Assembly (NCBI GenBank): GCA_963846185.1
Contig: CAWJVA010000013.1
Span: 16,905-80,904 of the forward strand
Length of the DNA: 64,000 bases
From: an uncultured Acidobacteriaceae bacterium
Lineage (GTDB): Bacteria > Acidobacteriota > Terriglobia > Bryobacterales > Bryobacteraceae
Direction: 5' to 3'
Below are positions 1 to 64,000 of this stretch, one piece after another. The first letter of the stretch is position 1; each line of letters starts with the position of its first letter. The notes beneath the pieces were generated by a model, which did no database searches, was not told the DNA's origin, and saw only the letters and a list, made by a program, of their open reading frames with translations. Position numbers and translations under genes: made by a program.

Positions 1-191
1 TCGTTAAGACCAGGAATCACCGTGCGGCCATTCGCATCAATTACTTCGGTCGCAGGACCCCGAAGGTGGAAAATGTCGCGTTCATTGCCAGTTGCCGTGA
101 TTTTTCCATCGGTAATTGCGAGAGCGTCCACGAAAGATGGAACGCTATTCGTGGCGATTTTGCCGTTGTGCAATATCGTGTCGGCAGGCAT
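1..191 (-). CDS. amidohydrolase-family protein, N-terminal ~63 codons only (gene continues past the left edge)
   Basis: Reverse-strand ATG at 189-191 opens MPADTILHNGKIATNSVPSFVDALAITDGKITATGNERDIFHLRGPATEVIDANGRTVIPGLN. This resembles the N-terminal lead-in of metal-dependent amidohydrolases. It is too short and truncated to appear in the ORF track. Confidence 0.5.
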   Translation of the reverse strand, partial: MPADTILHNGKIATNSVPSFVDALAITDGKITATGNERDIFHLRGPATEVIDANGRTVIPGLN

Positions 192-232
192 AGATATCCC
201 CTTGGCGCAAATAGTTCAGTTAAGGTCTTTTT

Positions 233-266
233 GACCAGAGGGCAGAGAGGTTACAACCCTCTGGTC
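233..266. repeat. perfect 10-bp inverted repeat (stem-loop) between the isochorismatase-like and amidohydrolase-like genes
   Basis: gaccagaggg (233-242) and ccctctggtc (257-266) are exact reverse complements separated by 14 nt. There is no clean U-tract on the minus (coding) strand, so I do not call it a terminator. Confidence 0.7.
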
Positions 267-285
267 TCGTTGGCTTGTGCGGCCT

Positions 286-930
286 TTACTTGTGCGCTCC
301 GGCGAGAGCTGATGGAATCACGTACTCGGGAAATATCGTGGCCGGAGCGCCGTGAACCATCGTGTACGCGTACTCCACACCAATGCCGTACGCTCCGAAG
401 TGGGTTTTCACGATGTCCATCACTGCGTCGTAGGTGTCGCGGTGTGCCCAGTCACGCTGCCATTCCAGCAGTGTGGACAGCGCGGTCACCGGTTTAGCCC
501 CAGCCTGGATCACTCGCTTCATCGCATTGTCGTGAGAGAGCTGGCTAACATCCCCACAGCAATCTTCAACGACGAAAACTTCGTAGCCGTCGTGAATCGC
601 CTGAACGGTAGGGAGGGCAACGCAGGTCTCAGTCCAGAGCCCACACAAGACAATCTTCTTGCGACCTGTTCGCTCGATCGCCCCAACGAAGTTTTTGTCA
701 TCCCAAGAGTTCATCGAGGAACGTTCGATAAGCTCCTGCTTTGGGAACACGGCTCTTATCTGAGGCCAAAGATTACCACTAAAGCTTTTCGTTTCTACTG
801 TCGTCAGAACGACCGGAAGCTCGAACAGCTTGGCAGCCTTCGCGAATGCCACCGTGTTATTTATGATGGTTTGGCGATCGAAGTTACTGACTCCGAATAG
901 CATTTGCGGCTGATGATCTATCAGAGCCAC
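286..930 (-). CDS. isochorismatase-family cysteine hydrolase
   Basis: Intact 214-aa ORF. It has an isochorismatase-like layout, with KKIVLCGLWTETCVALPTVQAIHDGYEVFVVEDCCGD (a conserved Cys-containing strand). Confidence 0.8.
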   Translation of the reverse strand: MALIDHQPQMLFGVSNFDRQTIINNTVAFAKAAKLFELPVVLTTVETKSFSGNLWPQIRAVFPKQELIERSSMNSWDDKNFVGAIERTGRKKIVLCGLWTETCVALPTVQAIHDGYEVFVVEDCCGDVSQLSHDNAMKRVIQAGAKPVTALSTLLEWQRDWAHRDTYDAVMDIVKTHFGAYGIGVEYAYTMVHGAPATIFPEYVIPSALAGAHK

Positions 931-982
931 TACGCAATTATCGGGGGTCAGTAATCAGGTCGGCATGTTTGCAGCGGCGAGA

Positions 983-1316
983 TTAAATAATCACAGGTGA
1001 GACATAGACGCGACTGCCGCGCCCCAGGGCCTGTTCGAGTTCGGCCCGCGCAAGCAGATATCCCAAGCGCCTGCAACAGTTCGGCGTGAGCTTATAGTTG
1101 GCTGCGCTAGCCTGCCTGCGCTCCGAAAACCTGCACCACCCCCTGAGCAAACTGATTGCTACTTGCCCGCTCGTTCTCCTGACGCAGCTTAGCAACCTCT
1201 CTGGCGACATCCACCATCTGCTTGGTCCGCTCCAACTTGTTGTAACTGCGTTCAACCAAAACCGCGACCTCTTCTTTGAGCCGCTCGACTTTCTGCTCGG
1301 CTTCCGCGAGTTGCAC
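983..1316 (-). pseudogene. C-terminal remnant of a TolC-family outer-membrane efflux protein (truncated, one frame switch)
   Basis: Fragments 1107-1316 (..AVQLAEAEQKVERLKEEVAVLVERSYNKLERTKQMVDVAREVAKLRQENERASSNQFAQG..) and 983-1255 (..YLLARAELEQALGR..) look like the last coiled-coil repeat of TolC-like proteins. Only about 570 nt lie between here and the tRNA, too few for a full gene of more than 400 aa. Confidence 0.35.
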
Positions 1317-1550
1317 CGCGCGCTCGCTTACCGCGGCGCGTTCCGGAGATGAAGATCGGGCATTCGCAAGGTTGCCAGCCCGTTTTCTCTGTCGTCGTAT
1401 TCGCTGCTGCGCAGTTCCTCGATGTGTGCCCTGCTTTGCAGTGGCGTCTGTGTCGGCGGAAGAGCGCGAGCGCCATGACGCATTCTACGCAGGATTGTCC
1501 GATTTTGCCCGATGAAATCCCCGGTTTTGCGGAACTTAGTGGTTCTTTTC

Positions 1551-1640
1551 TGGCGGTGAGGGTGGGATTCGAACCCACGGAACCCGTGAAGGTTCAACGG
1601 TTTTCGAGACCGCCCGATTCAACCGCTCTCGCACCTCACC
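1551..1640 (-). tRNA. tRNA-Ser (anticodon CGA), encoded CCA end
   Basis: The reverse complement reads GGTGAGGTGCGAGAGCGGTTGAATCGGGCGGTCTCGAAAACCGTTGAACCTTCACGGGTTCCGTGGGTTCGAATCCCACCCTCACCGCCA. Acceptor stem is GGTGAGG/CCTCACC, anticodon loop CT-CGA-AA. It has a long variable arm and a GGTTCGAATCC T-loop. Confidence 0.9.
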
Positions 1641-1701
1641 GCGCCGGGCGTTATCTCTCAAAGAAACAGGCGCCCTCGCCCAAACCCTGTCGAAAATCTG
1701 C

Positions 1702-2678
1702 CTACAGCCCAAAACGTATGCAAATATCAGCGGCGCAACAATCGACGCGTCGGATTCGATCATAAAGTTCGGCGTCTGGATGCTCAGCTTCTCCCAGGTA
1801 ATTTTTTCGTTCGGCATCGCGCCCGAATACGAGCCATAGCTAGTGGTCGAATCGCTGATCTGGCAGAAGTAGCCCCACAACGGCGTGTTTCCCGTTCCAG
1901 ATCCTGCCGCAACATCGGCACCACGCAGATCGGAAAATCGCCGGCGATTCCGCCGCCTATCTGAAAAAAGCCGATCGAGCATGTTTGCGAACAGCTGGTG
2001 TACCAGTCCGCCAAAGACATCATGTACTCGATCCCGGTACGCACGGTGTGTACGTTCTTGACATCTCCCGAAATGCAGTGCCCGGCATACATGTTGCCGA
2101 GCGTGGAATCCTCCCACCCGGGCACAAAGATCGGCAGGTTCCGTTCCATCGCTGCGTAGAGCCAGCTATCCTTCACATCGATCTGAAAGCTTTTCTGGAG
2201 GTCCGGCGATTGCAGAATGCGATAGAAGAACTCGTGCGGAAAGTAGCGTTCGCCAATCTGTGTCCGCCGCCATCCATTCCTTCAGAATCACGCCCTCAAT
2301 ACGGCGCATCGCCTCTTCTTCCGGTATGCACGTATCTGTCACACGATTCATGTGACGGTCGAGCAGCGCCTGCTCATCTTCCGGCTTCAGATCGCGCCAG
2401 TGTGGTACCCGCTCATAGAAGTCGTGCGCCACCAGGTTGAAAACATCTTCTTCCAGGTTGGCGCCCGTGCAAGAGATGCCATGAATTTTGTCCTGCCGGA
2501 TCATTTCCGCCAGCGAAACGCCCAACTCGGCGGTGCTCATCGCGCCTGCCAGCGTAAAAACATATTCCCACCTTTCCCCAGGTGATCCGATATACGCTTC
2601 TGCGGCGTCCACCAGCGAGGCGGCGTTGAAGTGCCGAAAATGATGCTCGATGAAAGCTGAGATTGGTCCTTTGCTCAT
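1702..2678 (-). CDS. deoxyhypusine synthase-like protein, frame-disrupted in this sequence
   Basis: Minus-strand fragments 2166-2678, 1784-2176 and 1536-2117 read in order as one deoxyhypusine-synthase-family protein (..LAGAMSTAELG.., ..FFQIGGGIAGDFPICVVPML.., ..SDSTTSYGSYSGAMPNEKITWEKL..IVAPLIFAYVLG). There are at least two frame switches. The 3' end is uncertain (1658-1707) because the last fragment reads on into the tRNA. Confidence 0.75.
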
Positions 2679-2744
2679 TCCACCTTCGTTTCGCCCTTGC
2701 CGGTCAACGAATCTGCCGCGCGGAACGGGTTTGCGGGTGACTTA

Positions 2745-4193
2745 CTAGTCGAATTCGGCGGGAAGTAAATCAGGTGTCCTTCCCGTTCTATCATCAGCAC
2801 CGCGGATCTCCCGACTTGGTACTCGAATCATTTGCGCAATCGGCCACTCTGCTCCACCACCTGCCGGTTCACAGCGTAAATAACATCGCCCGATTGCGAG
2901 CGGCGGCCCTGAATACGGCGCATCGGCTTGCCGGGCCGCCACCACCACTCCCGCGGGACGCCGCAGCTCAGGCATCAGCGCCAACACCTGCTTATTGATG
3001 TCGAGTCCCACGATGCCGAGTTCCGGCACTACGTTTTTTACCGGATCTACCAGATCTGCCAGTGCGTCGAGTTCGCCTCCCGATTGCTCTTCCGCCATCA
3101 CCGGAAGGTCCAGCTGATCTGGCCGCGCTGTACACGCAGCGTCACCTTTGTCCCGGCCCAGCCGGTAGACCCGCGCTTCAAGTTGATGAACGGTGCTGAC
3201 CGGCTGGCCGTTCAAAGCGACAACGATGTCGTCCACCTGAACACCCGCATGCGCCGCCGGCCCGTCCGGCTCCACATCGGAGACGATCACGCCGTGGTCT
3301 GTCTCGAGTTCCAGACCTTCCGCCATCTCGGGCGTGATGGTCTGGCCCACAATCCAAGTTGCGCCCGGTGCACATGACCTTGCGTTTCAGCTGTTGGTAC
3401 ACGTCTCGCGCAAAGTTACTCGGAATGGCAAAACCGATCCCTTCGCTCCCGCCCGATTGCGTAAAGATCAACGTGTTCATGCCCACCACTTGCCCGTCCG
3501 TATCCACCAGTGGACCGCCGCTGTTGCCGGGGTTAATAGGCGCGTCCGTCTGAATATAGACCATCGGATCGTCCGGCTTGATCTGGCGTGACACCGCGCT
3601 CACCACGCCCATGCTGACCGAGTTATCCAGCCCCAGCGGATTCCCGAGTGCCAGCACAATCTGCCCTTGCTTCAATTCATCCGAATCGCCGAACTGCAGA
3701 TACGGAAGATTGGTCTTATCGATTTTGACCACCGCCAGATCGCTGTCGTGATCAATGCCCACAATCGTTCCGGCAATCGGCCGGTTCAGCCCGCTCACCC
3801 TGTTCGCGAGCTTCCGCCTCTGCCCGCACATTGAATTGAACTTTTACGCTGTGCGCGTCCTTCACCACGTGAGCATTCGTCAGAATGTAGCCGTCCTGAG
3901 CTCAGGACGATGCCGGATCCGCTGCTGTTCTCCGCAGTGAGGAGCCCGCCGTCGCTCCGAGCTCCCTTCCGACGGCACATAGCTGCGGACAAAGATCTGA
4001 ACAACCGCCCGCCCACAGCGCTGGGAAACCTCTTCGAAAGACCCGCTGAGCTGTTTCAGCACGTCCATTTTTTCGGGGTTCGGGCGGGTTTCGCCGGACC
4101 TTTCGCAGCGCTGGTGGCCTGGTTTTCCTGGGCGCCGCGGCACCCCGTCGTCCCAAGCAGCCCGGCAAAACCGCGCCCGCCGCCAACCAGCAT
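2745..4193 (-). CDS. HtrA/DegP-type periplasmic serine protease with two PDZ domains, frame-disrupted
   Basis: Fragments 3880-4143, 3795-4016, 3178-3831 and 2745-3350 belong together. They carry the catalytic motif GNSGGPLVDTDGQVVGMNT and PDZ-like segments (GVIVSDVEPDGPAAHAGVQVDDIVVALNG). ATG 4191-4193 gives a signal-peptide-like start. An RBS plus ATG at 4214-4216 is an alternative start if one more indel is assumed. Confidence 0.8.
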
Positions 4194-4351
4194 TTGAGCG
4201 ACTGGCTTCAGTTCATCGCGAAAGACTCCTTACTCCTTCGATGCACGTCCATCAGGGAAATTCGCAAGAATTGCTAACCTCAGACAGAAACTCCATTGCA
4301 AGTTCGCATCCGCATCACCCGTTCGCGGAAACCGGGCGTACCCGATCCTGT

Positions 4352-5997
4352 ATGCTCCCGAAAGCGCCGAAAGTACTCGACGCTTCGCCGACCGAGCCAC
4401 CTGCGCCAATCCGAATCGCGCCTGCAGCTCGGCGGTTCCTCACTAGTCGCGCTGGGCATCTTGTCAGCCGCATCACCGGACTGATTCGCGAACGAGTAAT
4501 CGGCCATTACTTCGGCGTCGATTCTGTGGTAGCCGACGCCTTTCGCGCGGCATCACGTATTCCCAATTACTGGCAAACCTCTTCGGCGAAGGCGTGCTCT
4601 CGGCGTCTTTCGTTACGGTTTATTCGAAATTCGGGCGCTGCGGGGAGGACGAAGAAGCGGATCGATCTGGCGGCCGGTGTGTTTCGGATTCTCACGCTTA
4701 TCTGTTCCGTGCTTGTGCTTTCGGGTGTCCTGACTCACCCCGTACCTGATCGACTTGATCGCGCCGGGTTACAAAGGCGCAACGCGACCTGACCATTCAG
4801 ATCGTCCGCATTCTCTTCCCGGGAACCGGGTTGCTGGTTATCAGCGCGTGGTGCCTGGGCGTGCTCAACAGCCATCGGCGATTTCTCCTCTCTTACATGG
4901 CGCCGGTCGCGCTAAATGCCGCCGTCATCGCCGTTTCCGTTTACTTCGGCCGGCGCCTGCCGGAAGACCACTTGGTGTTGTATGTGGCCTGGGGTTATGT
5001 CGCCGGCAGCGCGCTTCAGTTCCTGGTGCAGCTCCCGAGAGTTCTGCAGGTTTTACCGATTTCCGCATCGGCTTGGATTGGCGATCCGAGCACGTACGAA
5101 CCGTCATACGTAACTTCGGCCCGATCTTTGTGAGCCGCGGCGTAGTGCAAATCAGCTCCTACATCGACCAGATGATCGCCAGCGTGTTACCCACAGGCGC
5201 CGTGGCAGCTCTCGGATACGGCCAGGTCATCTCGGTTCTGCCCGTCAGCTTATTCAGCATGTCCATCTCGGCTGCCGAGCTTCCCGCTCTCTCGAGCGCC
5301 GTCGGCAGCGAAGAGGAAGTCGCGGCTACCGTTCGCGCGCGCCTCTCGGCGGGCCTGCGCCGCATCGCGTTCTTCATCATTCCTTCCGCCGTGCGTTCCT
5401 TGTTCTTGGAGACATCCTGGTCGCGGCGCTTTATCAATCCGGCCGGTTTCATCACGCGGAGCCGTCTATGTCTGGTCTGTGATCGCCGGCTCTTCCGTCG
5501 GCCTGCTGGCGACTTCGCTCGGGCGACTTTATTCCTCCGCATTCTACGCCCTGCTCGACACCAAAACTCCGCTGCGTTTTGCGATCATTCGCGTCATCCT
5601 CACCACCGCCCTCGGTATTGTCTGTTGCGTTTTGGGTACCGGGCTGGCTCGGCATTGAACAACGCTGGGGCGTAGCTGGCCTGACCGCTTCCGCCGGTAT
5701 TGCGGGATGGGTCGAGTTCGCGCTATTGCGGCACGCGCTCGGAAGGCGCATCGGGCCAACACCCCTTCCCGCGGCGTTCACGCTCAAGCTCTGGGTCACC
5801 GCCTTCTTTGCCGCAGCCGCTCGGTTACTGGGTGAAAACTCTGCTCGGAACCGGTCATCCGATTCTGCTAGCCCTTGTCGTGCTTCCGCTATACGGCGGC
5901 CTTTATTTCGGGGGCGCTGCGCTGGCCGGTATTCCAGAATCGAAGAACACGCTGGCGACAGTATCTGCGGCGGCTTCGGCTTACGCGCTCAGCTTAG
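4352..5997 (+). CDS. murJ: lipid II flippase MurJ (MviN family), frame-disrupted
   Basis: Plus-strand fragments 4241-4792, 4831-5133, 4755-5675, 5579-6334 and 5700-6191 read in order. Matching segments are SRITGLIRERVIGHYFGVDSVVADAFRAA.RIPN, LLVISAWCLGVLNSHRRFLLSYMAPVALN, VRTVIRNFGPIFVSRGVVQISSYIDQMIASVLPTGAVAALGYGQ. There are at least four frame switches. The stop is assigned to TAG 5995-5997 in the frame giving a basic tail and is uncertain. Confidence 0.75.
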
Positions 5998-7105
5998 CCG
6001 TCGTCCGTGCGATCTGCAGATCTTCCTGCGCCGGAAGTACTTCAACCTTGCAGTCTCGCAGCAGCTCGAGTCCATCACAGATGTCGTTGCGAATCGCCTC
6101 ATCGTGCTCGCCGATGCCTCCGGTAAACACCAGCAAATCCACCCCGCCAAGCGCGGCCACCATGGCGGCGATCGTTTTTCTCGCCTGGTAGCAAAACATT
6201 CTCAGAGCCAGGTCGGCGCGTTCATCTTGGTTGGCAAGGTCTCTCAGTTCGCGGAAATCACTGGTCGTTCCGGAGATGCCTCGCAATCCACACTGGTGAA
6301 CGAGCATGTTTTCGAGCTTCTGAGCATCGCATAGCCATGGCGCATGAGATAAACCAGAACGCCCGGATCCAGATCTCCACATCGCGTACCCATCATCATC
6401 CCTCCCGTGGGAGTCAGGCCCATTGAGGTGTCGATCGAAACACCGTCCCGGACAGCGCTCACACTGCAACCATTACCCAGATGAGCCACGACCAGCCTCT
6501 TGGGAACAGGATTCAGCTGCGCCAGAATTGACTCGAGTGAGATGCCATGAAATCCGTAACGTTCCACGCCCATGGCGACGATTTCTCCGGGCAGCGCAAA
6601 CATACGCGCCACATCCGGCATGTGGCGGTGAAACGCGGTATCCAGGCAGATCACCTGAGGCACTCCTGGCATCTCCTTGCAAACGGCATCTAACACCGCA
6701 AGCGCCGGCGGAACGTGTAGAGGCGCGAATTGTGCCGCGTTGCGCAGCTCCTTGTAAACTTCTGCGGTGAGCCGGTTATGCTCGCGCAGGTTTGGTCCGC
6801 CGTGCACGAAACGATGGCCGATGGCATCAGGTAACGGTAAGTTTGTTGCGGTTCAGCGCATCGAGCGCACGTCGCAACGCTGCCGGCTGATCCGCAATCT
6901 CGGCCGCCTCACTCTCCTGCTCCCGGCCGCTCTTTGCGAACCAAAACTTCGCTTCGTCGCTGCCAACCTCCTCGGCCTCGCCTTCACCCAGCAACTTCGG
7001 ATCGTCTTCCGCACACTCATACAAGCCAAATTTCAGCGAAGAGGAACCGCAGTTGAGCGCGAGTATGTGACGTGCCGGCGGCCCGCTCGTGTTCACGAAG
7101 TCCAC
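5981..7105 (-). CDS. ackA: acetate kinase, frame-disrupted
   Basis: Fragments 6827-7105 ([16 protein letters not shown]), 6244-6807 ([54 protein letters not shown]) and 5981-6469 ([10 protein letters not shown]) belong together. Its start overlaps the xfp stop. Confidence 0.85.
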
Positions 7106-9451
7106 TTCCAGTTGCGCACTTCGGGCATGTCTTCGCCGTACTGCATGACATACGACTTATGCTGCTGGAGACTGCTTTCCAGCCGGTCGTTCTCCCGTTC
7201 GACGATAGAGGCAAGCCGCGGAATGCGGAGAATGGCATCGAACGCGAGCTGGAAGCGATCTAACTGATTCAGAACCGTCATATCAAACGGTGTCGTTGTC
7301 GTTCCTTCCTCTTTATAGCCGCGCACGTGCAAGTTGTCGTGCCCGTGGCGGCGATACGTCAGCCGGTGAATCATCCACGGATAGCCGTGGAACGCGAAGA
7401 TAATCGGCTTGTCGGTCGTGAACAGTCCATCGAAATGTTCATCAGAGATTCCATGCGGGTGTTTACTCGGCGGTTGCAGCGCCATCAGGTCGACTACATT
7501 CACTACGCGAATTCGAATATCAGGCACGTATTGCCGCAGCAAAGTCACGGCCGCGAGTGTCTCGAGCGTCGGCACGTCTCCGCAACACGCCATCACAACG
7601 TCAGGGTTGCCGTCATCATTGCTCGCCCACTCCCAAACCCCGAGCCCTTTCGTACAGTGCCGCACCGCAGCGTCCATGTCGAGCCAGACTGGCGCGGGCT
7701 GCTTGCCTGCGATGATCAAGTTCACGTAATTTCTGCTGCGAAAGCAATGATCGGCGACCGAAAGCAATGTGTTTGCGTCCGGCGGTAGATAGATGCGCAC
7801 CACATCCGCCTTCTTGTTTGCCACGTGATCGATAAATCCCGGGTCCTGATGCGAAAAGCCGTTGTGGTCCTGACGCCACACGTGCGAAGAAAGCAGATAA
7901 TTCAACGATGCGATAGGAGCGCGCCATGGCAGATGGCGTGGTGGTCTTCAACCACTTTGCATGCTGGTTGAACATCGAATCCACGATATGGATGAACGCT
8001 TCGTAACACGAAAAGAAACCGTGCCGTCCGGTCAGTAGATAGCCTTCCAGCCATCCCTCGCACATGTGCTCGCTGAGCACTTCGAGCACGCGGCCGTCGG
8101 TAGACAACTCTATATCCACCGGATCGATGCGCGCCATCCATTCTTTCGTTGTCGCCTCGTACACGGCATCGAGCCGGTTGGAGGCCGTCTCATCCGGGCC
8201 AAAGATCCTGAAGTTTCGCGTGGTCTGGTTCTCTTTGACGATATCGCGGAGGAAGCGTCCCAGCACACGCGTAGCCTCCGCCTCCTGTGCACCCGGCTTC
8301 TCCGCGCATACTGCGTAATGACGAAAATCGGGCAGCATCAGCGGTTGCAGAAGCAGGCCGCCGTTGGCATGCGAGTTCATGCCCATCCTGTGTCTACCCG
8401 TCGGCGCCAGCGCAGAAAGATCGGGTCTCAAGCGGCCTTCTGTCCCGAACAGTTCCTGCGGCTTATAGCTCCGCAGCCAGTCTTCGAGCAGCTTCAAATG
8501 CTCGGGATTATTCGCCACATCTGCCACCGGCACCTGGTGCGCGCGCCAGGTTCCCTCAACCGGCAATCCGTCCACTACCTTCGGCCCGGTCCAGCCTTTC
8601 GGTGTCTTCAGGATCAGCAACGGCCACCGTGGCCGTTCTACTTTCTCCTGTTTCCTCGCACGGTCCTGAATCAAGCGGATGTCGGCGAGCATCTCCTCGA
8701 GAACCGCCGCCATCTTCTGATGCATCTCGGGCGGATCACTGCCTTCCAGCAAGCGCGGCTCATACCCGTAACCGATAAACAAGTCGCGCAGCTCTTGTTC
8801 GCTGATTCGCGCCAGCACCGTCGGGTTTGCGATTTTGAAACCGTTCAGGTGCAGGATGGGCAGCACGGCGCCGTCCTTAGCGGGATTCAGAAACTTGTTC
8901 GAATGCCAGCTTGTTGCGAGCGCTCCCGTCTCGGCTTCGCCATCGCCGACAATGCAGGTCACAATCAGGTCCGGGTTGTCGAACGCCGCTCCGTAGGCGT
9001 GCAAGAGTGAGTAGCCCAGTTCGCCGCCTTCGTGAATCGATCCAGGCGTTTCGGGCGCCACATGGCTTGGAACGCCGTAAGGCCATGAGAACTGGCGAAA
9101 CAGACGCTTGATGCCATCCCGATTCTGCTCGATGTTGGGATAGATTTCGGTGTACGAGCCCTCTAAGTACGTGTGGGCCACAAGCCCGGGTCCGCCATGT
9201 CCCGGACCGATGATGTAAATCATGTTCAGGTCATGGCAGCGGATCAGCCGGTTCAGATGCGTATAGATGAAATTCAGTCCGGCCGTTGTGCCCCAATGCC
9301 CTAGCAGCCGCGGTTTAATGTCGTCTCTGCTCAAAGGCCTTTCGAGCAAAGGATTGTCTTTCAGGTAAATTTGTCCGACGGTCAGGTAATTCGCCGCAAA
9401 CCAGTATTCGTTCAGCTTCTGGACTTCTTCCGCGCTTAGAGGCTCAGGCAT
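7093..9451 (-). CDS. xfp: xylulose-5-phosphate/fructose-6-phosphate phosphoketolase, one frame switch near 7900
   Basis: Fragment 7616-9451 opens [51 protein letters not shown]. The C-terminal third continues in 7093-7905 (..[17 protein letters not shown]..). Confidence 0.9.
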
Positions 9452-9505
9452 GCGTTCTCCTGAACCATTATCGGTGCGAGCGGAGAACGCGCTGTGAACG
9501 CAGAA

Positions 9506-11193
9506 CTACTTGGAACTCGAGCCCGCTTGTATCAACTGCTCGGCATGTCGCAGGGCCTCCGGCGTGATCTGCTCGCCGGAGAGCATACGGCCAATCTCAC
9601 GCGCTCTTTCCTCGCGATCAAGCTCTTCAATCTGCGTCGCGATTCGCCCCTTCCTCGCTTGCTTTGCTACCGCGAAGTGATGATCCGCGAACCCCGCGAT
9701 CTGGGCAAGGTGAGTTACGCAGATCACCTGGTTCGTTCGCGAGAGTGCCTTCAGTCGCTTGCCCACAGCCGCTGCCGCAGCTCCGCCCACGCCGGCATCC
9801 ACTTCGTCGAAGACGAGAGTTGGCATTCCGGCGTGTTTATCGGCAGCGCCAATCGCGGTCTTCAGCGCTAGTGCGATGCGCGACAATTCACCTCCGGAAG
9901 CGATCTTTTCGAACGGCTTCAGATCTTCGCCGCGATTCGGCGAAACCAGGAATGCGATCTGGTCCACTCCAGTGATTGTCCACTCGCCCTGTGTGACAGC
10001 AATTTGAAATTGCGTACCGCCCATCGCGAGGCTTTTCAGCTCGCTCTCCACCTGCTTGCCCAGCGAAGCCGCAGCGGCTCTCCGGCGCTCGCTTAGTTCC
10101 TTGGCGAGCTTTTCATAGCGCTGCGCCGCTTCTTCCTGCTGCCGTTTCCAACGTCGCGCGGTGCTCTGTTGCGTTTTCTACTTCGTCGATCTTGCGCGCA
10201 ACGTCGTCCCGAAAAGCCAGCACGTCGCCGAGAGTTCGTCCGTACTTCCTCTTCAAACGGTCCAATTCCTCGAGGCGGCTTTCTACATCTTCGAGGCGCC
10301 CCGGATCTCCCTCCAGCTTTCCAAGATAGTCTCGCAGCGCATAAGAAGCCTCTTCGATCAGTACGACTCGCCTGCCGCAGCGAGCCGGCTGTCTCATGCG
10401 AGCGTTCCGTCAATTCTCATCAAGCTCGTCAATACGCTTTAAGCGCCTGCCGCACCTGCGTGGCAGCGCTCTCAGGTGACTCGTACAGCAAGCTCGAACG
10501 AAGCGTTCGCGCTCTCCTGGAGCCGCGTTACGTTCTGTAAGATCTTCCGCTCCGCCTCCAAGTCCGCGTCTTCTTCCGGCTTCGGTTGGACGGCGTCGAT
10601 CTCTTTGCGCTGGAAACTCCACAAGTCGAGGAGCCTCAGCTTCTCCTGCTCATTGCTGGTGAGGTCATCGAGCCGTTCGCCCCAATTCGTGCCAGGCTGC
10701 GTAGGCTTCCGCCACCTGCTCGCGCAACTTCGCCGCGCCCGCAAATTCGTCCAGCAGCTCGCGCTGCTGTTGCGGAGCAAAGAGCAGCTGCTGCTCGTTC
10801 TGGCCGTGGATATCGCCGAGCGCGGGCGCGAGTTGCCGGAGGAACGCCGTTGTGACCGGGCGGTTGCCGACGAATGCGCGCGATTTGCCGCTAGCCGCGA
10901 TCTCCCGTTCTACAATCAACTCCTCTTCCGCGTGATCGATGCCGGCCTCCTCGAGCAAGTGCCGCCAATTCCGGCGTCTCAGGGACCGCAAAGATTCCGG
11001 AAACCCGGGCCCGCGTCTCGCCCGTCCGTACCATCTCCGCCGATGCCCGCGCGCCAAGCAGCAAGCTCAGAGAGTCCACGACAATGGACTTGCCGCTACC
11101 CGTCTCGCCGGTCAGAATATTGAGCCCTTCCTGGAACCGGATGCGGGCCTGCTCGACTACCGCATAGTTCTCAACCAGCAATTCCAGCAGCAT
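9506..11193 (-). CDS. recN: DNA repair protein RecN, frame-disrupted
   Basis: Fragments 10891-11193 (MLLELLVENYAVVEQARIRFQEGLNILTGETGSGKSIVVDSL), 10665-11057, 10472-10780, 10113-10397 and 9506-10051 (ASGGELSRIALALK.., LVFDEVDAGVGG) are colinear with RecN. Confidence 0.9.
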
Positions 11194-11303
11194 GTGACCG
11201 AATTATAAGATTTGCCTGCGCTTGGCAATGCAACATTCGTGCCTGGCCTGCAAGCCTCTTCTCCCTATAATGAGTAACGAGGTAACGAAAGGACATCTCT
11301 ATA

Positions 11304-11981
11304 TTGCTTTTTGTGCTGTTCCCCGCAGATCTCACTCTGTGGGACATCATCCAGAACCTTCGGCCAGTTCCCCTTGCCATTATTGTCATCCTGATCCTGT
11401 TCTCGCTATTCTCCTGGACGATCGTGTTTTCCAAGGGCAGCGTCTTCGGGCGGGCGCGCCGCGAGAACCGAAATTTTCTGCGAGCGTTCCGCAAAGCCAA
11501 CAGCCTGCAGGCCGTTGCCATCGCCAGCGAGCAATTTACCTCTGCGCCGCTGGTGGCTGTCTTCGATTTCGGCTATGGTGAGATCGAGCGACAGATCAAG
11601 CAACGCGGTGCTCTTGTCAATAAGATCGCTATCGAGCGCAGCCTTCAGCTGGGAATCAGCGAAGAAGTCACAAAACTCGAGACGAACATGAACTGGCTTG
11701 CAACAGTTGCCTCAGTCTCCCCGTTCATTGGGCTCTTCGGCACCGTCTGGGGCATCATCGACGCGTTTGAAGGTCTTGGTAACGCCGGCAGCGCGAGTCT
11801 GCGCGCGGTCGCTCCGGGCATATCGGAAGCGCTGGTCACAACGGCTATCGGCCTCGCTGCCGCCATACCGGCCGCCATCTTCTATAACATCTACGGCGCG
11901 CGGATCAAGGAAATGGGAACTCGCATGGAGGATTTCGCAATCGAGTTCCAGAACCTGGCGGAACGCGATTTCGGCGGATAG
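11304..11981 (+). CDS. tolQ: Tol-Pal system protein TolQ (MotA/TolQ/ExbB proton channel)
   Basis: Intact 225-aa ORF with a TTG start. It has three TM segments and the motif ASVSPFIGLFGTVWGIIDAF. It sits first in a tolQRAB-pal-ybgF arrangement. Confidence 0.85.
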   Translation: MLFVLFPADLTLWDIIQNLRPVPLAIIVILILFSLFSWTIVFSKGSVFGRARRENRNFLRAFRKANSLQAVAIASEQFTSAPLVAVFDFGYGEIERQIKQRGALVNKIAIERSLQLGISEEVTKLETNMNWLATVASVSPFIGLFGTVWGIIDAFEGLGNAGSASLRAVAPGISEALVTTAIGLAAAIPAAIFYNIYGARIKEMGTRMEDFAIEFQNLAERDFGG

Positions 11982-12015
11982 GGAACTGCGCGCCTCCGTC
12001 TACGTCCTGTAAGAT

Positions 12016-12456
12016 ATGGCTTTCTCATTCAGCAACGGAAGCACACGGCGGCGATTCGGTACCCCTAGCGCCATGTCAGATATCAATGTCGTGCCGCTGG
12101 TGGACGTCGTCCTGGTGTTGCTGATCATCTTCATGATCACCGCAAACGTGATGGAGTTCGGCCTTGACATCCAGGTTCCGCGCGTCAAGCGCGTCCAGAA
12201 CACAGCGCAGGACCTGCCGGTCGTCAGCATCACCAAGAATGGCGAATCCTTCCTGAATGACAAGCCGATCAACATCAACTTGCTCGCGCAGGGAATCCAT
12301 CAGCGCTTCCGAACGGCAACCGCGGTCTATGTCCGGGCCGACAAAGAAACGCCTTGGGATCCCATCGCACAGATTGTGGCGGAGCTGGGAGACGCGCATT
12401 TCGAGGTCAGAATGGTGACCGCGCCGATCGATTCCGCTGCTCGCCAGCGGCGCTGA
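12016..12456 (+). CDS. tolR: Tol-Pal system protein TolR (ExbD/TolR family)
   Basis: Intact 146-aa ORF. It carries SDINVVPLVDVVLVLLIIFMIT, the typical ExbD/TolR N-terminal TM segment. Confidence 0.85.
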   Translation: MAFSFSNGSTRRRFGTPSAMSDINVVPLVDVVLVLLIIFMITANVMEFGLDIQVPRVKRVQNTAQDLPVVSITKNGESFLNDKPININLLAQGIHQRFRTATAVYVRADKETPWDPIAQIVAELGDAHFEVRMVTAPIDSAARQRR

Positions 12457-12458
12457 TC

Positions 12459-13232
12459 ATGCCTCAGCAGCTTGACATCCTAGACCAGCGCGATCCTCTG
12501 ACCGTGCCATTCCTGGGCGCGATTCTGATCCATGCAGGCGTCGTTGCTCTGCTGTTCTTCGGCTGGTTCTGGATGAATCGCCCGAAAGAGACTCTGGGCG
12601 ACATACATCCGTCCGGTGGACCTGCTTACGCCGTGTCCCCGGTTCACAGCATACCCATCCCGCAGCGTCCCGCCCAGCAGAACCCGGTCGCGAATGATAC
12701 TCAATCAATGGTCCCGAGTGTTCCCGCCCACCAGGACACGCAAAAACAGCTCACGCCCGACAAAAACGCGTTTGAAATTCCCGATAAAACCAGAAAGCAG
12801 ACGCCGCGACCGCAGCGGCAGCAGCAGTACACACCGCCCCCCCCTCCCAATCAGGTGTACAGCCAATCGCGTCAGGCACTCTCGAATCCAATGTATGCAC
12901 CGCAGAGCGGTGGCGGCCAGGTGGGTATCGGTCCGAATTCGCCGCTCGGGAACCGGCTCGGTTGGTATGCCGAACTCGTGCGCCAAAGAATTGCGCAAAA
13001 CTGGCACACGAATGGGCTTGATATTCGCAGCCAGAACTCACCTGCGATCGTGAATTTCATTATCATGCGCGACGGCAGCATCCGTGACCCCCGAATCATT
13101 CAAAGCAGCGGAAATCCAACCATCGACAACACCGCGCTCCGTGCCGTCTACGATGCCAGCCCCCTTCCGCCACTGCCCGCCCAGATTTCGGAGAGTTATA
13201 TCTCGGCTCAGTTCAACTTCAATTTACGCTGA
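12459..13232 (+). CDS. tolA: TolA-like / TonB-C-terminal-domain energy transducer
   Basis: In-frame ATG at 12459, right after the tolR stop. It has an N-terminal TM (FLGAILIHAGVVALLFFGWF), a Pro/Gln-rich linker, and a TonB_C-like end (IVNFIIMRDGSIRDPRIIQSSGNPTIDNTALRAV). Its position between tolR and tolB supports the call. Confidence 0.7.
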   Translation: MPQQLDILDQRDPLTVPFLGAILIHAGVVALLFFGWFWMNRPKETLGDIHPSGGPAYAVSPVHSIPIPQRPAQQNPVANDTQSMVPSVPAHQDTQKQLTPDKNAFEIPDKTRKQTPRPQRQQQYTPPPPPNQVYSQSRQALSNPMYAPQSGGGQVGIGPNSPLGNRLGWYAELVRQRIAQNWHTNGLDIRSQNSPAIVNFIIMRDGSIRDPRIIQSSGNPTIDNTALRAVYDASPLPPLPAQISESYISAQFNFNLR

Positions 13233-14614
13233 TGCGAATACTTACTTTCTTTTTTCTTTTCCTGAGTACTTCTAACTGGCTTAGCGCGAAGCAACAATCA
13301 CAAATACAAGGCAATATCGTCGCGCATCCGGGCAAGCCGCTCATTGCCGTTCCTGATTTCCGCGCCAGCGGAGCGGCCGCGCCGCTAATGAACGCCTTCA
13401 ACACAATCGTTGTCTCTGATCTTCAGTCTTCGCCGCTGATCAACTTCGTACCAAAGACTCTCTACCCGCTGCAGGTTCCGCAGCAGCCCAGCGATCTGAC
13501 CGGCGGCGTTGCTCCTCCCACTGCCCGGCCCACAAGCCCGCAAGGCAATCGCCTGACCGACTGGAGCCTTCCTCCTGTCTCGGCTAACTACCTCGGCATC
13601 GGCTACGGCGCCGAAAGTAAAGGCATGCTGGTCGTTTTCGGATGGTTCTACAGCACCGCGCCTAATATAACGTCTTTACAGCAGGCGCAAATCTTCGGCA
13701 AGGTATACACTGCTTCTCTGGATGAAGCAGGAGCTGTTGATGCAGGCCATCGCTATGCGGCCGATATCCTTGCCCAATTCGGCGGCAAAAGCCTGGTTGG
13801 AACCCGGATTGTTTTCGTTTCCGATCGCAGCCGAAGTAAGGAGATCTGGGTGATGAATTGGGACGGCACGGAACAGCACCAGCTTACCCGCTACGGTTCT
13901 ATTTCAACCTTTCCCTCCGCCTCGCCGGATGGCCGGATTGTTGCGTTCACAACTTACGCCCAGGGCTATCCTGCCATTCAGATGTTTTCTCTCGATACCG
14001 GACGGAAGCTGCCGTTTTACAACCAGCGCGCCTCGATGAACGCATTTGTGACGTTCACGCCGGATTCCAAGCGCATTATCTTTTCTTCCACGCTCGCCGG
14101 CGGTCCCGCTCAGCTCTATATGGCGAATGTAGACGGCGGTGACTTGCATCGCCTGACCACGTCCGGTTTCATTGAAGTGGAGGCCAAAATCAATCCCAAA
14201 ACCGGCGCGGATCTGGTTGACGTCTCGGGCCGCACCGGGATGCCGCAGATCTATCACATGAATCTTGAAGGCGCCAATGTCGAGCGTCTGTCGGAAGGCA
14301 CCGGCGAGGCGACCAATCCTGCCTGGAATCCGGATGGCGATCACATTGCCTTTGCATGGACAAGAGGATTTGAGCCCGGAAACTACAACATCTTTGTGAT
14401 GGACGTAACTTCGCATCAAACCGTCCAACTTACAACGAATGAGGGCCGGAACGAAAATCCAAGCTGGGCGCCCGATGGCGCGCACATCGTTTATGCCTCC
14501 AAGCGAGGCCGCGAGTCACAAATTTGGGTAATGAACGCCGACGGTACCGGCAAGCACCCGCTCACAAGCGCGGGCAGCAATGAGAAGCCGGTCTGGGTGA
14601 ATGCTGAAAAATAA
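13232..14614 (+). CDS. tolB: Tol-Pal system beta-propeller protein TolB
   Basis: Intact 460-aa ORF with a signal peptide. It has repeated WD40-like/TolB motifs (SPDGR.VAFT, TPDSKRIIFSS, NPAWNPDGDHIAFAW, NPSWAPDGAHIVYAS). Its ATG overlaps the tolA stop by 1 nt (TGATG). Confidence 0.85.
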   Translation: MRILTFFFLFLSTSNWLSAKQQSQIQGNIVAHPGKPLIAVPDFRASGAAAPLMNAFNTIVVSDLQSSPLINFVPKTLYPLQVPQQPSDLTGGVAPPTARPTSPQGNRLTDWSLPPVSANYLGIGYGAESKGMLVVFGWFYSTAPNITSLQQAQIFGKVYTASLDEAGAVDAGHRYAADILAQFGGKSLVGTRIVFVSDRSRSKEIWVMNWDGTEQHQLTRYGSISTFPSASPDGRIVAFTTYAQGYPAIQMFSLDTGRKLPFYNQRASMNAFVTFTPDSKRIIFSSTLAGGPAQLYMANVDGGDLHRLTTSGFIEVEAKINPKTGADLVDVSGRTGMPQIYHMNLEGANVERLSEGTGEATNPAWNPDGDHIAFAWTRGFEPGNYNIFVMDVTSHQTVQLTTNEGRNENPSWAPDGAHIVYASKRGRESQIWVMNADGTGKHPLTSAGSNEKPVWVNAEK

Positions 14615-14656
14615 TTAACAAGAATTAAGATGAACTTACGAGGGACTTACACCACA

Positions 14657-15421
14657 ATGAAGCAAAGCAGGATCGCGCTGACGTTGACATCAGCGTTTCT
14701 GTTGTTCGTGGCCGCCGCATGCCACAAGAAGACACCGCCGCCTCCGCCGCCTCCTGCTCCCGCCGCTGCGCCCGCCGCCGCTTCCCCTTCAGTAAACTTC
14801 TTTACGGCAGAGCCTGACACCATCAGTAAGGGGCAGCCGTCATCGCTTCGCTGGTCGGTGAGTAACGCCTCGACTGTTCAGATCGATCAGGGTATCGGAA
14901 TGGTAAGCGCGGATGGGCGTCGCGCTGTTTATCCGACGGCCAGCACTACCTACACACTGAGCGCCACGGGCCCGGGTGGCAACGCGACGGCTATTGCAAC
15001 CATTACGGTCAGTACGCCTCCGCCGCCGGCTGCACCGCCGAAACAGGAAGGTCCTTCCGTCCAGGAAATCCTCACGCGCCAGGTGCAGGATATCCACTTT
15101 GATTACGACAAAAGTGACATCCGGCCGGAAGACCAGCCCATTCTGCAGGCTGACGCGACGGCGCTGAAGACCATCTTTTCGATGGATCCCAACTTCATCA
15201 TCACGGTGGAAGGACACTGCGATGAACGCGGATCTGCTGAATACAACCTGGCGCTTGGAGATCGCCGCGCCGCTGCTACCAAGGAGGCCCTGATCGCGCT
15301 GGGTGTGCCGGGTGACAAATTAAGGACAATCAGCTACGGCAAAGAACGTCCGCTGTGCACGGACGCCACCGAAGAATGCTACGCCCGCAACCGGCGCGCG
15401 CACTTCTCGGCCGGGCAGTAG
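14657..15421 (+). CDS. pal: peptidoglycan-associated lipoprotein Pal (OmpA-family C-domain) with an extra N-terminal Ig-like segment
   Basis: It has a lipobox (LLFVAAAC) and an OmpA domain (VEGHCDERGSAEYNLALGDRRAAATKEALIALGV). The ORF track starts at 14630. I prefer ATG 14657 (MKQSRIAL..) as the signal-peptide start. Confidence 0.85.
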   Translation: MKQSRIALTLTSAFLLFVAAACHKKTPPPPPPPAPAAAPAAASPSVNFFTAEPDTISKGQPSSLRWSVSNASTVQIDQGIGMVSADGRRAVYPTASTTYTLSATGPGGNATAIATITVSTPPPPAAPPKQEGPSVQEILTRQVQDIHFDYDKSDIRPEDQPILQADATALKTIFSMDPNFIITVEGHCDERGSAEYNLALGDRRAAATKEALIALGVPGDKLRTISYGKERPLCTDATEECYARNRRAHFSAGQ

Positions 15422-15509
15422 CGCCGGGACCCGCCACACTCCCGTACACTGAAAGCAATCGAAACGGGGATGCATCCGTGCCGTCCCCTTTTATTGAGGA
15501 GTTACACTC

Positions 15510-16400
15510 ATGAAATTTTTGCGCGTCGCCGCCCTATTGCTGACGTTTTCCAGCTTCTCCTTCGCGGTAAACAAAGATCTCGTTCAGATGCAGCGCGACC
15601 TCGAAGACCGCATCAACTCTCTGCAGAATGACATCGATTCCAAGCTGAGCCAGCTGAATGGGATGATCACCGCAATGCAGAACGACTCGCGCCGTACGGC
15701 GGACCAGGTTGCGACGCTGCAGGATCAAGTCGGAAACGGCGTGGCCAAGTCCCTGGCGCCGGTTGCCGGCCTCAATAGCAAAGTGGAGAGCATGGCGAGC
15801 GATCTGCAAGCCGTGCAGGCCGCGCTTTCTGACTTGAGTGCGCGTCTGGAGCGTATGGACGCCAAGATGACTGACCTCAAAAACCAGATGCAGATCATCC
15901 AGAGTCCGCCGCCGGCTCCCGGTGCGGTTACGCCCGGTAGTGGAGGCCAGGGAGGCCCGCAAGGCCAAACCGCCGCTCCGCCTGCCGGCATGAGCGCGGA
16001 TCAGAGCTACACGACAGCGCTTCGCGATCTGCAAACCGGTAAAACGGATCTCGCGCAGCAGGAATTCCAGCAGTATCTTCAATATTTCCCGAACACGGAA
16101 CTAGCCGCAAACGCGCAGTATTACCTTGGCGAAATCGCCTACAATCACGGGGATTATCAGGGTGCGGTGGCGGCTTTTGATAACGTTCTCGAACACTATC
16201 CTGAAAATCCGAAGACGCCGGATGCGCATTACATGAAGGGTATGGCCCTCTTGAAGGCGAATGAACGCAACCGTGCCGCGCAGGAATTCCGCCTGCTCGT
16301 ACAGAACTATCCGCACACGGACGATGCCCGCAAAGCTCTCGCACAGCTCAGGGCATTAGGTGTTTCGGCCGGCACAAGCTCCGCGCGGCGGAAGTCGTAG
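15510..16400 (+). CDS. cpoB: Tol-Pal system protein YbgF/CpoB (coiled coil + TPR)
   Basis: Intact 296-aa ORF with a signal peptide and an N-terminal coiled coil. The C-terminal TPR region reads YYLGEIAYNHGDYQGAVAAFDNVLEHYPENPKTPDAHYMKG. It is the last gene of the tol-pal cluster. Confidence 0.75.
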   Translation: MKFLRVAALLLTFSSFSFAVNKDLVQMQRDLEDRINSLQNDIDSKLSQLNGMITAMQNDSRRTADQVATLQDQVGNGVAKSLAPVAGLNSKVESMASDLQAVQAALSDLSARLERMDAKMTDLKNQMQIIQSPPPAPGAVTPGSGGQGGPQGQTAAPPAGMSADQSYTTALRDLQTGKTDLAQQEFQQYLQYFPNTELAANAQYYLGEIAYNHGDYQGAVAAFDNVLEHYPENPKTPDAHYMKGMALLKANERNRAAQEFRLLVQNYPHTDDARKALAQLRALGVSAGTSSARRKS

Positions 16401-16405
16401 CCGCG

Positions 16406-17965
16406 CTACATTCGCTCCCAGATCGATTCCACCTTCCACATCCGGACGCTCGCCTTCGCGATGCGGCCGTCTTTCTCGAAGACCTCGACACCATTCGCGC
16501 CCGAGGGCGGAAAGACCAGCATGGTCATCGTGACTTGGCCATTATTGGCGAAAACTTCGACTGAATTCCGGTCTACCAAGACATCCAGTTTCAGGCTGCC
16601 CGCCTCGATATTCAGCGGTGCATCTACTTCCGCGGGAAAATCGCTGCTGAAGCCGGTCAATCCGGACTGCCGCCGGTCGACGAACAACTTTTTCTGAGTG
16701 CGATCGTATCCAACCGACGTGTAATGGCCGCCAGCGGCGAGGATGCGGACACCCGTTTCCTGCGCGCTTCCGAGCTGGATTTCGGCATTGAGCCGGAATG
16801 AGTGGCCGGGCGAGCCCTGGCGCAACGCTGCGTTTGCCGTCTTGACATCGCTGCCTGAAGCTTCGGTCGAGTTCTTCTCTTCCAGCCGCTGAATACCTTC
16901 AAATGGCTGCTGGATGAGCCGCAGCCCTTCCGCCGTTTTTCGTAGCGAGAGACTCCGGGGAAACGTCATCTGCCCGCGCCATGGGCTGGTCGGCAGCTTG
17001 GCAGCGTACTGCCAGTTATCCATCCAGCCGATCATCGCCGCTCGTTGCTCCTTCGCCAGCCCATTGAAAGTCAGGGCGCAGTAGCAGTCTTTTCCATAAT
17101 CGGTCCACAATTGCAGCGACGCCGAGTTGTCGTTGTGAAATCGCCGTCCATCAAAGCTGCCGATGAAGTACTGTTCGCCGGAGCCGCCTTGCAATGCGCC
17201 GGGATTGAGCCCTACCTTCAGCACCCAGCGCTTCGCGTCCGCAGTTCCCTCAATCGGCAGTTGGAACAGCTCAGGGCACTCCCATTGGCCGCCCGTCGCA
17301 CCTTCGGGGCCGAAGTCGCTCATCTGCGTCCAGTGCTTCAGATCGGGCGAGCCATAGAAGCGAACCTTGTGATCGTTCGGCAGCGACACAGCCATGACCC
17401 ACTGTTTGCTTTCCTCCGACCACAGCACTTTGGGATCGCGAAAATCCGTCATATGCAGGTTCAGCACCGGATTGCCCGAATACTTTGTCCAGGTGCGCCC
17501 ATGGTCATTGCTGTATGCGAGGTTCTGCGTCTGCAGCGCCGGGCGGCCTTTGCTCTCGGGCGTGTGGCCGGTATAGATCGCGACCAGGCAGCCCTCAGGC
17601 TTACCGCAGAAGCCGCTACTATTGCGCGTGTCGACGACCGTGCTGCCGGTGAAAATCATGATTCCGTCCTGCTCGGGAATCGCGACCGGTAATTGATCCC
17701 AATGCAGCAGATCGCGGCTCACGGCGTGACCCCAGCTCATGTGGCCCCATTCGTCGCCGAACGGATTGTACTGGAAGAACAGATGATATTCACCCGCGAA
17801 GAAGACCAGCCCGTTCGGGTCGTTGGTCCAGTTCTTGCGAGGCGAGAAATGATACTGCGGCCGGTACGGCTGGTCGTACGCCTGCGATATGGGCGGCTGA
17901 TTCTGCGCACCCACACCAGTCGCTAGCGCAGCGCCCAAAACGAGCAGCAGAAGATGGATCGGCAC
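16406..17965 (-). CDS. secreted glycoside hydrolase family 32 (beta-fructofuranosidase/levanase type)
   Basis: Intact 519-aa ORF. All three GH32 catalytic motifs are present: WTNDPNGL, FRDPKV and WECPELF. It has an N-terminal signal peptide. Confidence 0.9.
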   Translation of the reverse strand: MPIHLLLLVLGAALATGVGAQNQPPISQAYDQPYRPQYHFSPRKNWTNDPNGLVFFAGEYHLFFQYNPFGDEWGHMSWGHAVSRDLLHWDQLPVAIPEQDGIMIFTGSTVVDTRNSSGFCGKPEGCLVAIYTGHTPESKGRPALQTQNLAYSNDHGRTWTKYSGNPVLNLHMTDFRDPKVLWSEESKQWVMAVSLPNDHKVRFYGSPDLKHWTQMSDFGPEGATGGQWECPELFQLPIEGTADAKRWVLKVGLNPGALQGGSGEQYFIGSFDGRRFHNDNSASLQLWTDYGKDCYCALTFNGLAKEQRAAMIGWMDNWQYAAKLPTSPWRGQMTFPRSLSLRKTAEGLRLIQQPFEGIQRLEEKNSTEASGSDVKTANAALRQGSPGHSFRLNAEIQLGSAQETGVRILAAGGHYTSVGYDRTQKKLFVDRRQSGLTGFSSDFPAEVDAPLNIEAGSLKLDVLVDRNSVEVFANNGQVTMTMLVFPPSGANGVEVFEKDGRIAKASVRMWKVESIWERM

Positions 17966-18035
17966 GTTTCCCCCTGATGGAAGGATACGTCGAAGGGCGT
18001 TAAGGTTTGTGGGATGGAATCTTGTTCGAGGGTTT

Positions 18036-18110
18036 TGGTAGCGCTAAGGGGAATCGAACCCCTATTTGAGCCTTGAGAGGGCTCCGTCCTAACCGTTAGA
18101 CGATAGCGCC
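18036..18110 (-). tRNA. tRNA-Glu (anticodon CUC), encoded CCA end
   Basis: The reverse complement reads GGCGCTATCGTCTAACGGTTAGGACGGAGCCCTCTCAAGGCTCAAATAGGGGTTCGATTCCCCTTAGCGCTACCA. Anticodon stem is GAGCC/GGCTC, loop CT-CTC-AA. It has a GGTTCGATTCC T-loop. Confidence 0.9.
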
Positions 18111-18211
18111 ATCGACAAGAGGCCCTTTCAGTATAACGAGAGGCGCGTCATCAACCGGTTGTGGAATCGCCTCTTCAATCACGTGGCGCGCTGGCCCGCG
18201 ATTGACGTTAC

Positions 18212-18264
18212 AACCGAAAACAGAAAGAGCGCAGACGCCCCTCTATCACTCGGCCCTGCGCTCT
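18212..18264 (-). terminator. candidate rho-independent terminator after carD
   Basis: On the minus strand, the stem AGAGCGCAG (18256-18264) pairs with CTGCGCTCT (18226-18234) around a 21-nt loop. It is followed by TTCTGTTTTCGG and starts 12 nt after the carD stop. Confidence 0.5.
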
Positions 18265-18275
18265 TAGAATTTCAA

Positions 18276-18785
18276 CTACAATGCCGCCGGCATCGGCAGG
18301 CTGCACTTCGCCAGCGCTTTCGCAATTAACGCAATCGCGCCTGCTTCACTCACTGACTTGGCGACGGAGGTCTCCAGAATCAGCATGCTGCGCGCGCGCT
18401 CCAGCATTTTTTTCTCACGGAATGAAAGCGGTTTCGCTGTCTGAATAATCACGAGCGCTTTGAAGACTTCCGCGATCTCAAGCAAACTCCCGCCTTTCAT
18501 CCTTTCCGAATTTTCTTTAAAGCGGTCTTTCCAATCCTGGGGACAGCAGGGGCGGCCTGCTGCGAGATAGTTCAGCACGCGGGTGATCTCACTGCATTTC
18601 GTCACCTTGCGCAACCCCAGATCTCCCACGTGCGAGAAAGGCACCATGACAGTCATGCTGCTGGCCGCCAGTCGCAATAAGTAAAAACGCTCTTGTTGAG
18701 TGCCAAATGAACGGGAACTGATGTTTTCGACAGTGCCTACGCCATGATTGGGGTAGACCACTTTCTCACCGACCTGAAAGGTCAT
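18276..18785 (-). CDS. carD: CarD/CdnL-family RNA-polymerase-binding transcription regulator
   Basis: Intact 169-aa ORF that opens MTFQVGEKVVYPNHGVGTVENI.. (the Tudor-like RID of the CarD family). Confidence 0.85.
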   Translation of the reverse strand: MTFQVGEKVVYPNHGVGTVENISSRSFGTQQERFYLLRLAASSMTVMVPFSHVGDLGLRKVTKCSEITRVLNYLAAGRPCCPQDWKDRFKENSERMKGGSLLEIAEVFKALVIIQTAKPLSFREKKMLERARSMLILETSVAKSVSEAGAIALIAKALAKCSLPMPAAL

Positions 18786-19000
18786 TCACGGACCTCTTTC
18801 CTGGGTTACAAATCAGTTGGACTAACACAGCCCAAAGGAATATTAAACCGCCATTAAGAGTTCGTCAAGAAGAAAAGAGTGCTTACACTCCTGGAGGGGT
18901 AGTGTACGGCCAAATCCGTGTAAACCAGTTTATTCTTGGCAATTCGCGGGTGAGTTTCACCTGTAACAGGTGTGCGTCCGGCTAATTCGCTCGGCTTACG

Positions 19001-19054
19001 CCCAAAGCAACAAAACGGGCCGCATGACCCAAGCCCGTTTGTTTCTATTTTTTT
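19001..19054. terminator. candidate bidirectional rho-independent terminator downstream of the E2 gene
   Basis: The stem aaacgggc (19013-19020) pairs with gcccgttt (19033-19040) around a 12-nt loop. T-rich runs follow on both strands (gtttctattttttt on plus, ttttgttgcttt on minus). The E2 stop is at 19062. Confidence 0.5.
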
Positions 19055-19061
19055 CAGCCGA

Positions 19062-20521
19062 TTAGAGGATATTCGCCGACCAGTTTTCGAGGATCGACTT
19101 TACCTTCTGGCAGAACTGGTCCGCCAGCGCTCCATCGATCAGCCGGTGATCGAACGTAAGAGCCAGATGCGCCTGTGACCGGATTGCGATCGCGTCGCCG
19201 TCTACTACCGCCGGTAGTTTTTCTACTGCTCCGACGCCCAGAATCGCGACCTGCGGTTGATTGATCACCGGCGTTGCAAAAATGCTGCCAAAGCTCCCGA
19301 AATTCGTAATCGAGAACGTCCCGCCTTGTACCTCGTCCGGCTTGAGCTGTCTCGACCTGGCACGCGTCGCCAAATCCACAATCGACCGCTGCAGTCCCGG
19401 CACGTTCTTCTCGTCTGCGTTCCGTATAACCGGCACGATCAGTCCCGCTTCGAGCGCCACCGCAATGCCGATGTTGATGTCGCGGTAGTACACGATGTTC
19501 TTGCCGTCAATCGACGCATTGAAAATAGGAAACGCCCGCAACGCCTCCGCTGCTGCTGCAGTCACAAACGGCAAGAACGTCAGCGAGAAACCGTTGCGCT
19601 CTTGAAATTCTTTCTTCGATTTCTCACGCAGCTTCGCGATTTTTGTCATGTCCACCCGATGCACCGTCGTCACATGCGCCGAAGTGCGCTTGCTCATCAC
19701 CATGTGCTCGGCGATTTTTTGCCGCATCGTGCTCATGGGTTCGGTTCGGACCTTGGCGGATTCCGCCAGCGGCAGAGGGGCTGGCGCCGGTGCCGGAGCT
19801 GGTGCTGCCGGTGCGGCGGGTTGCGGCTGCGCGGACTGCTTGGCCGTCGCCGCTGCGGATGGGGCCGCGTAGGTTCTCGCCGCCTGCGAGGACATGTACG
19901 TCTTCTATGTCCTGCTTCGTGATGCGGCCGCCCGCGCCTGTTCCCTTCACCTGGGACAAATCGATGTTGTACTCGCGAGCCATCTTGCGGACCAGCGGCG
20001 ATAGCGGCCCTTGCTCCTCGTGGCCGTCGGGCTGCGGTGTGGGAGCAGGCGGTGCTTGCGCCTGACCGGCAGCTGGAGGCGGCTCGATCGGATAAGGCCC
20101 AGCCGACTGCAGCAACAGGTTCGTGATGCGTAGGCGGCGGCGCGGGCGCAGGCGTACGCGCTTCCGGAGCTGCCGCGGAAGGGCCGACCGCTACGCTGGG
20201 CGGTGTGGAAACGGACGGTCCGGCCTGCTGCGGCGGCGCTGCGGCGGGAGCTGCTGCTTCCGCTTTCTGTGCAGGCTGTGTACGCGCTCCGCTCGCCGAT
20301 GCGCGCCACCACCGAATTGATCGCAACCGTGCTGCCTTCTTGCACCATAACTCGCTCAGCACGCCTGCCGCTGGTGACGGAATTTCCGTATCTACTTTGT
20401 CGGTCGAAATTTCAAAAAGCGGCTCGTCGCGTTCGACCTTATCGCCCGGCTTCTTCAGCCAGCGCGTCAGCGTTCCCTCTACAATGCTTTCGCCCATCTG
20501 GGGCATTACAACGTCAATCAT
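19062..20521 (-). CDS. 2-oxoacid dehydrogenase E2 (dihydrolipoamide acyltransferase), frame-disrupted
   Basis: It has a lipoyl domain from ATG 20519-20521 ([55 protein letters not shown]). An E3-binding segment lies in 19624-20115 ([32 protein letters not shown]). The catalytic domain is in 19062-19895 (..[16 protein letters not shown]..). Confidence 0.85.
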
Positions 20522-21196
20522 GAAATCTCCTGCAATTCTCGACTCGGCGCCGCCAATTTCGAAGTCGAACAGTTCTGCGAAACGAAGTGGCGACGGCGCG
20601 CATACCTCATCCCGCGCTTGCCTTGCAGCCCAAACTCGCAGCGAGCAGACGGGCTTCGTCAATCCGCAAGGAACAATATATTGGAAGTAACTTCAGATCT
20701 GTCTCCACGTTCAGCGCAAACCATGCGAGGTGATCCAGCGGCTGATGTGGATGCCGATAGCGGCGATCTTCGCCCCGCTGCACCCAGACTCCTTCATACC
20801 CGCGCTCCGGAATCCGCCCCGCCGCGATCCCGAACGTCTCCAGCGCCTCAATCAGCGCCTGCTCCACACCGCTAAAATAGGCGTGGACATCGCGCCTCCA
20901 TTCTCGCAAGTCGAGAATGGGATAACCCACAAGCTGGCCCGGCCCGTGATAGGTCACATCGCCGCCGCGGTCCGTCTCGAAGTACTCGATCCCGGTGCGC
21001 GCCAGGATCTCCGGAGCTCGCGAGCACGTGCTGCTCTTTCCCGTTCCGGCCCATCGTGACCACGTGCGGATGCTCCACGAACAGCAGCGTGTCCACGTCG
21101 TTCGCCGCGTTTGCGTTGCTCCACCAGATCCTGCTGCACCTCGAGCGCACGCCATAGCGCATGCGCCCCAGGTCGATGACCTCGAGCGGTCTTCAT
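20518..21196 (-). CDS. lipB: octanoyltransferase LipB, frame-disrupted
   Basis: Fragments 20954-21196, 20872-21162 ([18 protein letters not shown]) and 20607-21155 ([23 protein letters not shown]) belong together. The inferred stop TGA overlaps the E2 ATG (ATGA), but the exact 3' end is uncertain. Confidence 0.75.
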
Positions 21197-21214
21197 CAGG
21201 TCCTGGCCGCCGGT

Positions 21215-22638
<1,424 letters not shown>

Positions 22639-22716
22639 TTATTTTTCAGCAGTTTCAGGCGATCCCAGCCTCTCGGAAACGGCCCCTTCCGCGGGCACGT
22701 ATCATGAAGAAAGGCT

Positions 22717-24105
22717 ATGCGTTTGATCGTTTGCGCGCTTCTTTGTACCCTGGCTGCCGCGCGGTCTCGCTCAAGCACCCGCGGAGCACTCCGCTGAGCC
22801 TGCCAAACGTGAGCCGCCGCCGGGCACGCTGCACAGCGTCACCATCAAAGGCAACCAGCTCTATTCATCAGCCGATATTCTTCGCGAAGCAGGTTTGAAA
22901 ACCGGCCAGCACGTATCGGTCGCCATGATTGACCAGGCACGCAAGAAGCTGCAGAACACGGAGCTGTTCAATGACGTGTCGTACGAATATCGTTTCAGCG
23001 CCGGCCCGGAGCCCGCGTACGACGTCACCTTCCAGCTCGCCGAAAACCAGCAGGTCTTTCCCATGCGCTTCGAACGCCTCGGCCTGACTCCCGAAGCCGC
23101 ACGCGCCTGCGTGAAAGAGCACGTCGATCTCTACTCTGACCGCATCCCCGGCACCGAAGGAGTGCTGAAGCGCTACACCGCCGCCGTGCAGGATTGCGTC
23201 AAGTCAGACCAACCCCAATCTCAAAGTTCATGCGGTCGTTTCGAACGATGATCCGCAGCAGCTCGCGGTTCTCTTCGCGCCCGAAACGCCTGCTCCGAAC
23301 ATCTCGCAGGTAATCGTCTCCGGCAATCAGGCGGTAGACACCGGCACCATCCTGCGCGCCGTCAATCAGGTCGCGGTCGGTGTTCCGCTTTCCGATACGC
23401 GGCTGAAGCTGATTCTGGATGGCGCCATCAAGCCGCTCTATGCGGCCAAGGGTTATGCCGCAGTAAGCTTCCCGAAGGTCGAAACCGAACCATCCAAGGA
23501 CAATCTCGGAGTCGTCGTTAAGGTTCAGATCAGCCGATGGTCCGCTATTCAAATTCGGCGCCATTCGTTTCAAAGGCAGCGGCATGGACGCGGATGAGAT
23601 CCGCTCGACCATCCCGTTCAAGCCCGGTGCGCCGTTACGCAGGAGACAAGGTCGATGACGTTCCGTCTCTCGCTGGTGCACGACATGCGACGGCAAGGGC
23701 ATGCTAGACGCGACCATCACGACGGACGCCCAAACCGACGAATCGAAGCGCAGCTGTAAACGTGACTTACAACGTTACGCCCGGCGCGGTCTACAACTTC
23801 GCGAAACTGGATGTGCAGGGCCTCGATATCGCCAGTGAGCCCGTGATCGAAAAGCTTTGGGGCGAAAAACCCGGGCATCCCTTCAATCCCGATTACCCCG
23901 ATTTCTTCCTGAAGCGCGTAGCGCAGGAGGGCATATTCGACAATCTCGGCGATTCACGCTACCGATTACACCGCCGATGCCTCGACGCACAACGTCACCG
24001 TCCATCTCTATTTCAAAGGCGGCGAAGTCTGCCGCCAATCGTGCCAAGCGCGAAAAGCAAGAGAAGGACAAACACACCATTGATGGTGACTGGAGCCCCT
24101 GGTAG
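22717..24105 (+). CDS. secreted POTRA-repeat protein without a recognisable beta-barrel, frame-disrupted
   Basis: The signal peptide MRLIVCALLCTLAAA starts at ATG 22717. POTRA-like repeats follow in shifting frames (VTIKGNQLYSSADILREAGLKTGQHV; VIVSGNQAVDTGTILRAV; FKFGAIRFKGSGMDADEIRSTIPFKPG; YNFAKLDVQGLDIASEPVIEKLWGEKPGHPF). It ends at 24105. Confidence 0.5.
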
Positions 24106-24146
24106 AACAAGCGCGTTCGCTGCAGCTGAGCGGTCTGAATCCGTAA

Positions 24147-26106
24147 TCACCCGCGGAGCTTCCTGACGATCGCCTCCGCATCATACACGCATCCGCCCCA
24201 GATCCCGCCGCTCGCATGCTGCAGCGCCGCCCACAGCCGCGTATCCGCGGGAAGCGCCGGGTCCGGCCGCAAATCCGTCGCGCGGCCGCGCGCTTCAGCA
24301 GTCGCCGGTGGCCTTCTTCGGCATCGAACGTTCTCGCCATTCTCCCCGACGAAATTGACGTGACCTTCCAGCTTGTTGCGGTCAATCACAATCTCGATCA
24401 CATCGCCGTCGCGCAGCTTGCCCGATCGGTCCGCCCGCCAGCGCCTCCGGTGAAACATGCCCCATACACGCGCCGGTGGAAACGCCGCTGAACCGCGCAT
24501 CCGTGATCACGGCTACGTGCTTGCCAAACGGCAGATGCTTCAGCGCCGACGTGATCTGGTACGTCTCTTCCATGCCCGCGCCCATCGGCCCGCGGCAAAT
24601 CAGAACGCAGCACGTCGCCTTCCTTGATCCGCTGCTTCTTGATCGCGGCCATCGCGTCGTGCTCGGTGAGGAATACTCGGCCGGCCCGCGCATCCGGTAA
24701 ACGCCATCGTCGTCGACCACGCTGCGGATCGATGGACGTGCTCTTCACCACCGAGCCCTCCGGCGCCAGGTTGCCATGCGGGAAGCAAACCGTCGACGTC
24801 AAGCCCGCGCGTCCGCGCCGCATCGGGCGACATGATCACGTCGTCCGCATCCACTCCATCCAGCTCGCGCAGCTCGCTGCGCGGAACCGACACGCCGTTC
24901 CGAATTGCTCCCACCAATCGAGCATCGCGTCCAGCGTCTCGCCGGATACCGTCAGCGCCTTGGTATTCAGCAATCCCGCGCGCCGCAGATGCAGCATCAC
25001 TTCCGGCACGCCGCCCGCCAGAAACACCTGCACGGTCGGGATGATTTCGCGGCCCGTTCGGCAGTGCGTCCACCAGTGCGTGGCACGCTGCGGTTGATCC
25101 GGCTCCAGTCCGCGACCGTCGGCCGCGCGCAAGCCCGCCGCATGCGCAATCGCCGGAACGTGCAGCAGCAGGTTCGTCGAGCCGCCAAACGCCGCATGCA
25201 GCACCATCGCGTTTTCGATCGCGCTTGCCGTCACGATATCGCGCGTCGTATGCCCAGCTCCGCAGCCGCAGCAGCGCCGTCGCGGTCCGGCGCGCCATAT
25301 CGAGCCAACGCGCTGGCCCGAGGGCGCGAGCGCGGAATGCGTCAGCGTCAGGCCGAGCGCCTCCGCCACCACCTGCGAAGTCGCCGCCGTCCCGAGAAAC
25401 TGGCATCCGCCGCCCGGCGAAGCGCACGCCCGGCAGCCCGCCAGCGCCGCTTCTTCCAGCGAAATCTTCCCATGCGCAAAGCGCGCGCCGATGCGTCTGC
25501 ACTTTGCCGGCGTCTTCGCCGTGCTCCGGCATCAGCGTCACTCCGCCCGGAATCAGCGCGCAGGGCAGATCGCGCGTCCCGGCCAGCGCCATCATCATGG
25601 CGGGCAGGCCCTTGTCGCAAGTCGCCAATGCCGATCACGCCGCGCCCGCGTCGGCAGCGAACGGATCAGCCGGCGCAGCACGATCGCCGCGTCATTGCGA
25701 AAGGGCAGGGAATCGAACATGCCAGGCGTTCCCTGCGTGCGGCCGTCGCATGGGTCGGTGCAGGCTCCGGCAAACGGAATCGCGCCCAGGGCCTTCAACT
25801 CGCGCGCGGCTTCCGCCACCAGCAGCCCCACTTCCCAATGGCCGGTGTGATACCCGAGCGCGATCGGCGTCCCGTCTGGCGCCCGTACGCCGCCATGCGT
25901 GCTGAGAATCAGAACCTCGCTGCCGCCGAGCGCCTCCGGCTGCCCAGCCCATCCCGGCATTCTGCGTCAAGCCGAAGAGGTTGCCCGAAGGCTGGTTCCA
26001 GCAGCATTTCGGGCGTGATCGGCAGCGCTCCCTCCGGGCCCGCGCGCGTGCGTCCGCACATCGAAAATCCCAGGCCGTCGCCTGAATCGACACTCTTCAG
26101 GTCCAC
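24147..26106 (-). CDS. IlvD/Edd-family sugar-acid dehydratase (YjhG/YagF xylonate-dehydratase-like), heavily frame-disrupted
   Basis: Eight minus-strand fragments are colinear with the YjhG/YagF type as I recall it from memory. Matching segments are [165 protein letters not shown]. Confidence 0.8.
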
Positions 26107-26149
26107 AATTCAACGTTACTACATCGCGGCTGCTGGCGCTACACTCAGA

Positions 26150-26662
26150 ATCGTTTGCGCACGCCGCCGGTCGGCCATCTATCCCGGCTCCTTCGATCCT
26201 CTGACGAACGGCCACCTGGATCTGATCGCGCGCGGCGCGCGCCTTGTTCGACCACCTCATCGTAGCCGTTCTTCGGAACACCCAAAAGCAGCCGCTCTTT
26301 TCCGTCGAAGAGCGCATCGAAATGATCCGCGAAGCGATGCGCCGACTTGCCGAATGTCGAAGTGGATTCCTTCGACGGCCTTGCTGGTCGATTACGCCGC
26401 GCGCGCGCAATGCGAACGCGATCCTGCGCGGCATCCGCGCCATCTCCGATTACGAGATCGGAACTGCAGATGGCGCTGCATCAACCGCCGCATGCGCCCC
26501 GAAACCGAAACCGTTTTCTTGATGGCCAGCGAAGAGCACTCCTTCGTCAGTTCGCGCATGGTCAAGGAGATCATCACGCTCGGCGGCGACGTCTCGCCGT
26601 TTGTTCCGCCCGCGGTGCATCGGCCGGCTCGCGCAAAGCTTAAAGTCCAGCGCTTACGGTAA
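26150..26662 (+). CDS. coaD: phosphopantetheine adenylyltransferase, frame-disrupted; start uncertain
   Basis: AIYPGSFDPLTNGHLDLIARGARL lies in the tail of the 24905-26662 frame. FDHLIVAVLRNTQKQPLFSVEERIEMI is in 26244-26522. NAILRGIRAISDYEIE.. and TVFLMASEEHSFVSSRMVKEIITLGGDVSPFVPP follow. No canonical start codon is in frame upstream, so another indel near the 5' end is likely. Confidence 0.8.
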   Translation: MVCARRRSAIYPGSFDPLTNGHLDLIARGARLVRPPHRSRSSEHPKAAALFRRRAHRNDPRSDAPTCRMSKWIPSTALLVDYAARAQCERDPARHPRHLRLRDRNCRWRCINRRMRPETETVFLMASEEHSFVSSRMVKEIITLGGDVSPFVPPAVHRPARAKLKVQRLR

Positions 26663-26675
26663 ATTGAAAGTTAAT

Positions 26676-27870
26676 ATGCAAGCCACCGCTGAAATAGCCG
26701 AACGTATCTCCACGATCAGTGTTTCTTCCACGATGAAGGTCTCGGCCGATGCGGACCGCCTGCGCCGCGAAGGCGTCGACGTCGTCGATTTCGGCGCTGG
26801 CGAGCCGGATTTCCCGACGCCCGCCAACATCAAGCAGGCCGCCATCGACGCGATCGATGCCAACTTCACCAAGTACACCAACGCCGGCGGAACGCCGGAA
26901 CTGCGCGAAGCGATTTGCGAGCGGCATCGCGCTCGATTTCGGTACCAACTACTCCCGTGCCGAGTGCATGGTCACGGTCGGCGGCAAGCACGCCATCTTC
27001 AACCTGATCCAGGCGCTGGTCAACCCCGGCGATGAAGTCATCATCCCCGTTCCTTACTGGGTCACTTACAAAGACGTCGTGAATTACGCGGGCGGCGTTT
27101 GCGTTTTCGTCGAAACCGACGAAAGCACCGGCTTCGAAGTCACTGCCGAGATGATCGAGCGGCACATCACTCCGAAAACCAAGCTGGTCATCATCAACTC
27201 GCCTTCCAATCCGAGCGGCGCCGTTCTAGCCGCGACAGAATTTCGCAGAGATCTTCGAACTGACTTCGAAGCGCGGCATTCTTTTGATGACCGACGAGTG
27301 CTACTGCCATTTCCTCTATGAGGCTAAGCCGTTCTCCATCGCCGCGCTGCCCGGGCGCGAAGGAGAACGGTGGTGGTTGCCGGCTCGCTGTCGAAAACGT
27401 ACGCGATGACGGGTTGGCGCGTCGGCTTTGCGCTCGCGCCCGCGCCGATCATCGGCGCCATGATGAAGCTGCAAAGCCACAGCACCTCGAATCCCACTTC
27501 CATCTGCGCAGAAAGCCGCCGTCGAAGCCATGCGTGGTCCGCAGGATTCCGTTCCCGTGATGCTGGCCGAATACCGCCGCCGCCGCGATTTCGTGATCGA
27601 GCGGCTGCGCGCGATTCCGGGCGTTTCGATCGTGACGCCCAAGGGCGCTTTCTACGCTTATCCGAACATCAGCGTGCGCCTACGGCGGCGCCAGTCAAGA
27701 ACTCGCTCGAGTTCGCAACGGAGCTGCTCGCAGAAGCGCACGTTGCCGTCGTTCCCGGCGAAGCGTTCGGAACGAACGATCACGTTCGCATCTCCTACGC
27801 CACCTCGATGAAGGAACTGGAGCGCGGGCTCGACCGCATCCACAAGTTCATTGACGGCCTGCGCGCGTAA
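26676..27870 (+). CDS. pyridoxal-phosphate-dependent (aspartate-type, class I) aminotransferase, frame-disrupted
   Basis: Fragments 26601-27035 (from Met at 26676: MQATAEIAERISTISVSSTMKV..DVVDFGAGEPDFPTP), 26749-27321 (VIIPVPYWVTYKD.., VIINSPSNPSGAV) and 27370-27870 (GSLSKTYAMTGWRVGF, the PLP lysine motif) belong together. Confidence 0.85.
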
Positions 27871-27920
27871 GCAGCTTCGCGGGCGCTCTCGTTGCCTCTC
27901 TACAACCGCTATCCTGAACG

Positions 27921-28772
27921 ATGCGAACGCTGCTGTTGCTGCTCGCCATTACCGCCAGGTCTGAGGACTTCACCGTTTCCCCCGCTCTTATTCGCCAGGG
28001 CGAAACGCTGAAGCTCAGTGCGGAAGCAGCCGCTGTCAGTGCGCGATTTTGCGACCGCACCATCCGCCTTTTTCCCCAGCAGGACGGCGCGAATTTCGGT
28101 CTTATGCCAGTGCCTGTGCTCCAAAAGCCCGGCCAGTACCCCCTCGAATTTCTCGACAAAGACGGTGCCGTCCTGCATCGCCAATTGATCCTGATCCGCA
28201 ATGCTCACTACGGAAAACAGAACATCGTCATAGCCAAAGCGCTGTCGGAACTCCGCCCGTCACCCGGCGAAATGGAAACGGTCAGCGCCTTTCGCCACGA
28301 GCTGACACCCGTACGTTACTGGCAGGAGCCGCTCGAAGCGCCCGTCCCCGGCTGCCTCACTTCGCCGTTCGGTGTGCAACGCCTGCATAACGGAAAACCA
28401 ACTGGAGATTTCCATGCTGGTGTGGATCAGCGCGCTCCAGCCGATAGCCCGGTCCATGCCGTCGCTGCGGGTGAGGTAAAGATCGTACGTCCATTCAATC
28501 TGCGCGGCGGCACGGTCGCTCTCGATCACGGTGAGGGGCTCGAATCCATCTACCTGCATATGTCCCATTTCGCAGTCAAGGAGGGTGATCATGTCTCCCG
28601 GGGTGAAGTCATTGGCTATGTCGGTTCCACCGGACGTTCCACTGCGCCTCACCTGCACTGGACTTTGTACGTGCAAGGCGAGCCGGTAACCCCCCTGCAA
28701 TGGATGCATCTAGAACCGTGCCCGGCGGCGCCTCCGCATCATCCGCCCGCCCATCCGCACCCCTCGTCCTGA
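27921..28772 (+). CDS. M23-family metallopeptidase
   Basis: Intact 283-aa ORF with a signal peptide. M23 motifs are present: FHAGVDQRAP.., GGTVALDHGEGLESIYLHMS, GYVGSTGRSTAPHLHW. Confidence 0.85.
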   Translation: MRTLLLLLAITARSEDFTVSPALIRQGETLKLSAEAAAVSARFCDRTIRLFPQQDGANFGLMPVPVLQKPGQYPLEFLDKDGAVLHRQLILIRNAHYGKQNIVIAKALSELRPSPGEMETVSAFRHELTPVRYWQEPLEAPVPGCLTSPFGVQRLHNGKPTGDFHAGVDQRAPADSPVHAVAAGEVKIVRPFNLRGGTVALDHGEGLESIYLHMSHFAVKEGDHVSRGEVIGYVGSTGRSTAPHLHWTLYVQGEPVTPLQWMHLEPCPAAPPHHPPAHPHPSS

Positions 28773-28976
28773 GCTCCCAGCCGGCCGCGCGCCTCAGCCA
28801 CCCGGGAATTCCTTTTCATGCCTATGGCGCCCCAAAGAAAATCCTGGTATTCTTAAGAAGTCTTTGCGCGCATCCGTTATTCATCGAGTGCCTTCCGGCC
28901 GCTACTCCTTCCTTCCTACAAGTTGGTTTTCAGGGCAGTCTGACAAAGACAATTTACGTTTCAAAGGATCTATTCT

Positions 28977-29321
28977 GTGACCAACATTTTTGTCGGAAAT
29001 CTCAGTTATCAGGCCACTCAGGCTGATTTGCAGGCCGCATTCGAAGCTTATGGCAATGTCGAGCGTGTCAACGTTGTAACCGACCGCGATACCGGTCAGC
29101 CCCGTGGCTTCGCATTTATCGAAATGACAGATGCCGACGCTGCGCAAGCGGCAATCACTAATTTAAATGGCGCCGAACTCCATGGCCGTGCCATGAATGT
29201 GAACGAAGCTCGGCCCAAACCAGCCGGCGGTAGCGGCGGCTTTGGCGGCAGGCGCAACTCTTTCGGCAGCAGCAGGGGTAGCGGCGGCGGCGGTGGTCGT
29301 GGTCGCGGCCCGCGCTGGTAA
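28977..29321 (+). CDS. RRM-type RNA-binding protein with Gly/Arg-rich tail
   Basis: Intact 114-aa ORF with a GTG start. RNP2 (NIFVGNLSY) and RNP1 (RGFAFIEM) are both present. The C-terminal tail is GGSGGFGGRRNSFGSSRGSGGGGGRGRG. Confidence 0.9.
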   Translation: MTNIFVGNLSYQATQADLQAAFEAYGNVERVNVVTDRDTGQPRGFAFIEMTDADAAQAAITNLNGAELHGRAMNVNEARPKPAGGSGGFGGRRNSFGSSRGSGGGGGRGRGPRW

Positions 29322-29361
29322 TTCGAGGCTAAGCCAAAGTTCATAACTCAGTATTCTGGCT

Positions 29362-29395
29362 GCCCTACTTTGGTTCGTCAGATCCAGAGTAGGGC
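29362..29395 (+). terminator. stem-loop after the RRM gene (possible terminator or attenuator)
   Basis: gccctact (29362-29369) pairs with agtagggc (29388-29395), an 8-bp perfect stem with an 18-nt loop. The following ggtcttcatttcc is only moderately T-rich. Confidence 0.35.
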
Positions 29396-29417
29396 GGTCT
29401 TCATTTCCGGAGGAAAT

Positions 29418-29624
29418 ATGCCAGGTCGCGGCCCACAGACTTTCAAAAAACGTCAGAAGGAGCAAGAGCGAAAGGAACGCCAGCAGGAGAAAATGGCCAA
29501 GCGGCTTCAACGGAAAGCCGAGCGAGCCAGCGGCGCCCCCTCGCACTCCGACGACGATACCGACCTCGAACACGCCCATGCGCCGGAAGCTGGTAACGCA
29601 TCGGACGCGGCCCAGGAATCCTGA
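29418..29624 (+). CDS. small highly charged hypothetical protein (68 aa)
   Basis: The ATG at 29418 is preceded by ggagga. The product MPGRGPQTFKKRQKEQERKERQQEKMAKRLQRKAERASG.. has a Lys/Arg/Glu-rich N-half and an acidic tail. I recognise no family. The ORF track starts it further upstream at a TTG (29370). Confidence 0.4.
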   Translation: MPGRGPQTFKKRQKEQERKERQQEKMAKRLQRKAERASGAPSHSDDDTDLEHAHAPEAGNASDAAQES

Positions 29625-29644
29625 TCAGTAGCTTCCGTTGAGGA

Positions 29645-30610
29645 TCACTCGGGCACGCCGTTCAAAATCTGTTGCCAAGCGCCCACCACTTTGTTGCGAA
29701 CCCTTTCCTGCAGTAGCTGTTTGATCGTGCTGTAACGCTCACTGGAACCCGCTGCACTATCCGCCTCCGGCAGGTACGGCGGATCTTTCTGGAGCACATG
29801 CCCGTGCCATATGTCATACTCCAGGTGCACCTGATGCGTGGGTAGAAGGTCCTGGCGATTGTGCGCCACCACGAATAGGATGCGGTCCTCTTTGTCCGGC
29901 TCGCTCTCAAGCAGATCCGCCACTGTCGTGTATTCGAAAAAGCAGTAGTTCTTCTTTCCTTGCGGAGGATGAAACATGATGTTTTGGATCAGTTGTACAA
30001 ACACCATGGAATTGCGGCACGCTTCCCGCAGCTTCTGTTCCGTCATGGAATTGTCAAATTCCGAATCGGGAAAAAAGAACCCGTTATGGTCGGCGGACTT
30101 CACGATTAACCGGTAAACGGCCTTCGCTAATAAGTTCTCCTTCTGCCGGTCCGCGCCTTTCCACGTCTCTTGCGATAGTTCCTTGACGATGAAATACCGG
30201 TAGGCAGTGTTGATCGGGTTGTCTCCGGCCACGTTCGGATACCTGGTTGTGAAGGAGAAGAAGATGTCGTATTTCAGGCAGATCTTTCGCCATGCCTTAT
30301 CGAAATATCCTCGTTGAGCTCTCGTCCAGCCAGGCCGGTATCCCTTGACGAGCAAACGATGAAGGAGATCGCGGTCCTGCTCTGTACGCCTGGCTTTAAT
30401 CAATAAGCACAGTGCGGCTCTCGCCTGTTCGCGCGTAGTCTGCCCGTCTTTCAGGTAAGTCTCAACCTGTACTTTGGCTTTTTCGACAAGATTCCGATCT
30501 GCGTCAAAAGTACCTTTTCCAGCTTCCCTTTGGCAGAGCCGTTTGTATTCCTCGCTGCTGCGGATTTTCGCGACAGGCGTTTTCGCGTATATCTCAATTA
30601 AAGCTTCCAT
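29645..30610 (-). CDS. hypothetical protein with helical N-domain and divergent TIR-like domain (island gene 5)
   Basis: Intact 321-aa ORF whose ATG overlaps the upstream ATPase gene by 13 nt. Residues ~113-255 follow TIR strand/helix order: YDIFFSF (betaA), GFFFPDSEF (betaB), SMVFVQLIQ (betaC). NYCFFEY sits where TIR domains carry S.WC..E (Glu codon 29933-29935). This assignment is by eye only. Confidence 0.5.
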   Translation of the reverse strand: MEALIEIYAKTPVAKIRSSEEYKRLCQREAGKGTFDADRNLVEKAKVQVETYLKDGQTTREQARAALCLLIKARRTEQDRDLLHRLLVKGYRPGWTRAQRGYFDKAWRKICLKYDIFFSFTTRYPNVAGDNPINTAYRYFIVKELSQETWKGADRQKENLLAKAVYRLIVKSADHNGFFFPDSEFDNSMTEQKLREACRNSMVFVQLIQNIMFHPPQGKKNYCFFEYTTVADLLESEPDKEDRILFVVAHNRQDLLPTHQVHLEYDIWHGHVLQKDPPYLPEADSAAGSSERYSTIKQLLQERVRNKVVGAWQQILNGVPE

Positions 30611-32430
30611 TGAGTGCTTTTCGTTGAGGCTTCTGTCTGTCTCTTGCTGTCCGGCCGCAAGCGCTCCAACTCGAGTTCTAATTCCGCAATACGTTGCTTC
30701 AGTTGGTCGATGTAGGCGTTTGTCTCTTCCTGCCGCAGCCGCTGGTCGCGCACCTCCGCCGCGCGCCGCACTAACCGGTCATCACGCTCGAGCATGTGTA
30801 ACCGCTCCTCTTCGCTCGCCGAGCGCCGCGTCTTCGCCGCCAGCCGCTCAATCTCACGCGCTCGCTCGCTTCCGTCATCCATGGTTGCCTTAGTTGCATA
30901 TTCCAGGTACAACCGGTCGACATCATCGACTTCAAACAGCTTCCTATAAATCTCCGGCGAACTTACACCAAGATAGTCGCGGCCATCGCCTGGGTCTACC
31001 CAGAAACGATCCGTCTGCTTGTTGCGGCGCAGTACGGCCACCTCTCCGAAATCGCAGCCGGCCACAATCGCGGGACTGTGCGCCGAAACGAAGAATTGCA
31101 CGTTCGGAAACTTTCCCGTGAGCAGACCCAGGATCTTCAGCTGCCAGCTCGGGTGGAGGTGCGCGTCGATTTCATCGATGATAACGATGCCCGGCGTCGT
31201 CAACACGTCTGTATGACTTCCCCCGGGTCGCAGCGAACGCAGAAAGCTGTAAATCAATCCGAAAATTGCGATGACGGAAAAGGTGCCTTGCGACGCCGCT
31301 TGTATTGGCAGCGGGGTGTCACGGCTCCCCGCCGTGCGCACCAGAATTTCGAAACCGGTCCGGCCCGTCCTCCGGATGTTCGCGAACGCGAACTGATCGT
31401 CTTCCGTCAGGTTCCGCACCACCTCCTGAATGAGAGAGAAGATAGGCAGATCGAAACCGCGCAGCGGGCTCTCCAGGTAATCAATGGCTATCTGGTAAAG
31501 GAACTCCGTCACGACATTTTCATAAGGCTCCTGGGTCAGATAGTTCTTTGCGCCTGCCGCAGCGAGCGGCTCGCTGCCGGTTGGCGAACTCGCAACCGTC
31601 GTGACCGAGCGATTGACGAATCTCGCATCGGGGATCGCAAGCAGCGGAATCTTGCCCACCGCATCTTCAAAATACGTCGGGTCTCGAATAATCTTCTCGA
31701 GATTGCCGTCCCGGGTAAGACTTACGATCAGTCGAGGCTCGGGCCGCTTGCTCCGGCTACCGGAGGCTCCTCCGCCCGGAAACAGATAAGCGCTGTATTC
31801 GAGATTTCTCTGAATCACCGCCGCCAGCGTGCGCAACAGCAGCGTTTTGCCATATCCGTTCTTCCCGAGCAGCACGTTTACCCGCGGCGCGAAATCATAG
31901 CGCCCATCTTCGAAGAAGCGCACTCCGTTCCAGCCGAAAGAGTGCAAATAGATCGCCGGCCCCATATTGCGGTAGAACAAGCGCTGCTCATGTTGCTCGC
32001 GCTCTGCGCGTACATTCTCGACATCTCGGTAATTAACCGTGTTCGCGATCTGCGTTTCAGATGCGATCGCGCGGGTTTCGAGCGCAAGGCGCAACATGTA
32101 TCGCGCGGCCGCCCAGCAAACAGGAGCCATCAAGATCAGAACTAAACCGGCTAGCGCGGTCAAGAAATTCGGCAAGCCGGGATCTGCCTTGCGATACAGC
32201 GGCAAAATGATGCCGACCGTCATGACGAGAGCACCCAGAATAAGCAGATCTAAAGAAGCGGCAGCAAACCGCAACGGCAGATTGAACAACTTGTCAGCCG
32301 CTATCTCCTCGTCCGAACGAAGCCTGAATTCCCGGCTTGTTTCCCGGAAAGACCAGATCGCAAATCGCCGCGCGTACGATGGGCGCGGGAGCTCTTTCTC
32401 CTTATTCGTCTCGGTCGGCGGTGCTGCCAT
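30598..32430 (-). CDS. membrane-anchored ABC/SMC-type (AAA_21-like) ATPase with C-terminal coiled coil (island gene 4)
   Basis: Intact 610-aa ORF. Two N-terminal TM helices are present (LDLLILGALVMTVGIILPL; FLTALAGLVLILMAPVCWAAA). ATPase motifs are Walker A LLGKNGYGKT (Lys codon 31846-31848), signature-like AASQGTFS, Walker B/D-loop IVIIDEIDAHLHP and H-loop VSAHSP. The last ~90 aa are a heptad-rich charged coiled coil. Confidence 0.8.
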   Translation of the reverse strand: MAAPPTETNKEKELPRPSYARRFAIWSFRETSREFRLRSDEEIAADKLFNLPLRFAAASLDLLILGALVMTVGIILPLYRKADPGLPNFLTALAGLVLILMAPVCWAAARYMLRLALETRAIASETQIANTVNYRDVENVRAEREQHEQRLFYRNMGPAIYLHSFGWNGVRFFEDGRYDFAPRVNVLLGKNGYGKTLLLRTLAAVIQRNLEYSAYLFPGGGASGSRSKRPEPRLIVSLTRDGNLEKIIRDPTYFEDAVGKIPLLAIPDARFVNRSVTTVASSPTGSEPLAAAGAKNYLTQEPYENVVTEFLYQIAIDYLESPLRGFDLPIFSLIQEVVRNLTEDDQFAFANIRRTGRTGFEILVRTAGSRDTPLPIQAASQGTFSVIAIFGLIYSFLRSLRPGGSHTDVLTTPGIVIIDEIDAHLHPSWQLKILGLLTGKFPNVQFFVSAHSPAIVAGCDFGEVAVLRRNKQTDRFWVDPGDGRDYLGVSSPEIYRKLFEVDDVDRLYLEYATKATMDDGSERAREIERLAAKTRRSASEEERLHMLERDDRLVRRAAEVRDQRLRQEETNAYIDQLKQRIAELELELERLRPDSKRQTEASTKSTQWKL

Positions 32431-32433
32431 CCC

Positions 32434-33234
32434 TCAAACCTTCTCGTCCAGCAGCCACTGCACAATCGCGGAGTACGGCTGAAATGGCAGATCGGCAGGC
32501 ATCCTGTTCCGCGGGTTGCCCTTCCACGCGTCCTCGAGCCCTACTAGATCTCCCGATGCCCGAGCCTCTGTTAAAAATTCCGCGTCCCGCTCTCGAACTC
32601 TATTCAGCCAGAGGCGCCCTTTCCATCGCTCCGGCGATTCCATCAATCTTTCGGCCGCGCCACCGCCGCTTGTCACTGCGTAGACACGCGCCTCGCCGCT
32701 CTTGCCGTCCCATTCGTGGCGCATGTCGAGAAACATCGCTGCTTCGTCGCGCACCCCCTCCATGCCACCCACGGCGATCATGGCTTTGGGCGGTCTCAGT
32801 TTGTTCCGTTCGCTGATTTCCTTCGGTAGTTCGGGCCCCAACAACATCCAACGCCGCATCAGCCGAAGGCTCTCTTCCTGCTCGCTCATATCAGAGCCAG
32901 GCGGCATGATTGGTGTCCACTCGATTGCCGACCAGCCCAGGCGGTGCATCAACCACGTCTCATCCGGCAGTTTGCCCTTATAGAATTCCGATTGGAACGT
33001 CACGACCGGTCGGACCACGCGCCCCGGATCTTCCGGAAAATACTCCCCGGCAATGGATGCAATCAGCGGCGAAACGCTTGGATGTCCTCCAAACAAGAGC
33101 CGGCCCTTGCGCGCAAATACCGCCCGCGCAATGCTCACGATCGCTTCTTCGATCTCGACGGGTTTCGCGTCCTTGGTCCATCCCTCGCGCCATGGCACGC
33201 TGCCCGAGAGAAAAATAATGTCGCCGGGCTTCAT
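32434..33234 (-). CDS. stand-alone SLOG/LOG-like Rossmannoid protein (island gene 3)
   Basis: Intact 266-aa ORF whose ATG overlaps the upstream TIR gene stop (ATGA). Motifs are IIFLSGSVP (first strand plus Gly/Ser loop), LLFGGHPSVSPLI, and AMIAVGGMEGVRDEAAMF. The last matches the GGxxGxxxE signature of LOG/DprA-type (SLOG) folds (32743-32769). The call is by motif only. Confidence 0.55.
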   Translation of the reverse strand: MKPGDIIFLSGSVPWREGWTKDAKPVEIEEAIVSIARAVFARKGRLLFGGHPSVSPLIASIAGEYFPEDPGRVVRPVVTFQSEFYKGKLPDETWLMHRLGWSAIEWTPIMPPGSDMSEQEESLRLMRRWMLLGPELPKEISERNKLRPPKAMIAVGGMEGVRDEAAMFLDMRHEWDGKSGEARVYAVTSGGGAAERLMESPERWKGRLWLNRVRERDAEFLTEARASGDLVGLEDAWKGNPRNRMPADLPFQPYSAIVQWLLDEKV

Positions 33235-34580
33235 TTCCAGGTTCCCGATTTCACCCGCCGAGCGAAATCCGGCAGATTGCCTTCGTCAAACGAAAAGCAT
33301 CCCGTCAGGTCCTGCAGCCACTCCAGGCGCTCCAGCCGCTCAGGCTCCAGCGCCGCTCGCGGTCCGACGATCAAGCCTTGTGAGCTCCCGCCCTGCGCCG
33401 CCTGTGCCGCGTACAGCCCCTGGAAATCGTCCACCTCAGGCGGCCTTGTCACGATCCAGATCAATCGTCCTCCGGAGGTTGCCTGCACGTGCAGTGGTCC
33501 CACTGCGCCCAGCGGAGCTGTTATGCCTTCTACCGCTAGCGCCGCAAGTAGATCCCCGCGCAGCCGGTTCCGCCGGCTGAATAGCGCGTTCGCGTGCGCC
33601 ACCTTGATGTCGGCCACCACGCGCTTCAGGGCATCCTTCGTCAATTCCCCCCAGCACTTCATCATTTGGCCCGGATGGTCGGGATCTTTCACATCTTCTC
33701 CGTCGGGCTTCTCGAAATCGGCTTTGCCGAGCGGCGGATGTGCTGCCGACGCGCCCGATGGAATCGCATCTTCGTCTTTGACGTCCGGCATGCGCAGGCT
33801 GACCAGACCGAGCCGGTGCCGCTTCGTGAAGTCGATCTCATGCTGCGTCCATTTCGAGTTCTTCAGATTTTTCGACTCGAGCAGCACCACCATCGATTTG
33901 TCCATCAACTCCTGATTCAGCCGCCGTTGGAAGTCGTACCCGGGCGGAATGGAGAAGCGGTCGAGAAATACCTCGAATCCCGCGTGCGTCAGCGCATCGA
34001 ACAACTGAAGAGCCAGCGGCAAGGTTTCCAAACGCCGGTAGCTGATGAACACCCGGTTGGCAGCCGACGTCACCTCCGCGCGCGACAAAATTCCGGGTAA
34101 CGCCTCCGCAATTTTCTCCTGCCACAGGCTGGCGTTGATGCGTTGCAGTAGATGCTCGGCATCCTCGAGAATCGCCTTCTCGAACAGCTGCTCCCGCTCG
34201 ATCGCAGGCAGCACCACCATCACGCACGCGGCGTGCTTATCGGATTCCCAGCTCTTGTACCATGCTTCGTCGCGAAACTTCCGATCGCTGCTGCCCACCA
34301 GCACCAGCACTTTGCGCCGGTTCGCATACTTCTCCGGCTTCATTTCGTCGGGCTCCACGGGGCAGCTGACCGGCTTTACCTCAACTGCTGGGCTCGAACC
34401 GCGCAGTACCATTTCGATCTCATCCGCCAGTTCCCTGACATAAGCTTTGCCTTGAGAGCCGCCAGAAGACACCAGGCAGATCCAACTCCGGGTTGCGGCC
34501 GGTACGCCATTCAGTTCGAGACAAGAGAACGAGCCGTCTGCATTCTCCACCTGCAGGATGATCTCGCCTAGTTCAGCCAT
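33231..34580 (-). CDS. TIR-domain protein with unassigned N- and C-terminal domains (island gene 2)
   Basis: The ORF track gives 33231-34661. I prefer ATG 34578-34580 (MAELGEI..), which overlaps the upstream gene by 13 nt. The central TIR domain (~33777-34055) reads RVFISYRRLETLPLALQLFDALTHAGFEVFLDRFSIPPGYDF..SMVVLLESKNLKNSKWTQHEIDF, with the conserved Glu codon at 33837-33839. Confidence 0.8.
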   Translation of the reverse strand: MAELGEIILQVENADGSFSCLELNGVPAATRSWICLVSSGGSQGKAYVRELADEIEMVLRGSSPAVEVKPVSCPVEPDEMKPEKYANRRKVLVLVGSSDRKFRDEAWYKSWESDKHAACVMVVLPAIEREQLFEKAILEDAEHLLQRINASLWQEKIAEALPGILSRAEVTSAANRVFISYRRLETLPLALQLFDALTHAGFEVFLDRFSIPPGYDFQRRLNQELMDKSMVVLLESKNLKNSKWTQHEIDFTKRHRLGLVSLRMPDVKDEDAIPSGASAAHPPLGKADFEKPDGEDVKDPDHPGQMMKCWGELTKDALKRVVADIKVAHANALFSRRNRLRGDLLAALAVEGITAPLGAVGPLHVQATSGGRLIWIVTRPPEVDDFQGLYAAQAAQGGSSQGLIVGPRAALEPERLERLEWLQDLTGCFSFDEGNLPDFARRVKSGTWK

Positions 34581-34969
34581 CCCCACCCCCCGACCGCTAC
34601 CGCCACAATCAAAACCGGCAGATGCACCAGCCAGACCGCCGGCCGCCAGAACGCAGCCCACGAATCGCGAAGCTTCACCTCGACCTTAAAAGAAAAGTCA
34701 GGATTGTCGTCCTTCACGGCGCTTGCCACTCCAAAGATTGCCCGAAACTTCGTTTCGAGCGCAAGGTAGTACGCATCCTGCACCCAGAAACAGATCGCTG
34801 GCAGAACAGCTACTAAGGCCGTGCGTAGATCTCGGTCCTCCGCGCTTGCGAGGCCGATAATCGCCGCTCCCAGTCCAACGCTCCACTTCCGGCAGGTAAA
34901 TTGATTGCCTGCCATTCGCCGGATCACCGCCTGCAGCATGTCCAGGTACTTCAAGCGTTTTGCGCCCAC
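34568..34969 (-). CDS. small three-TM membrane protein (island gene 1)
   Basis: Intact 133-aa ORF with a GTG start. An alternative start is Met11 at 34937-34939. Hydrophobic segments are WSVGLGAAIIGLA, ALVAVLPAICFWVQDAYYL and AVWLVHLPVLIVAVAVGGWGW. I recognise no family. Confidence 0.6.
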   Translation of the reverse strand: MGAKRLKYLDMLQAVIRRMAGNQFTCRKWSVGLGAAIIGLASAEDRDLRTALVAVLPAICFWVQDAYYLALETKFRAIFGVASAVKDDNPDFSFKVEVKLRDSWAAFWRPAVWLVHLPVLIVAVAVGGWGWLN

Positions 34970-35006
34970 GTTCGCTTAGTATATTGCGGAAGAGCCGCTC
35001 CGGGCG

Positions 35007-36665
35007 CTAGCTGAGTTCGCCGCGCTTCGCCGCCGCAGCGGCATATTCCCCCGCCCGATAAGCCAGCGCTTGGATCGTGGCAGTCGGTTGTTGGCGTGCC
35101 GAAGTCACGAAGCTGCTGCCATCCACAATGAACAAATTCCGCACATCATGCGCGCGATTGTTGCGGTCCACGACCGACGTTCGCGCATCATTTCCCATCC
35201 GGCACGTTCCCATTAGATGCCGGGAAGGCATCGAATCCTCGAGTTCCAGCGACTGTGTCCAGATCTTCTTGGCGCCGGCTGCTTCCAAGATCTCGACCTG
35301 TTTTGTAAGCACCCATCGCAACGTCGCCCGGTCGTCCGGATGACTGTCGAAGGTCACCCGCACCGCCGGCAGACCCCACCCATCCTTCACGTCCGGATCG
35401 AGCGTGATCGTATTCTTCTCCTGAGCAAGTGACGTTGTATGCGCCAGCAGCGACATTGTCCGCGTAAAGTAGGTCTGCAGCATCTTCTTGTACTCGCTGC
35501 CCCACTTCGGTGCGTCCTGCGGTAACCCGTGCAGTGCAAACCCGGCCGGATAGTAATCGAACCTTGCGTCAATTGCCCCGCCTCCATAGAAGCCACGCTG
35601 CGGATCCGCCCGGTAGTAATCGTGAATCAGCCGGGTCACCTGGATACCCTTGTATTCATTCAACGGATGCTCGAACAGCCCGCTCGCAAAGCCGCCGTTG
35701 TCCCACATCAGGTATTTGCCGGCCAGCCCGCTCGAGTTTGCCAGCCCGTCCGGAAACCGTTTTGATTTCGAGATCAACAGCAGGCGCGCGCTCTCCACAC
35801 CATTGGCACAGAGCACGATTGCTTTTGCGCGCTGGAACGTTTCACGCTGCCCGCCTTCGAAGTAAGTCGCACCCGTGACCCGTCCGCGCTCGTCGGTCTC
35901 AATCTTCCTTACATACGAGTTCGGCCTGATCTCGCATCTGCCGGTCTCTTCTGCCACCGGAATCACCGATACCAGAGTGCTCGATTTCGCCCTCATCTCG
36001 CAGCCGAACGATTCACAGAAACCGCAGTTCACACATGCGCTGCGGCCCTGGTACGGTTTGGAGAGAATCGCAACCGGAGCCGGAAACGGATGCAGCCCTA
36101 GTTTTTTGGCCGCTTTGTCAAACAAAACGCCAGAAGATTTAACTGGCATTGGCGGCAGCGGATACGGCTTTGATCGCGGTCCTTCGAACGGATTCGCTCC
36201 CGCCAAACCCGAGATGCCTAATTCCTGCTCAGCCTGCGTATAGTACGGCTCGAGATCCGAGTAACCGATCGGCCAGTCTGCGAACCCGGTGCCCGCGATC
36301 TCGCCGAACAAGCTCCTCTCCTTGAAATCTGTCTCGTGAAAGCGCCAGTAATTGGCTGTGAAATGCACGCTCCCGCCGCCCACCTGCCGCCCGTACTCGA
36401 TCGCTTTCACCTGCCGTGCCGGCTGTCCATCGTTCTTGCGGTATGTGATGGGCTGGAGTTTAGGATTATTCGTCAGCCCTGGCTGGAACGTGTATTTGAT
36501 CTCATCGTGCGAGTAGTCCGTCTCGCGCAGATACGGGCCCTGCTCGAGCACAACCACCGAAAATCCCGCTGTCGACAACTGTTTCGCAACTACGCCGCCC
36601 GCCGCGCCGGCGCCGATCACCAGAAAGTCCACTGCTTCGGAGCGCCGGAACTTCGCCCCGCTCAC
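35007..36665 (-). CDS. GMC-family FAD-dependent oxidoreductase
   Basis: Intact 552-aa ORF. The N-terminal dinucleotide fold reads DFLVIGAGAAGGVVAKQLSTAGFSVVVLEQG. The C-terminal GMC motif region reads HLMGTCRMGNDARTSVVD. Confidence 0.85.
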   Translation of the reverse strand: MSGAKFRRSEAVDFLVIGAGAAGGVVAKQLSTAGFSVVVLEQGPYLRETDYSHDEIKYTFQPGLTNNPKLQPITYRKNDGQPARQVKAIEYGRQVGGGSVHFTANYWRFHETDFKERSLFGEIAGTGFADWPIGYSDLEPYYTQAEQELGISGLAGANPFEGPRSKPYPLPPMPVKSSGVLFDKAAKKLGLHPFPAPVAILSKPYQGRSACVNCGFCESFGCEMRAKSSTLVSVIPVAEETGRCEIRPNSYVRKIETDERGRVTGATYFEGGQRETFQRAKAIVLCANGVESARLLLISKSKRFPDGLANSSGLAGKYLMWDNGGFASGLFEHPLNEYKGIQVTRLIHDYYRADPQRGFYGGGAIDARFDYYPAGFALHGLPQDAPKWGSEYKKMLQTYFTRTMSLLAHTTSLAQEKNTITLDPDVKDGWGLPAVRVTFDSHPDDRATLRWVLTKQVEILEAAGAKKIWTQSLELEDSMPSRHLMGTCRMGNDARTSVVDRNNRAHDVRNLFIVDGSSFVTSARQQPTATIQALAYRAGEYAAAAAKRGELS

Positions 36666-37222
36666 TCCTTTGCTCCGGCGAGCTGCGCATCGTAATAACC
36701 GAATGGTGGCGCATAGGCCATGCGGTGTTCAAACTCGATATATTCCCAACCGGCGCCATTTCGATTGCCGCCATATTTCGGGTCGGCGAGAAATCCCAAC
36801 ACCGTGTGCGTGCGCAGCAGATCGAAGAACTCAGACGCCTCGATCGCCCGCATGAGTTCGACCTGCTGCTTCGAAGTGAGTGCGGCGATACTGATCGAAC
36901 CCGGAAAAAGCTCGTTGCGCTTGTTCTGAACCGCCGCCAACCCGCTGCGGTACATTTCTCGCTTGTCGGAATCAAACGTCGTCAAAGCGCGATCGATGAA
37001 GTAAATCACGCCTGTCTCGCGTGCGCCGGGTCCGTCCTCTGACGGCAAGATCTGCTCAGCCAGAGCTTCAATCTCTTTCGCATCCGCAGGGTTCAGAACC
37101 TCGAAATGGGCCGCCTCTGAGCTCGTCATGGCCCGCCGCGCATGCTCCTGTGCAGCCGCAACGTCCGCCCAGATCGCCAAATACGCACAACTCGAGAGCC
37201 AATCCCGCCGCGTGGAGATCAT
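36662..37222 (-). CDS. Tat-signal small subunit, gluconate 2-dehydrogenase subunit-3-like partner of the GMC oxidoreductase
   Basis: Intact 186-aa ORF with a twin-arginine N-terminus (MISTRRDWLSSCAYL). It overlaps the GMC gene start by 4 nt. The family call rests on context and overall resemblance. Confidence 0.6.
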   Translation of the reverse strand: MISTRRDWLSSCAYLAIWADVAAAQEHARRAMTSSEAAHFEVLNPADAKEIEALAEQILPSEDGPGARETGVIYFIDRALTTFDSDKREMYRSGLAAVQNKRNELFPGSISIAALTSKQQVELMRAIEASEFFDLLRTHTVLGFLADPKYGGNRNGAGWEYIEFEHRMAYAPPFGYYDAQLAGAKE

Positions 37223-37278
37223 GGTGATCTACTTAGAATCGCGTATGGGCAGCCGCTTTGCAAGCGGCCCTTTCGATG

Positions 37279-38754
37279 CTATGCGCTCAGCACGGGCGGC
37301 CGCCGCAGATGCCAATCGGTCGATTGCTGATAGTCGTATGCCAACGCAAGCACCACCGCTTCGCCAAACGCCGGACCCGCAATCTGCAGCCCGATCGGCA
37401 AGCCGTCCTTTGAGAAACCGCACGGTACCGTCATCGCCGGAGTGCCGTAATGATTGAACGAGCTCGTGTTGCTTGGAGGCCTGCGATGCGTTTCATTGAT
37501 CGTTTCGCTGATAAGAGGAGCCGGCTCTCTCTTGGTCGGCAGCACCAGCACGTCTACTTGTTCAAATACGGAGCGTATGTCCCGGCGGCATTCGCGAACC
37601 CGCTTCAACGTCTCGACGTAAGGCACCGCTTGCACTTTTTTCATCTCATTCAGGTGCCGCTGCGACCACGGGTGATACAGCTCAGGCGTCTTGTCGAAGA
37701 ACGGCTTCTGATAGTGATAAAGCTCCACATCGTAATCGCCGTTCTCCGGGATTTCGAGGCGTGGAAGCACGATGTCGCGCACGTCCCGTACTCGGCTCTT
37801 CAAATGCCGGATTGCCTCTTCCACCGCCGCCGCCACATCCGGATGTAGCTCTTCAAAGAAATACTCGCGCGGCACTCCCACCCGCAGCCCGGAAACCGGC
37901 ACGCGCAGAGCCTGCCAGTAATCAGGAACCGGTTCGGCAACCGTAATCGTGTCCTGCGGATCGAATCCAGCGAGCACCTGCAGCAGGACGGCCGCATCCT
38001 CCACACTCCGCGTGATCGGCCCGATCGTGTCCATCGAATACGCGGATGGCACCACTCCGCGCGTGCTCACGCGCCCGTACGTCGTTTTGAAGCCCACCAC
38101 TCCGCAGAAAGCGCCCGGGATGCGAACCGAACCACCATCGTCGCTGCCGACCGAGCCGAAGCACATGCCCGTCGACACCGCTGCCGCCGAGCCCGCCGAT
38201 GAGCCGCCGCTGATCCGGTCCGTATTCCACGGATTGTGTACCGCACCGAAACAGCTCGTCGTGCCCGTTCCCTCGAACGCCATCTCGTCCAGGTTGAGCT
38301 TTCCCAGAAGCACCACACCTGCTGCTTTCAGCCGTCGCGTGACCTCCGCATCCTGCGCCGGCACTCTGTTCCGGAAAACGTTGCTTGCGGCAGTTGTTCG
38401 CACTCCCGCCGTGTCGATGTTGTCCTTCAGCGCGATCGGAATACCGTACAACCGTCCGTTCGCCTGCCCGCTCGCACGCTGCCTGTCGCAAGCCCGCGCC
38501 TGCTCGAGCGCGGTCTCCTCCTGAAATGTGATCACGGCATTAAGCGCCGGATTCAGCTTGTGCATGCGCGCGAAGCACAGCTTCGTCAACTCTTCGGATG
38601 AGATGCGGCCGCTCGCCAGCGCATCGGCCGCCTGGTTCAGCGTCCAATCCAGCGGCTCACTGCTCAATACCGCCTGTGAGGAGGCTCTGAACTGAGCCGC
38701 AGCCATCGCCGCCCCCGCCAGCAAGCCGCGCCGGCTGATTCGCTGTGCATTCAT
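37279..38754 (-). CDS. amidase-signature (AS) family amidase with Tat signal
   Basis: The AS motif GGSSAGSAAAV is present, and the N-terminus is MNAQRISRRGLLAGAAMAAAQF. I chose the Met at 38754 because AAGGAGG lies 5 nt upstream. The ORF track starts at 38769. Confidence 0.85.
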   Translation of the reverse strand: MNAQRISRRGLLAGAAMAAAQFRASSQAVLSSEPLDWTLNQAADALASGRISSEELTKLCFARMHKLNPALNAVITFQEETALEQARACDRQRASGQANGRLYGIPIALKDNIDTAGVRTTAASNVFRNRVPAQDAEVTRRLKAAGVVLLGKLNLDEMAFEGTGTTSCFGAVHNPWNTDRISGGSSAGSAAAVSTGMCFGSVGSDDGGSVRIPGAFCGVVGFKTTYGRVSTRGVVPSAYSMDTIGPITRSVEDAAVLLQVLAGFDPQDTITVAEPVPDYWQALRVPVSGLRVGVPREYFFEELHPDVAAAVEEAIRHLKSRVRDVRDIVLPRLEIPENGDYDVELYHYQKPFFDKTPELYHPWSQRHLNEMKKVQAVPYVETLKRVRECRRDIRSVFEQVDVLVLPTKREPAPLISETINETHRRPPSNTSSFNHYGTPAMTVPCGFSKDGLPIGLQIAGPAFGEAVVLALAYDYQQSTDWHLRRPPVLSA

Positions 38755-38781
38755 TTCCGCCTCCTTCAAGCTCCGCGATGC

Positions 38782-40653
38782 CTAAACAGCATCCGATATC
38801 AGGCCGAGCGCCTGTCTTTCGAACAGCCGCTGATACGTTCCGCCCAGCTTGCGGACCAGCGTATCGTGCGACCCTTCCTCGACAATGCGCCCGCGGTCGA
38901 ACACCAGGATTCGATCCAGCATGCGAACCGTCGAAAGGCGATGCGCAATGATGATCGAGGTCCGCCCCACCATTAACCTCTCCATCGCGTCCTGAATCGC
39001 AGCCTCCGATTCCGAGTCCAGGCTCGATGTCGCTTCGTCCAGCACCAGCACTGGCGCATCGGCGAGGAAGGCTCGCGCCAGCGCCACGCGTTGCCGTTCG
39101 CCGCCTGAAAGCTTCACGCCCCGCTCCCCCACCAGCGTCGCGTAGCCCTTCGGCTGCGCCCTGATGAATTCATGCGCATTGGCCAGGTAAGCCGCCTCTT
39201 CGATCTCGCGCCTCGAAGCGTGCGGCCGCCCATATGCTATGTTCTCCGCCAGCGAGCGATGGAACAGAATAGGCTCCTGCGGAACCATCGCCAATTGCGA
39301 GCGCAGCGAATCCTGCCGCACCAGCGCGATGTCCTGGCCGTCAATCAGAATGCGCCCGCCGTTCACGTCGTAAAGCCGGTGCAGAAGCTTCACGAACGTG
39401 CTCTTCCCCGAACCGGAATGCCCCACCAGGCCGATCCGCTCGCCGGGATCGATTCGCAGGGAAAAATCGACAAAGAGCGGTCTCGTCTGCCGCGCATATG
39501 TGAAGTTGACGCGATCGAACACGATCGCTCCCTGCCGTACTTCGAGCGCTTGAGCATTCGGCCGGTCCGCGACTCCTAGCGGCTCCGATTCGAGCGCCAC
39601 CATTTCTTCCATCTCGTTCACACTGCGCTGCAGGTTCGCCACATGCTGCCCGATATCGCGCAGATAGCCGTGCACAATGAAGTAGCTGGTCAGAACAAAC
39701 GTTACGTCGCCCGGGGTCGCCAGCCCGCGCCACCACAGCCACACGCCGTAAAACGTCACCAGCGTCCGCAGCCCAAGCAGTACGGTCATCTGTGTGCCGT
39801 TGCCTCGTGTCGCGAACGTCCAATGCCGGTATGTTCTCGCTTTCCATTTGGTAAGTACCTGGCCCAGCCGCGCTTCTTCACGCGTTTCCGCGCCGAACGC
39901 CTTCACCACGGCATTGCAAGTGATCGCATCTGCCAGTGCTGCTCCGATGCGCGTATCCTGCGCATTGGACAGGCGCGCCGCGGGCGCCACGCATCCGACC
40001 GAAAGTGTGATCGACGTGCAGATATAAAACGTCGCGGCCACCGCCACCAGCACACCCATGCTCGGCCAGTGCGCTCCTAGCACCAGCGAGGAGCCGGTCA
40101 GTACCAGCAGGGCAGGGAAAAGCGCCAGCAGCAACGTGTCATTCATTAAATCCAGCGCCCACATCCCGCGCGTGATCCTGCGCACGATAGACCCTGCGAA
40201 GTTGTTGGCTTGCCAGTCCGTCGATAGCCGCTGCACGCGCCAGAAGGCGTTCGATGCAATGCGTGTCATCAGGTCCACCGTCAGCCGGCAGATCCCGATG
40301 AACGCGATGTAGCGCGACACAATCAGCAGCGCTCCGAGCAGCACAATGAACCCAACTGCGCTCTCGGCGCGATGCAGCGCATCCACGCGCATTGTCTTCG
40401 CCGACACGATCGCATCCACCAGACGCCCCGAAAAAACCGGCATCAGGAGATCTGAAACAGTCGCGATTGCCATGCCGGCGGCAATGAGCAGAACCGTTCT
40501 CGCACGGCTCTTCCAATGCCTTAGCAGAAAGCCGAGTACGTCCGTTATGGCTTTATGAGAAACAGATTGAGTGAACATTTGCACACGCACAGGTTCATAA
40601 CGACTCAGGTTGAGCGCCAATCCAGCCTCGAAGGCGGACGCGCCAAGAAACAC
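38782..40653 (-). CDS. ABC exporter, fused permease/ATP-binding protein (MsbA-like type)
   Basis: Intact 623-aa ORF with an N-terminal six-helix TMD. Motifs are Walker A GHSGSGKST, signature LSGGERQRVALARA and Walker B VLVLDEATSSLD. Confidence 0.85.
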   Translation of the reverse strand: MFLGASAFEAGLALNLSRYEPVRVQMFTQSVSHKAITDVLGFLLRHWKSRARTVLLIAAGMAIATVSDLLMPVFSGRLVDAIVSAKTMRVDALHRAESAVGFIVLLGALLIVSRYIAFIGICRLTVDLMTRIASNAFWRVQRLSTDWQANNFAGSIVRRITRGMWALDLMNDTLLLALFPALLVLTGSSLVLGAHWPSMGVLVAVAATFYICTSITLSVGCVAPAARLSNAQDTRIGAALADAITCNAVVKAFGAETREEARLGQVLTKWKARTYRHWTFATRGNGTQMTVLLGLRTLVTFYGVWLWWRGLATPGDVTFVLTSYFIVHGYLRDIGQHVANLQRSVNEMEEMVALESEPLGVADRPNAQALEVRQGAIVFDRVNFTYARQTRPLFVDFSLRIDPGERIGLVGHSGSGKSTFVKLLHRLYDVNGGRILIDGQDIALVRQDSLRSQLAMVPQEPILFHRSLAENIAYGRPHASRREIEEAAYLANAHEFIRAQPKGYATLVGERGVKLSGGERQRVALARAFLADAPVLVLDEATSSLDSESEAAIQDAMERLMVGRTSIIIAHRLSTVRMLDRILVFDRGRIVEEGSHDTLVRKLGGTYQRLFERQALGLISDAV

Positions 40654-40923
40654 ACGGAATGAGGAAAAGGCTGCTGGAAGGCTTGTTTGAGGATTTCGAG
40701 CGGTTGAGCGATCGAAATTCTAGCCTGCTGGCTCGAACTTTAGAGGAATCGGAAAATCGTCTAGGCGCTCAATCGCGCGACCACACACCGAGCCGCTGCG
40801 CTGTTCCTGCAAGGATTCGATCGATGACTCTTCGCATGTGCGGCACCTCGGGTTTGACGATCCATCCACAATAGCAAGGACTGCGCGTACTTGGCAACTC
40901 TATGCCGATGTCTGTTGATCCTT

Positions 40924-40959
40924 TATCTCAGCATCGATTTCTATCTCAGCATCGATTTC
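40924..40959 (+). repeat. perfect 18-bp tandem duplication upstream of the RidA-like gene
   Basis: tatctcagcatcgatttc occurs twice back to back (40924-40941 and 40942-40959), 35 nt before ATG 40995. Each unit contains the palindrome atcgat. Confidence 0.9.
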
Positions 40960-40994
40960 CGCATGTAGTAAGTACAGTTGAGGAGATCAGAAAC

Positions 40995-41447
40995 ATGAAA
41001 AGCTTGTTCCCGCAAATCGTCCGGCGCTGCCTGCCATTACCCGCTCTGCTTCTTTTCTGCGCGGTAGCGCCCGTCTTCGCCCAACACCAGGCGGTCCGCT
41101 TCACCAAGGGCATGCCGTTCAGCGAAGGATACATCGCAGGCAATACCCTCTACGTCGCCGGCCAACAAGGACCCGATGCGCAAGGTAAGGTCACCGGCAC
41201 AGACATTACGGTCCAAACCACCAACGCCATCGCCGCCATCGAAAAAGTGGTCAAAGAAGCCGGCTTTCAGATGACCGACATCGTCTCCGTGACCGTTTAC
41301 ATCACTGATCTCAATGACGTCCCAAAGATGAACGATGTCTATAAGAAGCTCATGCCCGATCCCAAACCAGCTCGCGCCACGATCCAAGTTGCGGGTCTCA
41401 TCGGCGGTGCGAAGATTGAAATCTCCGCCATCGCCGTCAAGCCGTAA
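40995..41447 (+). CDS. secreted RidA/YjgF/L-PSP-family protein
   Basis: ATG 40995 is preceded by gaggag. The signal peptide is MKSLFPQIVRRCLPLPALLLFCAVAPVFAQ. The RidA-like core includes ..GNTLYVAGQQG.., ..PARATIQVAGLIGGAKIEISAIA. The ORF track starts upstream at 40902. Confidence 0.8.
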   Translation: MKSLFPQIVRRCLPLPALLLFCAVAPVFAQHQAVRFTKGMPFSEGYIAGNTLYVAGQQGPDAQGKVTGTDITVQTTNAIAAIEKVVKEAGFQMTDIVSVTVYITDLNDVPKMNDVYKKLMPDPKPARATIQVAGLIGGAKIEISAIAVKP

Positions 41448-41512
41448 CCAAATAGGGCGGCACTGAGTCGAGCCTCTACCCAGTTCGAATCCCGCCGGGT
41501 AGAATATCTTCT

Positions 41513-41869
41513 ATGCCGCCGAAGCCCTCCGATCGTATCGAGCTCCTGCAGGGAACGCTCGATATGCTCATCCTCCGCACACTGATGCAAGGGCCCGCCC
41601 ATGGTCATCAAATCGCCAAGCACATCCAGCGAACCACGGAAGATATGTTGCAGATCGAGCACGGCTCGCTTTACCCGGCGCTCCACCGCCTGGAGCGAAA
41701 GGGCTGGCTTGCTTCCAAATGGGAATCTGCGGGCAAGAATCTCAAACGCGAGTTCAAATATTACCGGCTCACGCCTGCTGGCAGAAAGCAGTTGATTGTC
41801 GAGGAGTCTCGCTGGTCGAAGATGGCAACTGCGATCGCTCGCGTGATGTCGCCGGCCGAGGAGTCGTAA
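41513..41869 (+). CDS. PadR-family transcriptional regulator
   Basis: Intact 118-aa ORF. The PadR winged helix reads LLQGTLDMLILRTLMQGPAHGHQIAKHIQ..EHGSLYPALHRLERKGW. Its stop abuts the next gene's start. Confidence 0.9.
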   Translation: MPPKPSDRIELLQGTLDMLILRTLMQGPAHGHQIAKHIQRTTEDMLQIEHGSLYPALHRLERKGWLASKWESAGKNLKREFKYYRLTPAGRKQLIVEESRWSKMATAIARVMSPAEES

Positions 41870-44509
41870 ATGTTCGGCTGGTTTCGCAGGCATCGCGAGC
41901 GGGATCTCGATCGTGAACTACGCTCGCATCTCGAGGCCGAAGCTGAAGAGCAGACAGAAAACGGCCTCTCTTCGGATCAGGCGCAACGGGCAGCACGTCG
42001 CCAGCTCGGCAACATCACGTTGACTAAAGAGAATGTCCGGGCCGTCTGGGGCTCCGGCGGTCTCGACCGCTTCCTTCAGGACCTCGCCTTCGGCTTGCGG
42101 CTGTTCCGCAAGGCGCCCGGATTCACGGCCGTGGTGCTCATGACTCTGGCCTTGGGAATTGGCGCAAATACGGCCGTTTTCACCATCCTGAACGCTGTCC
42201 TCCTCGAACCGCTTCCCTTCAAAGACGCCAATCGGCTGGTAGCCATCTGGGCCCACGAGATCCATGCCCAAGGAACCAGCAAGCTCTTCGACCTCTACAC
42301 CGATTACGAAAACTGGAAAGCAAATAGCCGTCAATTCGAAGCCGTGGCCGCCGTCAGTTGGGATCCCCAAGCGTCACCGTCCCGGGTCTTCAAGGGGCCC
42401 GGCCCTGCCCGCAACATCCTTGCGCTCCCGGTCACGCCGGATTTCTTCAGATTGCTAGGTGAGCCGGCTCTGCTTGGCCGCACCATCGAGCCCCAAGATG
42501 CAGGCCAGGGCTGCAAAGTCGTCCTGACGTTCAAATTCTGGCAGACAACTTTTAGCGGGAAACCCGGCGCCGTCGGGACCACCATTCGCCTCAATGATCA
42601 ACCATGTGCTGTCATCGGCGTAATGCCTGCGGGTTTCGGCTTTCTGCCGCCGCAGGCGCCTGTTGCGATGTGGACCATCATGGCCCGTCCGCCGCGCCCT
42701 GACGAACTGGGCGTAGCTGTGTTCGCACGCCTCCGGTCCGGCGTCACTCTTCGCAGCGCGCAAGCCGAGACGCTGTTCCTCCATCGCCAGATCCATGGTC
42801 ATGACCGCTGGGGTGAACAAATGGAACCGGTCCTCTACGGTCTTCATGGAGAGTTCACTTGGCTCACTGGCCGCAATCTGCGGTTGAGCCTGATCGTGCT
42901 GTTTGCAGCCGTCAGCTTCGTGTTGTTGATCTGCTGCGTAAACGTAGCCAACCTGCTGTTAGGACGCGCTGTCGGCCGTGAACGCGAAATGGCCATTCGA
43001 GCCGCATTGGGATCCGGACGTTCCCGCCTCATTCGCCAGCTCCTGACCGAGAACCTGCTGCTCTCGCTTTCAGCCGCTGCAGCAGGCGTCGGCTTGGCGG
43101 CCCTGATCGTTCGCTATTTCCGCCTTACTCACCCGGTGGAAATGCCTCCCGCTACCACCATCGAGCTGAATGCGCCCGTTCTCGTCTTCGCTGTTGTACT
43201 CGCGCTCGTGACCGCTTTGCTCTTCGGCCTTATCCCGGCACTGCGCGCCTCGCGAGTGGATCTGAATGATGTGCTCAAGACCGGCGGCAGAACATCCTCG
43301 CGTGGCGCTCGGCAGCAGCGCTTCGGCAAACGCCTCATCGTGGCCGAAGTCATGCTCACCATTGTGCTGCTGGCCGGTGCGGGGCTGCTGATCCAAACCA
43401 TTGACCGCTTCGCCTCTGTGCCCCTCGGCTTCAATCCGGATGGTCTCTTGATAACCTCGCTCTCGCTTCCGGAGAGTTCTTATCATGAACCGCAACGCCG
43501 CCTGCTGTTCTATGAACGGCTGCAAAACGATTTGAGCCGGATTCCCGGTGTGCAGGCAGCAGCGGTTTCGAGTACGTATCCGGTCGAAGGCGGCGGATCA
43601 ATCGACGTCATCCAGGTGGAAGGCCGCCCCGTCCCCACCACCAAAGCTGCGGATGCCATGAATCAGACGGTCAGTCCCGATTACTTCCGAGCGATGCAGA
43701 TCGCGGTTCAGGGTGGTCGGGTGTTTGACTCGCGAGATTCGCAACAAAGCGAGCCCGTAGCCATCATCAATGAATCGCTCGCCCGCGAATATCTGGGCAA
43801 CGATAATCCCATTGGGCGGCATATCCGCCCTTTCATCGGATCCGGCGACAAAGGTCCGTGGCTTAGGGTCATCGGCGTGGTTGCCGGCGAAAAACGAAAC
43901 ACTGTGTACAACGAGATGGCCTGGGTTGATCCGCCCATCCTGTACCGGCCTCTCCGTCAGAATCCGCTGAATTCTCCCGTCATCATCGTGCGCGCTTCGA
44001 CCGGTCAGGCGGCCAACCTCGCCGGCGTCATCACGCGCCAGATCTCCGCTATCGATCCCGATGTCCCCGCCGAAGAAATCCAAACGGCTCGCGATCTGCA
44101 GGCGCAGGTTCTGTCCTATCCCCGCTTCCGCGCCGCGCTGCTCGCCGCCCTGGCCGCCATCGCCTTGCTTCTTGCAACCATCGGCCTCTTCGGTGTTCTC
44201 TCTCACTCTGTCGCGCAACGGATTCATGAAATCGGGATCCGGATGGCGCTCGGCGCCGAACGGAACGCCATCGTTCGCATGATCCTGAGCGAAGGCCTGC
44301 GGCTCGTCGGCTCTGGCATTCTCCTCGGTATACTCGCTTCCTGGGCTCTCAATCGGTACATTTCGGCGCTCCTGTACGGCGTGCGGCCGGATCCGCTTCT
44401 CTTCGCCGCAACTGCCCTGGTGCTTTTGCCGGCGGCGCTTCTCGCCATGTACATTCCGGTACGCCGCGCCTCCCGAGTGGACCCGATGACTGCACTCAGG
44501 TACGAATAA
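41870..44509 (+). CDS. duplicated FtsX-type ABC permease (ADOP family)
   Basis: Intact 879-aa ORF. The N-terminus is MFGWFRRHRERDLDRELRSHLEAEAEEQ. Two MacB/FtsX-like modules each end in a 3-helix bundle. It is paired with PadR as is typical in Acidobacteria. Confidence 0.85.
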   Translation: MFGWFRRHRERDLDRELRSHLEAEAEEQTENGLSSDQAQRAARRQLGNITLTKENVRAVWGSGGLDRFLQDLAFGLRLFRKAPGFTAVVLMTLALGIGANTAVFTILNAVLLEPLPFKDANRLVAIWAHEIHAQGTSKLFDLYTDYENWKANSRQFEAVAAVSWDPQASPSRVFKGPGPARNILALPVTPDFFRLLGEPALLGRTIEPQDAGQGCKVVLTFKFWQTTFSGKPGAVGTTIRLNDQPCAVIGVMPAGFGFLPPQAPVAMWTIMARPPRPDELGVAVFARLRSGVTLRSAQAETLFLHRQIHGHDRWGEQMEPVLYGLHGEFTWLTGRNLRLSLIVLFAAVSFVLLICCVNVANLLLGRAVGREREMAIRAALGSGRSRLIRQLLTENLLLSLSAAAAGVGLAALIVRYFRLTHPVEMPPATTIELNAPVLVFAVVLALVTALLFGLIPALRASRVDLNDVLKTGGRTSSRGARQQRFGKRLIVAEVMLTIVLLAGAGLLIQTIDRFASVPLGFNPDGLLITSLSLPESSYHEPQRRLLFYERLQNDLSRIPGVQAAAVSSTYPVEGGGSIDVIQVEGRPVPTTKAADAMNQTVSPDYFRAMQIAVQGGRVFDSRDSQQSEPVAIINESLAREYLGNDNPIGRHIRPFIGSGDKGPWLRVIGVVAGEKRNTVYNEMAWVDPPILYRPLRQNPLNSPVIIVRASTGQAANLAGVITRQISAIDPDVPAEEIQTARDLQAQVLSYPRFRAALLAALAAIALLLATIGLFGVLSHSVAQRIHEIGIRMALGAERNAIVRMILSEGLRLVGSGILLGILASWALNRYISALLYGVRPDPLLFAATALVLLPAALLAMYIPVRRASRVDPMTALRYE

Positions 44510-44538
44510 ACGTTCGGCCGAAGATACAATGCGGACTC

Positions 44539-46158
44539 ATGTGGCGTTTCGCTAAACCCGTTGCAATTGCACTCATGGCCAGACCCGTCGCCGCGTTGCT
44601 TTTACTCCTCTGCGCTTGTTGCTCTGCCGACTGGCTGACCTACGCTCATGACCCGCAGCGTACCGGCAGCAATCCGTCTGAGCATCAGCTATCGCCCTCC
44701 AACGCCGGCAGTCTAAGCCTGCTCTGGCAGACTCAACTCGATAACGTACCGCTCGCCCTCAGCGCTCTGACCGCGCCGCTCGTTGCGGAAAACGTTGCAA
44801 CATCTGCAGGCCTGAAAACGCTCATCTTCGTGGCGGGCAGCTCGAATACCTTCTTCGCCATCGATGCGAATGACGGTAAGGTAATCTGGAACCGCACCTT
44901 CACCACGTTTGTCGTTCCCAAAGAGGAATCGTTCTATCTCTGTCCGAACACTCCTAACGCCACCCCGGTCATCGACAAAGAACACGGCATCATCTACACG
45001 ATCTCCGCCGATGGCCGCATCTATGGCCTTGATCTCGCAACGGGCGATGTTAAATTCGGACCCTTCGCCTTCATTCCCGCCTTTGCCAAGGCCTGGAGTC
45101 TCAACCTCCGCGACGGCGTCCTCTACACAACCACTTCGCAAGCCTGTGGCGGTGATCGCTCCGGTATCTACGCCATCCGTGTCAGCGACTCGATGCGCGT
45201 CGAATCGCATGAGCTCTTAGTGCGGCGTGGCTATGGCAGCGGAATGTGGCTGCGCGGCGGTACGATTCTCGGGCCGGATGGAACGGTCTATGTCTCCACC
45301 GGCGACGGCGCGTTCGACCCGGAAGCCGGTGATTACAGCAACACATTTCTTGCCGCTTCTCCTGATTTAGCCCGCGTTCGCGACTACTTCTTGCCGCCAA
45401 ACTGGAAGGACATCAGCAAACTCGATCTCGATCTGCCCTCCGGCGGCCTGCTCGTATTTCCGTATCGCGGCAAGCAGTTGCTGGCCGGCGGCGGTAAGGA
45501 GTCGGTCATCTATCTGCTCGACCCGGCAAACCTCGGCGGCAGTAATCACCAAACCGCGCTGTACACCTCACCCGTCCTGGCCAATGAAGGCCGTGCGCTT
45601 GAAGAGAAAGGCCTTTGGGGCTCACCGGCCGCCTGGACCGATGCTGGTCAAACCTGGCTTTACTTTCCTGTCTGGGGCTCGCTCTCGCCGGTTGCCCCGC
45701 GCTTCCCCGCCACCAATGGCGAAACTCCTCACGGCAGCATTCTCGCGTTCAGAGTGGCTGCTGCGCCCAGCGGCGCGCCGGCTCTCGAACCGGCCTGGAT
45801 CTCGCCCGATATGAACCTGCCGGACGCACCGGTGGTCGCCAATGGCGTTGTGTACGCTTTGGCGACGGGCGAAAATCCTCGCCAGGATCACCTCCTCGGC
45901 GTCACGCACTTCAAGAGCACGGAAGATTGGAAGCACAATCTGCTAACTACCGCCGAGCGTTCCGCAGGTACTCATCCCGCTGTTCTGGTAGCGCTCGACG
46001 CCCGGACCGGCAAACTTCTTTATCAAAGCGGCGACGAGATGAAGACATGGGTTCACTTCACCGGTCTGGCGGTCACCGGAGGCCGTATCTTCGCAGTCGA
46101 TCACGAATCCCGCCTCTACTGCTTCGGATTGAAAACAGTATCGACGGCTGCTCGGTAA
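44539..46158 (+). CDS. secreted PQQ-like (BamB-type) beta-propeller repeat protein
   Basis: Intact 539-aa ORF with a signal peptide followed by DWLTYAHDPQRTGSNP. It has repeated blades (FFAIDANDGKVIWN, IYGLDLATGDVKF, VVYALATG, LVALDARTGKLLYQ, IFAVDHESRLYCF). Confidence 0.7.
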   Translation: MWRFAKPVAIALMARPVAALLLLLCACCSADWLTYAHDPQRTGSNPSEHQLSPSNAGSLSLLWQTQLDNVPLALSALTAPLVAENVATSAGLKTLIFVAGSSNTFFAIDANDGKVIWNRTFTTFVVPKEESFYLCPNTPNATPVIDKEHGIIYTISADGRIYGLDLATGDVKFGPFAFIPAFAKAWSLNLRDGVLYTTTSQACGGDRSGIYAIRVSDSMRVESHELLVRRGYGSGMWLRGGTILGPDGTVYVSTGDGAFDPEAGDYSNTFLAASPDLARVRDYFLPPNWKDISKLDLDLPSGGLLVFPYRGKQLLAGGGKESVIYLLDPANLGGSNHQTALYTSPVLANEGRALEEKGLWGSPAAWTDAGQTWLYFPVWGSLSPVAPRFPATNGETPHGSILAFRVAAAPSGAPALEPAWISPDMNLPDAPVVANGVVYALATGENPRQDHLLGVTHFKSTEDWKHNLLTTAERSAGTHPAVLVALDARTGKLLYQSGDEMKTWVHFTGLAVTGGRIFAVDHESRLYCFGLKTVSTAAR

Positions 46159-46378
46159 TTGCGCGTCGCCCCGCTTCATCGCGGTCTGCCGCCATTACGT
46201 AACAACTCTTTGCGGTTGTGAATCTCAGTAGCAGCCTTAGCCGGAGTAAAATAAAGTCGCCGAGTAATGCTCATAATCAACGAATCGTGTGAGATGTCGT
46301 CTGGCATCTCCTTTACCGTACCGATTTGCCGTACGGGATGCGCTGCTTCGGCGATAGCACTTTCAGCGGAATAGCCTG

Positions 46379-48641
46379 ATGTCTCAAGGAGTTGCTGCGC
46401 TTACCGCCTTTATGGGCGACAGTGGCGAGGAAGACCGCTTCTTCCGCGAAATGATGGATGCCCTTCCCGTCGCCGTTTACGTCACGGATGCGGAAGGCCG
46501 GCTCACGTATTTCAACCGGGCCGCGGTCCAGCTCTCCGGCCGCGTGCCTGTACTTGGAACGGACCGCTGGTGCGTCACATGGAAGTTGTTCTCGAGCGAC
46601 GGCGCCCCATTGCCGCACGATCAATGCCCCATGGCGGTGGCGTTGAAAGGCGGCGAAGCGCCCTTGGATATCGAATGCATTGCCGAACGGCCGGACGGCA
46701 CACGCTTCTGGTTTACTCCCCGTCTAGCCGTCCGGCGTGATGCCCAGGGCCGGATCACCGCTGGCATCAACCTGCTCTTCGACATCACCGCTCGCAAGAA
46801 CGCCGAAATCGAAGCTGCAGAGCACTTCCGCGCCATCGTGGAGACCACACCCGAGTGTGTCCAGCTCGTCGCTCCCGATGGAACTCTTCTCTTTATGAAT
46901 ACGCCGGGACTCGCCATGTTTGACGCGTCCTCTCCCCAAGCCTTGATAGGGAAAAAAATATACAATCTCATCGCCGCCGAGGATCGCGACCGCTACCGCC
47001 ACTTCAACGAAAGGATCTGCGCCGGTGAAAAGGGCGCCCTTGAATTCGATGTCGTGGGCCTGCACGGGCGGCGTTCTCGCATGGAAACCCATGCCGCTCC
47101 TCTTCGGCAGGCTGGGGGCGTCACTGTTCAACTGGGCATCACGCGCAACATAACGGAACGCAAGCGCAACGAACGGGCCGTCCAGCTTCTAAGCGCTATC
47201 GTCGATTCCTCAAACGATGCCATCATTAGCAAAGATCTCAACGGCACTATCACCAGTTGGAACAAGAGTGCGGAGCGCCTCTTCGGCTACACCGCGCCCG
47301 AGGCAGTCGGTCAATCCATCACTATGCTGATCCCGCCCGACCGCCAGAACGAGGAACCGGACATCCTTGCGCATCTCCGGCGCGGCGAGCGCATCCAACA
47401 GTTCGAAACCGTCCGGCGGCGCAAAGACGGCGTTCTGCTGGACGTTGCCCTTACCATTTCGCCGGTGAAAGACTCCGAGGGGAATGTCGTCGGCGCCTCC
47501 AAAGTCGCTCGCGATATCACAGAAAGCAAGCGTTCAGAAGCAGCCCTGCTCGCCAGCGAAGCGCGTTTTCGCCAGCTCGCGGACGCGATGCCCCAGATCG
47601 TCTGGACTGCTCGCGGGGACGGTACTCGCGATTATTACAACGAACGCTGGTATCAGTTCAGCGGCTTCAGCCCCGATATGCCCGGTGACGCAAGCTGGCT
47701 TCACATTCTCCATCCCGATGACATCGAGCGCTCCGTCGAGTCGTGGAAAAGCGCCGTTCAGTCTGGTAGCGCATTCAATATCGAGTACCGGCTTTGGGAC
47801 CGGCGCGAGCATCGCTGGCGCTGGTTTGTAGACCGCGCCCTTCCCGTCCGCGACGCCGGGGGAAATATCGTGAAATGGTTCGGCTCGTCGATCGATATTG
47901 ATGATCAGAAAGCGCATTGAACACGATCTCCGCCGCGCTAACGAAGACCTCGAGCAGTTTGCTTTTTCCGCCAGCCACGACCTGCAGGAGCCGCTCCGCA
48001 CCGTCAAGATCTACAGCGAGCTCCTTGCGCGCTCCTACCGCGGTCGCCTCGATGAACAGGCCTCGCAATTTCTCGGGTACATCCTTACCGGCGCCACGCG
48101 CATGGAGATGCTCGTGCGCGACCTCCTCACTTACACGCAGCTGACGCGCTTTGAGGCGGCCCAGGAACCCGTGGATGCTTCCGAGATTCTCAATAACACG
48201 CTCGCCAATCTGGCCGGCGCCATCTCGGAAAGCGGTGCGCAGGTCAAGGCGGATCCCTTGCCCTCGTTGCCCGTACACCGCGCGCACTTACAGCAGTTAT
48301 TTCAGAATCTGATCGGCAATGCCATCAAATACCGCAGCCCGGATCGCCCTCCTGTCATTCAAATCACCGCCGAACGTAAAAACGAATACTGGGTGTTTGC
48401 TGTCGGTGATAACGGCATAGGCATACCTCCCGAGTACAAGGAGAGAATCTTTGGCCTGTTTAAGCGCCTGCACACCAGTGAACAATACACGGGCACCGGT
48501 ATCGGGCTGGCTATCTGCCAGCGCATTGTGGACCGGTATCATGGGCGGATCTGGGTCGAATCTCAACCCGGAAAAGGATCCACCTTCCGCTTCAGCCTCC
48601 CGGTCGGAACAGCGAGAGAGAAAATTGAAATTCGAAACTGA
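46379..48641 (+). CDS. multi-PAS sensor histidine kinase, one frame switch near 47900
   Basis: Fragment 46379-47920 holds several PAS modules (..AIISKDLNGTITSWNKSAERLFGY.., ..ITERK.. linkers). Fragment 47898-48641 has the H-box FAFSASHDLQEPLRTV and the HATPase boxes NLIGNAIKY, DNGIGIP, GTGIGLAICQRIV. Confidence 0.85.
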
Positions 48642-48719
48642 GCCGGAAGCGTCAGCGCCCTCAGTTCGGAACCCAACCGCAGTATGTCTTCACAATAGCG
48701 TTAGAGTCCCGCATCGCGC

Positions 48720-50096
48720 TTATGCTCTCGGCGCCAGTTCGAACCTGAGGCCGAAGTGATTCAGTGTTCCGGGCAGTGGACGCTCCGCACTCAATCGCTC
48801 GGCATTTTCCAATTTCAGCCGCGTGTTGTCCAGAATGGCTGCGATCATGGCGCTCGTGAGCAAAAGAACCAGGTTCCGCCCCGGACAAACACCCGGCCCT
48901 TCGCTGAATGGAATCAAAGGCCACCGCGTCTGCCGTTCATCGCCGCTCCATAACTCCGGTGCAAAACGGTTTGCGTACGGCAGCCGTTCCGCGTCGCGAT
49001 GAAAGAACGGCGAGTAGATGATAATTCCAGTGTTCGCGGGTAGTACGCCCTCATCCCATACCGTCTCTCTCGTCGTTTCGCGCAGGATCAGCGGCGATGT
49101 AGGCCACAGCCGAAGTGATTCGAGCACCAGCGCGCGCGTTTGCGGGAGATACTGCCGTTCAGATCCGCGCTTCGTCTCAATCTCTTCCCGTACTCTTCGC
49201 GCGTACTCCCGCTGCGATGCCAGCAATGCCAATGAGCGGAACGCCGTCATTCCCGCCGGATCGAAGGCAAACAGCCATTGCGGAACCTGCTGAGCCGGAG
49301 CCGTGATGGCATGCTTTGGAGTTTGCGCCATCACTCCTGCCAGGCTGTCCGGTTCGGCGCGCTCGAGATAACGAGAGATGCGCTGCAGCAGCTCCTCCCG
49401 CAGCCCGGGCCTTCGCGGCGCCAGGAATGCCCAGTTCGCCGTGGCCCGCAGCTTCGCCATCACACGCGACAGGTCATCATCGTCCCGTGCAGCGTCTCCA
49501 AAGATCACGCGGCGCACCAGCCGGAACCAAGCCTCGGAAAATCCGCTCCAGTCGAGTTCTCCTTTGCTTCGTGCCTCGCGGCACAACCGCAATGCTTCGG
49601 CCTCGACCATCTCGAGAAAGCGATCCGCCAGCCGGTGTGCATCGCGCTGCGAATCGAGCACCTCCTCGTTGAACCGTCGCCTCTCGGCCCGCTCCGCGCC
49701 TTTCGAGATCAGCACGCTCTGCGGCTCGAAATGTGCCAGTGCCGAGATCTTCTCCTTACTGGCGAGCGCAAACGGTTCAGGTGATTCGCCGAGCATTCGG
49801 TGTACATGTTCCGGATTGAGAATCAACGCGAGTGATCTCCAGGGAACGCGCAGCACCAGCGGCCCGCTCACGTACTTGTCGCGTATTCGCTGCATCTGCA
49901 GCACCGCGCGATGATCCAGATCCAGCCGTTCGGCCACGCTCAGCACCAGCGGCCGCCGCATAATGACGCTCTTTGCCAGCGTGGGCAGCAGCACATTTCC
50001 AAAAACCGCGACCGTATCGAGCAGACTTAGTTTGGGAACTGATCGCTCACTCACCAGCGCATAACCGCCTGCCGCAGCACCCGCCATATGTTGCAT
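48720..50096 (-). CDS. cytochrome P450
   Basis: Intact 458-aa ORF. It has the heme-thiolate loop FSEGPGVCPGRNLVL (FxxGxxxCxG) and an ExxR-like ESLRLWP. Confidence 0.85.
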   Translation of the reverse strand: MQHMAGAAAGGYALVSERSVPKLSLLDTVAVFGNVLLPTLAKSVIMRRPLVLSVAERLDLDHRAVLQMQRIRDKYVSGPLVLRVPWRSLALILNPEHVHRMLGESPEPFALASKEKISALAHFEPQSVLISKGAERAERRRFNEEVLDSQRDAHRLADRFLEMVEAEALRLCREARSKGELDWSGFSEAWFRLVRRVIFGDAARDDDDLSRVMAKLRATANWAFLAPRRPGLREELLQRISRYLERAEPDSLAGVMAQTPKHAITAPAQQVPQWLFAFDPAGMTAFRSLALLASQREYARRVREEIETKRGSERQYLPQTRALVLESLRLWPTSPLILRETTRETVWDEGVLPANTGIIIYSPFFHRDAERLPYANRFAPELWSGDERQTRWPLIPFSEGPGVCPGRNLVLLLTSAMIAAILDNTRLKLENAERLSAERPLPGTLNHFGLRFELAPRA

Positions 50097-50153
50097 GCGC
50101 TATGGACGCCCCAATGCGTATTCTCCGGAACCTGTCACGTGTACGGGGCGCCG

Positions 50154-51032
50154 TTAGTGAGTCATCGCGTAAATCAGGTAATTCACGCCGATACGAAAGC
50201 CGAGCGCTGAATACTGCTCCGGATACTCCGGATTATCTGCGTGCTCCCACGAATCGCCCAGGTCCATGTTGTGACAGATCACCACCATCAGCCGTCCCTG
50301 GTCGTCGTAGATCCCGCGCCACCGCGGCTGATACCCATCCTTCTCATACGTTCGACGCGTGTGGACAAACTGTTCTCCCGGTACCTGATAGCGGCCGTTC
50401 AGGTCGTACACCGTGTGAAAGATCGGATCATCGTCTGCCAAATCCACAATCGGTCTGTCCGGAAACACTTTCTTCATGCTCGCAACAAACGTGTCCCACT
50501 CGACCGTGCCGTGAAAGTCGTCGCACATGAAAAATCCGCCGCGATTCAAGAAATCGCGAAGTTTGGCCGCCTGCAAGTCCGTAAGATCCCAATGCCCCAC
50601 TTCCACCGCATATAGCCATGGCCAGTTATAAATATCATCGCCGTCTTCTGCCGCTACCGGCTCTTCAACCGACCGCGTCTGAACGCGAGTCAGCCTCCGC
50701 ACCGCCTCGGCCAGGTGCCGGTCCGATCGCGGATAATCGATGGTCCAGTTCGGCATCCGCCCGCGCCACCCGGGAATCGCTCGATACATGAATCTCGCAA
50801 ATACCCATTCACCCGGAACCTGGTAGTCATCCGGAACCGGAAAGTTTTCGTATTCCATGCCTATGTACTCGCGAAACACGCCCGGGCGCTGAACGCTGCG
50901 CGAGGTTCGTTTGCCCACGTTCCCGGCGTCGTTTGGAAGAAGCTCCTGGTCCGGGGGAGGCAGTGACGCCGATACAGCTCCGAGCAGTGCCAGAGTCGGG
51001 AAAACCGCGAATAGCAACATGCGCCAACGCAT
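50154..51032 (-). CDS. secreted hypothetical protein, DUF4159-like
   Basis: I chose the Met at 51032 (MRWRMLLFAVFPTLALLGAVSA signal). The ORF track starts at 51125, overlapping the upstream gene. WTIDYPRSDRHL..NWPWLYAVEVGHWDLTDLQAAKLRDFLNRGGFFMCDDFHG resembles my memory of DUF4159. This is unverified. Confidence 0.5.
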   Translation of the reverse strand: MRWRMLLFAVFPTLALLGAVSASLPPPDQELLPNDAGNVGKRTSRSVQRPGVFREYIGMEYENFPVPDDYQVPGEWVFARFMYRAIPGWRGRMPNWTIDYPRSDRHLAEAVRRLTRVQTRSVEEPVAAEDGDDIYNWPWLYAVEVGHWDLTDLQAAKLRDFLNRGGFFMCDDFHGTVEWDTFVASMKKVFPDRPIVDLADDDPIFHTVYDLNGRYQVPGEQFVHTRRTYEKDGYQPRWRGIYDDQGRLMVVICHNMDLGDSWEHADNPEYPEQYSALGFRIGVNYLIYAMTH

Positions 51033-51078
51033 GGATCTGGGAAGCTGATTCGCGGTCAGATTAGCACAGCAAAATCGA

Positions 51079-51417
51079 TTACGGCTTCGCGTGCTTTGGC
51101 TCGTAGAGTCCGATCTCCCCGCCACCCGGCAGCCGGATCTTCGTAATCGAACCCCAGCGCTCTTCTTTCACATCCGCGCACTCGACGCCGCTCTCCCGCA
51201 GTCGCGACATTTCGTGCCTCAAGTCGTCGCACATGAGATAAAGCTCGTGCCGGTCGTTTGCCTCAGCAGGATGGAAGGCCGCTTCTGCCGCGGGAAGCCG
51301 AAAAATCAGCCAGCCATGACCCGCGTCCACGCAGGCAAACCCCAATACGTCTCGAAAGAACGCGCGATCCGCTTCTGCGTCCCTGCTGTACACAACTACA
51401 TGCGCGCCGTCGATCAC
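51079..51417 (-). CDS. VOC-family (glyoxalase/bleomycin-resistance fold) protein
   Basis: Intact 112-aa ORF. VVVYSRDAEADRAFFRDVLGF.. and ..GGGEIGLYEPKH are typical of small VOC proteins. Confidence 0.75.
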   Translation of the reverse strand: MIDGAHVVVYSRDAEADRAFFRDVLGFACVDAGHGWLIFRLPAAEAAFHPAEANDRHELYLMCDDLRHEMSRLRESGVECADVKEERWGSITKIRLPGGGEIGLYEPKHAKP

Positions 51418-51447
51418 GCCTCGATTCTAATGCGCAGGTCGCGAATT

Positions 51448-52035
51448 TCAAAGCGCCGGCAGTGTCTCGCCGGCCACTGATCGCAAACCGGGGCGCAGCG
51501 CCAGTCCCAGCATCGAAACCGCGCTGAACGCAAAGAATGAACCGAGCCAGTCCAAACTCTCCCCGGGCGACGCCGGTGCGAGCCGTATCCAGTGAAGCGC
51601 GAATCCCAAAAAGACTAGAGTGAAACCGAACGCCAGCGCACCTGCCACGCCCAGCAGCCATCCGGCTGCAACCTGCTCATTGCGCAATCGCCGCGCGCGT
51701 GCCAGTTCATACGCGCCAAGGCTAACCGCCATCACGAATATCAGCAGCGCAATCGTCCGGAACTGAAGCGGCCCTCTCCACAAGCTCAAGATCAGTCCAA
51801 GCCCGCTACAAGCCACGCCATGTACGGCCAGCAGCCAGGATTGTCCTTTCTCCGCCCAGATTCCGGCGGCTATACTGCAAACTCCAGCCGCGACCATGAT
51901 CCTTGCCAGTAACAGGATGTCCTGCATGGAGCGAAATCCACGTCCCGACTCTCCAAAGAACAGCCACGCGATCGTCCCATCCAGCACCCCGCAGAATGCC
52001 AGCAGCCACCAGTTCTTACTCAGCCGTTCGATCAT
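51448..52035 (-). CDS. integral membrane protein, HdeD/DUF308-like
   Basis: Intact 195-aa ORF with six hydrophobic segments. The N-terminal KNWWLLAFCGVLDGTIAWLFF resembles the DUF308 repeat. Confidence 0.55.
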   Translation of the reverse strand: MIERLSKNWWLLAFCGVLDGTIAWLFFGESGRGFRSMQDILLLARIMVAAGVCSIAAGIWAEKGQSWLLAVHGVACSGLGLILSLWRGPLQFRTIALLIFVMAVSLGAYELARARRLRNEQVAAGWLLGVAGALAFGFTLVFLGFALHWIRLAPASPGESLDWLGSFFAFSAVSMLGLALRPGLRSVAGETLPAL

Positions 52036-52199
52036 GTTTCACCTCCCAAACCGCGGCGCAGACGCACAGCGCACGGCGATCCACGTTCATCCTATCGCCA
52101 AATCGACGAGGCCGCTGTCACGGCGCGGCGAACCGATCCATAGAATCACCAAAAGCGGTTTCATATCCTGAGTTGTTCACCATCGCGAAGGGAGCTGGC

Positions 52200-54029
52200 A
52201 TGCGATACCTCTGTCTATTTCTTGCAACCGTCTCATTGCTTTCCGCTCAGGACGGACAATCTATCTACAACCAGCGTTGCGCCTCGTGCCACGACCACCC
52301 TGCGCCGCGCGTTCCGGCGCTCAGCACTATCAAAGCTATGAGCGGCGAGGCCATCTACCGCGCCCTCACCACCGGCCCCATGAAGACTCAATCCCAGGGC
52401 CTCTCGGCCGCCCAGATGTTTGCGCTGATTGGTTACATCGGTCCAACCGGGAACACGACTGCCGCTCCTGCTGGCGCTGCCCCGCTGTGCAAAACCGATA
52501 TCGCATTCAAACTCACCACAGGAACGCCGCAATGGAACGGCTGGAGCACCAGCCTCACCAACTCGCGTTTCCAGGATTTGGCCTCCGCCGGGCTCGCCCC
52601 CACTGACCTTCCCAAACTCAAGCTCAAATGGGCGTTCAATCTGGGCGATGTCACCCAGGCACGATCGCAGCCAGCCGTCGTCGATGGCCGCCTCTTCGTT
52701 GGCTCCATGACCGGAACGCTCTACGCCCTCGATGCTGATACCGGCTGTACGCGCTGGTCGTTTCATGCCGCGTCTCCAATTCGCGCCGGCGCCACTCTTG
52801 GCGAATCGAACAATACGCCCGCGGTCTTCTTCGGCGATACCAGCGCGAACATCTATGCGCTCAACGCGCAAAACGGCGAATTGATCTGGAAAACTCATCC
52901 CGTGGATCACTACGCTGCGATCGCAAGCTCAGCCCCGCGCTATTACAACGGCATCGTCTACCAATCCTTCTCCTCTTTTGAAGAGGTCTTGGGCGGCAAT
53001 CCGAAATTCGAGTGCTGCACGTTTCGCGGCAGCGTCGTCGCCCTCGACGCCCGCACCGGTGCGAAGCTCTGGCAGACCTTCACCATCCCCGAAGCCGCGA
53101 AGCCGACCATAAAGAACCAGGCCGGCACTCAGCAGTACGGTCCATCCGGAGCGGGCATCTGGTCCACCCCGACCATCGATGAGCAGCGCGGGGTTCTGTA
53201 CGTCGGCACCGGAGACAACTATTCGGACCCGCCCACCGCCACCAGTGACGCCATCCTCGCCATGGATCTTAAAACCGGCAAACTGCTCTGGTCCGCCCAG
53301 GTAACTGCAAATGACGCCTACAACAACGGCTGCGCCATCCCGGTGCCTGCCGACTGTCCGCAATCGCACGGCGCCGATTCGGACTTCGGTCAACCGCCCA
53401 TCCTGGTCAGCCTGGGTACCGGAAAGCGAGCGCTGGTCATCGCTCAGAAGTCCGGCATGGTGCATGCCCTCGATCCCGACGACAAAGGCAAAGTTCTCTG
53501 GCAGACGCGCGTGGGCGCAGGCGGCCCGTTAGGCGGCAGCCAATGGGGCTCCGCCTCCGATGGAGAAAAGATCTATGTAGCGGTCTCCGATATCGGCCTG
53601 AGTGGCGCGCCGGATCCCAAATCTCCGCAAGGCTTCCGGCTCGTGCTCGATCCGAAGAAGGGAGGCGGTCTGCATGCGCTCGATCTCAGAACCGGCAAAA
53701 TCGTCTGGACCGCGAAACCGGATGCCTGCGACCCATCGCGCACGGACTGCTCGCCTGCGCAATCCGCCGCCGTCACTGCCATACCCGGCGTGATCTTTTC
53801 CGGCTCTGTCGACGGTCACCTGCGCGCCTATTCAGCGACCGATGGCGGCGTCTTGTGGGATTTCGACACCGCCAAGACGTTCGACACGGTCAGCGGCCAA
53901 ACCGCGCACGGCGGCTCCATCGATGTTGCCGGCCCGGTCATCGTCAATGGCATGCTCTTCGTTAACTCCGGCTACGGACAGTGGGGCGGCATGCCGGGTA
54001 ACGTGCTTCTCGCTTTCTCAGCCAGGTGA
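52200..54029 (+). CDS. secreted protein with N-terminal c-type cytochrome domain fused to a PQQ-like beta-propeller
   Basis: ATG 52200 follows gggag. The signal peptide is MRYLCLFLATVSLLSA, then the heme-binding CASCH (YNQRCASCHD). Propeller blades follow (LYALDADTGCTRWSF, IYALNAQNGELIWK, VVALDARTGAKLWQ, ILAMDLKTGKLLWS, VHALDPDDKGKVLWQ, LHALDLRTGKIVWT, LRAYSATDGGVLWDF). The ORF track's 51903 start overlaps the opposite-strand membrane gene. Confidence 0.75.
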   Translation: MRYLCLFLATVSLLSAQDGQSIYNQRCASCHDHPAPRVPALSTIKAMSGEAIYRALTTGPMKTQSQGLSAAQMFALIGYIGPTGNTTAAPAGAAPLCKTDIAFKLTTGTPQWNGWSTSLTNSRFQDLASAGLAPTDLPKLKLKWAFNLGDVTQARSQPAVVDGRLFVGSMTGTLYALDADTGCTRWSFHAASPIRAGATLGESNNTPAVFFGDTSANIYALNAQNGELIWKTHPVDHYAAIASSAPRYYNGIVYQSFSSFEEVLGGNPKFECCTFRGSVVALDARTGAKLWQTFTIPEAAKPTIKNQAGTQQYGPSGAGIWSTPTIDEQRGVLYVGTGDNYSDPPTATSDAILAMDLKTGKLLWSAQVTANDAYNNGCAIPVPADCPQSHGADSDFGQPPILVSLGTGKRALVIAQKSGMVHALDPDDKGKVLWQTRVGAGGPLGGSQWGSASDGEKIYVAVSDIGLSGAPDPKSPQGFRLVLDPKKGGGLHALDLRTGKIVWTAKPDACDPSRTDCSPAQSAAVTAIPGVIFSGSVDGHLRAYSATDGGVLWDFDTAKTFDTVSGQTAHGGSIDVAGPVIVNGMLFVNSGYGQWGGMPGNVLLAFSAR

Positions 54030-54173
54030 GCGTCACATCTCGACAAAATTTTTCTAGTTGTGTATTTGCGCCCATTTCGCGCACATTCTATAGCTCAGCG
54101 TTCCAACTCTCTCCCGCGGCATGCTACGCTTCAGCCGGGCGGAGCAGACAGCGCCCGTTCGAAGAACCAAACC

Positions 54174-54932
54174 ATGTCATCCCGTCAAGCCCGAACAGAG
54201 CGTCGCGCCGCCGAGCGCAAAGCCCGCAAATTGCAAATGAAACAGGATGCCTCCAGCGCGAAGGCAGAATGCGATTCAACCTCACCGCAGCCCGAACCGA
54301 GCCGCGAGCACGCGGTTTCCCAAGTTGGCTTCGTTTCGCAGCCAAAGCCAAATCGCGCTGAAATCAATCGCGCCAACGCTCAATTCTCCACTGGTCCACG
54401 CTCAGACGAGGGGAAACTGGCTTCGTCTCGTAATTCGCTCCGTCACGGGCTCGCATCCGGAACGTTGATCATAGCGGGCGAAGATCCGGCGGAATTTGAA
54501 GCACTCAAAACCGCCCTGTTCGAAGAGCACCAGCCTCCTACCGAAACGGAGGTCCTCCTGGTCACCGAAATGGCGCAATCGTGGTGGCTTGCCCAGCGCG
54601 CTATTCGCCTCCAGAACGAGTGTTTCAGCGCCGATGCAGCGGATCTGGCAAAGCACCTTTCACTTTTTCTTCGTTACCAAACAACTCACGAACGAGCCTT
54701 CCACAAAGCGCTGGCCGCCCTCCTCAAGCTGAAACAGAACCGCGTGCCTGAGCAAGCGGTTTCCCCGATTGGCTTCGTTTCGCAAAATGGCGCCGCTTTG
54801 CTCGACGAATATAAGTTCGTTTCGCAATCCGCCCCCGAACCGAGCCGCGCGCCTGAGCAAGCGCTTTCCCAAATTAGGTTCGTTTCGCAAAACCCACCGA
54901 TCGACCCCCAAACACTGCTACGAGCGGCTTGA
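54174..54932 (+). CDS. hypothetical protein with basic N-terminus and reiterated ..VSxxGFVSQ.. motifs
   Basis: ATG 54174 opens MSSRQARTERRAAERKARKLQ... The core reads NRANAQFSTGPRSDEGKLASSRNSLRHGLASG..AQSWWLAQRAIRLQNE. Nucleotide repeats lie at 54306-54340, 54750-54784 and 54855-54889, with a partial copy at 54815-54826. I recognise no family. Confidence 0.55.
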   Translation: MSSRQARTERRAAERKARKLQMKQDASSAKAECDSTSPQPEPSREHAVSQVGFVSQPKPNRAEINRANAQFSTGPRSDEGKLASSRNSLRHGLASGTLIIAGEDPAEFEALKTALFEEHQPPTETEVLLVTEMAQSWWLAQRAIRLQNECFSADAADLAKHLSLFLRYQTTHERAFHKALAALLKLKQNRVPEQAVSPIGFVSQNGAALLDEYKFVSQSAPEPSRAPEQALSQIRFVSQNPPIDPQTLLRAA

Positions 54933-55088
54933 AACTGTAGCTTCCAATACCATCTGATTTAAAGTGAAGCGAATGAGCGGGAGATTTTCGCCGCAGATCA
55001 GCTGCCGTGTCGATTTCCCGAAGCTGTATTCGACGTTAGGGTAGAGCCGCTTGTAACGGCTTGGAGCAAGAAAACGGAGATCGATCAA

Positions 55089-56015
55089 ATGCGATTCATG
55101 GTCCTGGTCAAAGGTAATGACATTTCGGAGTCGGGCGCTCTTCCGAGCGAAAAGATTCTCGCTGAAATGGGCAAGTACAATGAGGAACTGGCGAAAGCGG
55201 GGGTCCTTCTGTCAGCGGAGGGGCTGCACCCAAGCTTCAAGGGTGCGCGCGTCAAGTTTTCCGGGAATAAGCGGTTCGTGGTGGACGGGCCATTCACGGA
55301 GAGCAAGGAGTTGATAGCCGGCTTTTGGATCTTTGAGACAAAATCTTTGCAAGAAGCAATCGATTGGGTCAAGCGCGCGCCGTGCCCATTCGAAGGCGAA
55401 TCGGAGGTCGAGATTCGCCAGATATTCGAGGCCGCGGATTTCGGCGCAAATCTCACGCCGGAACTCAGCGCTCAGGAGGAGCGCATCCGCAAACAACTGG
55501 ATGCTTCCAGCGAGCGGAGCGCATCGAAGAACGGTTCAGATGCATATTCGTCTGACAAAGGAGAAAAGGTGTCAAAACAGGAAGAAGCTCATTTAATTCT
55601 CAAGTTGTATGAACTGAGACGCGAAGAGACGATGCGGAAAGCGCGCGACTGGTATTTCCGCGATTTCAATCCCAAGTCGATCGCCGACTTTACGGGAGCG
55701 ATGTTCAGCGAGCAGAGCGGCTATCTCCGCATGGTCGTGAGTTATTGGGACATGGCGACGGCGCTGGTACACAGCGGAGCCATCAGCCTGGAACTGTTCA
55801 ACGAAACAAACGGGGAACATTGGCCCGTATTCGCCAAGCTCGAGCCGTTGCTCGGCGAGGTCCGGCAATTCGCACCGCAGTTCGCTGTGAACATGGAAAA
55901 GCTGGTAGATGCGACTCCCGACGGGCGCAAGCGCGTCCAGGAAGTCCGCCAACGCATGAGCGAGATCCGGCAGCAGATGGAATCCAGGCGCGAAGCAGCC
56001 GCCGCACGAAACTGA
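55089..56015 (+). CDS. YCII-related (DGPF-type) domain fused to an unassigned ~150-aa C-terminal domain
   Basis: Intact 308-aa ORF. Residues 1-120 read MRFMVLVKGN..GKYNEELAKAGVLLSAEGL..FVVDGPFTESKELIAGFWIFE..EVEIRQIFEAADFG, a YCII fold signature. An in-frame aaaggag-N5-GTG at 55557-55571 precedes the C-terminal domain. Confidence 0.7.
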   Translation: MRFMVLVKGNDISESGALPSEKILAEMGKYNEELAKAGVLLSAEGLHPSFKGARVKFSGNKRFVVDGPFTESKELIAGFWIFETKSLQEAIDWVKRAPCPFEGESEVEIRQIFEAADFGANLTPELSAQEERIRKQLDASSERSASKNGSDAYSSDKGEKVSKQEEAHLILKLYELRREETMRKARDWYFRDFNPKSIADFTGAMFSEQSGYLRMVVSYWDMATALVHSGAISLELFNETNGEHWPVFAKLEPLLGEVRQFAPQFAVNMEKLVDATPDGRKRVQEVRQRMSEIRQQMESRREAAAARN

Positions 56016-56031
56016 GCCGCAATAGGCCGGT

Positions 56032-58743
56032 TCATCTCGCGACGAGATGAACCGGACCCAGAATGCCGGAAGGGAGCGGTTTCAGATCTCGCATGTCCTG
56101 CGGCACGAACCGCTCACCGTAGCGTAGGTTCAGTAGCCGGTAATCCGGCAGCGAGCTGCCGGCCATCTCATTGATTGCGAGATTCCCGACGACGATGGAA
56201 AGGGCATTCGCCCCCGGGTGAATGTATCTTGTCACGTTCACTTCATAGGGCGGATGCCACACCGCCCCTGCGTCGTGGCCATTCACGCTGACCAACCCGC
56301 ATTCGCGGACCGGGCTGTCGAGCAGCGCATGCATTCCGTTCGGTTCGCTCGACGGCGGCTCCGTAGCTGTTCCAGGCCCGAAGTCCAGAACGATTTCGGA
56401 CCGGTTGTCGACGAAAGCCGCCGGTACATTCACCTCTTTGCGATAGATTGCCTGGCCGGAATAAAAGCGCGTCTCCTCGTCGGATGTCCACGACCGAAGA
56501 TGATCCATCTCGATCGCGCGCGAGAGTTGTGGGAAGGTTACGCTCCAGCCGGAGCTTAGATCGATCGAGTCACTTTTTGTCGTATGCTGCGGCGCGACAC
56601 CTGTCTTATCTGATTTCGAGAAAACAAAGATCCGCGATTCATATGGCGCCAATTTGACAGCGATTCGTGTTCGATCGCCGGCCCGCTCAAACCCATATGA
56701 AGTCACTTGAGCGGTGAAAGGATCCCAGCATTCCGGCTCCACGGCTTTCAAGCGAACCAACGCATCCCCTTGCACCGCTCGATTTGACATATTCGCGACA
56801 AAGTAGATATCGCTGCTCGCCAGTTTGCGATGCATGAAACCGATCGATGGGGAGCCATCTAGCGAGAAATCCGGCGGAACCAAGGTTCGTAATGCGTTTG
56901 AAAGATCGCGCTCCTCCGGCACGAAACGGACATTCGGCAGATTGCCTTCGAACAGCTCATGAGACAGCGCCGCGATACGTGCATCGTCCTTCTCATCGAC
57001 AAGGCCGGGTCCGAGCGACGGCAAGGTGCGCGTCGCGATTACGTTGCCGCCACCGCGTGCGTACTCTCGAATCTTCTCGAGAGTGGCTAGCGGAATTCGC
57101 TCCACAGCAGGCACGATGAGAGCTCTGTAGTGGATCCCAACTTTATCCATCGCCCGGTCATCAATGAAGTCGAAGTTATAGCCGGCGTTCAATATCTGAG
57201 GAACGAGCAGTGGACCGAGTAACTCATCGGCAGTGGTGTCAACCGCCACCTTGCCGGGTTGAGCGCGCGCCCATGCATCGTCGGTTGGAAGATAGATGGC
57301 TATATCGTTTGCCGGTTCGCCCTGCCGCATTAGGAAGCTGACGCGTTGCAGATAGCGTGCCAGGTCCGGCATTACCTGAAACCAGGGATTGTGATCGTTT
57401 AATGCGGCAGCCGCATAGAATCGCCAGCCCGGCTCGCCTGCGGACGGCGGCGAATAGGGCCAGCCATGTCCTATCAGTTGGTTGATGCCCTCGACGAAGT
57501 GGCGGTCCGCCTCCGCCTTGAGATCGAGCGGCGTGGCGCGAAACGCGGGCGAATGCAGCCATGTCCAGGTCTCTGTCGACGTCACCGGATTTCCATAAAG
57601 ATGTGAGGCGGACGAGGCCCAGCGAGCGGCACTGAAGCGCCGCCACGACGGACCATGCTCGCCTTCGGGAAGATCGACGAAAGCATTGCTTGAAAGAATC
57701 ACGGGGGGTTCGCCGTACGTCTGGGAACGGAACAGCGTGCCGTGCTGGTGGGCCCATTCGCGGACCGGCTGCAAATAATTCTCCTCGGCAAGTTCGGTGA
57801 GGGTCTTGGCCCAATCGTGGCGGATCGCAGGCGTCTCGTGGCCAACATCGCTGATCAGTGCCCGTAGATGCGGCGTCAGATCGTAACCGCGCCGTTTGCG
57901 GAACTCTTCGAGGAAATCGCCCGTCCAATCGGAGCCGTACACTTCCAGGCTGTCGCTGAAAACCGAGTAAGGAGGATTGGCGCCGAACGCGCTAAGAACA
58001 GGATCCGCCACCGCGTGCAGATGGTCGAGAATGGCGGAGCGGTCGTAGTGATCCAGCACGAACCCTTCTGCTCCCACCGCGGCGCGCTTCACTTGTTGGC
58101 CGGTACGGCTCGCGATGAAGAACAGAAGGACGTCGCTGCCACTGAGACCTTCAGGAATTTCGATTCTTCTGTCGCGAATAGTTTTGACCTGTTCACCGCC
58201 GAGAAATGCCGCGATCAGCTTCTCGCCATTCTCCATCGCAGGTACCGGGACGCTGCGTGTGCCTTCCGGAATAGCGACATGCTCTACCCGGAGGCGGCCC
58301 GCCGCGCGCGTGACCGTGGTATTCGGGCCGCCGTAGGGCCATCCGCTGCCGAGCGTGATATCTACACGAAGGCCGAGCTCGCGTGCGGTTCTCGAGGCAA
58401 ACTGAATAGCGTCGAGAAAACCCGGCGATAAATACGGCAGATTCTTGAAGCCGGTCTGCGGATCGTCCAGCTCCAGCGGGTAGACCGGCTGAATTTCAAC
58501 GCCGCCGATACCGGCGCCTTTCATCACCTGGAGCTCGCGCCGCAGTTCTGCGTGAGTGATGGCCGGGCCGAACCACCACCAGCGCATCAGGATTCGAGTG
58601 TTATCCGGAGGATGAACGAAGGCCTCTCGCAAGCGGGAAAGCTCGTTCTGTTGCTGCGGCGCCCCGGGCAAAATCAGCCCAAGCGTCACCGCCAGCAACG
58701 CGCCGCTTCCCAAATTGTGAACGGAGCCGCGTCCCGCGCCCAT
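56032..58743 (-). CDS. large secreted glycoside-hydrolase-like protein (family not resolved; GH106/GH2-sugar-binding-like)
   Basis: Intact 903-aa ORF with a signal peptide. ..TRILMRWWWFGPAITHAELRRELQVMKGAGIGGVEIQPVYP..GSGWPYGGP is typical of a recurrent acidobacterial 'glycosyl hydrolase' family. Its start abuts the stop of the TetR gene upstream. Confidence 0.5.
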   Translation of the reverse strand: MGAGRGSVHNLGSGALLAVTLGLILPGAPQQQNELSRLREAFVHPPDNTRILMRWWWFGPAITHAELRRELQVMKGAGIGGVEIQPVYPLELDDPQTGFKNLPYLSPGFLDAIQFASRTARELGLRVDITLGSGWPYGGPNTTVTRAAGRLRVEHVAIPEGTRSVPVPAMENGEKLIAAFLGGEQVKTIRDRRIEIPEGLSGSDVLLFFIASRTGQQVKRAAVGAEGFVLDHYDRSAILDHLHAVADPVLSAFGANPPYSVFSDSLEVYGSDWTGDFLEEFRKRRGYDLTPHLRALISDVGHETPAIRHDWAKTLTELAEENYLQPVREWAHQHGTLFRSQTYGEPPVILSSNAFVDLPEGEHGPSWRRFSAARWASSASHLYGNPVTSTETWTWLHSPAFRATPLDLKAEADRHFVEGINQLIGHGWPYSPPSAGEPGWRFYAAAALNDHNPWFQVMPDLARYLQRVSFLMRQGEPANDIAIYLPTDDAWARAQPGKVAVDTTADELLGPLLVPQILNAGYNFDFIDDRAMDKVGIHYRALIVPAVERIPLATLEKIREYARGGGNVIATRTLPSLGPGLVDEKDDARIAALSHELFEGNLPNVRFVPEERDLSNALRTLVPPDFSLDGSPSIGFMHRKLASSDIYFVANMSNRAVQGDALVRLKAVEPECWDPFTAQVTSYGFERAGDRTRIAVKLAPYESRIFVFSKSDKTGVAPQHTTKSDSIDLSSGWSVTFPQLSRAIEMDHLRSWTSDEETRFYSGQAIYRKEVNVPAAFVDNRSEIVLDFGPGTATEPPSSEPNGMHALLDSPVRECGLVSVNGHDAGAVWHPPYEVNVTRYIHPGANALSIVVGNLAINEMAGSSLPDYRLLNLRYGERFVPQDMRDLKPLPSGILGPVHLVAR

Positions 58744-59361
58744 CTACGCTTCCGCGGATGAAGTGCCTTCCAGAAAAAGTTCCACGCCGCGAGCGACCCA
58801 GGTTCTGAGCTGCCGCTCGCTCAGTGTCTCGCCGAGCCCGAGCAGGTTCTTCAAGTGGAAGTTGCCCATCATCAGGCCAAGAAACTGTGTTGCGAGGATC
58901 TCCGAGTTTCCGCAGCGCAGGGAGCCGTTCTTCTGCCAATGATCGATGTGACGCCGGAGAGTCCGTATGATTGCCTCGGGTCCGCTCGCAAAGAAAGTTG
59001 CCGCCAGGTCCGGAAAGCGAGGAGCCTCGGCGATCATGGCTCGAAAAACCGAGCGGCCGGCTGGATCGGAAACCATGGAGACGAACTGTTTCCCGATCAA
59101 GGTCAGGCCCTCTGCCGGATCGAGCCCGGCGACATCCAAGGCAAGCAAGTTAGTAAGCTTATCGCGGCAAACCTTTTGGACCATTGCCGCAAAAAGTCCT
59201 TCTTTCCCGCCGTAATAGCTGTAAAGAGTGGTCTTGGAACCGCCTACACGCTCGAGAATGTCATCGAGGGTTACGGAATCATAGCCGCGTTCCAGGAACA
59301 ATTCCGTCGCGACATTGAGGATATCGAGCTGCTTCTTCTGCGCCCTAATGGTTGAGATCAA
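58744..59361 (-). CDS. TetR/AcrR-family transcriptional regulator
   Basis: Intact 205-aa ORF. The HTH reads ILNVATELFLERGYDSVTLDDILERVGGSKTTLYSYYGGKEGLF. Confidence 0.9.
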   Translation of the reverse strand: MISTIRAQKKQLDILNVATELFLERGYDSVTLDDILERVGGSKTTLYSYYGGKEGLFAAMVQKVCRDKLTNLLALDVAGLDPAEGLTLIGKQFVSMVSDPAGRSVFRAMIAEAPRFPDLAATFFASGPEAIIRTLRRHIDHWQKNGSLRCGNSEILATQFLGLMMGNFHLKNLLGLGETLSERQLRTWVARGVELFLEGTSSAEA

Positions 59362-59441
59362 TGGCTCGGCCCTGGCTACTCAATGAAAGCATATCTTTCT
59401 GACTTCACGCCGAGCTGTATTGAGGCGGGCCGGCGAGATCG

Positions 59442-60356
59442 TTACTGAGCGGACCCTGCACTGCCGCCCAAGGCGTTGCTTGCAGCGGCTTCGACTAGCG
59501 GCGCTGTATTGAACACTCTGTCTCCCAGACGTTCGAGCGTGTCTGCCATTGTCTGACGGGAAAAGCGCTGCACGAGCGGCGTGGCGATCCAGCGGATGGC
59601 AGCCGGAATGTCGCGGCTCAGAGTGAAACTCTCAACTTCGACGTACAGACCCGCATCCGCTTGCCGGTACCGAACAATTGTAAAGACCTTTTCCACATAT
59701 CCGTGCGCGGCGCGTTGCGTTAATGGCCGCTCTTGCGGCATTCCAGGATCCCCAAGCTCAGTCAGCCTGGTCGCTTCGGTGATGCTGTAGCCGACATCCG
59801 GCGTCAAGCGATAGTAAGAAGATTTGAAATCCGCCAGAAGCCCGGCCCTGATGCCGAATCCCTTTTGGACGAACTTTAAACGATACGTGAACTCATCCTG
59901 ATCGCGGCTGAGCAGCCTGGATTCGACTACGCCCGGTTTATAGATGGCGGCATAGCTGTCGTAGTCCTGAAGAACTGCCAAGAGTTCCGTAACGTGTGCC
60001 TTGGGTATGAAGACCGTTCCGACCCAGTGATGTATCAGGCCGGAAGGAACCGGCACGGCTCCGCCATGCGGTGCGTAAATAGAAAGGCCGCCCTGGAACT
60101 GCACGGAATCCAGATGGCCCGTTCGGCGCCGAACCGAGAGAAAATCGTCGGGCGTACCCGCTTGTTTCAGAACTTCTGCTCGCGCCTGCTGTTCGCATTC
60201 GTTCCAGGCACGGAGCGTTTCTGCCGTCATCGTCGCGGTGCGAGCTTGTGCGGCGAGCAAGAATCCAAGGCTGACGGCTGCCAGGAAACTCCAATGTCTT
60301 AGGGCTGCATTTGTCGATCGCATGAGACTGTCCGTGGCAGCTCGTTGCCGGGCCAC
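59442..60356 (-). CDS. secreted hypothetical protein (possible START/SRPBCC-like lipid-binding fold)
   Basis: Intact 304-aa ORF with a hydrophobic signal segment (WSFLAAVSLGFLLAAQA). I recognise no motif-level match. The fold guess is weak. Confidence 0.45.
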   Translation of the reverse strand: MARQRAATDSLMRSTNAALRHWSFLAAVSLGFLLAAQARTATMTAETLRAWNECEQQARAEVLKQAGTPDDFLSVRRRTGHLDSVQFQGGLSIYAPHGGAVPVPSGLIHHWVGTVFIPKAHVTELLAVLQDYDSYAAIYKPGVVESRLLSRDQDEFTYRLKFVQKGFGIRAGLLADFKSSYYRLTPDVGYSITEATRLTELGDPGMPQERPLTQRAAHGYVEKVFTIVRYRQADAGLYVEVESFTLSRDIPAAIRWIATPLVQRFSRQTMADTLERLGDRVFNTAPLVEAAASNALGGSAGSAQ

Positions 60357-60570
60357 CCAACCGTACTGACCAGTACTGTGATGAACACCGGGAATACAAA
60401 GATGCTGGTTCTCGCTCCAGAAAATTTCCGGGATCCACCGCTATCGCGAAGTGATACTGTACCGTACGGTTTCGAGCGCGGAGACGGATGAGAATTGACA
60501 AGTTTTTTACATGGCTGGACAGTCCCACGGTACTCCGGGAATGCCGTTTTCACATGTTATGGTGTAGCTA

Positions 60571-61356
60571 GTGTCATCGGCCCTGAACTTTCATCTCGAG
60601 CAATACGAGGGCCCGCTGGATTTGCTGCTTGACCTGATACGGAAGCAGCAAATCAACATCTACGACATACCGATCGCGCGAATCACATCGCAGTACCTCG
60701 AGTACATGCAGAAGGCCATGGAGCTCGATATCGAGTTGAGTTCCGAGTTCGTCTACATGGCCGCCACGCTGATCCACATTAAGAGCAAAATGCTCCTGCC
60801 GACCGATCCGGAGCTCGAGAAGATCTCCCCCGAAGAAGACCCGAGGCTTGAGCTGGTGGAGCGGCTGATCGAGCACGAGCGATTTAAGAATGCGGCTGAA
60901 ATGCTGCAGCAGAAGCGCGTTGTCGAGGACGCCATCTGGTCAAATCCGCAGATAGAACAGTTTCTTGCGCAAGATGAAGGTCCTGGACTGGCGGTCACCA
61001 TCTTCGACCTGGTCAAGACGTTTCAAGTTGTGCTCGATCGCGCGAAGAACCGGCCGATGTACGAGGTCGGCAAGGAAACCGTCAGCGTTCCGGAGATGAT
61101 GGTGTTTCTTCGCCAGCATCTCGCCCGGATCCGGCGGCAGGAATTCGTCTCCGCGATGCAACTGTTGGAACGGCAGCAGAGCCGCCGCAACATGATTTCT
61201 CTCTTCCTGGCGATACTGGAGTTAGTGAAGCGGCAGGCCATTGAGCTGATGCAAGGCGAGGCATTCGGCGACATCGGCCTACGGCGCGGTCCGGCCTTTG
61301 ACGAATCAAAGCAGGATGCTGAAGATCTGGCCACAGTAGAACAGGATTATCAATAG
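60571..61356 (+). CDS. scpA: segregation and condensation protein A
   Basis: Intact 261-aa ORF with a GTG start. It opens ..LEQYEGPLDLLLDLIRKQQINIYDIPIARITSQYLEYM. Confidence 0.9.
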   Translation: MSSALNFHLEQYEGPLDLLLDLIRKQQINIYDIPIARITSQYLEYMQKAMELDIELSSEFVYMAATLIHIKSKMLLPTDPELEKISPEEDPRLELVERLIEHERFKNAAEMLQQKRVVEDAIWSNPQIEQFLAQDEGPGLAVTIFDLVKTFQVVLDRAKNRPMYEVGKETVSVPEMMVFLRQHLARIRRQEFVSAMQLLERQQSRRNMISLFLAILELVKRQAIELMQGEAFGDIGLRRGPAFDESKQDAEDLATVEQDYQ

Positions 61357-61364
61357 CCGAATAA

Positions 61365-62186
61365 ATGGAAGAAGTGGAAAACGCTGCGGAAGACCAGGCG
61401 TTGCTCGATGCCGTGGATGAGAGCGCAGGCGAGTTTTCAGAAGACGAGGTGGTCATCGCGGAGGCGGTTGTGGAGCCATCTCCAGTGGAACATTCGTCGA
61501 GCGTCCTGAAGGCAGTGATCGAGGCAGCCATATACATTACAGACGAGCCTTTGAGTGCGGAACAAATCGCAACGGCTATCGAACAACCTCTGGATACTGT
61601 GAAGCAGATCTTGAGCCAGCTGGTTGCCGAATATTCGGCGCCGGACCGGGGACTGTCGATTCGCGAGATTGCAGGCGGCTACAAGATGTCTACAAAGCCG
61701 GAGCATCACGAATCGATCCGCCGTTTCGTCAAGAAGCTTCAGGCGCCGCTGAAGCTTTCGCTTGCCGCACTCGAGACTCTCGCGGTGGTCGCGTATAAAC
61801 AGCCGATTACAGCGCCCGAAATTATGGAGGTGCGCGGCGTACAGGGCGCCGGTGTTTTAAAGACGCTGCTCGATCGGAAACTGATCGCTGCGGCCGGCCG
61901 CAAGAACGTACTGGGCAAGCCAATCCTTTACAAAACCACTCGCGAGTTCCTCATTCAGTTCGGATTGAATTCGCTTGCGGAACTGCCCACCTTGAAGGAG
62001 TTCGAGGAACTGGGGAGACTGGCGCTGACGGATTCGGAAGAGCTGCAGCAGCCGGCTTCGACCGAAGCGCCGGGAGCCGAGCCGGAAACATCGCCTGAGC
62101 AGTTGCCGCTCGCGACCGAAAATTCAGATCAGGCTGAACACCTCGACATGCCCGCACACGAGCAAACAGCCGCTCCCGATGCCTGA
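61365..62186 (+). CDS. scpB: segregation and condensation protein B
   Basis: Intact 273-aa ORF. Matching segments are LKAVIEAAIYITDEPLSAEQIA.., ..SLAALETLAVVAYKQPITAPEIMEVRGV... It has an acidic N-terminal extension and a C-terminal tail. Confidence 0.9.
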   Translation: MEEVENAAEDQALLDAVDESAGEFSEDEVVIAEAVVEPSPVEHSSSVLKAVIEAAIYITDEPLSAEQIATAIEQPLDTVKQILSQLVAEYSAPDRGLSIREIAGGYKMSTKPEHHESIRRFVKKLQAPLKLSLAALETLAVVAYKQPITAPEIMEVRGVQGAGVLKTLLDRKLIAAAGRKNVLGKPILYKTTREFLIQFGLNSLAELPTLKEFEELGRLALTDSEELQQPASTEAPGAEPETSPEQLPLATENSDQAEHLDMPAHEQTAAPDA

Positions 62187-62946
62187 GGAGCGCCTCCAGA
62201 AAATATTGGCGAATGCCGGCATCGCGAGCCGGCGCAAGGCGGAAGAACTGATCACCGCCGGGCGGGTGTCTGTCAACGGGAAAACGGTCGTCGAACTCGG
62301 TTCCAAAGCGGACATTTCGACCGACAGGATCAAAGTCGATGGCCGCGTACTCAGCGCTCCGCGACATCATCTGTATATCGCGCTTAACAAGCCGAAGAAT
62401 TGCGTTACCACCGTTCACGATCCGGAAGGGCGGCAAACGGTGATGTCTTTTTTCAAAGGTTTGCACGAACGAATCTATCCGGTGGGACGGCTCGACTACG
62501 CAAGTGAGGGGCTTCTTCTTCTGACCAATGACGGCGAGTTCGCGAATCATATGATGTCACCGGCAAGCCACATTCAAAAGACGTATCTCGTGAAAACGAA
62601 CGGCCCGCTGACGCCAGAGCAGGAAGAGGAGTTTCGGCACGGCATTCCAATGCACGGCCGGCGTACGGCTCCTGCGGGCCTGAAGCTCATTCGCAGAGGC
62701 GAGAATCCCTGGTATGAGGTGCGCTTGGTCGAGGGTCGTCAGAACCAGATCCGTATCATGTTCAAACATTTCGGCCGCTTGGTGGAGAAGCTGAAGCGCG
62801 TGAAGATCGGATTCCTGGAACTCGGCGATCTGAAGCCCGGCGCGTATCGCACGCTCACGAATACAGAGGTCGCGCGCTTTCGCAAACTCATGAAACTCGA
62901 TGAACCGGAAGCGGCACCTACGAAAGTCAAACATGCTGGACGATAA
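62179..62946 (+). CDS. rluB: RsuA/RluB-family pseudouridine synthase
   Basis: Intact 255-aa ORF. The S4 domain reads RLQKILANAGIASRRKAEELITAGRVSVNG and the catalytic motif is GRLDYASEGLLLLTNDGEF. It overlaps the scpB end by 8 nt. Confidence 0.85.
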   Translation: MPEERLQKILANAGIASRRKAEELITAGRVSVNGKTVVELGSKADISTDRIKVDGRVLSAPRHHLYIALNKPKNCVTTVHDPEGRQTVMSFFKGLHERIYPVGRLDYASEGLLLLTNDGEFANHMMSPASHIQKTYLVKTNGPLTPEQEEEFRHGIPMHGRRTAPAGLKLIRRGENPWYEVRLVEGRQNQIRIMFKHFGRLVEKLKRVKIGFLELGDLKPGAYRTLTNTEVARFRKLMKLDEPEAAPTKVKHAGR

Positions 62947-63338
62947 AGCCATTACCGAACTACTGCAGACATCGAAGATCATAGCCGTGATCGGCGCCTC
63001 CAATACCCCGGGGCGAGCAAGCCTTGGCGTCTCGCGCTTTCTGCAGAGGCATGGATACCGCGTCATACCCGTAAATCCAAATGAGAGGGAAGTTCTGGGT
63101 GAGCGCGCCTACGCGTCGCTTAAGAGATATTCCCGAACAGGTCGATATCGTCGACATCTTCCGGCGCCCGGCACGAGTGCCGGAGGTCGTGGACGACGCA
63201 GTCGAAAAAGGAGTTCGCTGCATCTGGATGCAGGAAGGCGTGGTGAGCCATGAGGGTGCGGCGAAAGCGGAAGCAGCAGGAATTCCAGTTGTCATGGACC
63301 GCTGCATCCTGAAGGAAATGGCTCGTTTGCTGCCGTAA
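62933..63338 (+). CDS. CoA-binding domain protein (YccU/YneT-like), one frame switch near 63110
   Basis: Fragment 62900-63253 from the Met at 62933 reads MLDDKAITELLQTSKIIAVIGASNTPGRASLGVSRFLQRHGYRVIPVNP. Fragment 63081-63338 reads IPEQVDIVDIFRRPARVPEVVDDAVEKGVRCIWMQEG. Confidence 0.8.
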
Positions 63339-63390
63339 AGACTTTGTTGGGCCTATTTCCCGCGGTTCGACCCCAAGCATATTATATTCC

Positions 63391-63420
63391 TTGACAAGTA
63401 TATGCGCTTTGGGGTATATA
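63391..63420 (+). promoter_or_regulatory. candidate sigma70-type promoter of the ArsR-family gene
   Basis: TTGACA (63391-63396), an 18-nt spacer, then TATATA (63415-63420). The first in-frame GTG (63427) lies 7 nt after the -10, so the transcript may be leaderless. The imperfect inverted repeat aagcatat/atatgcgctt (63375-63409) brackets the -35. Confidence 0.4.
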
Positions 63421-63426
63421 AAGAGT

Positions 63427-63786
63427 GTGGAATCCGTGTTCGAAATCATTGCGGAGCCGAACCGCCGCGCAATATTGAGCCTCCTGGTCTCGTCACAACA
63501 GTCGGTGGGGGAGATCGAGCGTCAGCTTCGTATGCCGCAGCCGACCGTGTCAAAGCACCTGCGAGTGCTGCGTCAGGCCGGTTTCGTAGAGTCCACGGTG
63601 GACGCGCAACGCCGTCTGTACCGGCTAAAACCTGAACCGCTTCAGGAGGTCGATGCGTGGCTGGCTCCGTTTCGCCGGTTCTGGTCCGCTCACGTGGATG
63701 CTCTCGAACGCCACCTCGACCGCATGGATCAATCCACAGTTACGAAAAGTAGGCGAACGAAAAGGAAGACGAGGAGGAAAAGATGA
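63427..63786 (+). CDS. ArsR/SmtB-family transcriptional regulator
   Basis: The wHTH reads FEIIAEPNRRAILSLLVSSQQSVGEIERQLRMPQPTVSKHLRVLRQAGFV. The start is taken at GTG 63427 (or 63436). The ORF-track TTG start (63391) coincides with the -35 box. Confidence 0.85.
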   Translation: MESVFEIIAEPNRRAILSLLVSSQQSVGEIERQLRMPQPTVSKHLRVLRQAGFVESTVDAQRRLYRLKPEPLQEVDAWLAPFRRFWSAHVDALERHLDRMDQSTVTKSRRTKRKTRRKR

Positions 63787-64000
63787 TCTATCGCGATCAG
63801 TACACACCGGGTCCGGCCAGCGGAGCGCAGGTACGGAAGGATGGAGAAAAGTGGACGCTCATTCTGGTCAGAGAACTGCGCCACTCGCCGGAAAAAGTCT
63901 GGCAGGCGCTAACCGACCCGGCGCATATACGCGAGTGGGCGCCCTTTGAGGTCGATGGCAACCTGGGTACGGCTGGAAGTACGGTGAAGCTCACCTGGAC
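63783..64000 (+). CDS. SRPBCC/AHSA1-family protein, N-terminal part (runs off the right edge)
   Basis: ATG 63783 overlaps the ArsR stop (ATGA). The product MIYRDQYTPGPASGAQVRKDGEKWTLILVRELRHSPEKVWQALTDPAHIREWAPFEV.. matches the usual ArsR plus AHSA1-like pairing. Confidence 0.7.
   Translation, partial: MIYRDQYTPGPASGAQVRKDGEKWTLILVRELRHSPEKVWQALTDPAHIREWAPFEVDGNLGTAGSTVKLTW

Follow-up and report, generated by a model that had tools for sequence, protein, structure and literature searches.

The locus described here raises the question of what a defence-style ABC ATPase does with two membrane helices at its N-terminus, and whether the TIR and SLOG genes beside it belong to the same system. It lies in a window of 64,000 nucleotides (the whole stretch of DNA that was analysed; contig CAWJVA010000013.1, positions 16,905 to 80,904) from an uncultured Acidobacteriaceae bacterium. 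All coordinates below are positions in this window, and all features are encoded on the minus strand. A preliminary description had presented the ATPase as an unusual, membrane-tethered version of a normally soluble family, coupled to TIR and SLOG genes and acting either as the effector or as a scaffold.

The ATPase gene (2TM-ATPase, 30598..32430) encodes a protein of 610 amino acids, a PtuA-like ABC ATPase carrying a membrane hairpin in its N-terminal part. Its ABC ATPase head (residues 160-500, 30931..31953) was delimited by motif positions and alignment and contains the full set of motifs: the Walker A motif GKNGYGKT (residues 189-196, 31843-31866), the Q-loop LTQEP (residues 298-302, 31525-31539), the signature SQGTFS (residues 380-385, 31276-31293), the Walker B/D-loop IIDEIDAHLHP (residues 417-427, 31150-31182) and the H-loop SAHSP (residues 449-453, 31072-31086). 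In the alignment, these motifs are unchanged across 37 homologues, to which the head has a mean identity of 57%. Matches to Pfam AAA_21 (PF13304; 65.4 bits, cut-off 27) and AAA_15 (PF13175; 45.9 bits, cut-off 32.1) are both above the cut-offs, in agreement with the defence-style head and DEIDxHLHP-type Walker B/D-loop that had been noted before.

The closest relatives were identified by both profile and fold. The protein matches the PADLOC PtuA models with E-values down to 1e-34, and PtuA and AriA are its profile matches in the PDB, with E-values down to 1e-27. The NCBIfam PtuA equivalog NF041760, whose cut-off is 500 bits, gave 109.4 bits, and its match is confined to the C-terminal half of the head. 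The AlphaFold2 model has a mean pLDDT of 87.4, and PtuA chains make up all of its best 50 Foldseek matches, with E-values from 3e-17 to 6e-14 and target-normalised TM-scores of 0.44-0.59. By HMM and fold, the 2TM-ATPase is an intact PtuA-like (Septu / retron I-A) ABC ATPase. PtuA and AriA, the closest characterised relatives, are soluble, as the preliminary description had stated for the family. Of its label "ABC/SMC-type", only the ABC part holds. An SMC/Rad50-type protein was considered and rejected, with the SMC_N match (27.2 bits) below the cut-off of 40 and a model in which no coiled coil interrupts the head; the long helix lies at the C-terminus instead of being inserted between the head halves.

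The N-terminal region consists of a cytoplasmic tail, two transmembrane helices and a short loop. The tail (residues 1-52, 32275..32430) contains 10 K/R and 9 D/E residues and an acidic juxtamembrane motif, RSDEEIAADKLF; the tail motif LSDEE[IV]xSEPxY is found again in the closest homologues, and residues 21-50 are modelled by AlphaFold2 with a pLDDT of ~88-95. Helix 1 (residues 53-79, 32194..32274) and helix 2 (residues 89-113, 32092..32166) were assigned from hydropathy, AlphaFold2 and homologues, and are joined by the 9-residue loop RKADPGLPN (residues 80-88, 32167..32193), which is presumably periplasmic. The Kyte-Doolittle maxima in a 19-residue window are 2.40 for helix 1 and 2.25 for helix 2, and on the Hessa scale the summed dG amounts to +0.7 and -0.3 kcal/mol, respectively, with at least +3 in every other window. 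When the protein was shuffled 2000 times, two hydropathy peaks of at least 2.2 arose once. In the AlphaFold2 model the helices span residues 47-80 and 86-131, the second running on into a cytoplasmic linker. The hydrophobicity of the hairpin is retained in the 37 homologues (mean 1.6-1.75) despite only ~20% identical residues. The membrane hairpin is thus real and kept across dozens of homologues, and the two N-terminal helices and the ~50 residues in front of them are as first described. Both termini are probably cytoplasmic, since the ATPase head must reach cytoplasmic ATP.

The SLATT profile gave no match to the N-terminal 104 residues at E-values up to 5, and the sole match of these residues was CyanoTRADDas_TM, at 14.3 bits below the cut-off of 24.3. 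In the profile search, the hairpin showed no significant similarity to SLATT or other pore families. Because its sequence is poorly conserved and lacks similarity to pore families, a plain anchor fits these data equally well.

At the other end of the protein, a C-terminal helical extension (residues 501-610, 30601..30930) was recognised from AlphaFold2 and composition. It includes a predicted, charged 72-residue helix (residues 538-609) after two short helices, and the final 110 residues contain 24 K/R and 26 D/E. This region had been described as a charged coiled coil of ~90 amino acids; the charged helix is there, and a coiled coil is plausible, with heptad periodicity clear only around residues 570-595. 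PtuB docks onto the C-terminal helical extension of PtuA (PMC12819146), and for this reason the supposed coiled coil more probably serves to bind a partner. The extension of the 2TM-ATPase is the likely counterpart of the partner-docking extension of PtuA.

The partner itself is encoded directly downstream. The gene p321 (29645..30610, 321 aa) overlaps the stop of the ATPase gene by 13 nt, and its product comprises a helical N-domain (residues 1-110, 30281-30610) and a diverged TIR-like domain (residues 111-321). The window protein has no match in Pfam, NCBIfam or PADLOC, and none to TIR profiles at E-values up to 1. Among 30 members of its family, 10 match Pfam TIR_2 (best E = 1e-5), and TIR profile matches of family members reach 2e-12 (e.g., at locus L127). 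When compared by hhalign, the p321 family and the neighbouring TIR family align in register, but weakly (E = 0.09). The AlphaFold2 model (pLDDT 91) has the TIR domains of RUN1, AbTir, SARM1 and L6 as its top Foldseek matches, with a probability of ~1 and TM-scores up to 0.69 (target-normalised), but with E-values of just 0.01-0.1. The alignment revealed F117, S119, N159, N221, E226 and W268 as invariant in the family, and E226 (29933-29935) aligns with the TIR catalytic Glu after the third strand. HNH matches were absent from the profile libraries and from Foldseek. Based on the fold, the relatives and the invariant Glu, p321 is a diverged TIR-like protein, previously unnamed, in a partner role that is otherwise filled by a nuclease.

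The pairing of the two genes is widespread within the family. Of 129 informative loci, 68 have p321 immediately 3' of the ATPase; where the ATPase has a short, hairpin-bearing N-terminus, this holds for every one of the 19 informative loci. ATPase-p321 loci span Acidobacteriota, Bacteroidota, Pseudomonadota, Verrucomicrobiota and Bacillota, and the p321 family itself forms ~400 clusters at 50% identity. Where p321 is lacking, beside more distant ATPases, PtuB (HNH) takes its position, and TIR-ATPase fusions among the relatives retain p321. The constant partner of the ATPase is p321 rather than the upstream TIR/SLOG pair, and the ATPase and its overlapping p321 look like a conserved core of two genes in a candidate defence module that is rare and undescribed.

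The N-terminus of the ATPase is a swappable slot, which in relatives is occupied by SLATT_1/3, DUF4231, TIR, Lipase_3, a Tle1-like phospholipase, kinase, DO-GTPase, TPR or propeller domains. The membrane-tethered version had been called unusual, but the search for homologues with the same fusion revealed it to be the commonest architecture within the ATPase clade, with p321 downstream and TIR/SLOG optional. The ATPase family is patchy and rare, and is mainly found in soil Acidobacteriota and Bacteroidota. The relatives are found in a mobile and defence context, among integrases, IS elements, patatin and additional TIR genes. Some of the N-terminal swaps (TPR, propeller, pentapeptide) resemble sensors and not effectors.

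Upstream of the ATPase, three further genes are located. The first gene of the cluster encodes a small membrane protein of the PDC-M50A family (34568..34969, 133 aa), which matches PADLOC PDC-M50A at 9e-26, has no Pfam match and carries a single strong C-terminal hydrophobic helix. It is followed by a ThcB4-like TIR protein (33231..34580, 449 aa from Met28; the listed ORF reaches 34661) that matches Pfam TIR_2 (6e-15) and PADLOC ThsB (7e-27), and NCBIfam ThcB4 with 177 bits, below the cut-off of 220. F178, S180, Y181, W244 and E248 are invariant in its family, and the TIR catalytic Glu is kept. It is the one canonical TIR in the window, next to the TIR-like p321. The third gene encodes a ThcA-like SLOG protein (32434..33234, 266 aa) and ends 3 nt before the start of the ATPase gene. 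This protein matches Pfam LD_cluster3 (9e-18), its best NCBIfam match is the Thoeris type III protein ThcA (101.6 bits, just under the cut-off of 110), and no killing domain was recognised in it by Pfam or NCBIfam. The genes of the window operon are tightly coupled, with overlaps of 13 nt and 4 nt and a single gap of 3 nt.

In related loci, this arrangement is variable. The PDC-M50A family also adjoins ATPase-p321 pairs without TIR/SLOG. The TIR and SLOG genes were found only with membrane-bearing ATPases (11 of 34 loci versus 0 of 21; Fisher p = 0.004, a statistic that ignores phylogeny), and the same comparison in loci with large flanks gave 9 of 21 versus 0 of 6 (p = 0.07). They occur beside the ATPase in three different gene orders, with more such pairs nearby, and in locus L001 the ATPase and TIR+SLOG modules are convergent, so that they form separate transcripts. 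Additional ThsB-like TIR genes are present in L001 and L180, one of which resembles the type III TIR2. The M50A-TIR-SLOG genes resemble, by sequence, a facultative module of the Thoeris type III kind. The coupling to TIR and SLOG that was first proposed is right as to the position of these genes directly upstream, but they are facultative and the constant partner lies downstream, in a gene that the preliminary description had not connected with the ATPase.

For the locus as a whole, we give about an even chance to a Septu-like ATPase/TIR module tethered to the membrane, where the complex is anchored by the hairpin, which probably also adds a membrane-damaging output. That the module has a defence-type function is something we infer. 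By analogy with PtuA-PtuB, dimers or oligomers of the ATPase would hold p321 via the C-terminal helical extension, and ATP binding and hydrolysis would act as the switch, released by a phage cue. The hairpin would be the tether to the inner membrane and probably also part of the output, because the same slot in relatives holds SLATT pores, TIR, lipases and phospholipases; between effector and scaffold, these domain swaps speak for an N-terminus that takes part in the output. Oligomerisation may gather the hairpins, possibly with the M50A protein, so that the membrane is breached or depolarised, while the TIR-like p321 would cleave NAD+ or produce a signal. The M50A-TIR-SLOG module probably supplies a nucleotide signal to the membrane-bound version.

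Other explanations account for parts of these observations. A possible but less probable one is that the hairpin does no more than bring a Septu-like switch to the membrane, for instance near incoming phage DNA or membrane-proximal cues, and that p321, in place of PtuB, does all the killing via NAD+ depletion. The constancy of p321, its occupation of the PtuB position of sister clades, its retention of a Glu in alignment with the catalytic one of TIR NADases and the conservation of the hairpin as hydrophobicity alone speak for such an anchor. However, the repeated gain of SLATT, lipase, phospholipase and TIR at the N-terminus would then be redundant, and p321 is retained even in the TIR-ATPase fusions. 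It is somewhat doubtful that the operon holds two independent systems, a Thoeris type III-like TIR+SLOG(+M50A) and an ATPase+p321, co-located as in defence islands, with no cross-talk and at most synergy. TIR+SLOG is missing beside most ATPase-p321 pairs, the two modules converge in L001 and are reversed in order in L013 and L088, type III Thoeris has been reported as multiple TIRs with SLOG and without an ATPase (preprint 10.64898/2025.12.03.692087), and Pycsar and type IV Thoeris sharing one operon provide a precedent (PMC13069673). Independence is harder to reconcile with TIR+SLOG being seen only beside membrane-bearing ATPases, with a pairing that is seen repeatedly, in several orders of the genes and at ATPase identities of 37-64%, with junctions in the window that are overlaps or 3 nt, and with a SLOG protein without a killing domain.

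The membrane-tethered Septu-like module has also been weighed against a signalling scheme of the Thoeris kind, in which ATPase-p321 would be a new Thoeris-like class. Here, p321 (and the ThcB4-like TIR via SLOG, where present) would make an ADP-ribose-derived signal, the ABC head would bind this product in its nucleotide sandwich site and dimerise, and the fused N-terminal effector, in the window a putative pore-forming hairpin, would be activated; the same core would drive the SLATT, TIR, lipase and phospholipase outputs of relatives. A constant TIR-like gene with a constant core and a variable effector is indeed the pattern of signal-activated effectors, and a putative Thoeris class with an 'ATPase' effector is included in Table S1 of preprint 10.64898/2025.12.03.692087. 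We nevertheless consider this scheme unlikely: all hydrolysis motifs are retained, as in ordinary ATP-driven PtuA, the TIRs of that class are only generically similar to the TIRs here, and no identity was obtained for its ATPase. A housekeeping role, as the nucleotide-binding subunit of an ABC transporter or as an SMC-like chromosome protein, is highly improbable. The weak matches to ABC_tran (15.8 bits) and SMC_N (27.2 bits) that would point to it are below the cut-offs of 25 and 40, respectively, and the best matches in sequence and fold are PtuA and AriA. In addition, no permease gene adjoins the ATPase among ~70 homologues, two helices are insufficient for a transporter domain, and the family is patchy and rare.

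If confirmed, the membrane-tethered module would indicate that the Septu ATPase chassis is not tied to a nuclease, and that in one branch a TIR-like protein took the place of PtuB and the N-terminus became open to outputs directed at membranes, NAD+ and lipids. It would also join ATPase-held effectors (Septu, PARIS) with TIR signalling (Thoeris), which have been treated apart so far, and p321 would add a TIR family that was missed by the domain libraries searched here. For Thoeris type III-like operons without a known killing mode, the 2TM-ATPase module would be a candidate membrane executor. It also poses the question of whether membrane lesions can be gated by an ABC ATPase. Members of the family are rare and come from the environment, and the value of the finding is a well-defined hypothesis.

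Multiple known systems share parts of this locus. The small membrane protein is a clear member of the M50A family (E = 9e-26) of PADLOC PDC-M50, which combines an M50A small membrane protein with a TIR-like M50B and of which no mention was found in the literature searched. The M50A members studied here adjoin TIR or TIR-like genes, as in PDC-M50, but PDC-M50 is a two-gene candidate and the TIR protein of the window matches M50B only weakly (E = 0.012). Tmn (Gao_Tmn) is, like the window ATPase, a membrane-embedded NTPase and, as outlined in PMC13001434, acts in phage defence with an output at the membrane. It is a single-gene YobI/KAP-type NTPase, whereas the window encodes an ABC-type, PtuA-like protein with an obligate TIR-like partner.

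The SLATT and other 2TM/4TM effectors of CBASS, Pycsar and Thoeris types II and VII likewise have a two-helix module near SLOG and TIR genes, and homologous ATPases bear true SLATT_1/SLATT_3 domains in the position of the hairpin. However, the hairpin has no detectable sequence similarity to SLATT and, unlike in these effectors, is fused to an ABC ATPase and not to a small ligand-binding domain. Thoeris type III (ThcA SLOG and several ThcB TIRs; P. aeruginosa L0872) is the system whose ThcA and ThcB4 give the best scores for the upstream SLOG and TIR proteins. However, both proteins remain below the curated cut-offs, there is one canonical TIR only, and the window operon adds the 2TM-ATPase, the TIR-like partner and the small membrane protein to what has been reported for this type.

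PARIS AriA-AriB also uses an AAA_15/21 ABC ATPase to hold a partner effector (PDB profile E ~1e-10), but AriB is a Toprim nuclease, AriA is soluble, and the likeness is much weaker than that to PtuA. Septu PtuA-PtuB, including the PtuAB of type I-A retrons (Ec78/Eco7, Ec83), shares the ABC head family and fold with the window ATPase, as well as the two-gene unit with the partner directly downstream and the C-terminal helical extension, and sister clades of the window ATPase carry PtuB. In contrast to Septu, the partner in the window is TIR-like instead of an HNH nuclease, and the ATPase carries an N-terminal hairpin, in place of which relatives have other swapped domains.

The minus-strand ORF 30598..32430 encodes a 610-aa protein, which scores above the curated cut-offs of both Pfam AAA_21 (65.4 bits) and AAA_15 (45.9 bits), in line with the preliminary description. 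Its Walker A motif GKNGYGKT (residues 189-196), Q-loop (298-302), signature SQGTFS (380-385), Walker B/D-loop IIDEIDAHLHP (417-427) and H-loop (449-453) show no variation across 37 aligned homologues. The PADLOC models for PtuA, the ATPase that acts with the HNH nuclease PtuB in Septu, match the protein with E-values as low as 1e-34, and against the NCBIfam PtuA equivalog it scores 109 bits, well short of the cut-off of 500 bits. In a comparison of the family profile with the PDB, PtuA of Septu and of the retrons Ec78 and Ec83 is found first (E down to 1e-27), followed by AriA of PARIS and then by an OLD-family protein, and the best 50 Foldseek matches of the predicted structure are PtuA chains throughout. 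The protein is a PtuA-like ABC ATPase, neither an SMC protein nor a transporter subunit. SMC_N and ABC_tran remain below threshold and permeases are absent from the homologous loci, by which the housekeeping transporter or SMC reading was ruled out and the former SMC-type label falls away.

The ATPase was modeled with AlphaFold2 using the 37-sequence alignment (mean pLDDT 87.4), and the ABC head, which is 57% identical across homologues, starts at residue 160. At the C-terminus the model ends in a single helix (residues 538-609). The charged coiled coil previously proposed here is indeed highly charged and helical, but a clear heptad pattern is present only near residues 570-595.

Two hydrophobic stretches, residues 53-79 and 89-113 with nine residues between them, precede the head and form a hairpin. 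Their Kyte-Doolittle maxima over 19 residues are 2.40 and 2.25, and their summed insertion energies on the Hessa scale are +0.7 and -0.3 kcal/mol, compared with +3.2 for the next best window of the ATPase. Shuffling of the sequence produced two such peaks in 1 of 2000 shuffles. AlphaFold2 places the helices at residues 47-80 and 86-131, and across homologues the segments keep a mean hydropathy of 1.6-1.75 at an identity of only ~20%. ORF, motifs, hydrophobicity and model therefore confirm the coordinates first assigned to the ATPase and its membrane helices, and the protein is almost certainly anchored in the membrane. A Pfam scan of the hairpin region gave no significant match. Residues 1-104 (32119-32430) have a sub-threshold match to CyanoTRADDas_TM (14.3 bits, cut-off 24.3, E = 0.046), a 2TM domain from conflict systems of cyanobacteria. 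Residues 31-52 (32275-32340), which immediately precede membrane helix 1, hold a conserved acidic motif, LSDEE[IV]xSEPxY. A profile of this motif matched six loci, all six with the small membrane protein gene M50A and five with TIR and SLOG genes; this association is probably phylogenetic, because it is confined to the closest relatives, and may reflect shared ancestry only.

The membrane-tethered form had been considered unusual. Among the best 120 database homologues, the hairpin-type layout, with one or two hydrophobic segments before a Walker A at about residues 175-205, prevails at 40-64% identity, and no permease gene was seen beside any of about 70 homologues. Where the head is just as similar, other homologues place different domains in front of it: SLATT_1, SLATT_3 or DUF4231, TIR or pentapeptide repeats with TIR, a class-3 lipase or Tle1-like phospholipase, a Ser/Thr kinase, a DO-GTPase, TPR repeats, or a BNR-type propeller. 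The hairpin is a trait of the family, and the N-terminus is a swappable slot. Two homologues (P0039 and P0072) that appeared to be headless minimal-system ATPases without an N-terminal domain were ruled out, since they proved to be gene calls cut short or long-read assemblies with frameshifts. One hairpin-bearing homologue (P0019) carries a DUF4062 at residues 464-546; it was rejected as an ATPase-partner fusion, as the DUF4062 is an insertion in a head loop and the profile of the partner p321 matches none of the 120 ATPases.

This partner, p321, is the 321-aa product of the gene at 29645..30610 (minus strand), which shares 13 nt with the end of the ATPase gene. From genomes and metagenomes, 164 loci were collected and their ORFs were searched with profiles seeded from the five proteins of the window. 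Of 129 informative non-duplicate loci, 68 have p321 as the next gene downstream of the ATPase, as do 19/19 of the informative loci with a short hairpin-bearing N-terminus; these loci come from Acidobacteriota, Bacteroidota, Pseudomonadota, Verrucomicrobiota and Bacillota. Loci without p321 have more distant ATPases, and most of them encode at its position a 210-300-aa protein with a CxxC...CGYCE pattern; those scanned are PtuB HNH nucleases. In this branch of the Septu-type ATPases, p321 has therefore taken over the position of PtuB, as an obligate TIR-like partner. In the closest relative (L001, ATPase 64% identical), an IS21 element (rve and IstB; 9818-14201) cuts the p321 homologue in two, as also observed in L002 and L040.

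The window copy of p321 has no match in Pfam, NCBIfam or PADLOC. The family is small: 12 relatives came from a word-indexed search, and among 1.84 billion representatives an exhaustive profile search found 399 clusters (50% identity). Almost all are stand-alone proteins of 310-330 aa. In an alignment of 30 sequences, F117, S119, N159, N221, E226 and W268 are invariant, and the motifs read D-x-F-(F/L)-S-(F/Y)-T and N-(Y/W)-C-x-x-E. Pfam TIR_2 is matched by 10 of these 30 members (best E = 1e-5), and a profile built from the canonical TIR encoded nearby matches several, for example that of L127 at 2e-12. AlphaFold2 (pLDDT 91) predicts a helical domain (residues 1-110) and an alpha/beta domain, and the best PDB matches are the TIR domains of RUN1, AbTir, SARM1, L6 and TLRs, with a probability of ~1, a target-normalised TM-score of at most 0.69 and E-values of only 0.01-0.1. 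A profile-profile alignment with the neighbouring TIR family is in register and not significant (E = 0.09), and sets E226 on the catalytic Glu. With moderate confidence, p321 is classed as TIR-like, and these lines of evidence point to a diverged TIR. The joint assignment, a PtuA-like ATPase with a TIR-like obligate partner, is very probable.

Of the genes upstream of the ATPase, that at 32434..33234 encodes a SLOG protein with a match to Pfam LD_cluster3; its top-scoring model is ThcA of Thoeris type III (101.6 bits, cut-off 110). The TIR protein (33231..34580) reaches 177 bits against ThcB4 (cut-off 220) and retains its catalytic Glu, E248 in the numbering from Met28. Its first possible start is a GTG at 34661, overlapping the M50A gene by 94 nt; Met28 (nt 34580) is backed as start by homologue alignment and reduces the overlap to 13 nt. 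The gene that opens the cluster (34568..34969) falls into the PADLOC candidate family PDC-M50A, and neither it nor its homologues have a significant Pfam match. Thoeris type III has been described as several TIR proteins with a SLOG protein, its signalling mode being given as unknown (preprint 10.64898/2025.12.03.692087). The proposed coupling of the ATPase to TIR and SLOG genes holds in part: the pair accompanies 11/34 membrane-bearing ATPase-p321 pairs and 0/21 without membrane segments (Fisher p = 0.004, uncorrected for phylogeny; 9/21 and 0/6 in large-flank loci only, p = 0.07), but it is optional, and the constant partner is p321. M50A is found with 11/34 and 2/21, respectively, also without TIR and SLOG. 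These three genes are optional, Thoeris type III-like neighbours, of which TIR and SLOG are restricted to membrane forms. The TIR-SLOG pair lies upstream of the ATPase in the window, L003, L005, L008, L010, L087, L094, L107 and L178, and downstream in L013, L088 and L180; in L001, the M50A-TIR-SLOG module is convergent with the ATPase. Two tandem M50A paralogues lie between p321 and the TIR-SLOG pair in L088 (9598-10678).

Neighbouring genes of the five-gene cluster in the window overlap by 13, 4 and 13 nt, apart from one junction with a 3-nt gap. A promoter and terminator scan of the cluster gave nothing above chance, no tRNA gene adjoins it, and its flanks are ordinary metabolic genes. The cluster (29645-34969) is intact, unlike two nearby genes. 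An aminotransferase-like gene at 26600-27870 (plus strand) is split among several frames (ORFs 26601..27035, 26749..27321, 27370..27870 and 27530..27811), being either a pseudogene or the result of assembly indel errors, and a dihydroxy-acid/phosphogluconate dehydratase-like gene at 24150-26000 (minus strand) is also scattered, over several frames that overlap one another. The G+C content climbs to 0.70 at 25-26 kb. In relatives, TIR with LD_cluster2 pairs, patatin genes, integrases and IS elements are close by. L180 (299-2928) and L181 (12696-18270) are TIR-rich islands: within 5-8 kb of the ATPase-p321 pairs lie further TIR and SLOG (LD_cluster2) pairs, patatin genes, a ThsB-like TIR and a TIR fused to an acetyltransferase. 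PLSDB plasmids held no relative of the ATPase or p321, and viral contigs only distant generic ATPases.

In PtuA-PtuB structures, paired C-terminal extensions of PtuA clamp the helical domain of PtuB, and release is controlled by ATP (PMC12819146). By analogy, the C-terminal helices of the ATPase (residues 501-610) would hold the helical N-domain of p321, with the ATPase cycle as switch. Most of the alternative N-terminal domains (SLATT, TIR, lipases) are classic suicide effectors, and the hairpin therefore probably does not serve for anchoring alone. Upon oligomerisation of the heads, it may create or nucleate a lesion in the membrane, perhaps jointly with M50A, and the SLOG protein would be the natural receiver for a TIR-made signal. 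A defence function of the module is highly likely, the hairpin as output element is a tentative proposal, and the composite of p321-holding switch, hairpin output and SLOG receiver stands at roughly even prospects.

Among the rival readings, a hairpin serving as pure anchor, with p321 as an NADase effector, is unlikely. One operon shared by two independent systems is rather unlikely; a Thoeris-like circuit with the ABC head as sensor of the TIR product is improbable. A housekeeping role of the ATPase, against which the sub-threshold SMC_N and ABC_tran scores and the missing permeases speak, is extremely improbable.

No published description of the ATPase-p321 pair was found, and the searched domain and defence libraries lack p321. 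One of the nearest published hints is the candidate 'ATPase' effector class in Table S1 of preprint 10.64898/2025.12.03.692087, whose TIR sequences have only generic similarity to the TIRs here; their closest database relatives lie beside TPR/patatin or unannotated genes, with no ATPase seen. The other is the 'AAA' partner that PMC11350192 names for an E. coli TIR system, whose architecture its text does not give; neither could be linked to the ATPase-p321 family. Judged from its sequences, the module appears to combine known kinds, a Septu chassis with Thoeris-type neighbours, rather than to form a new category.
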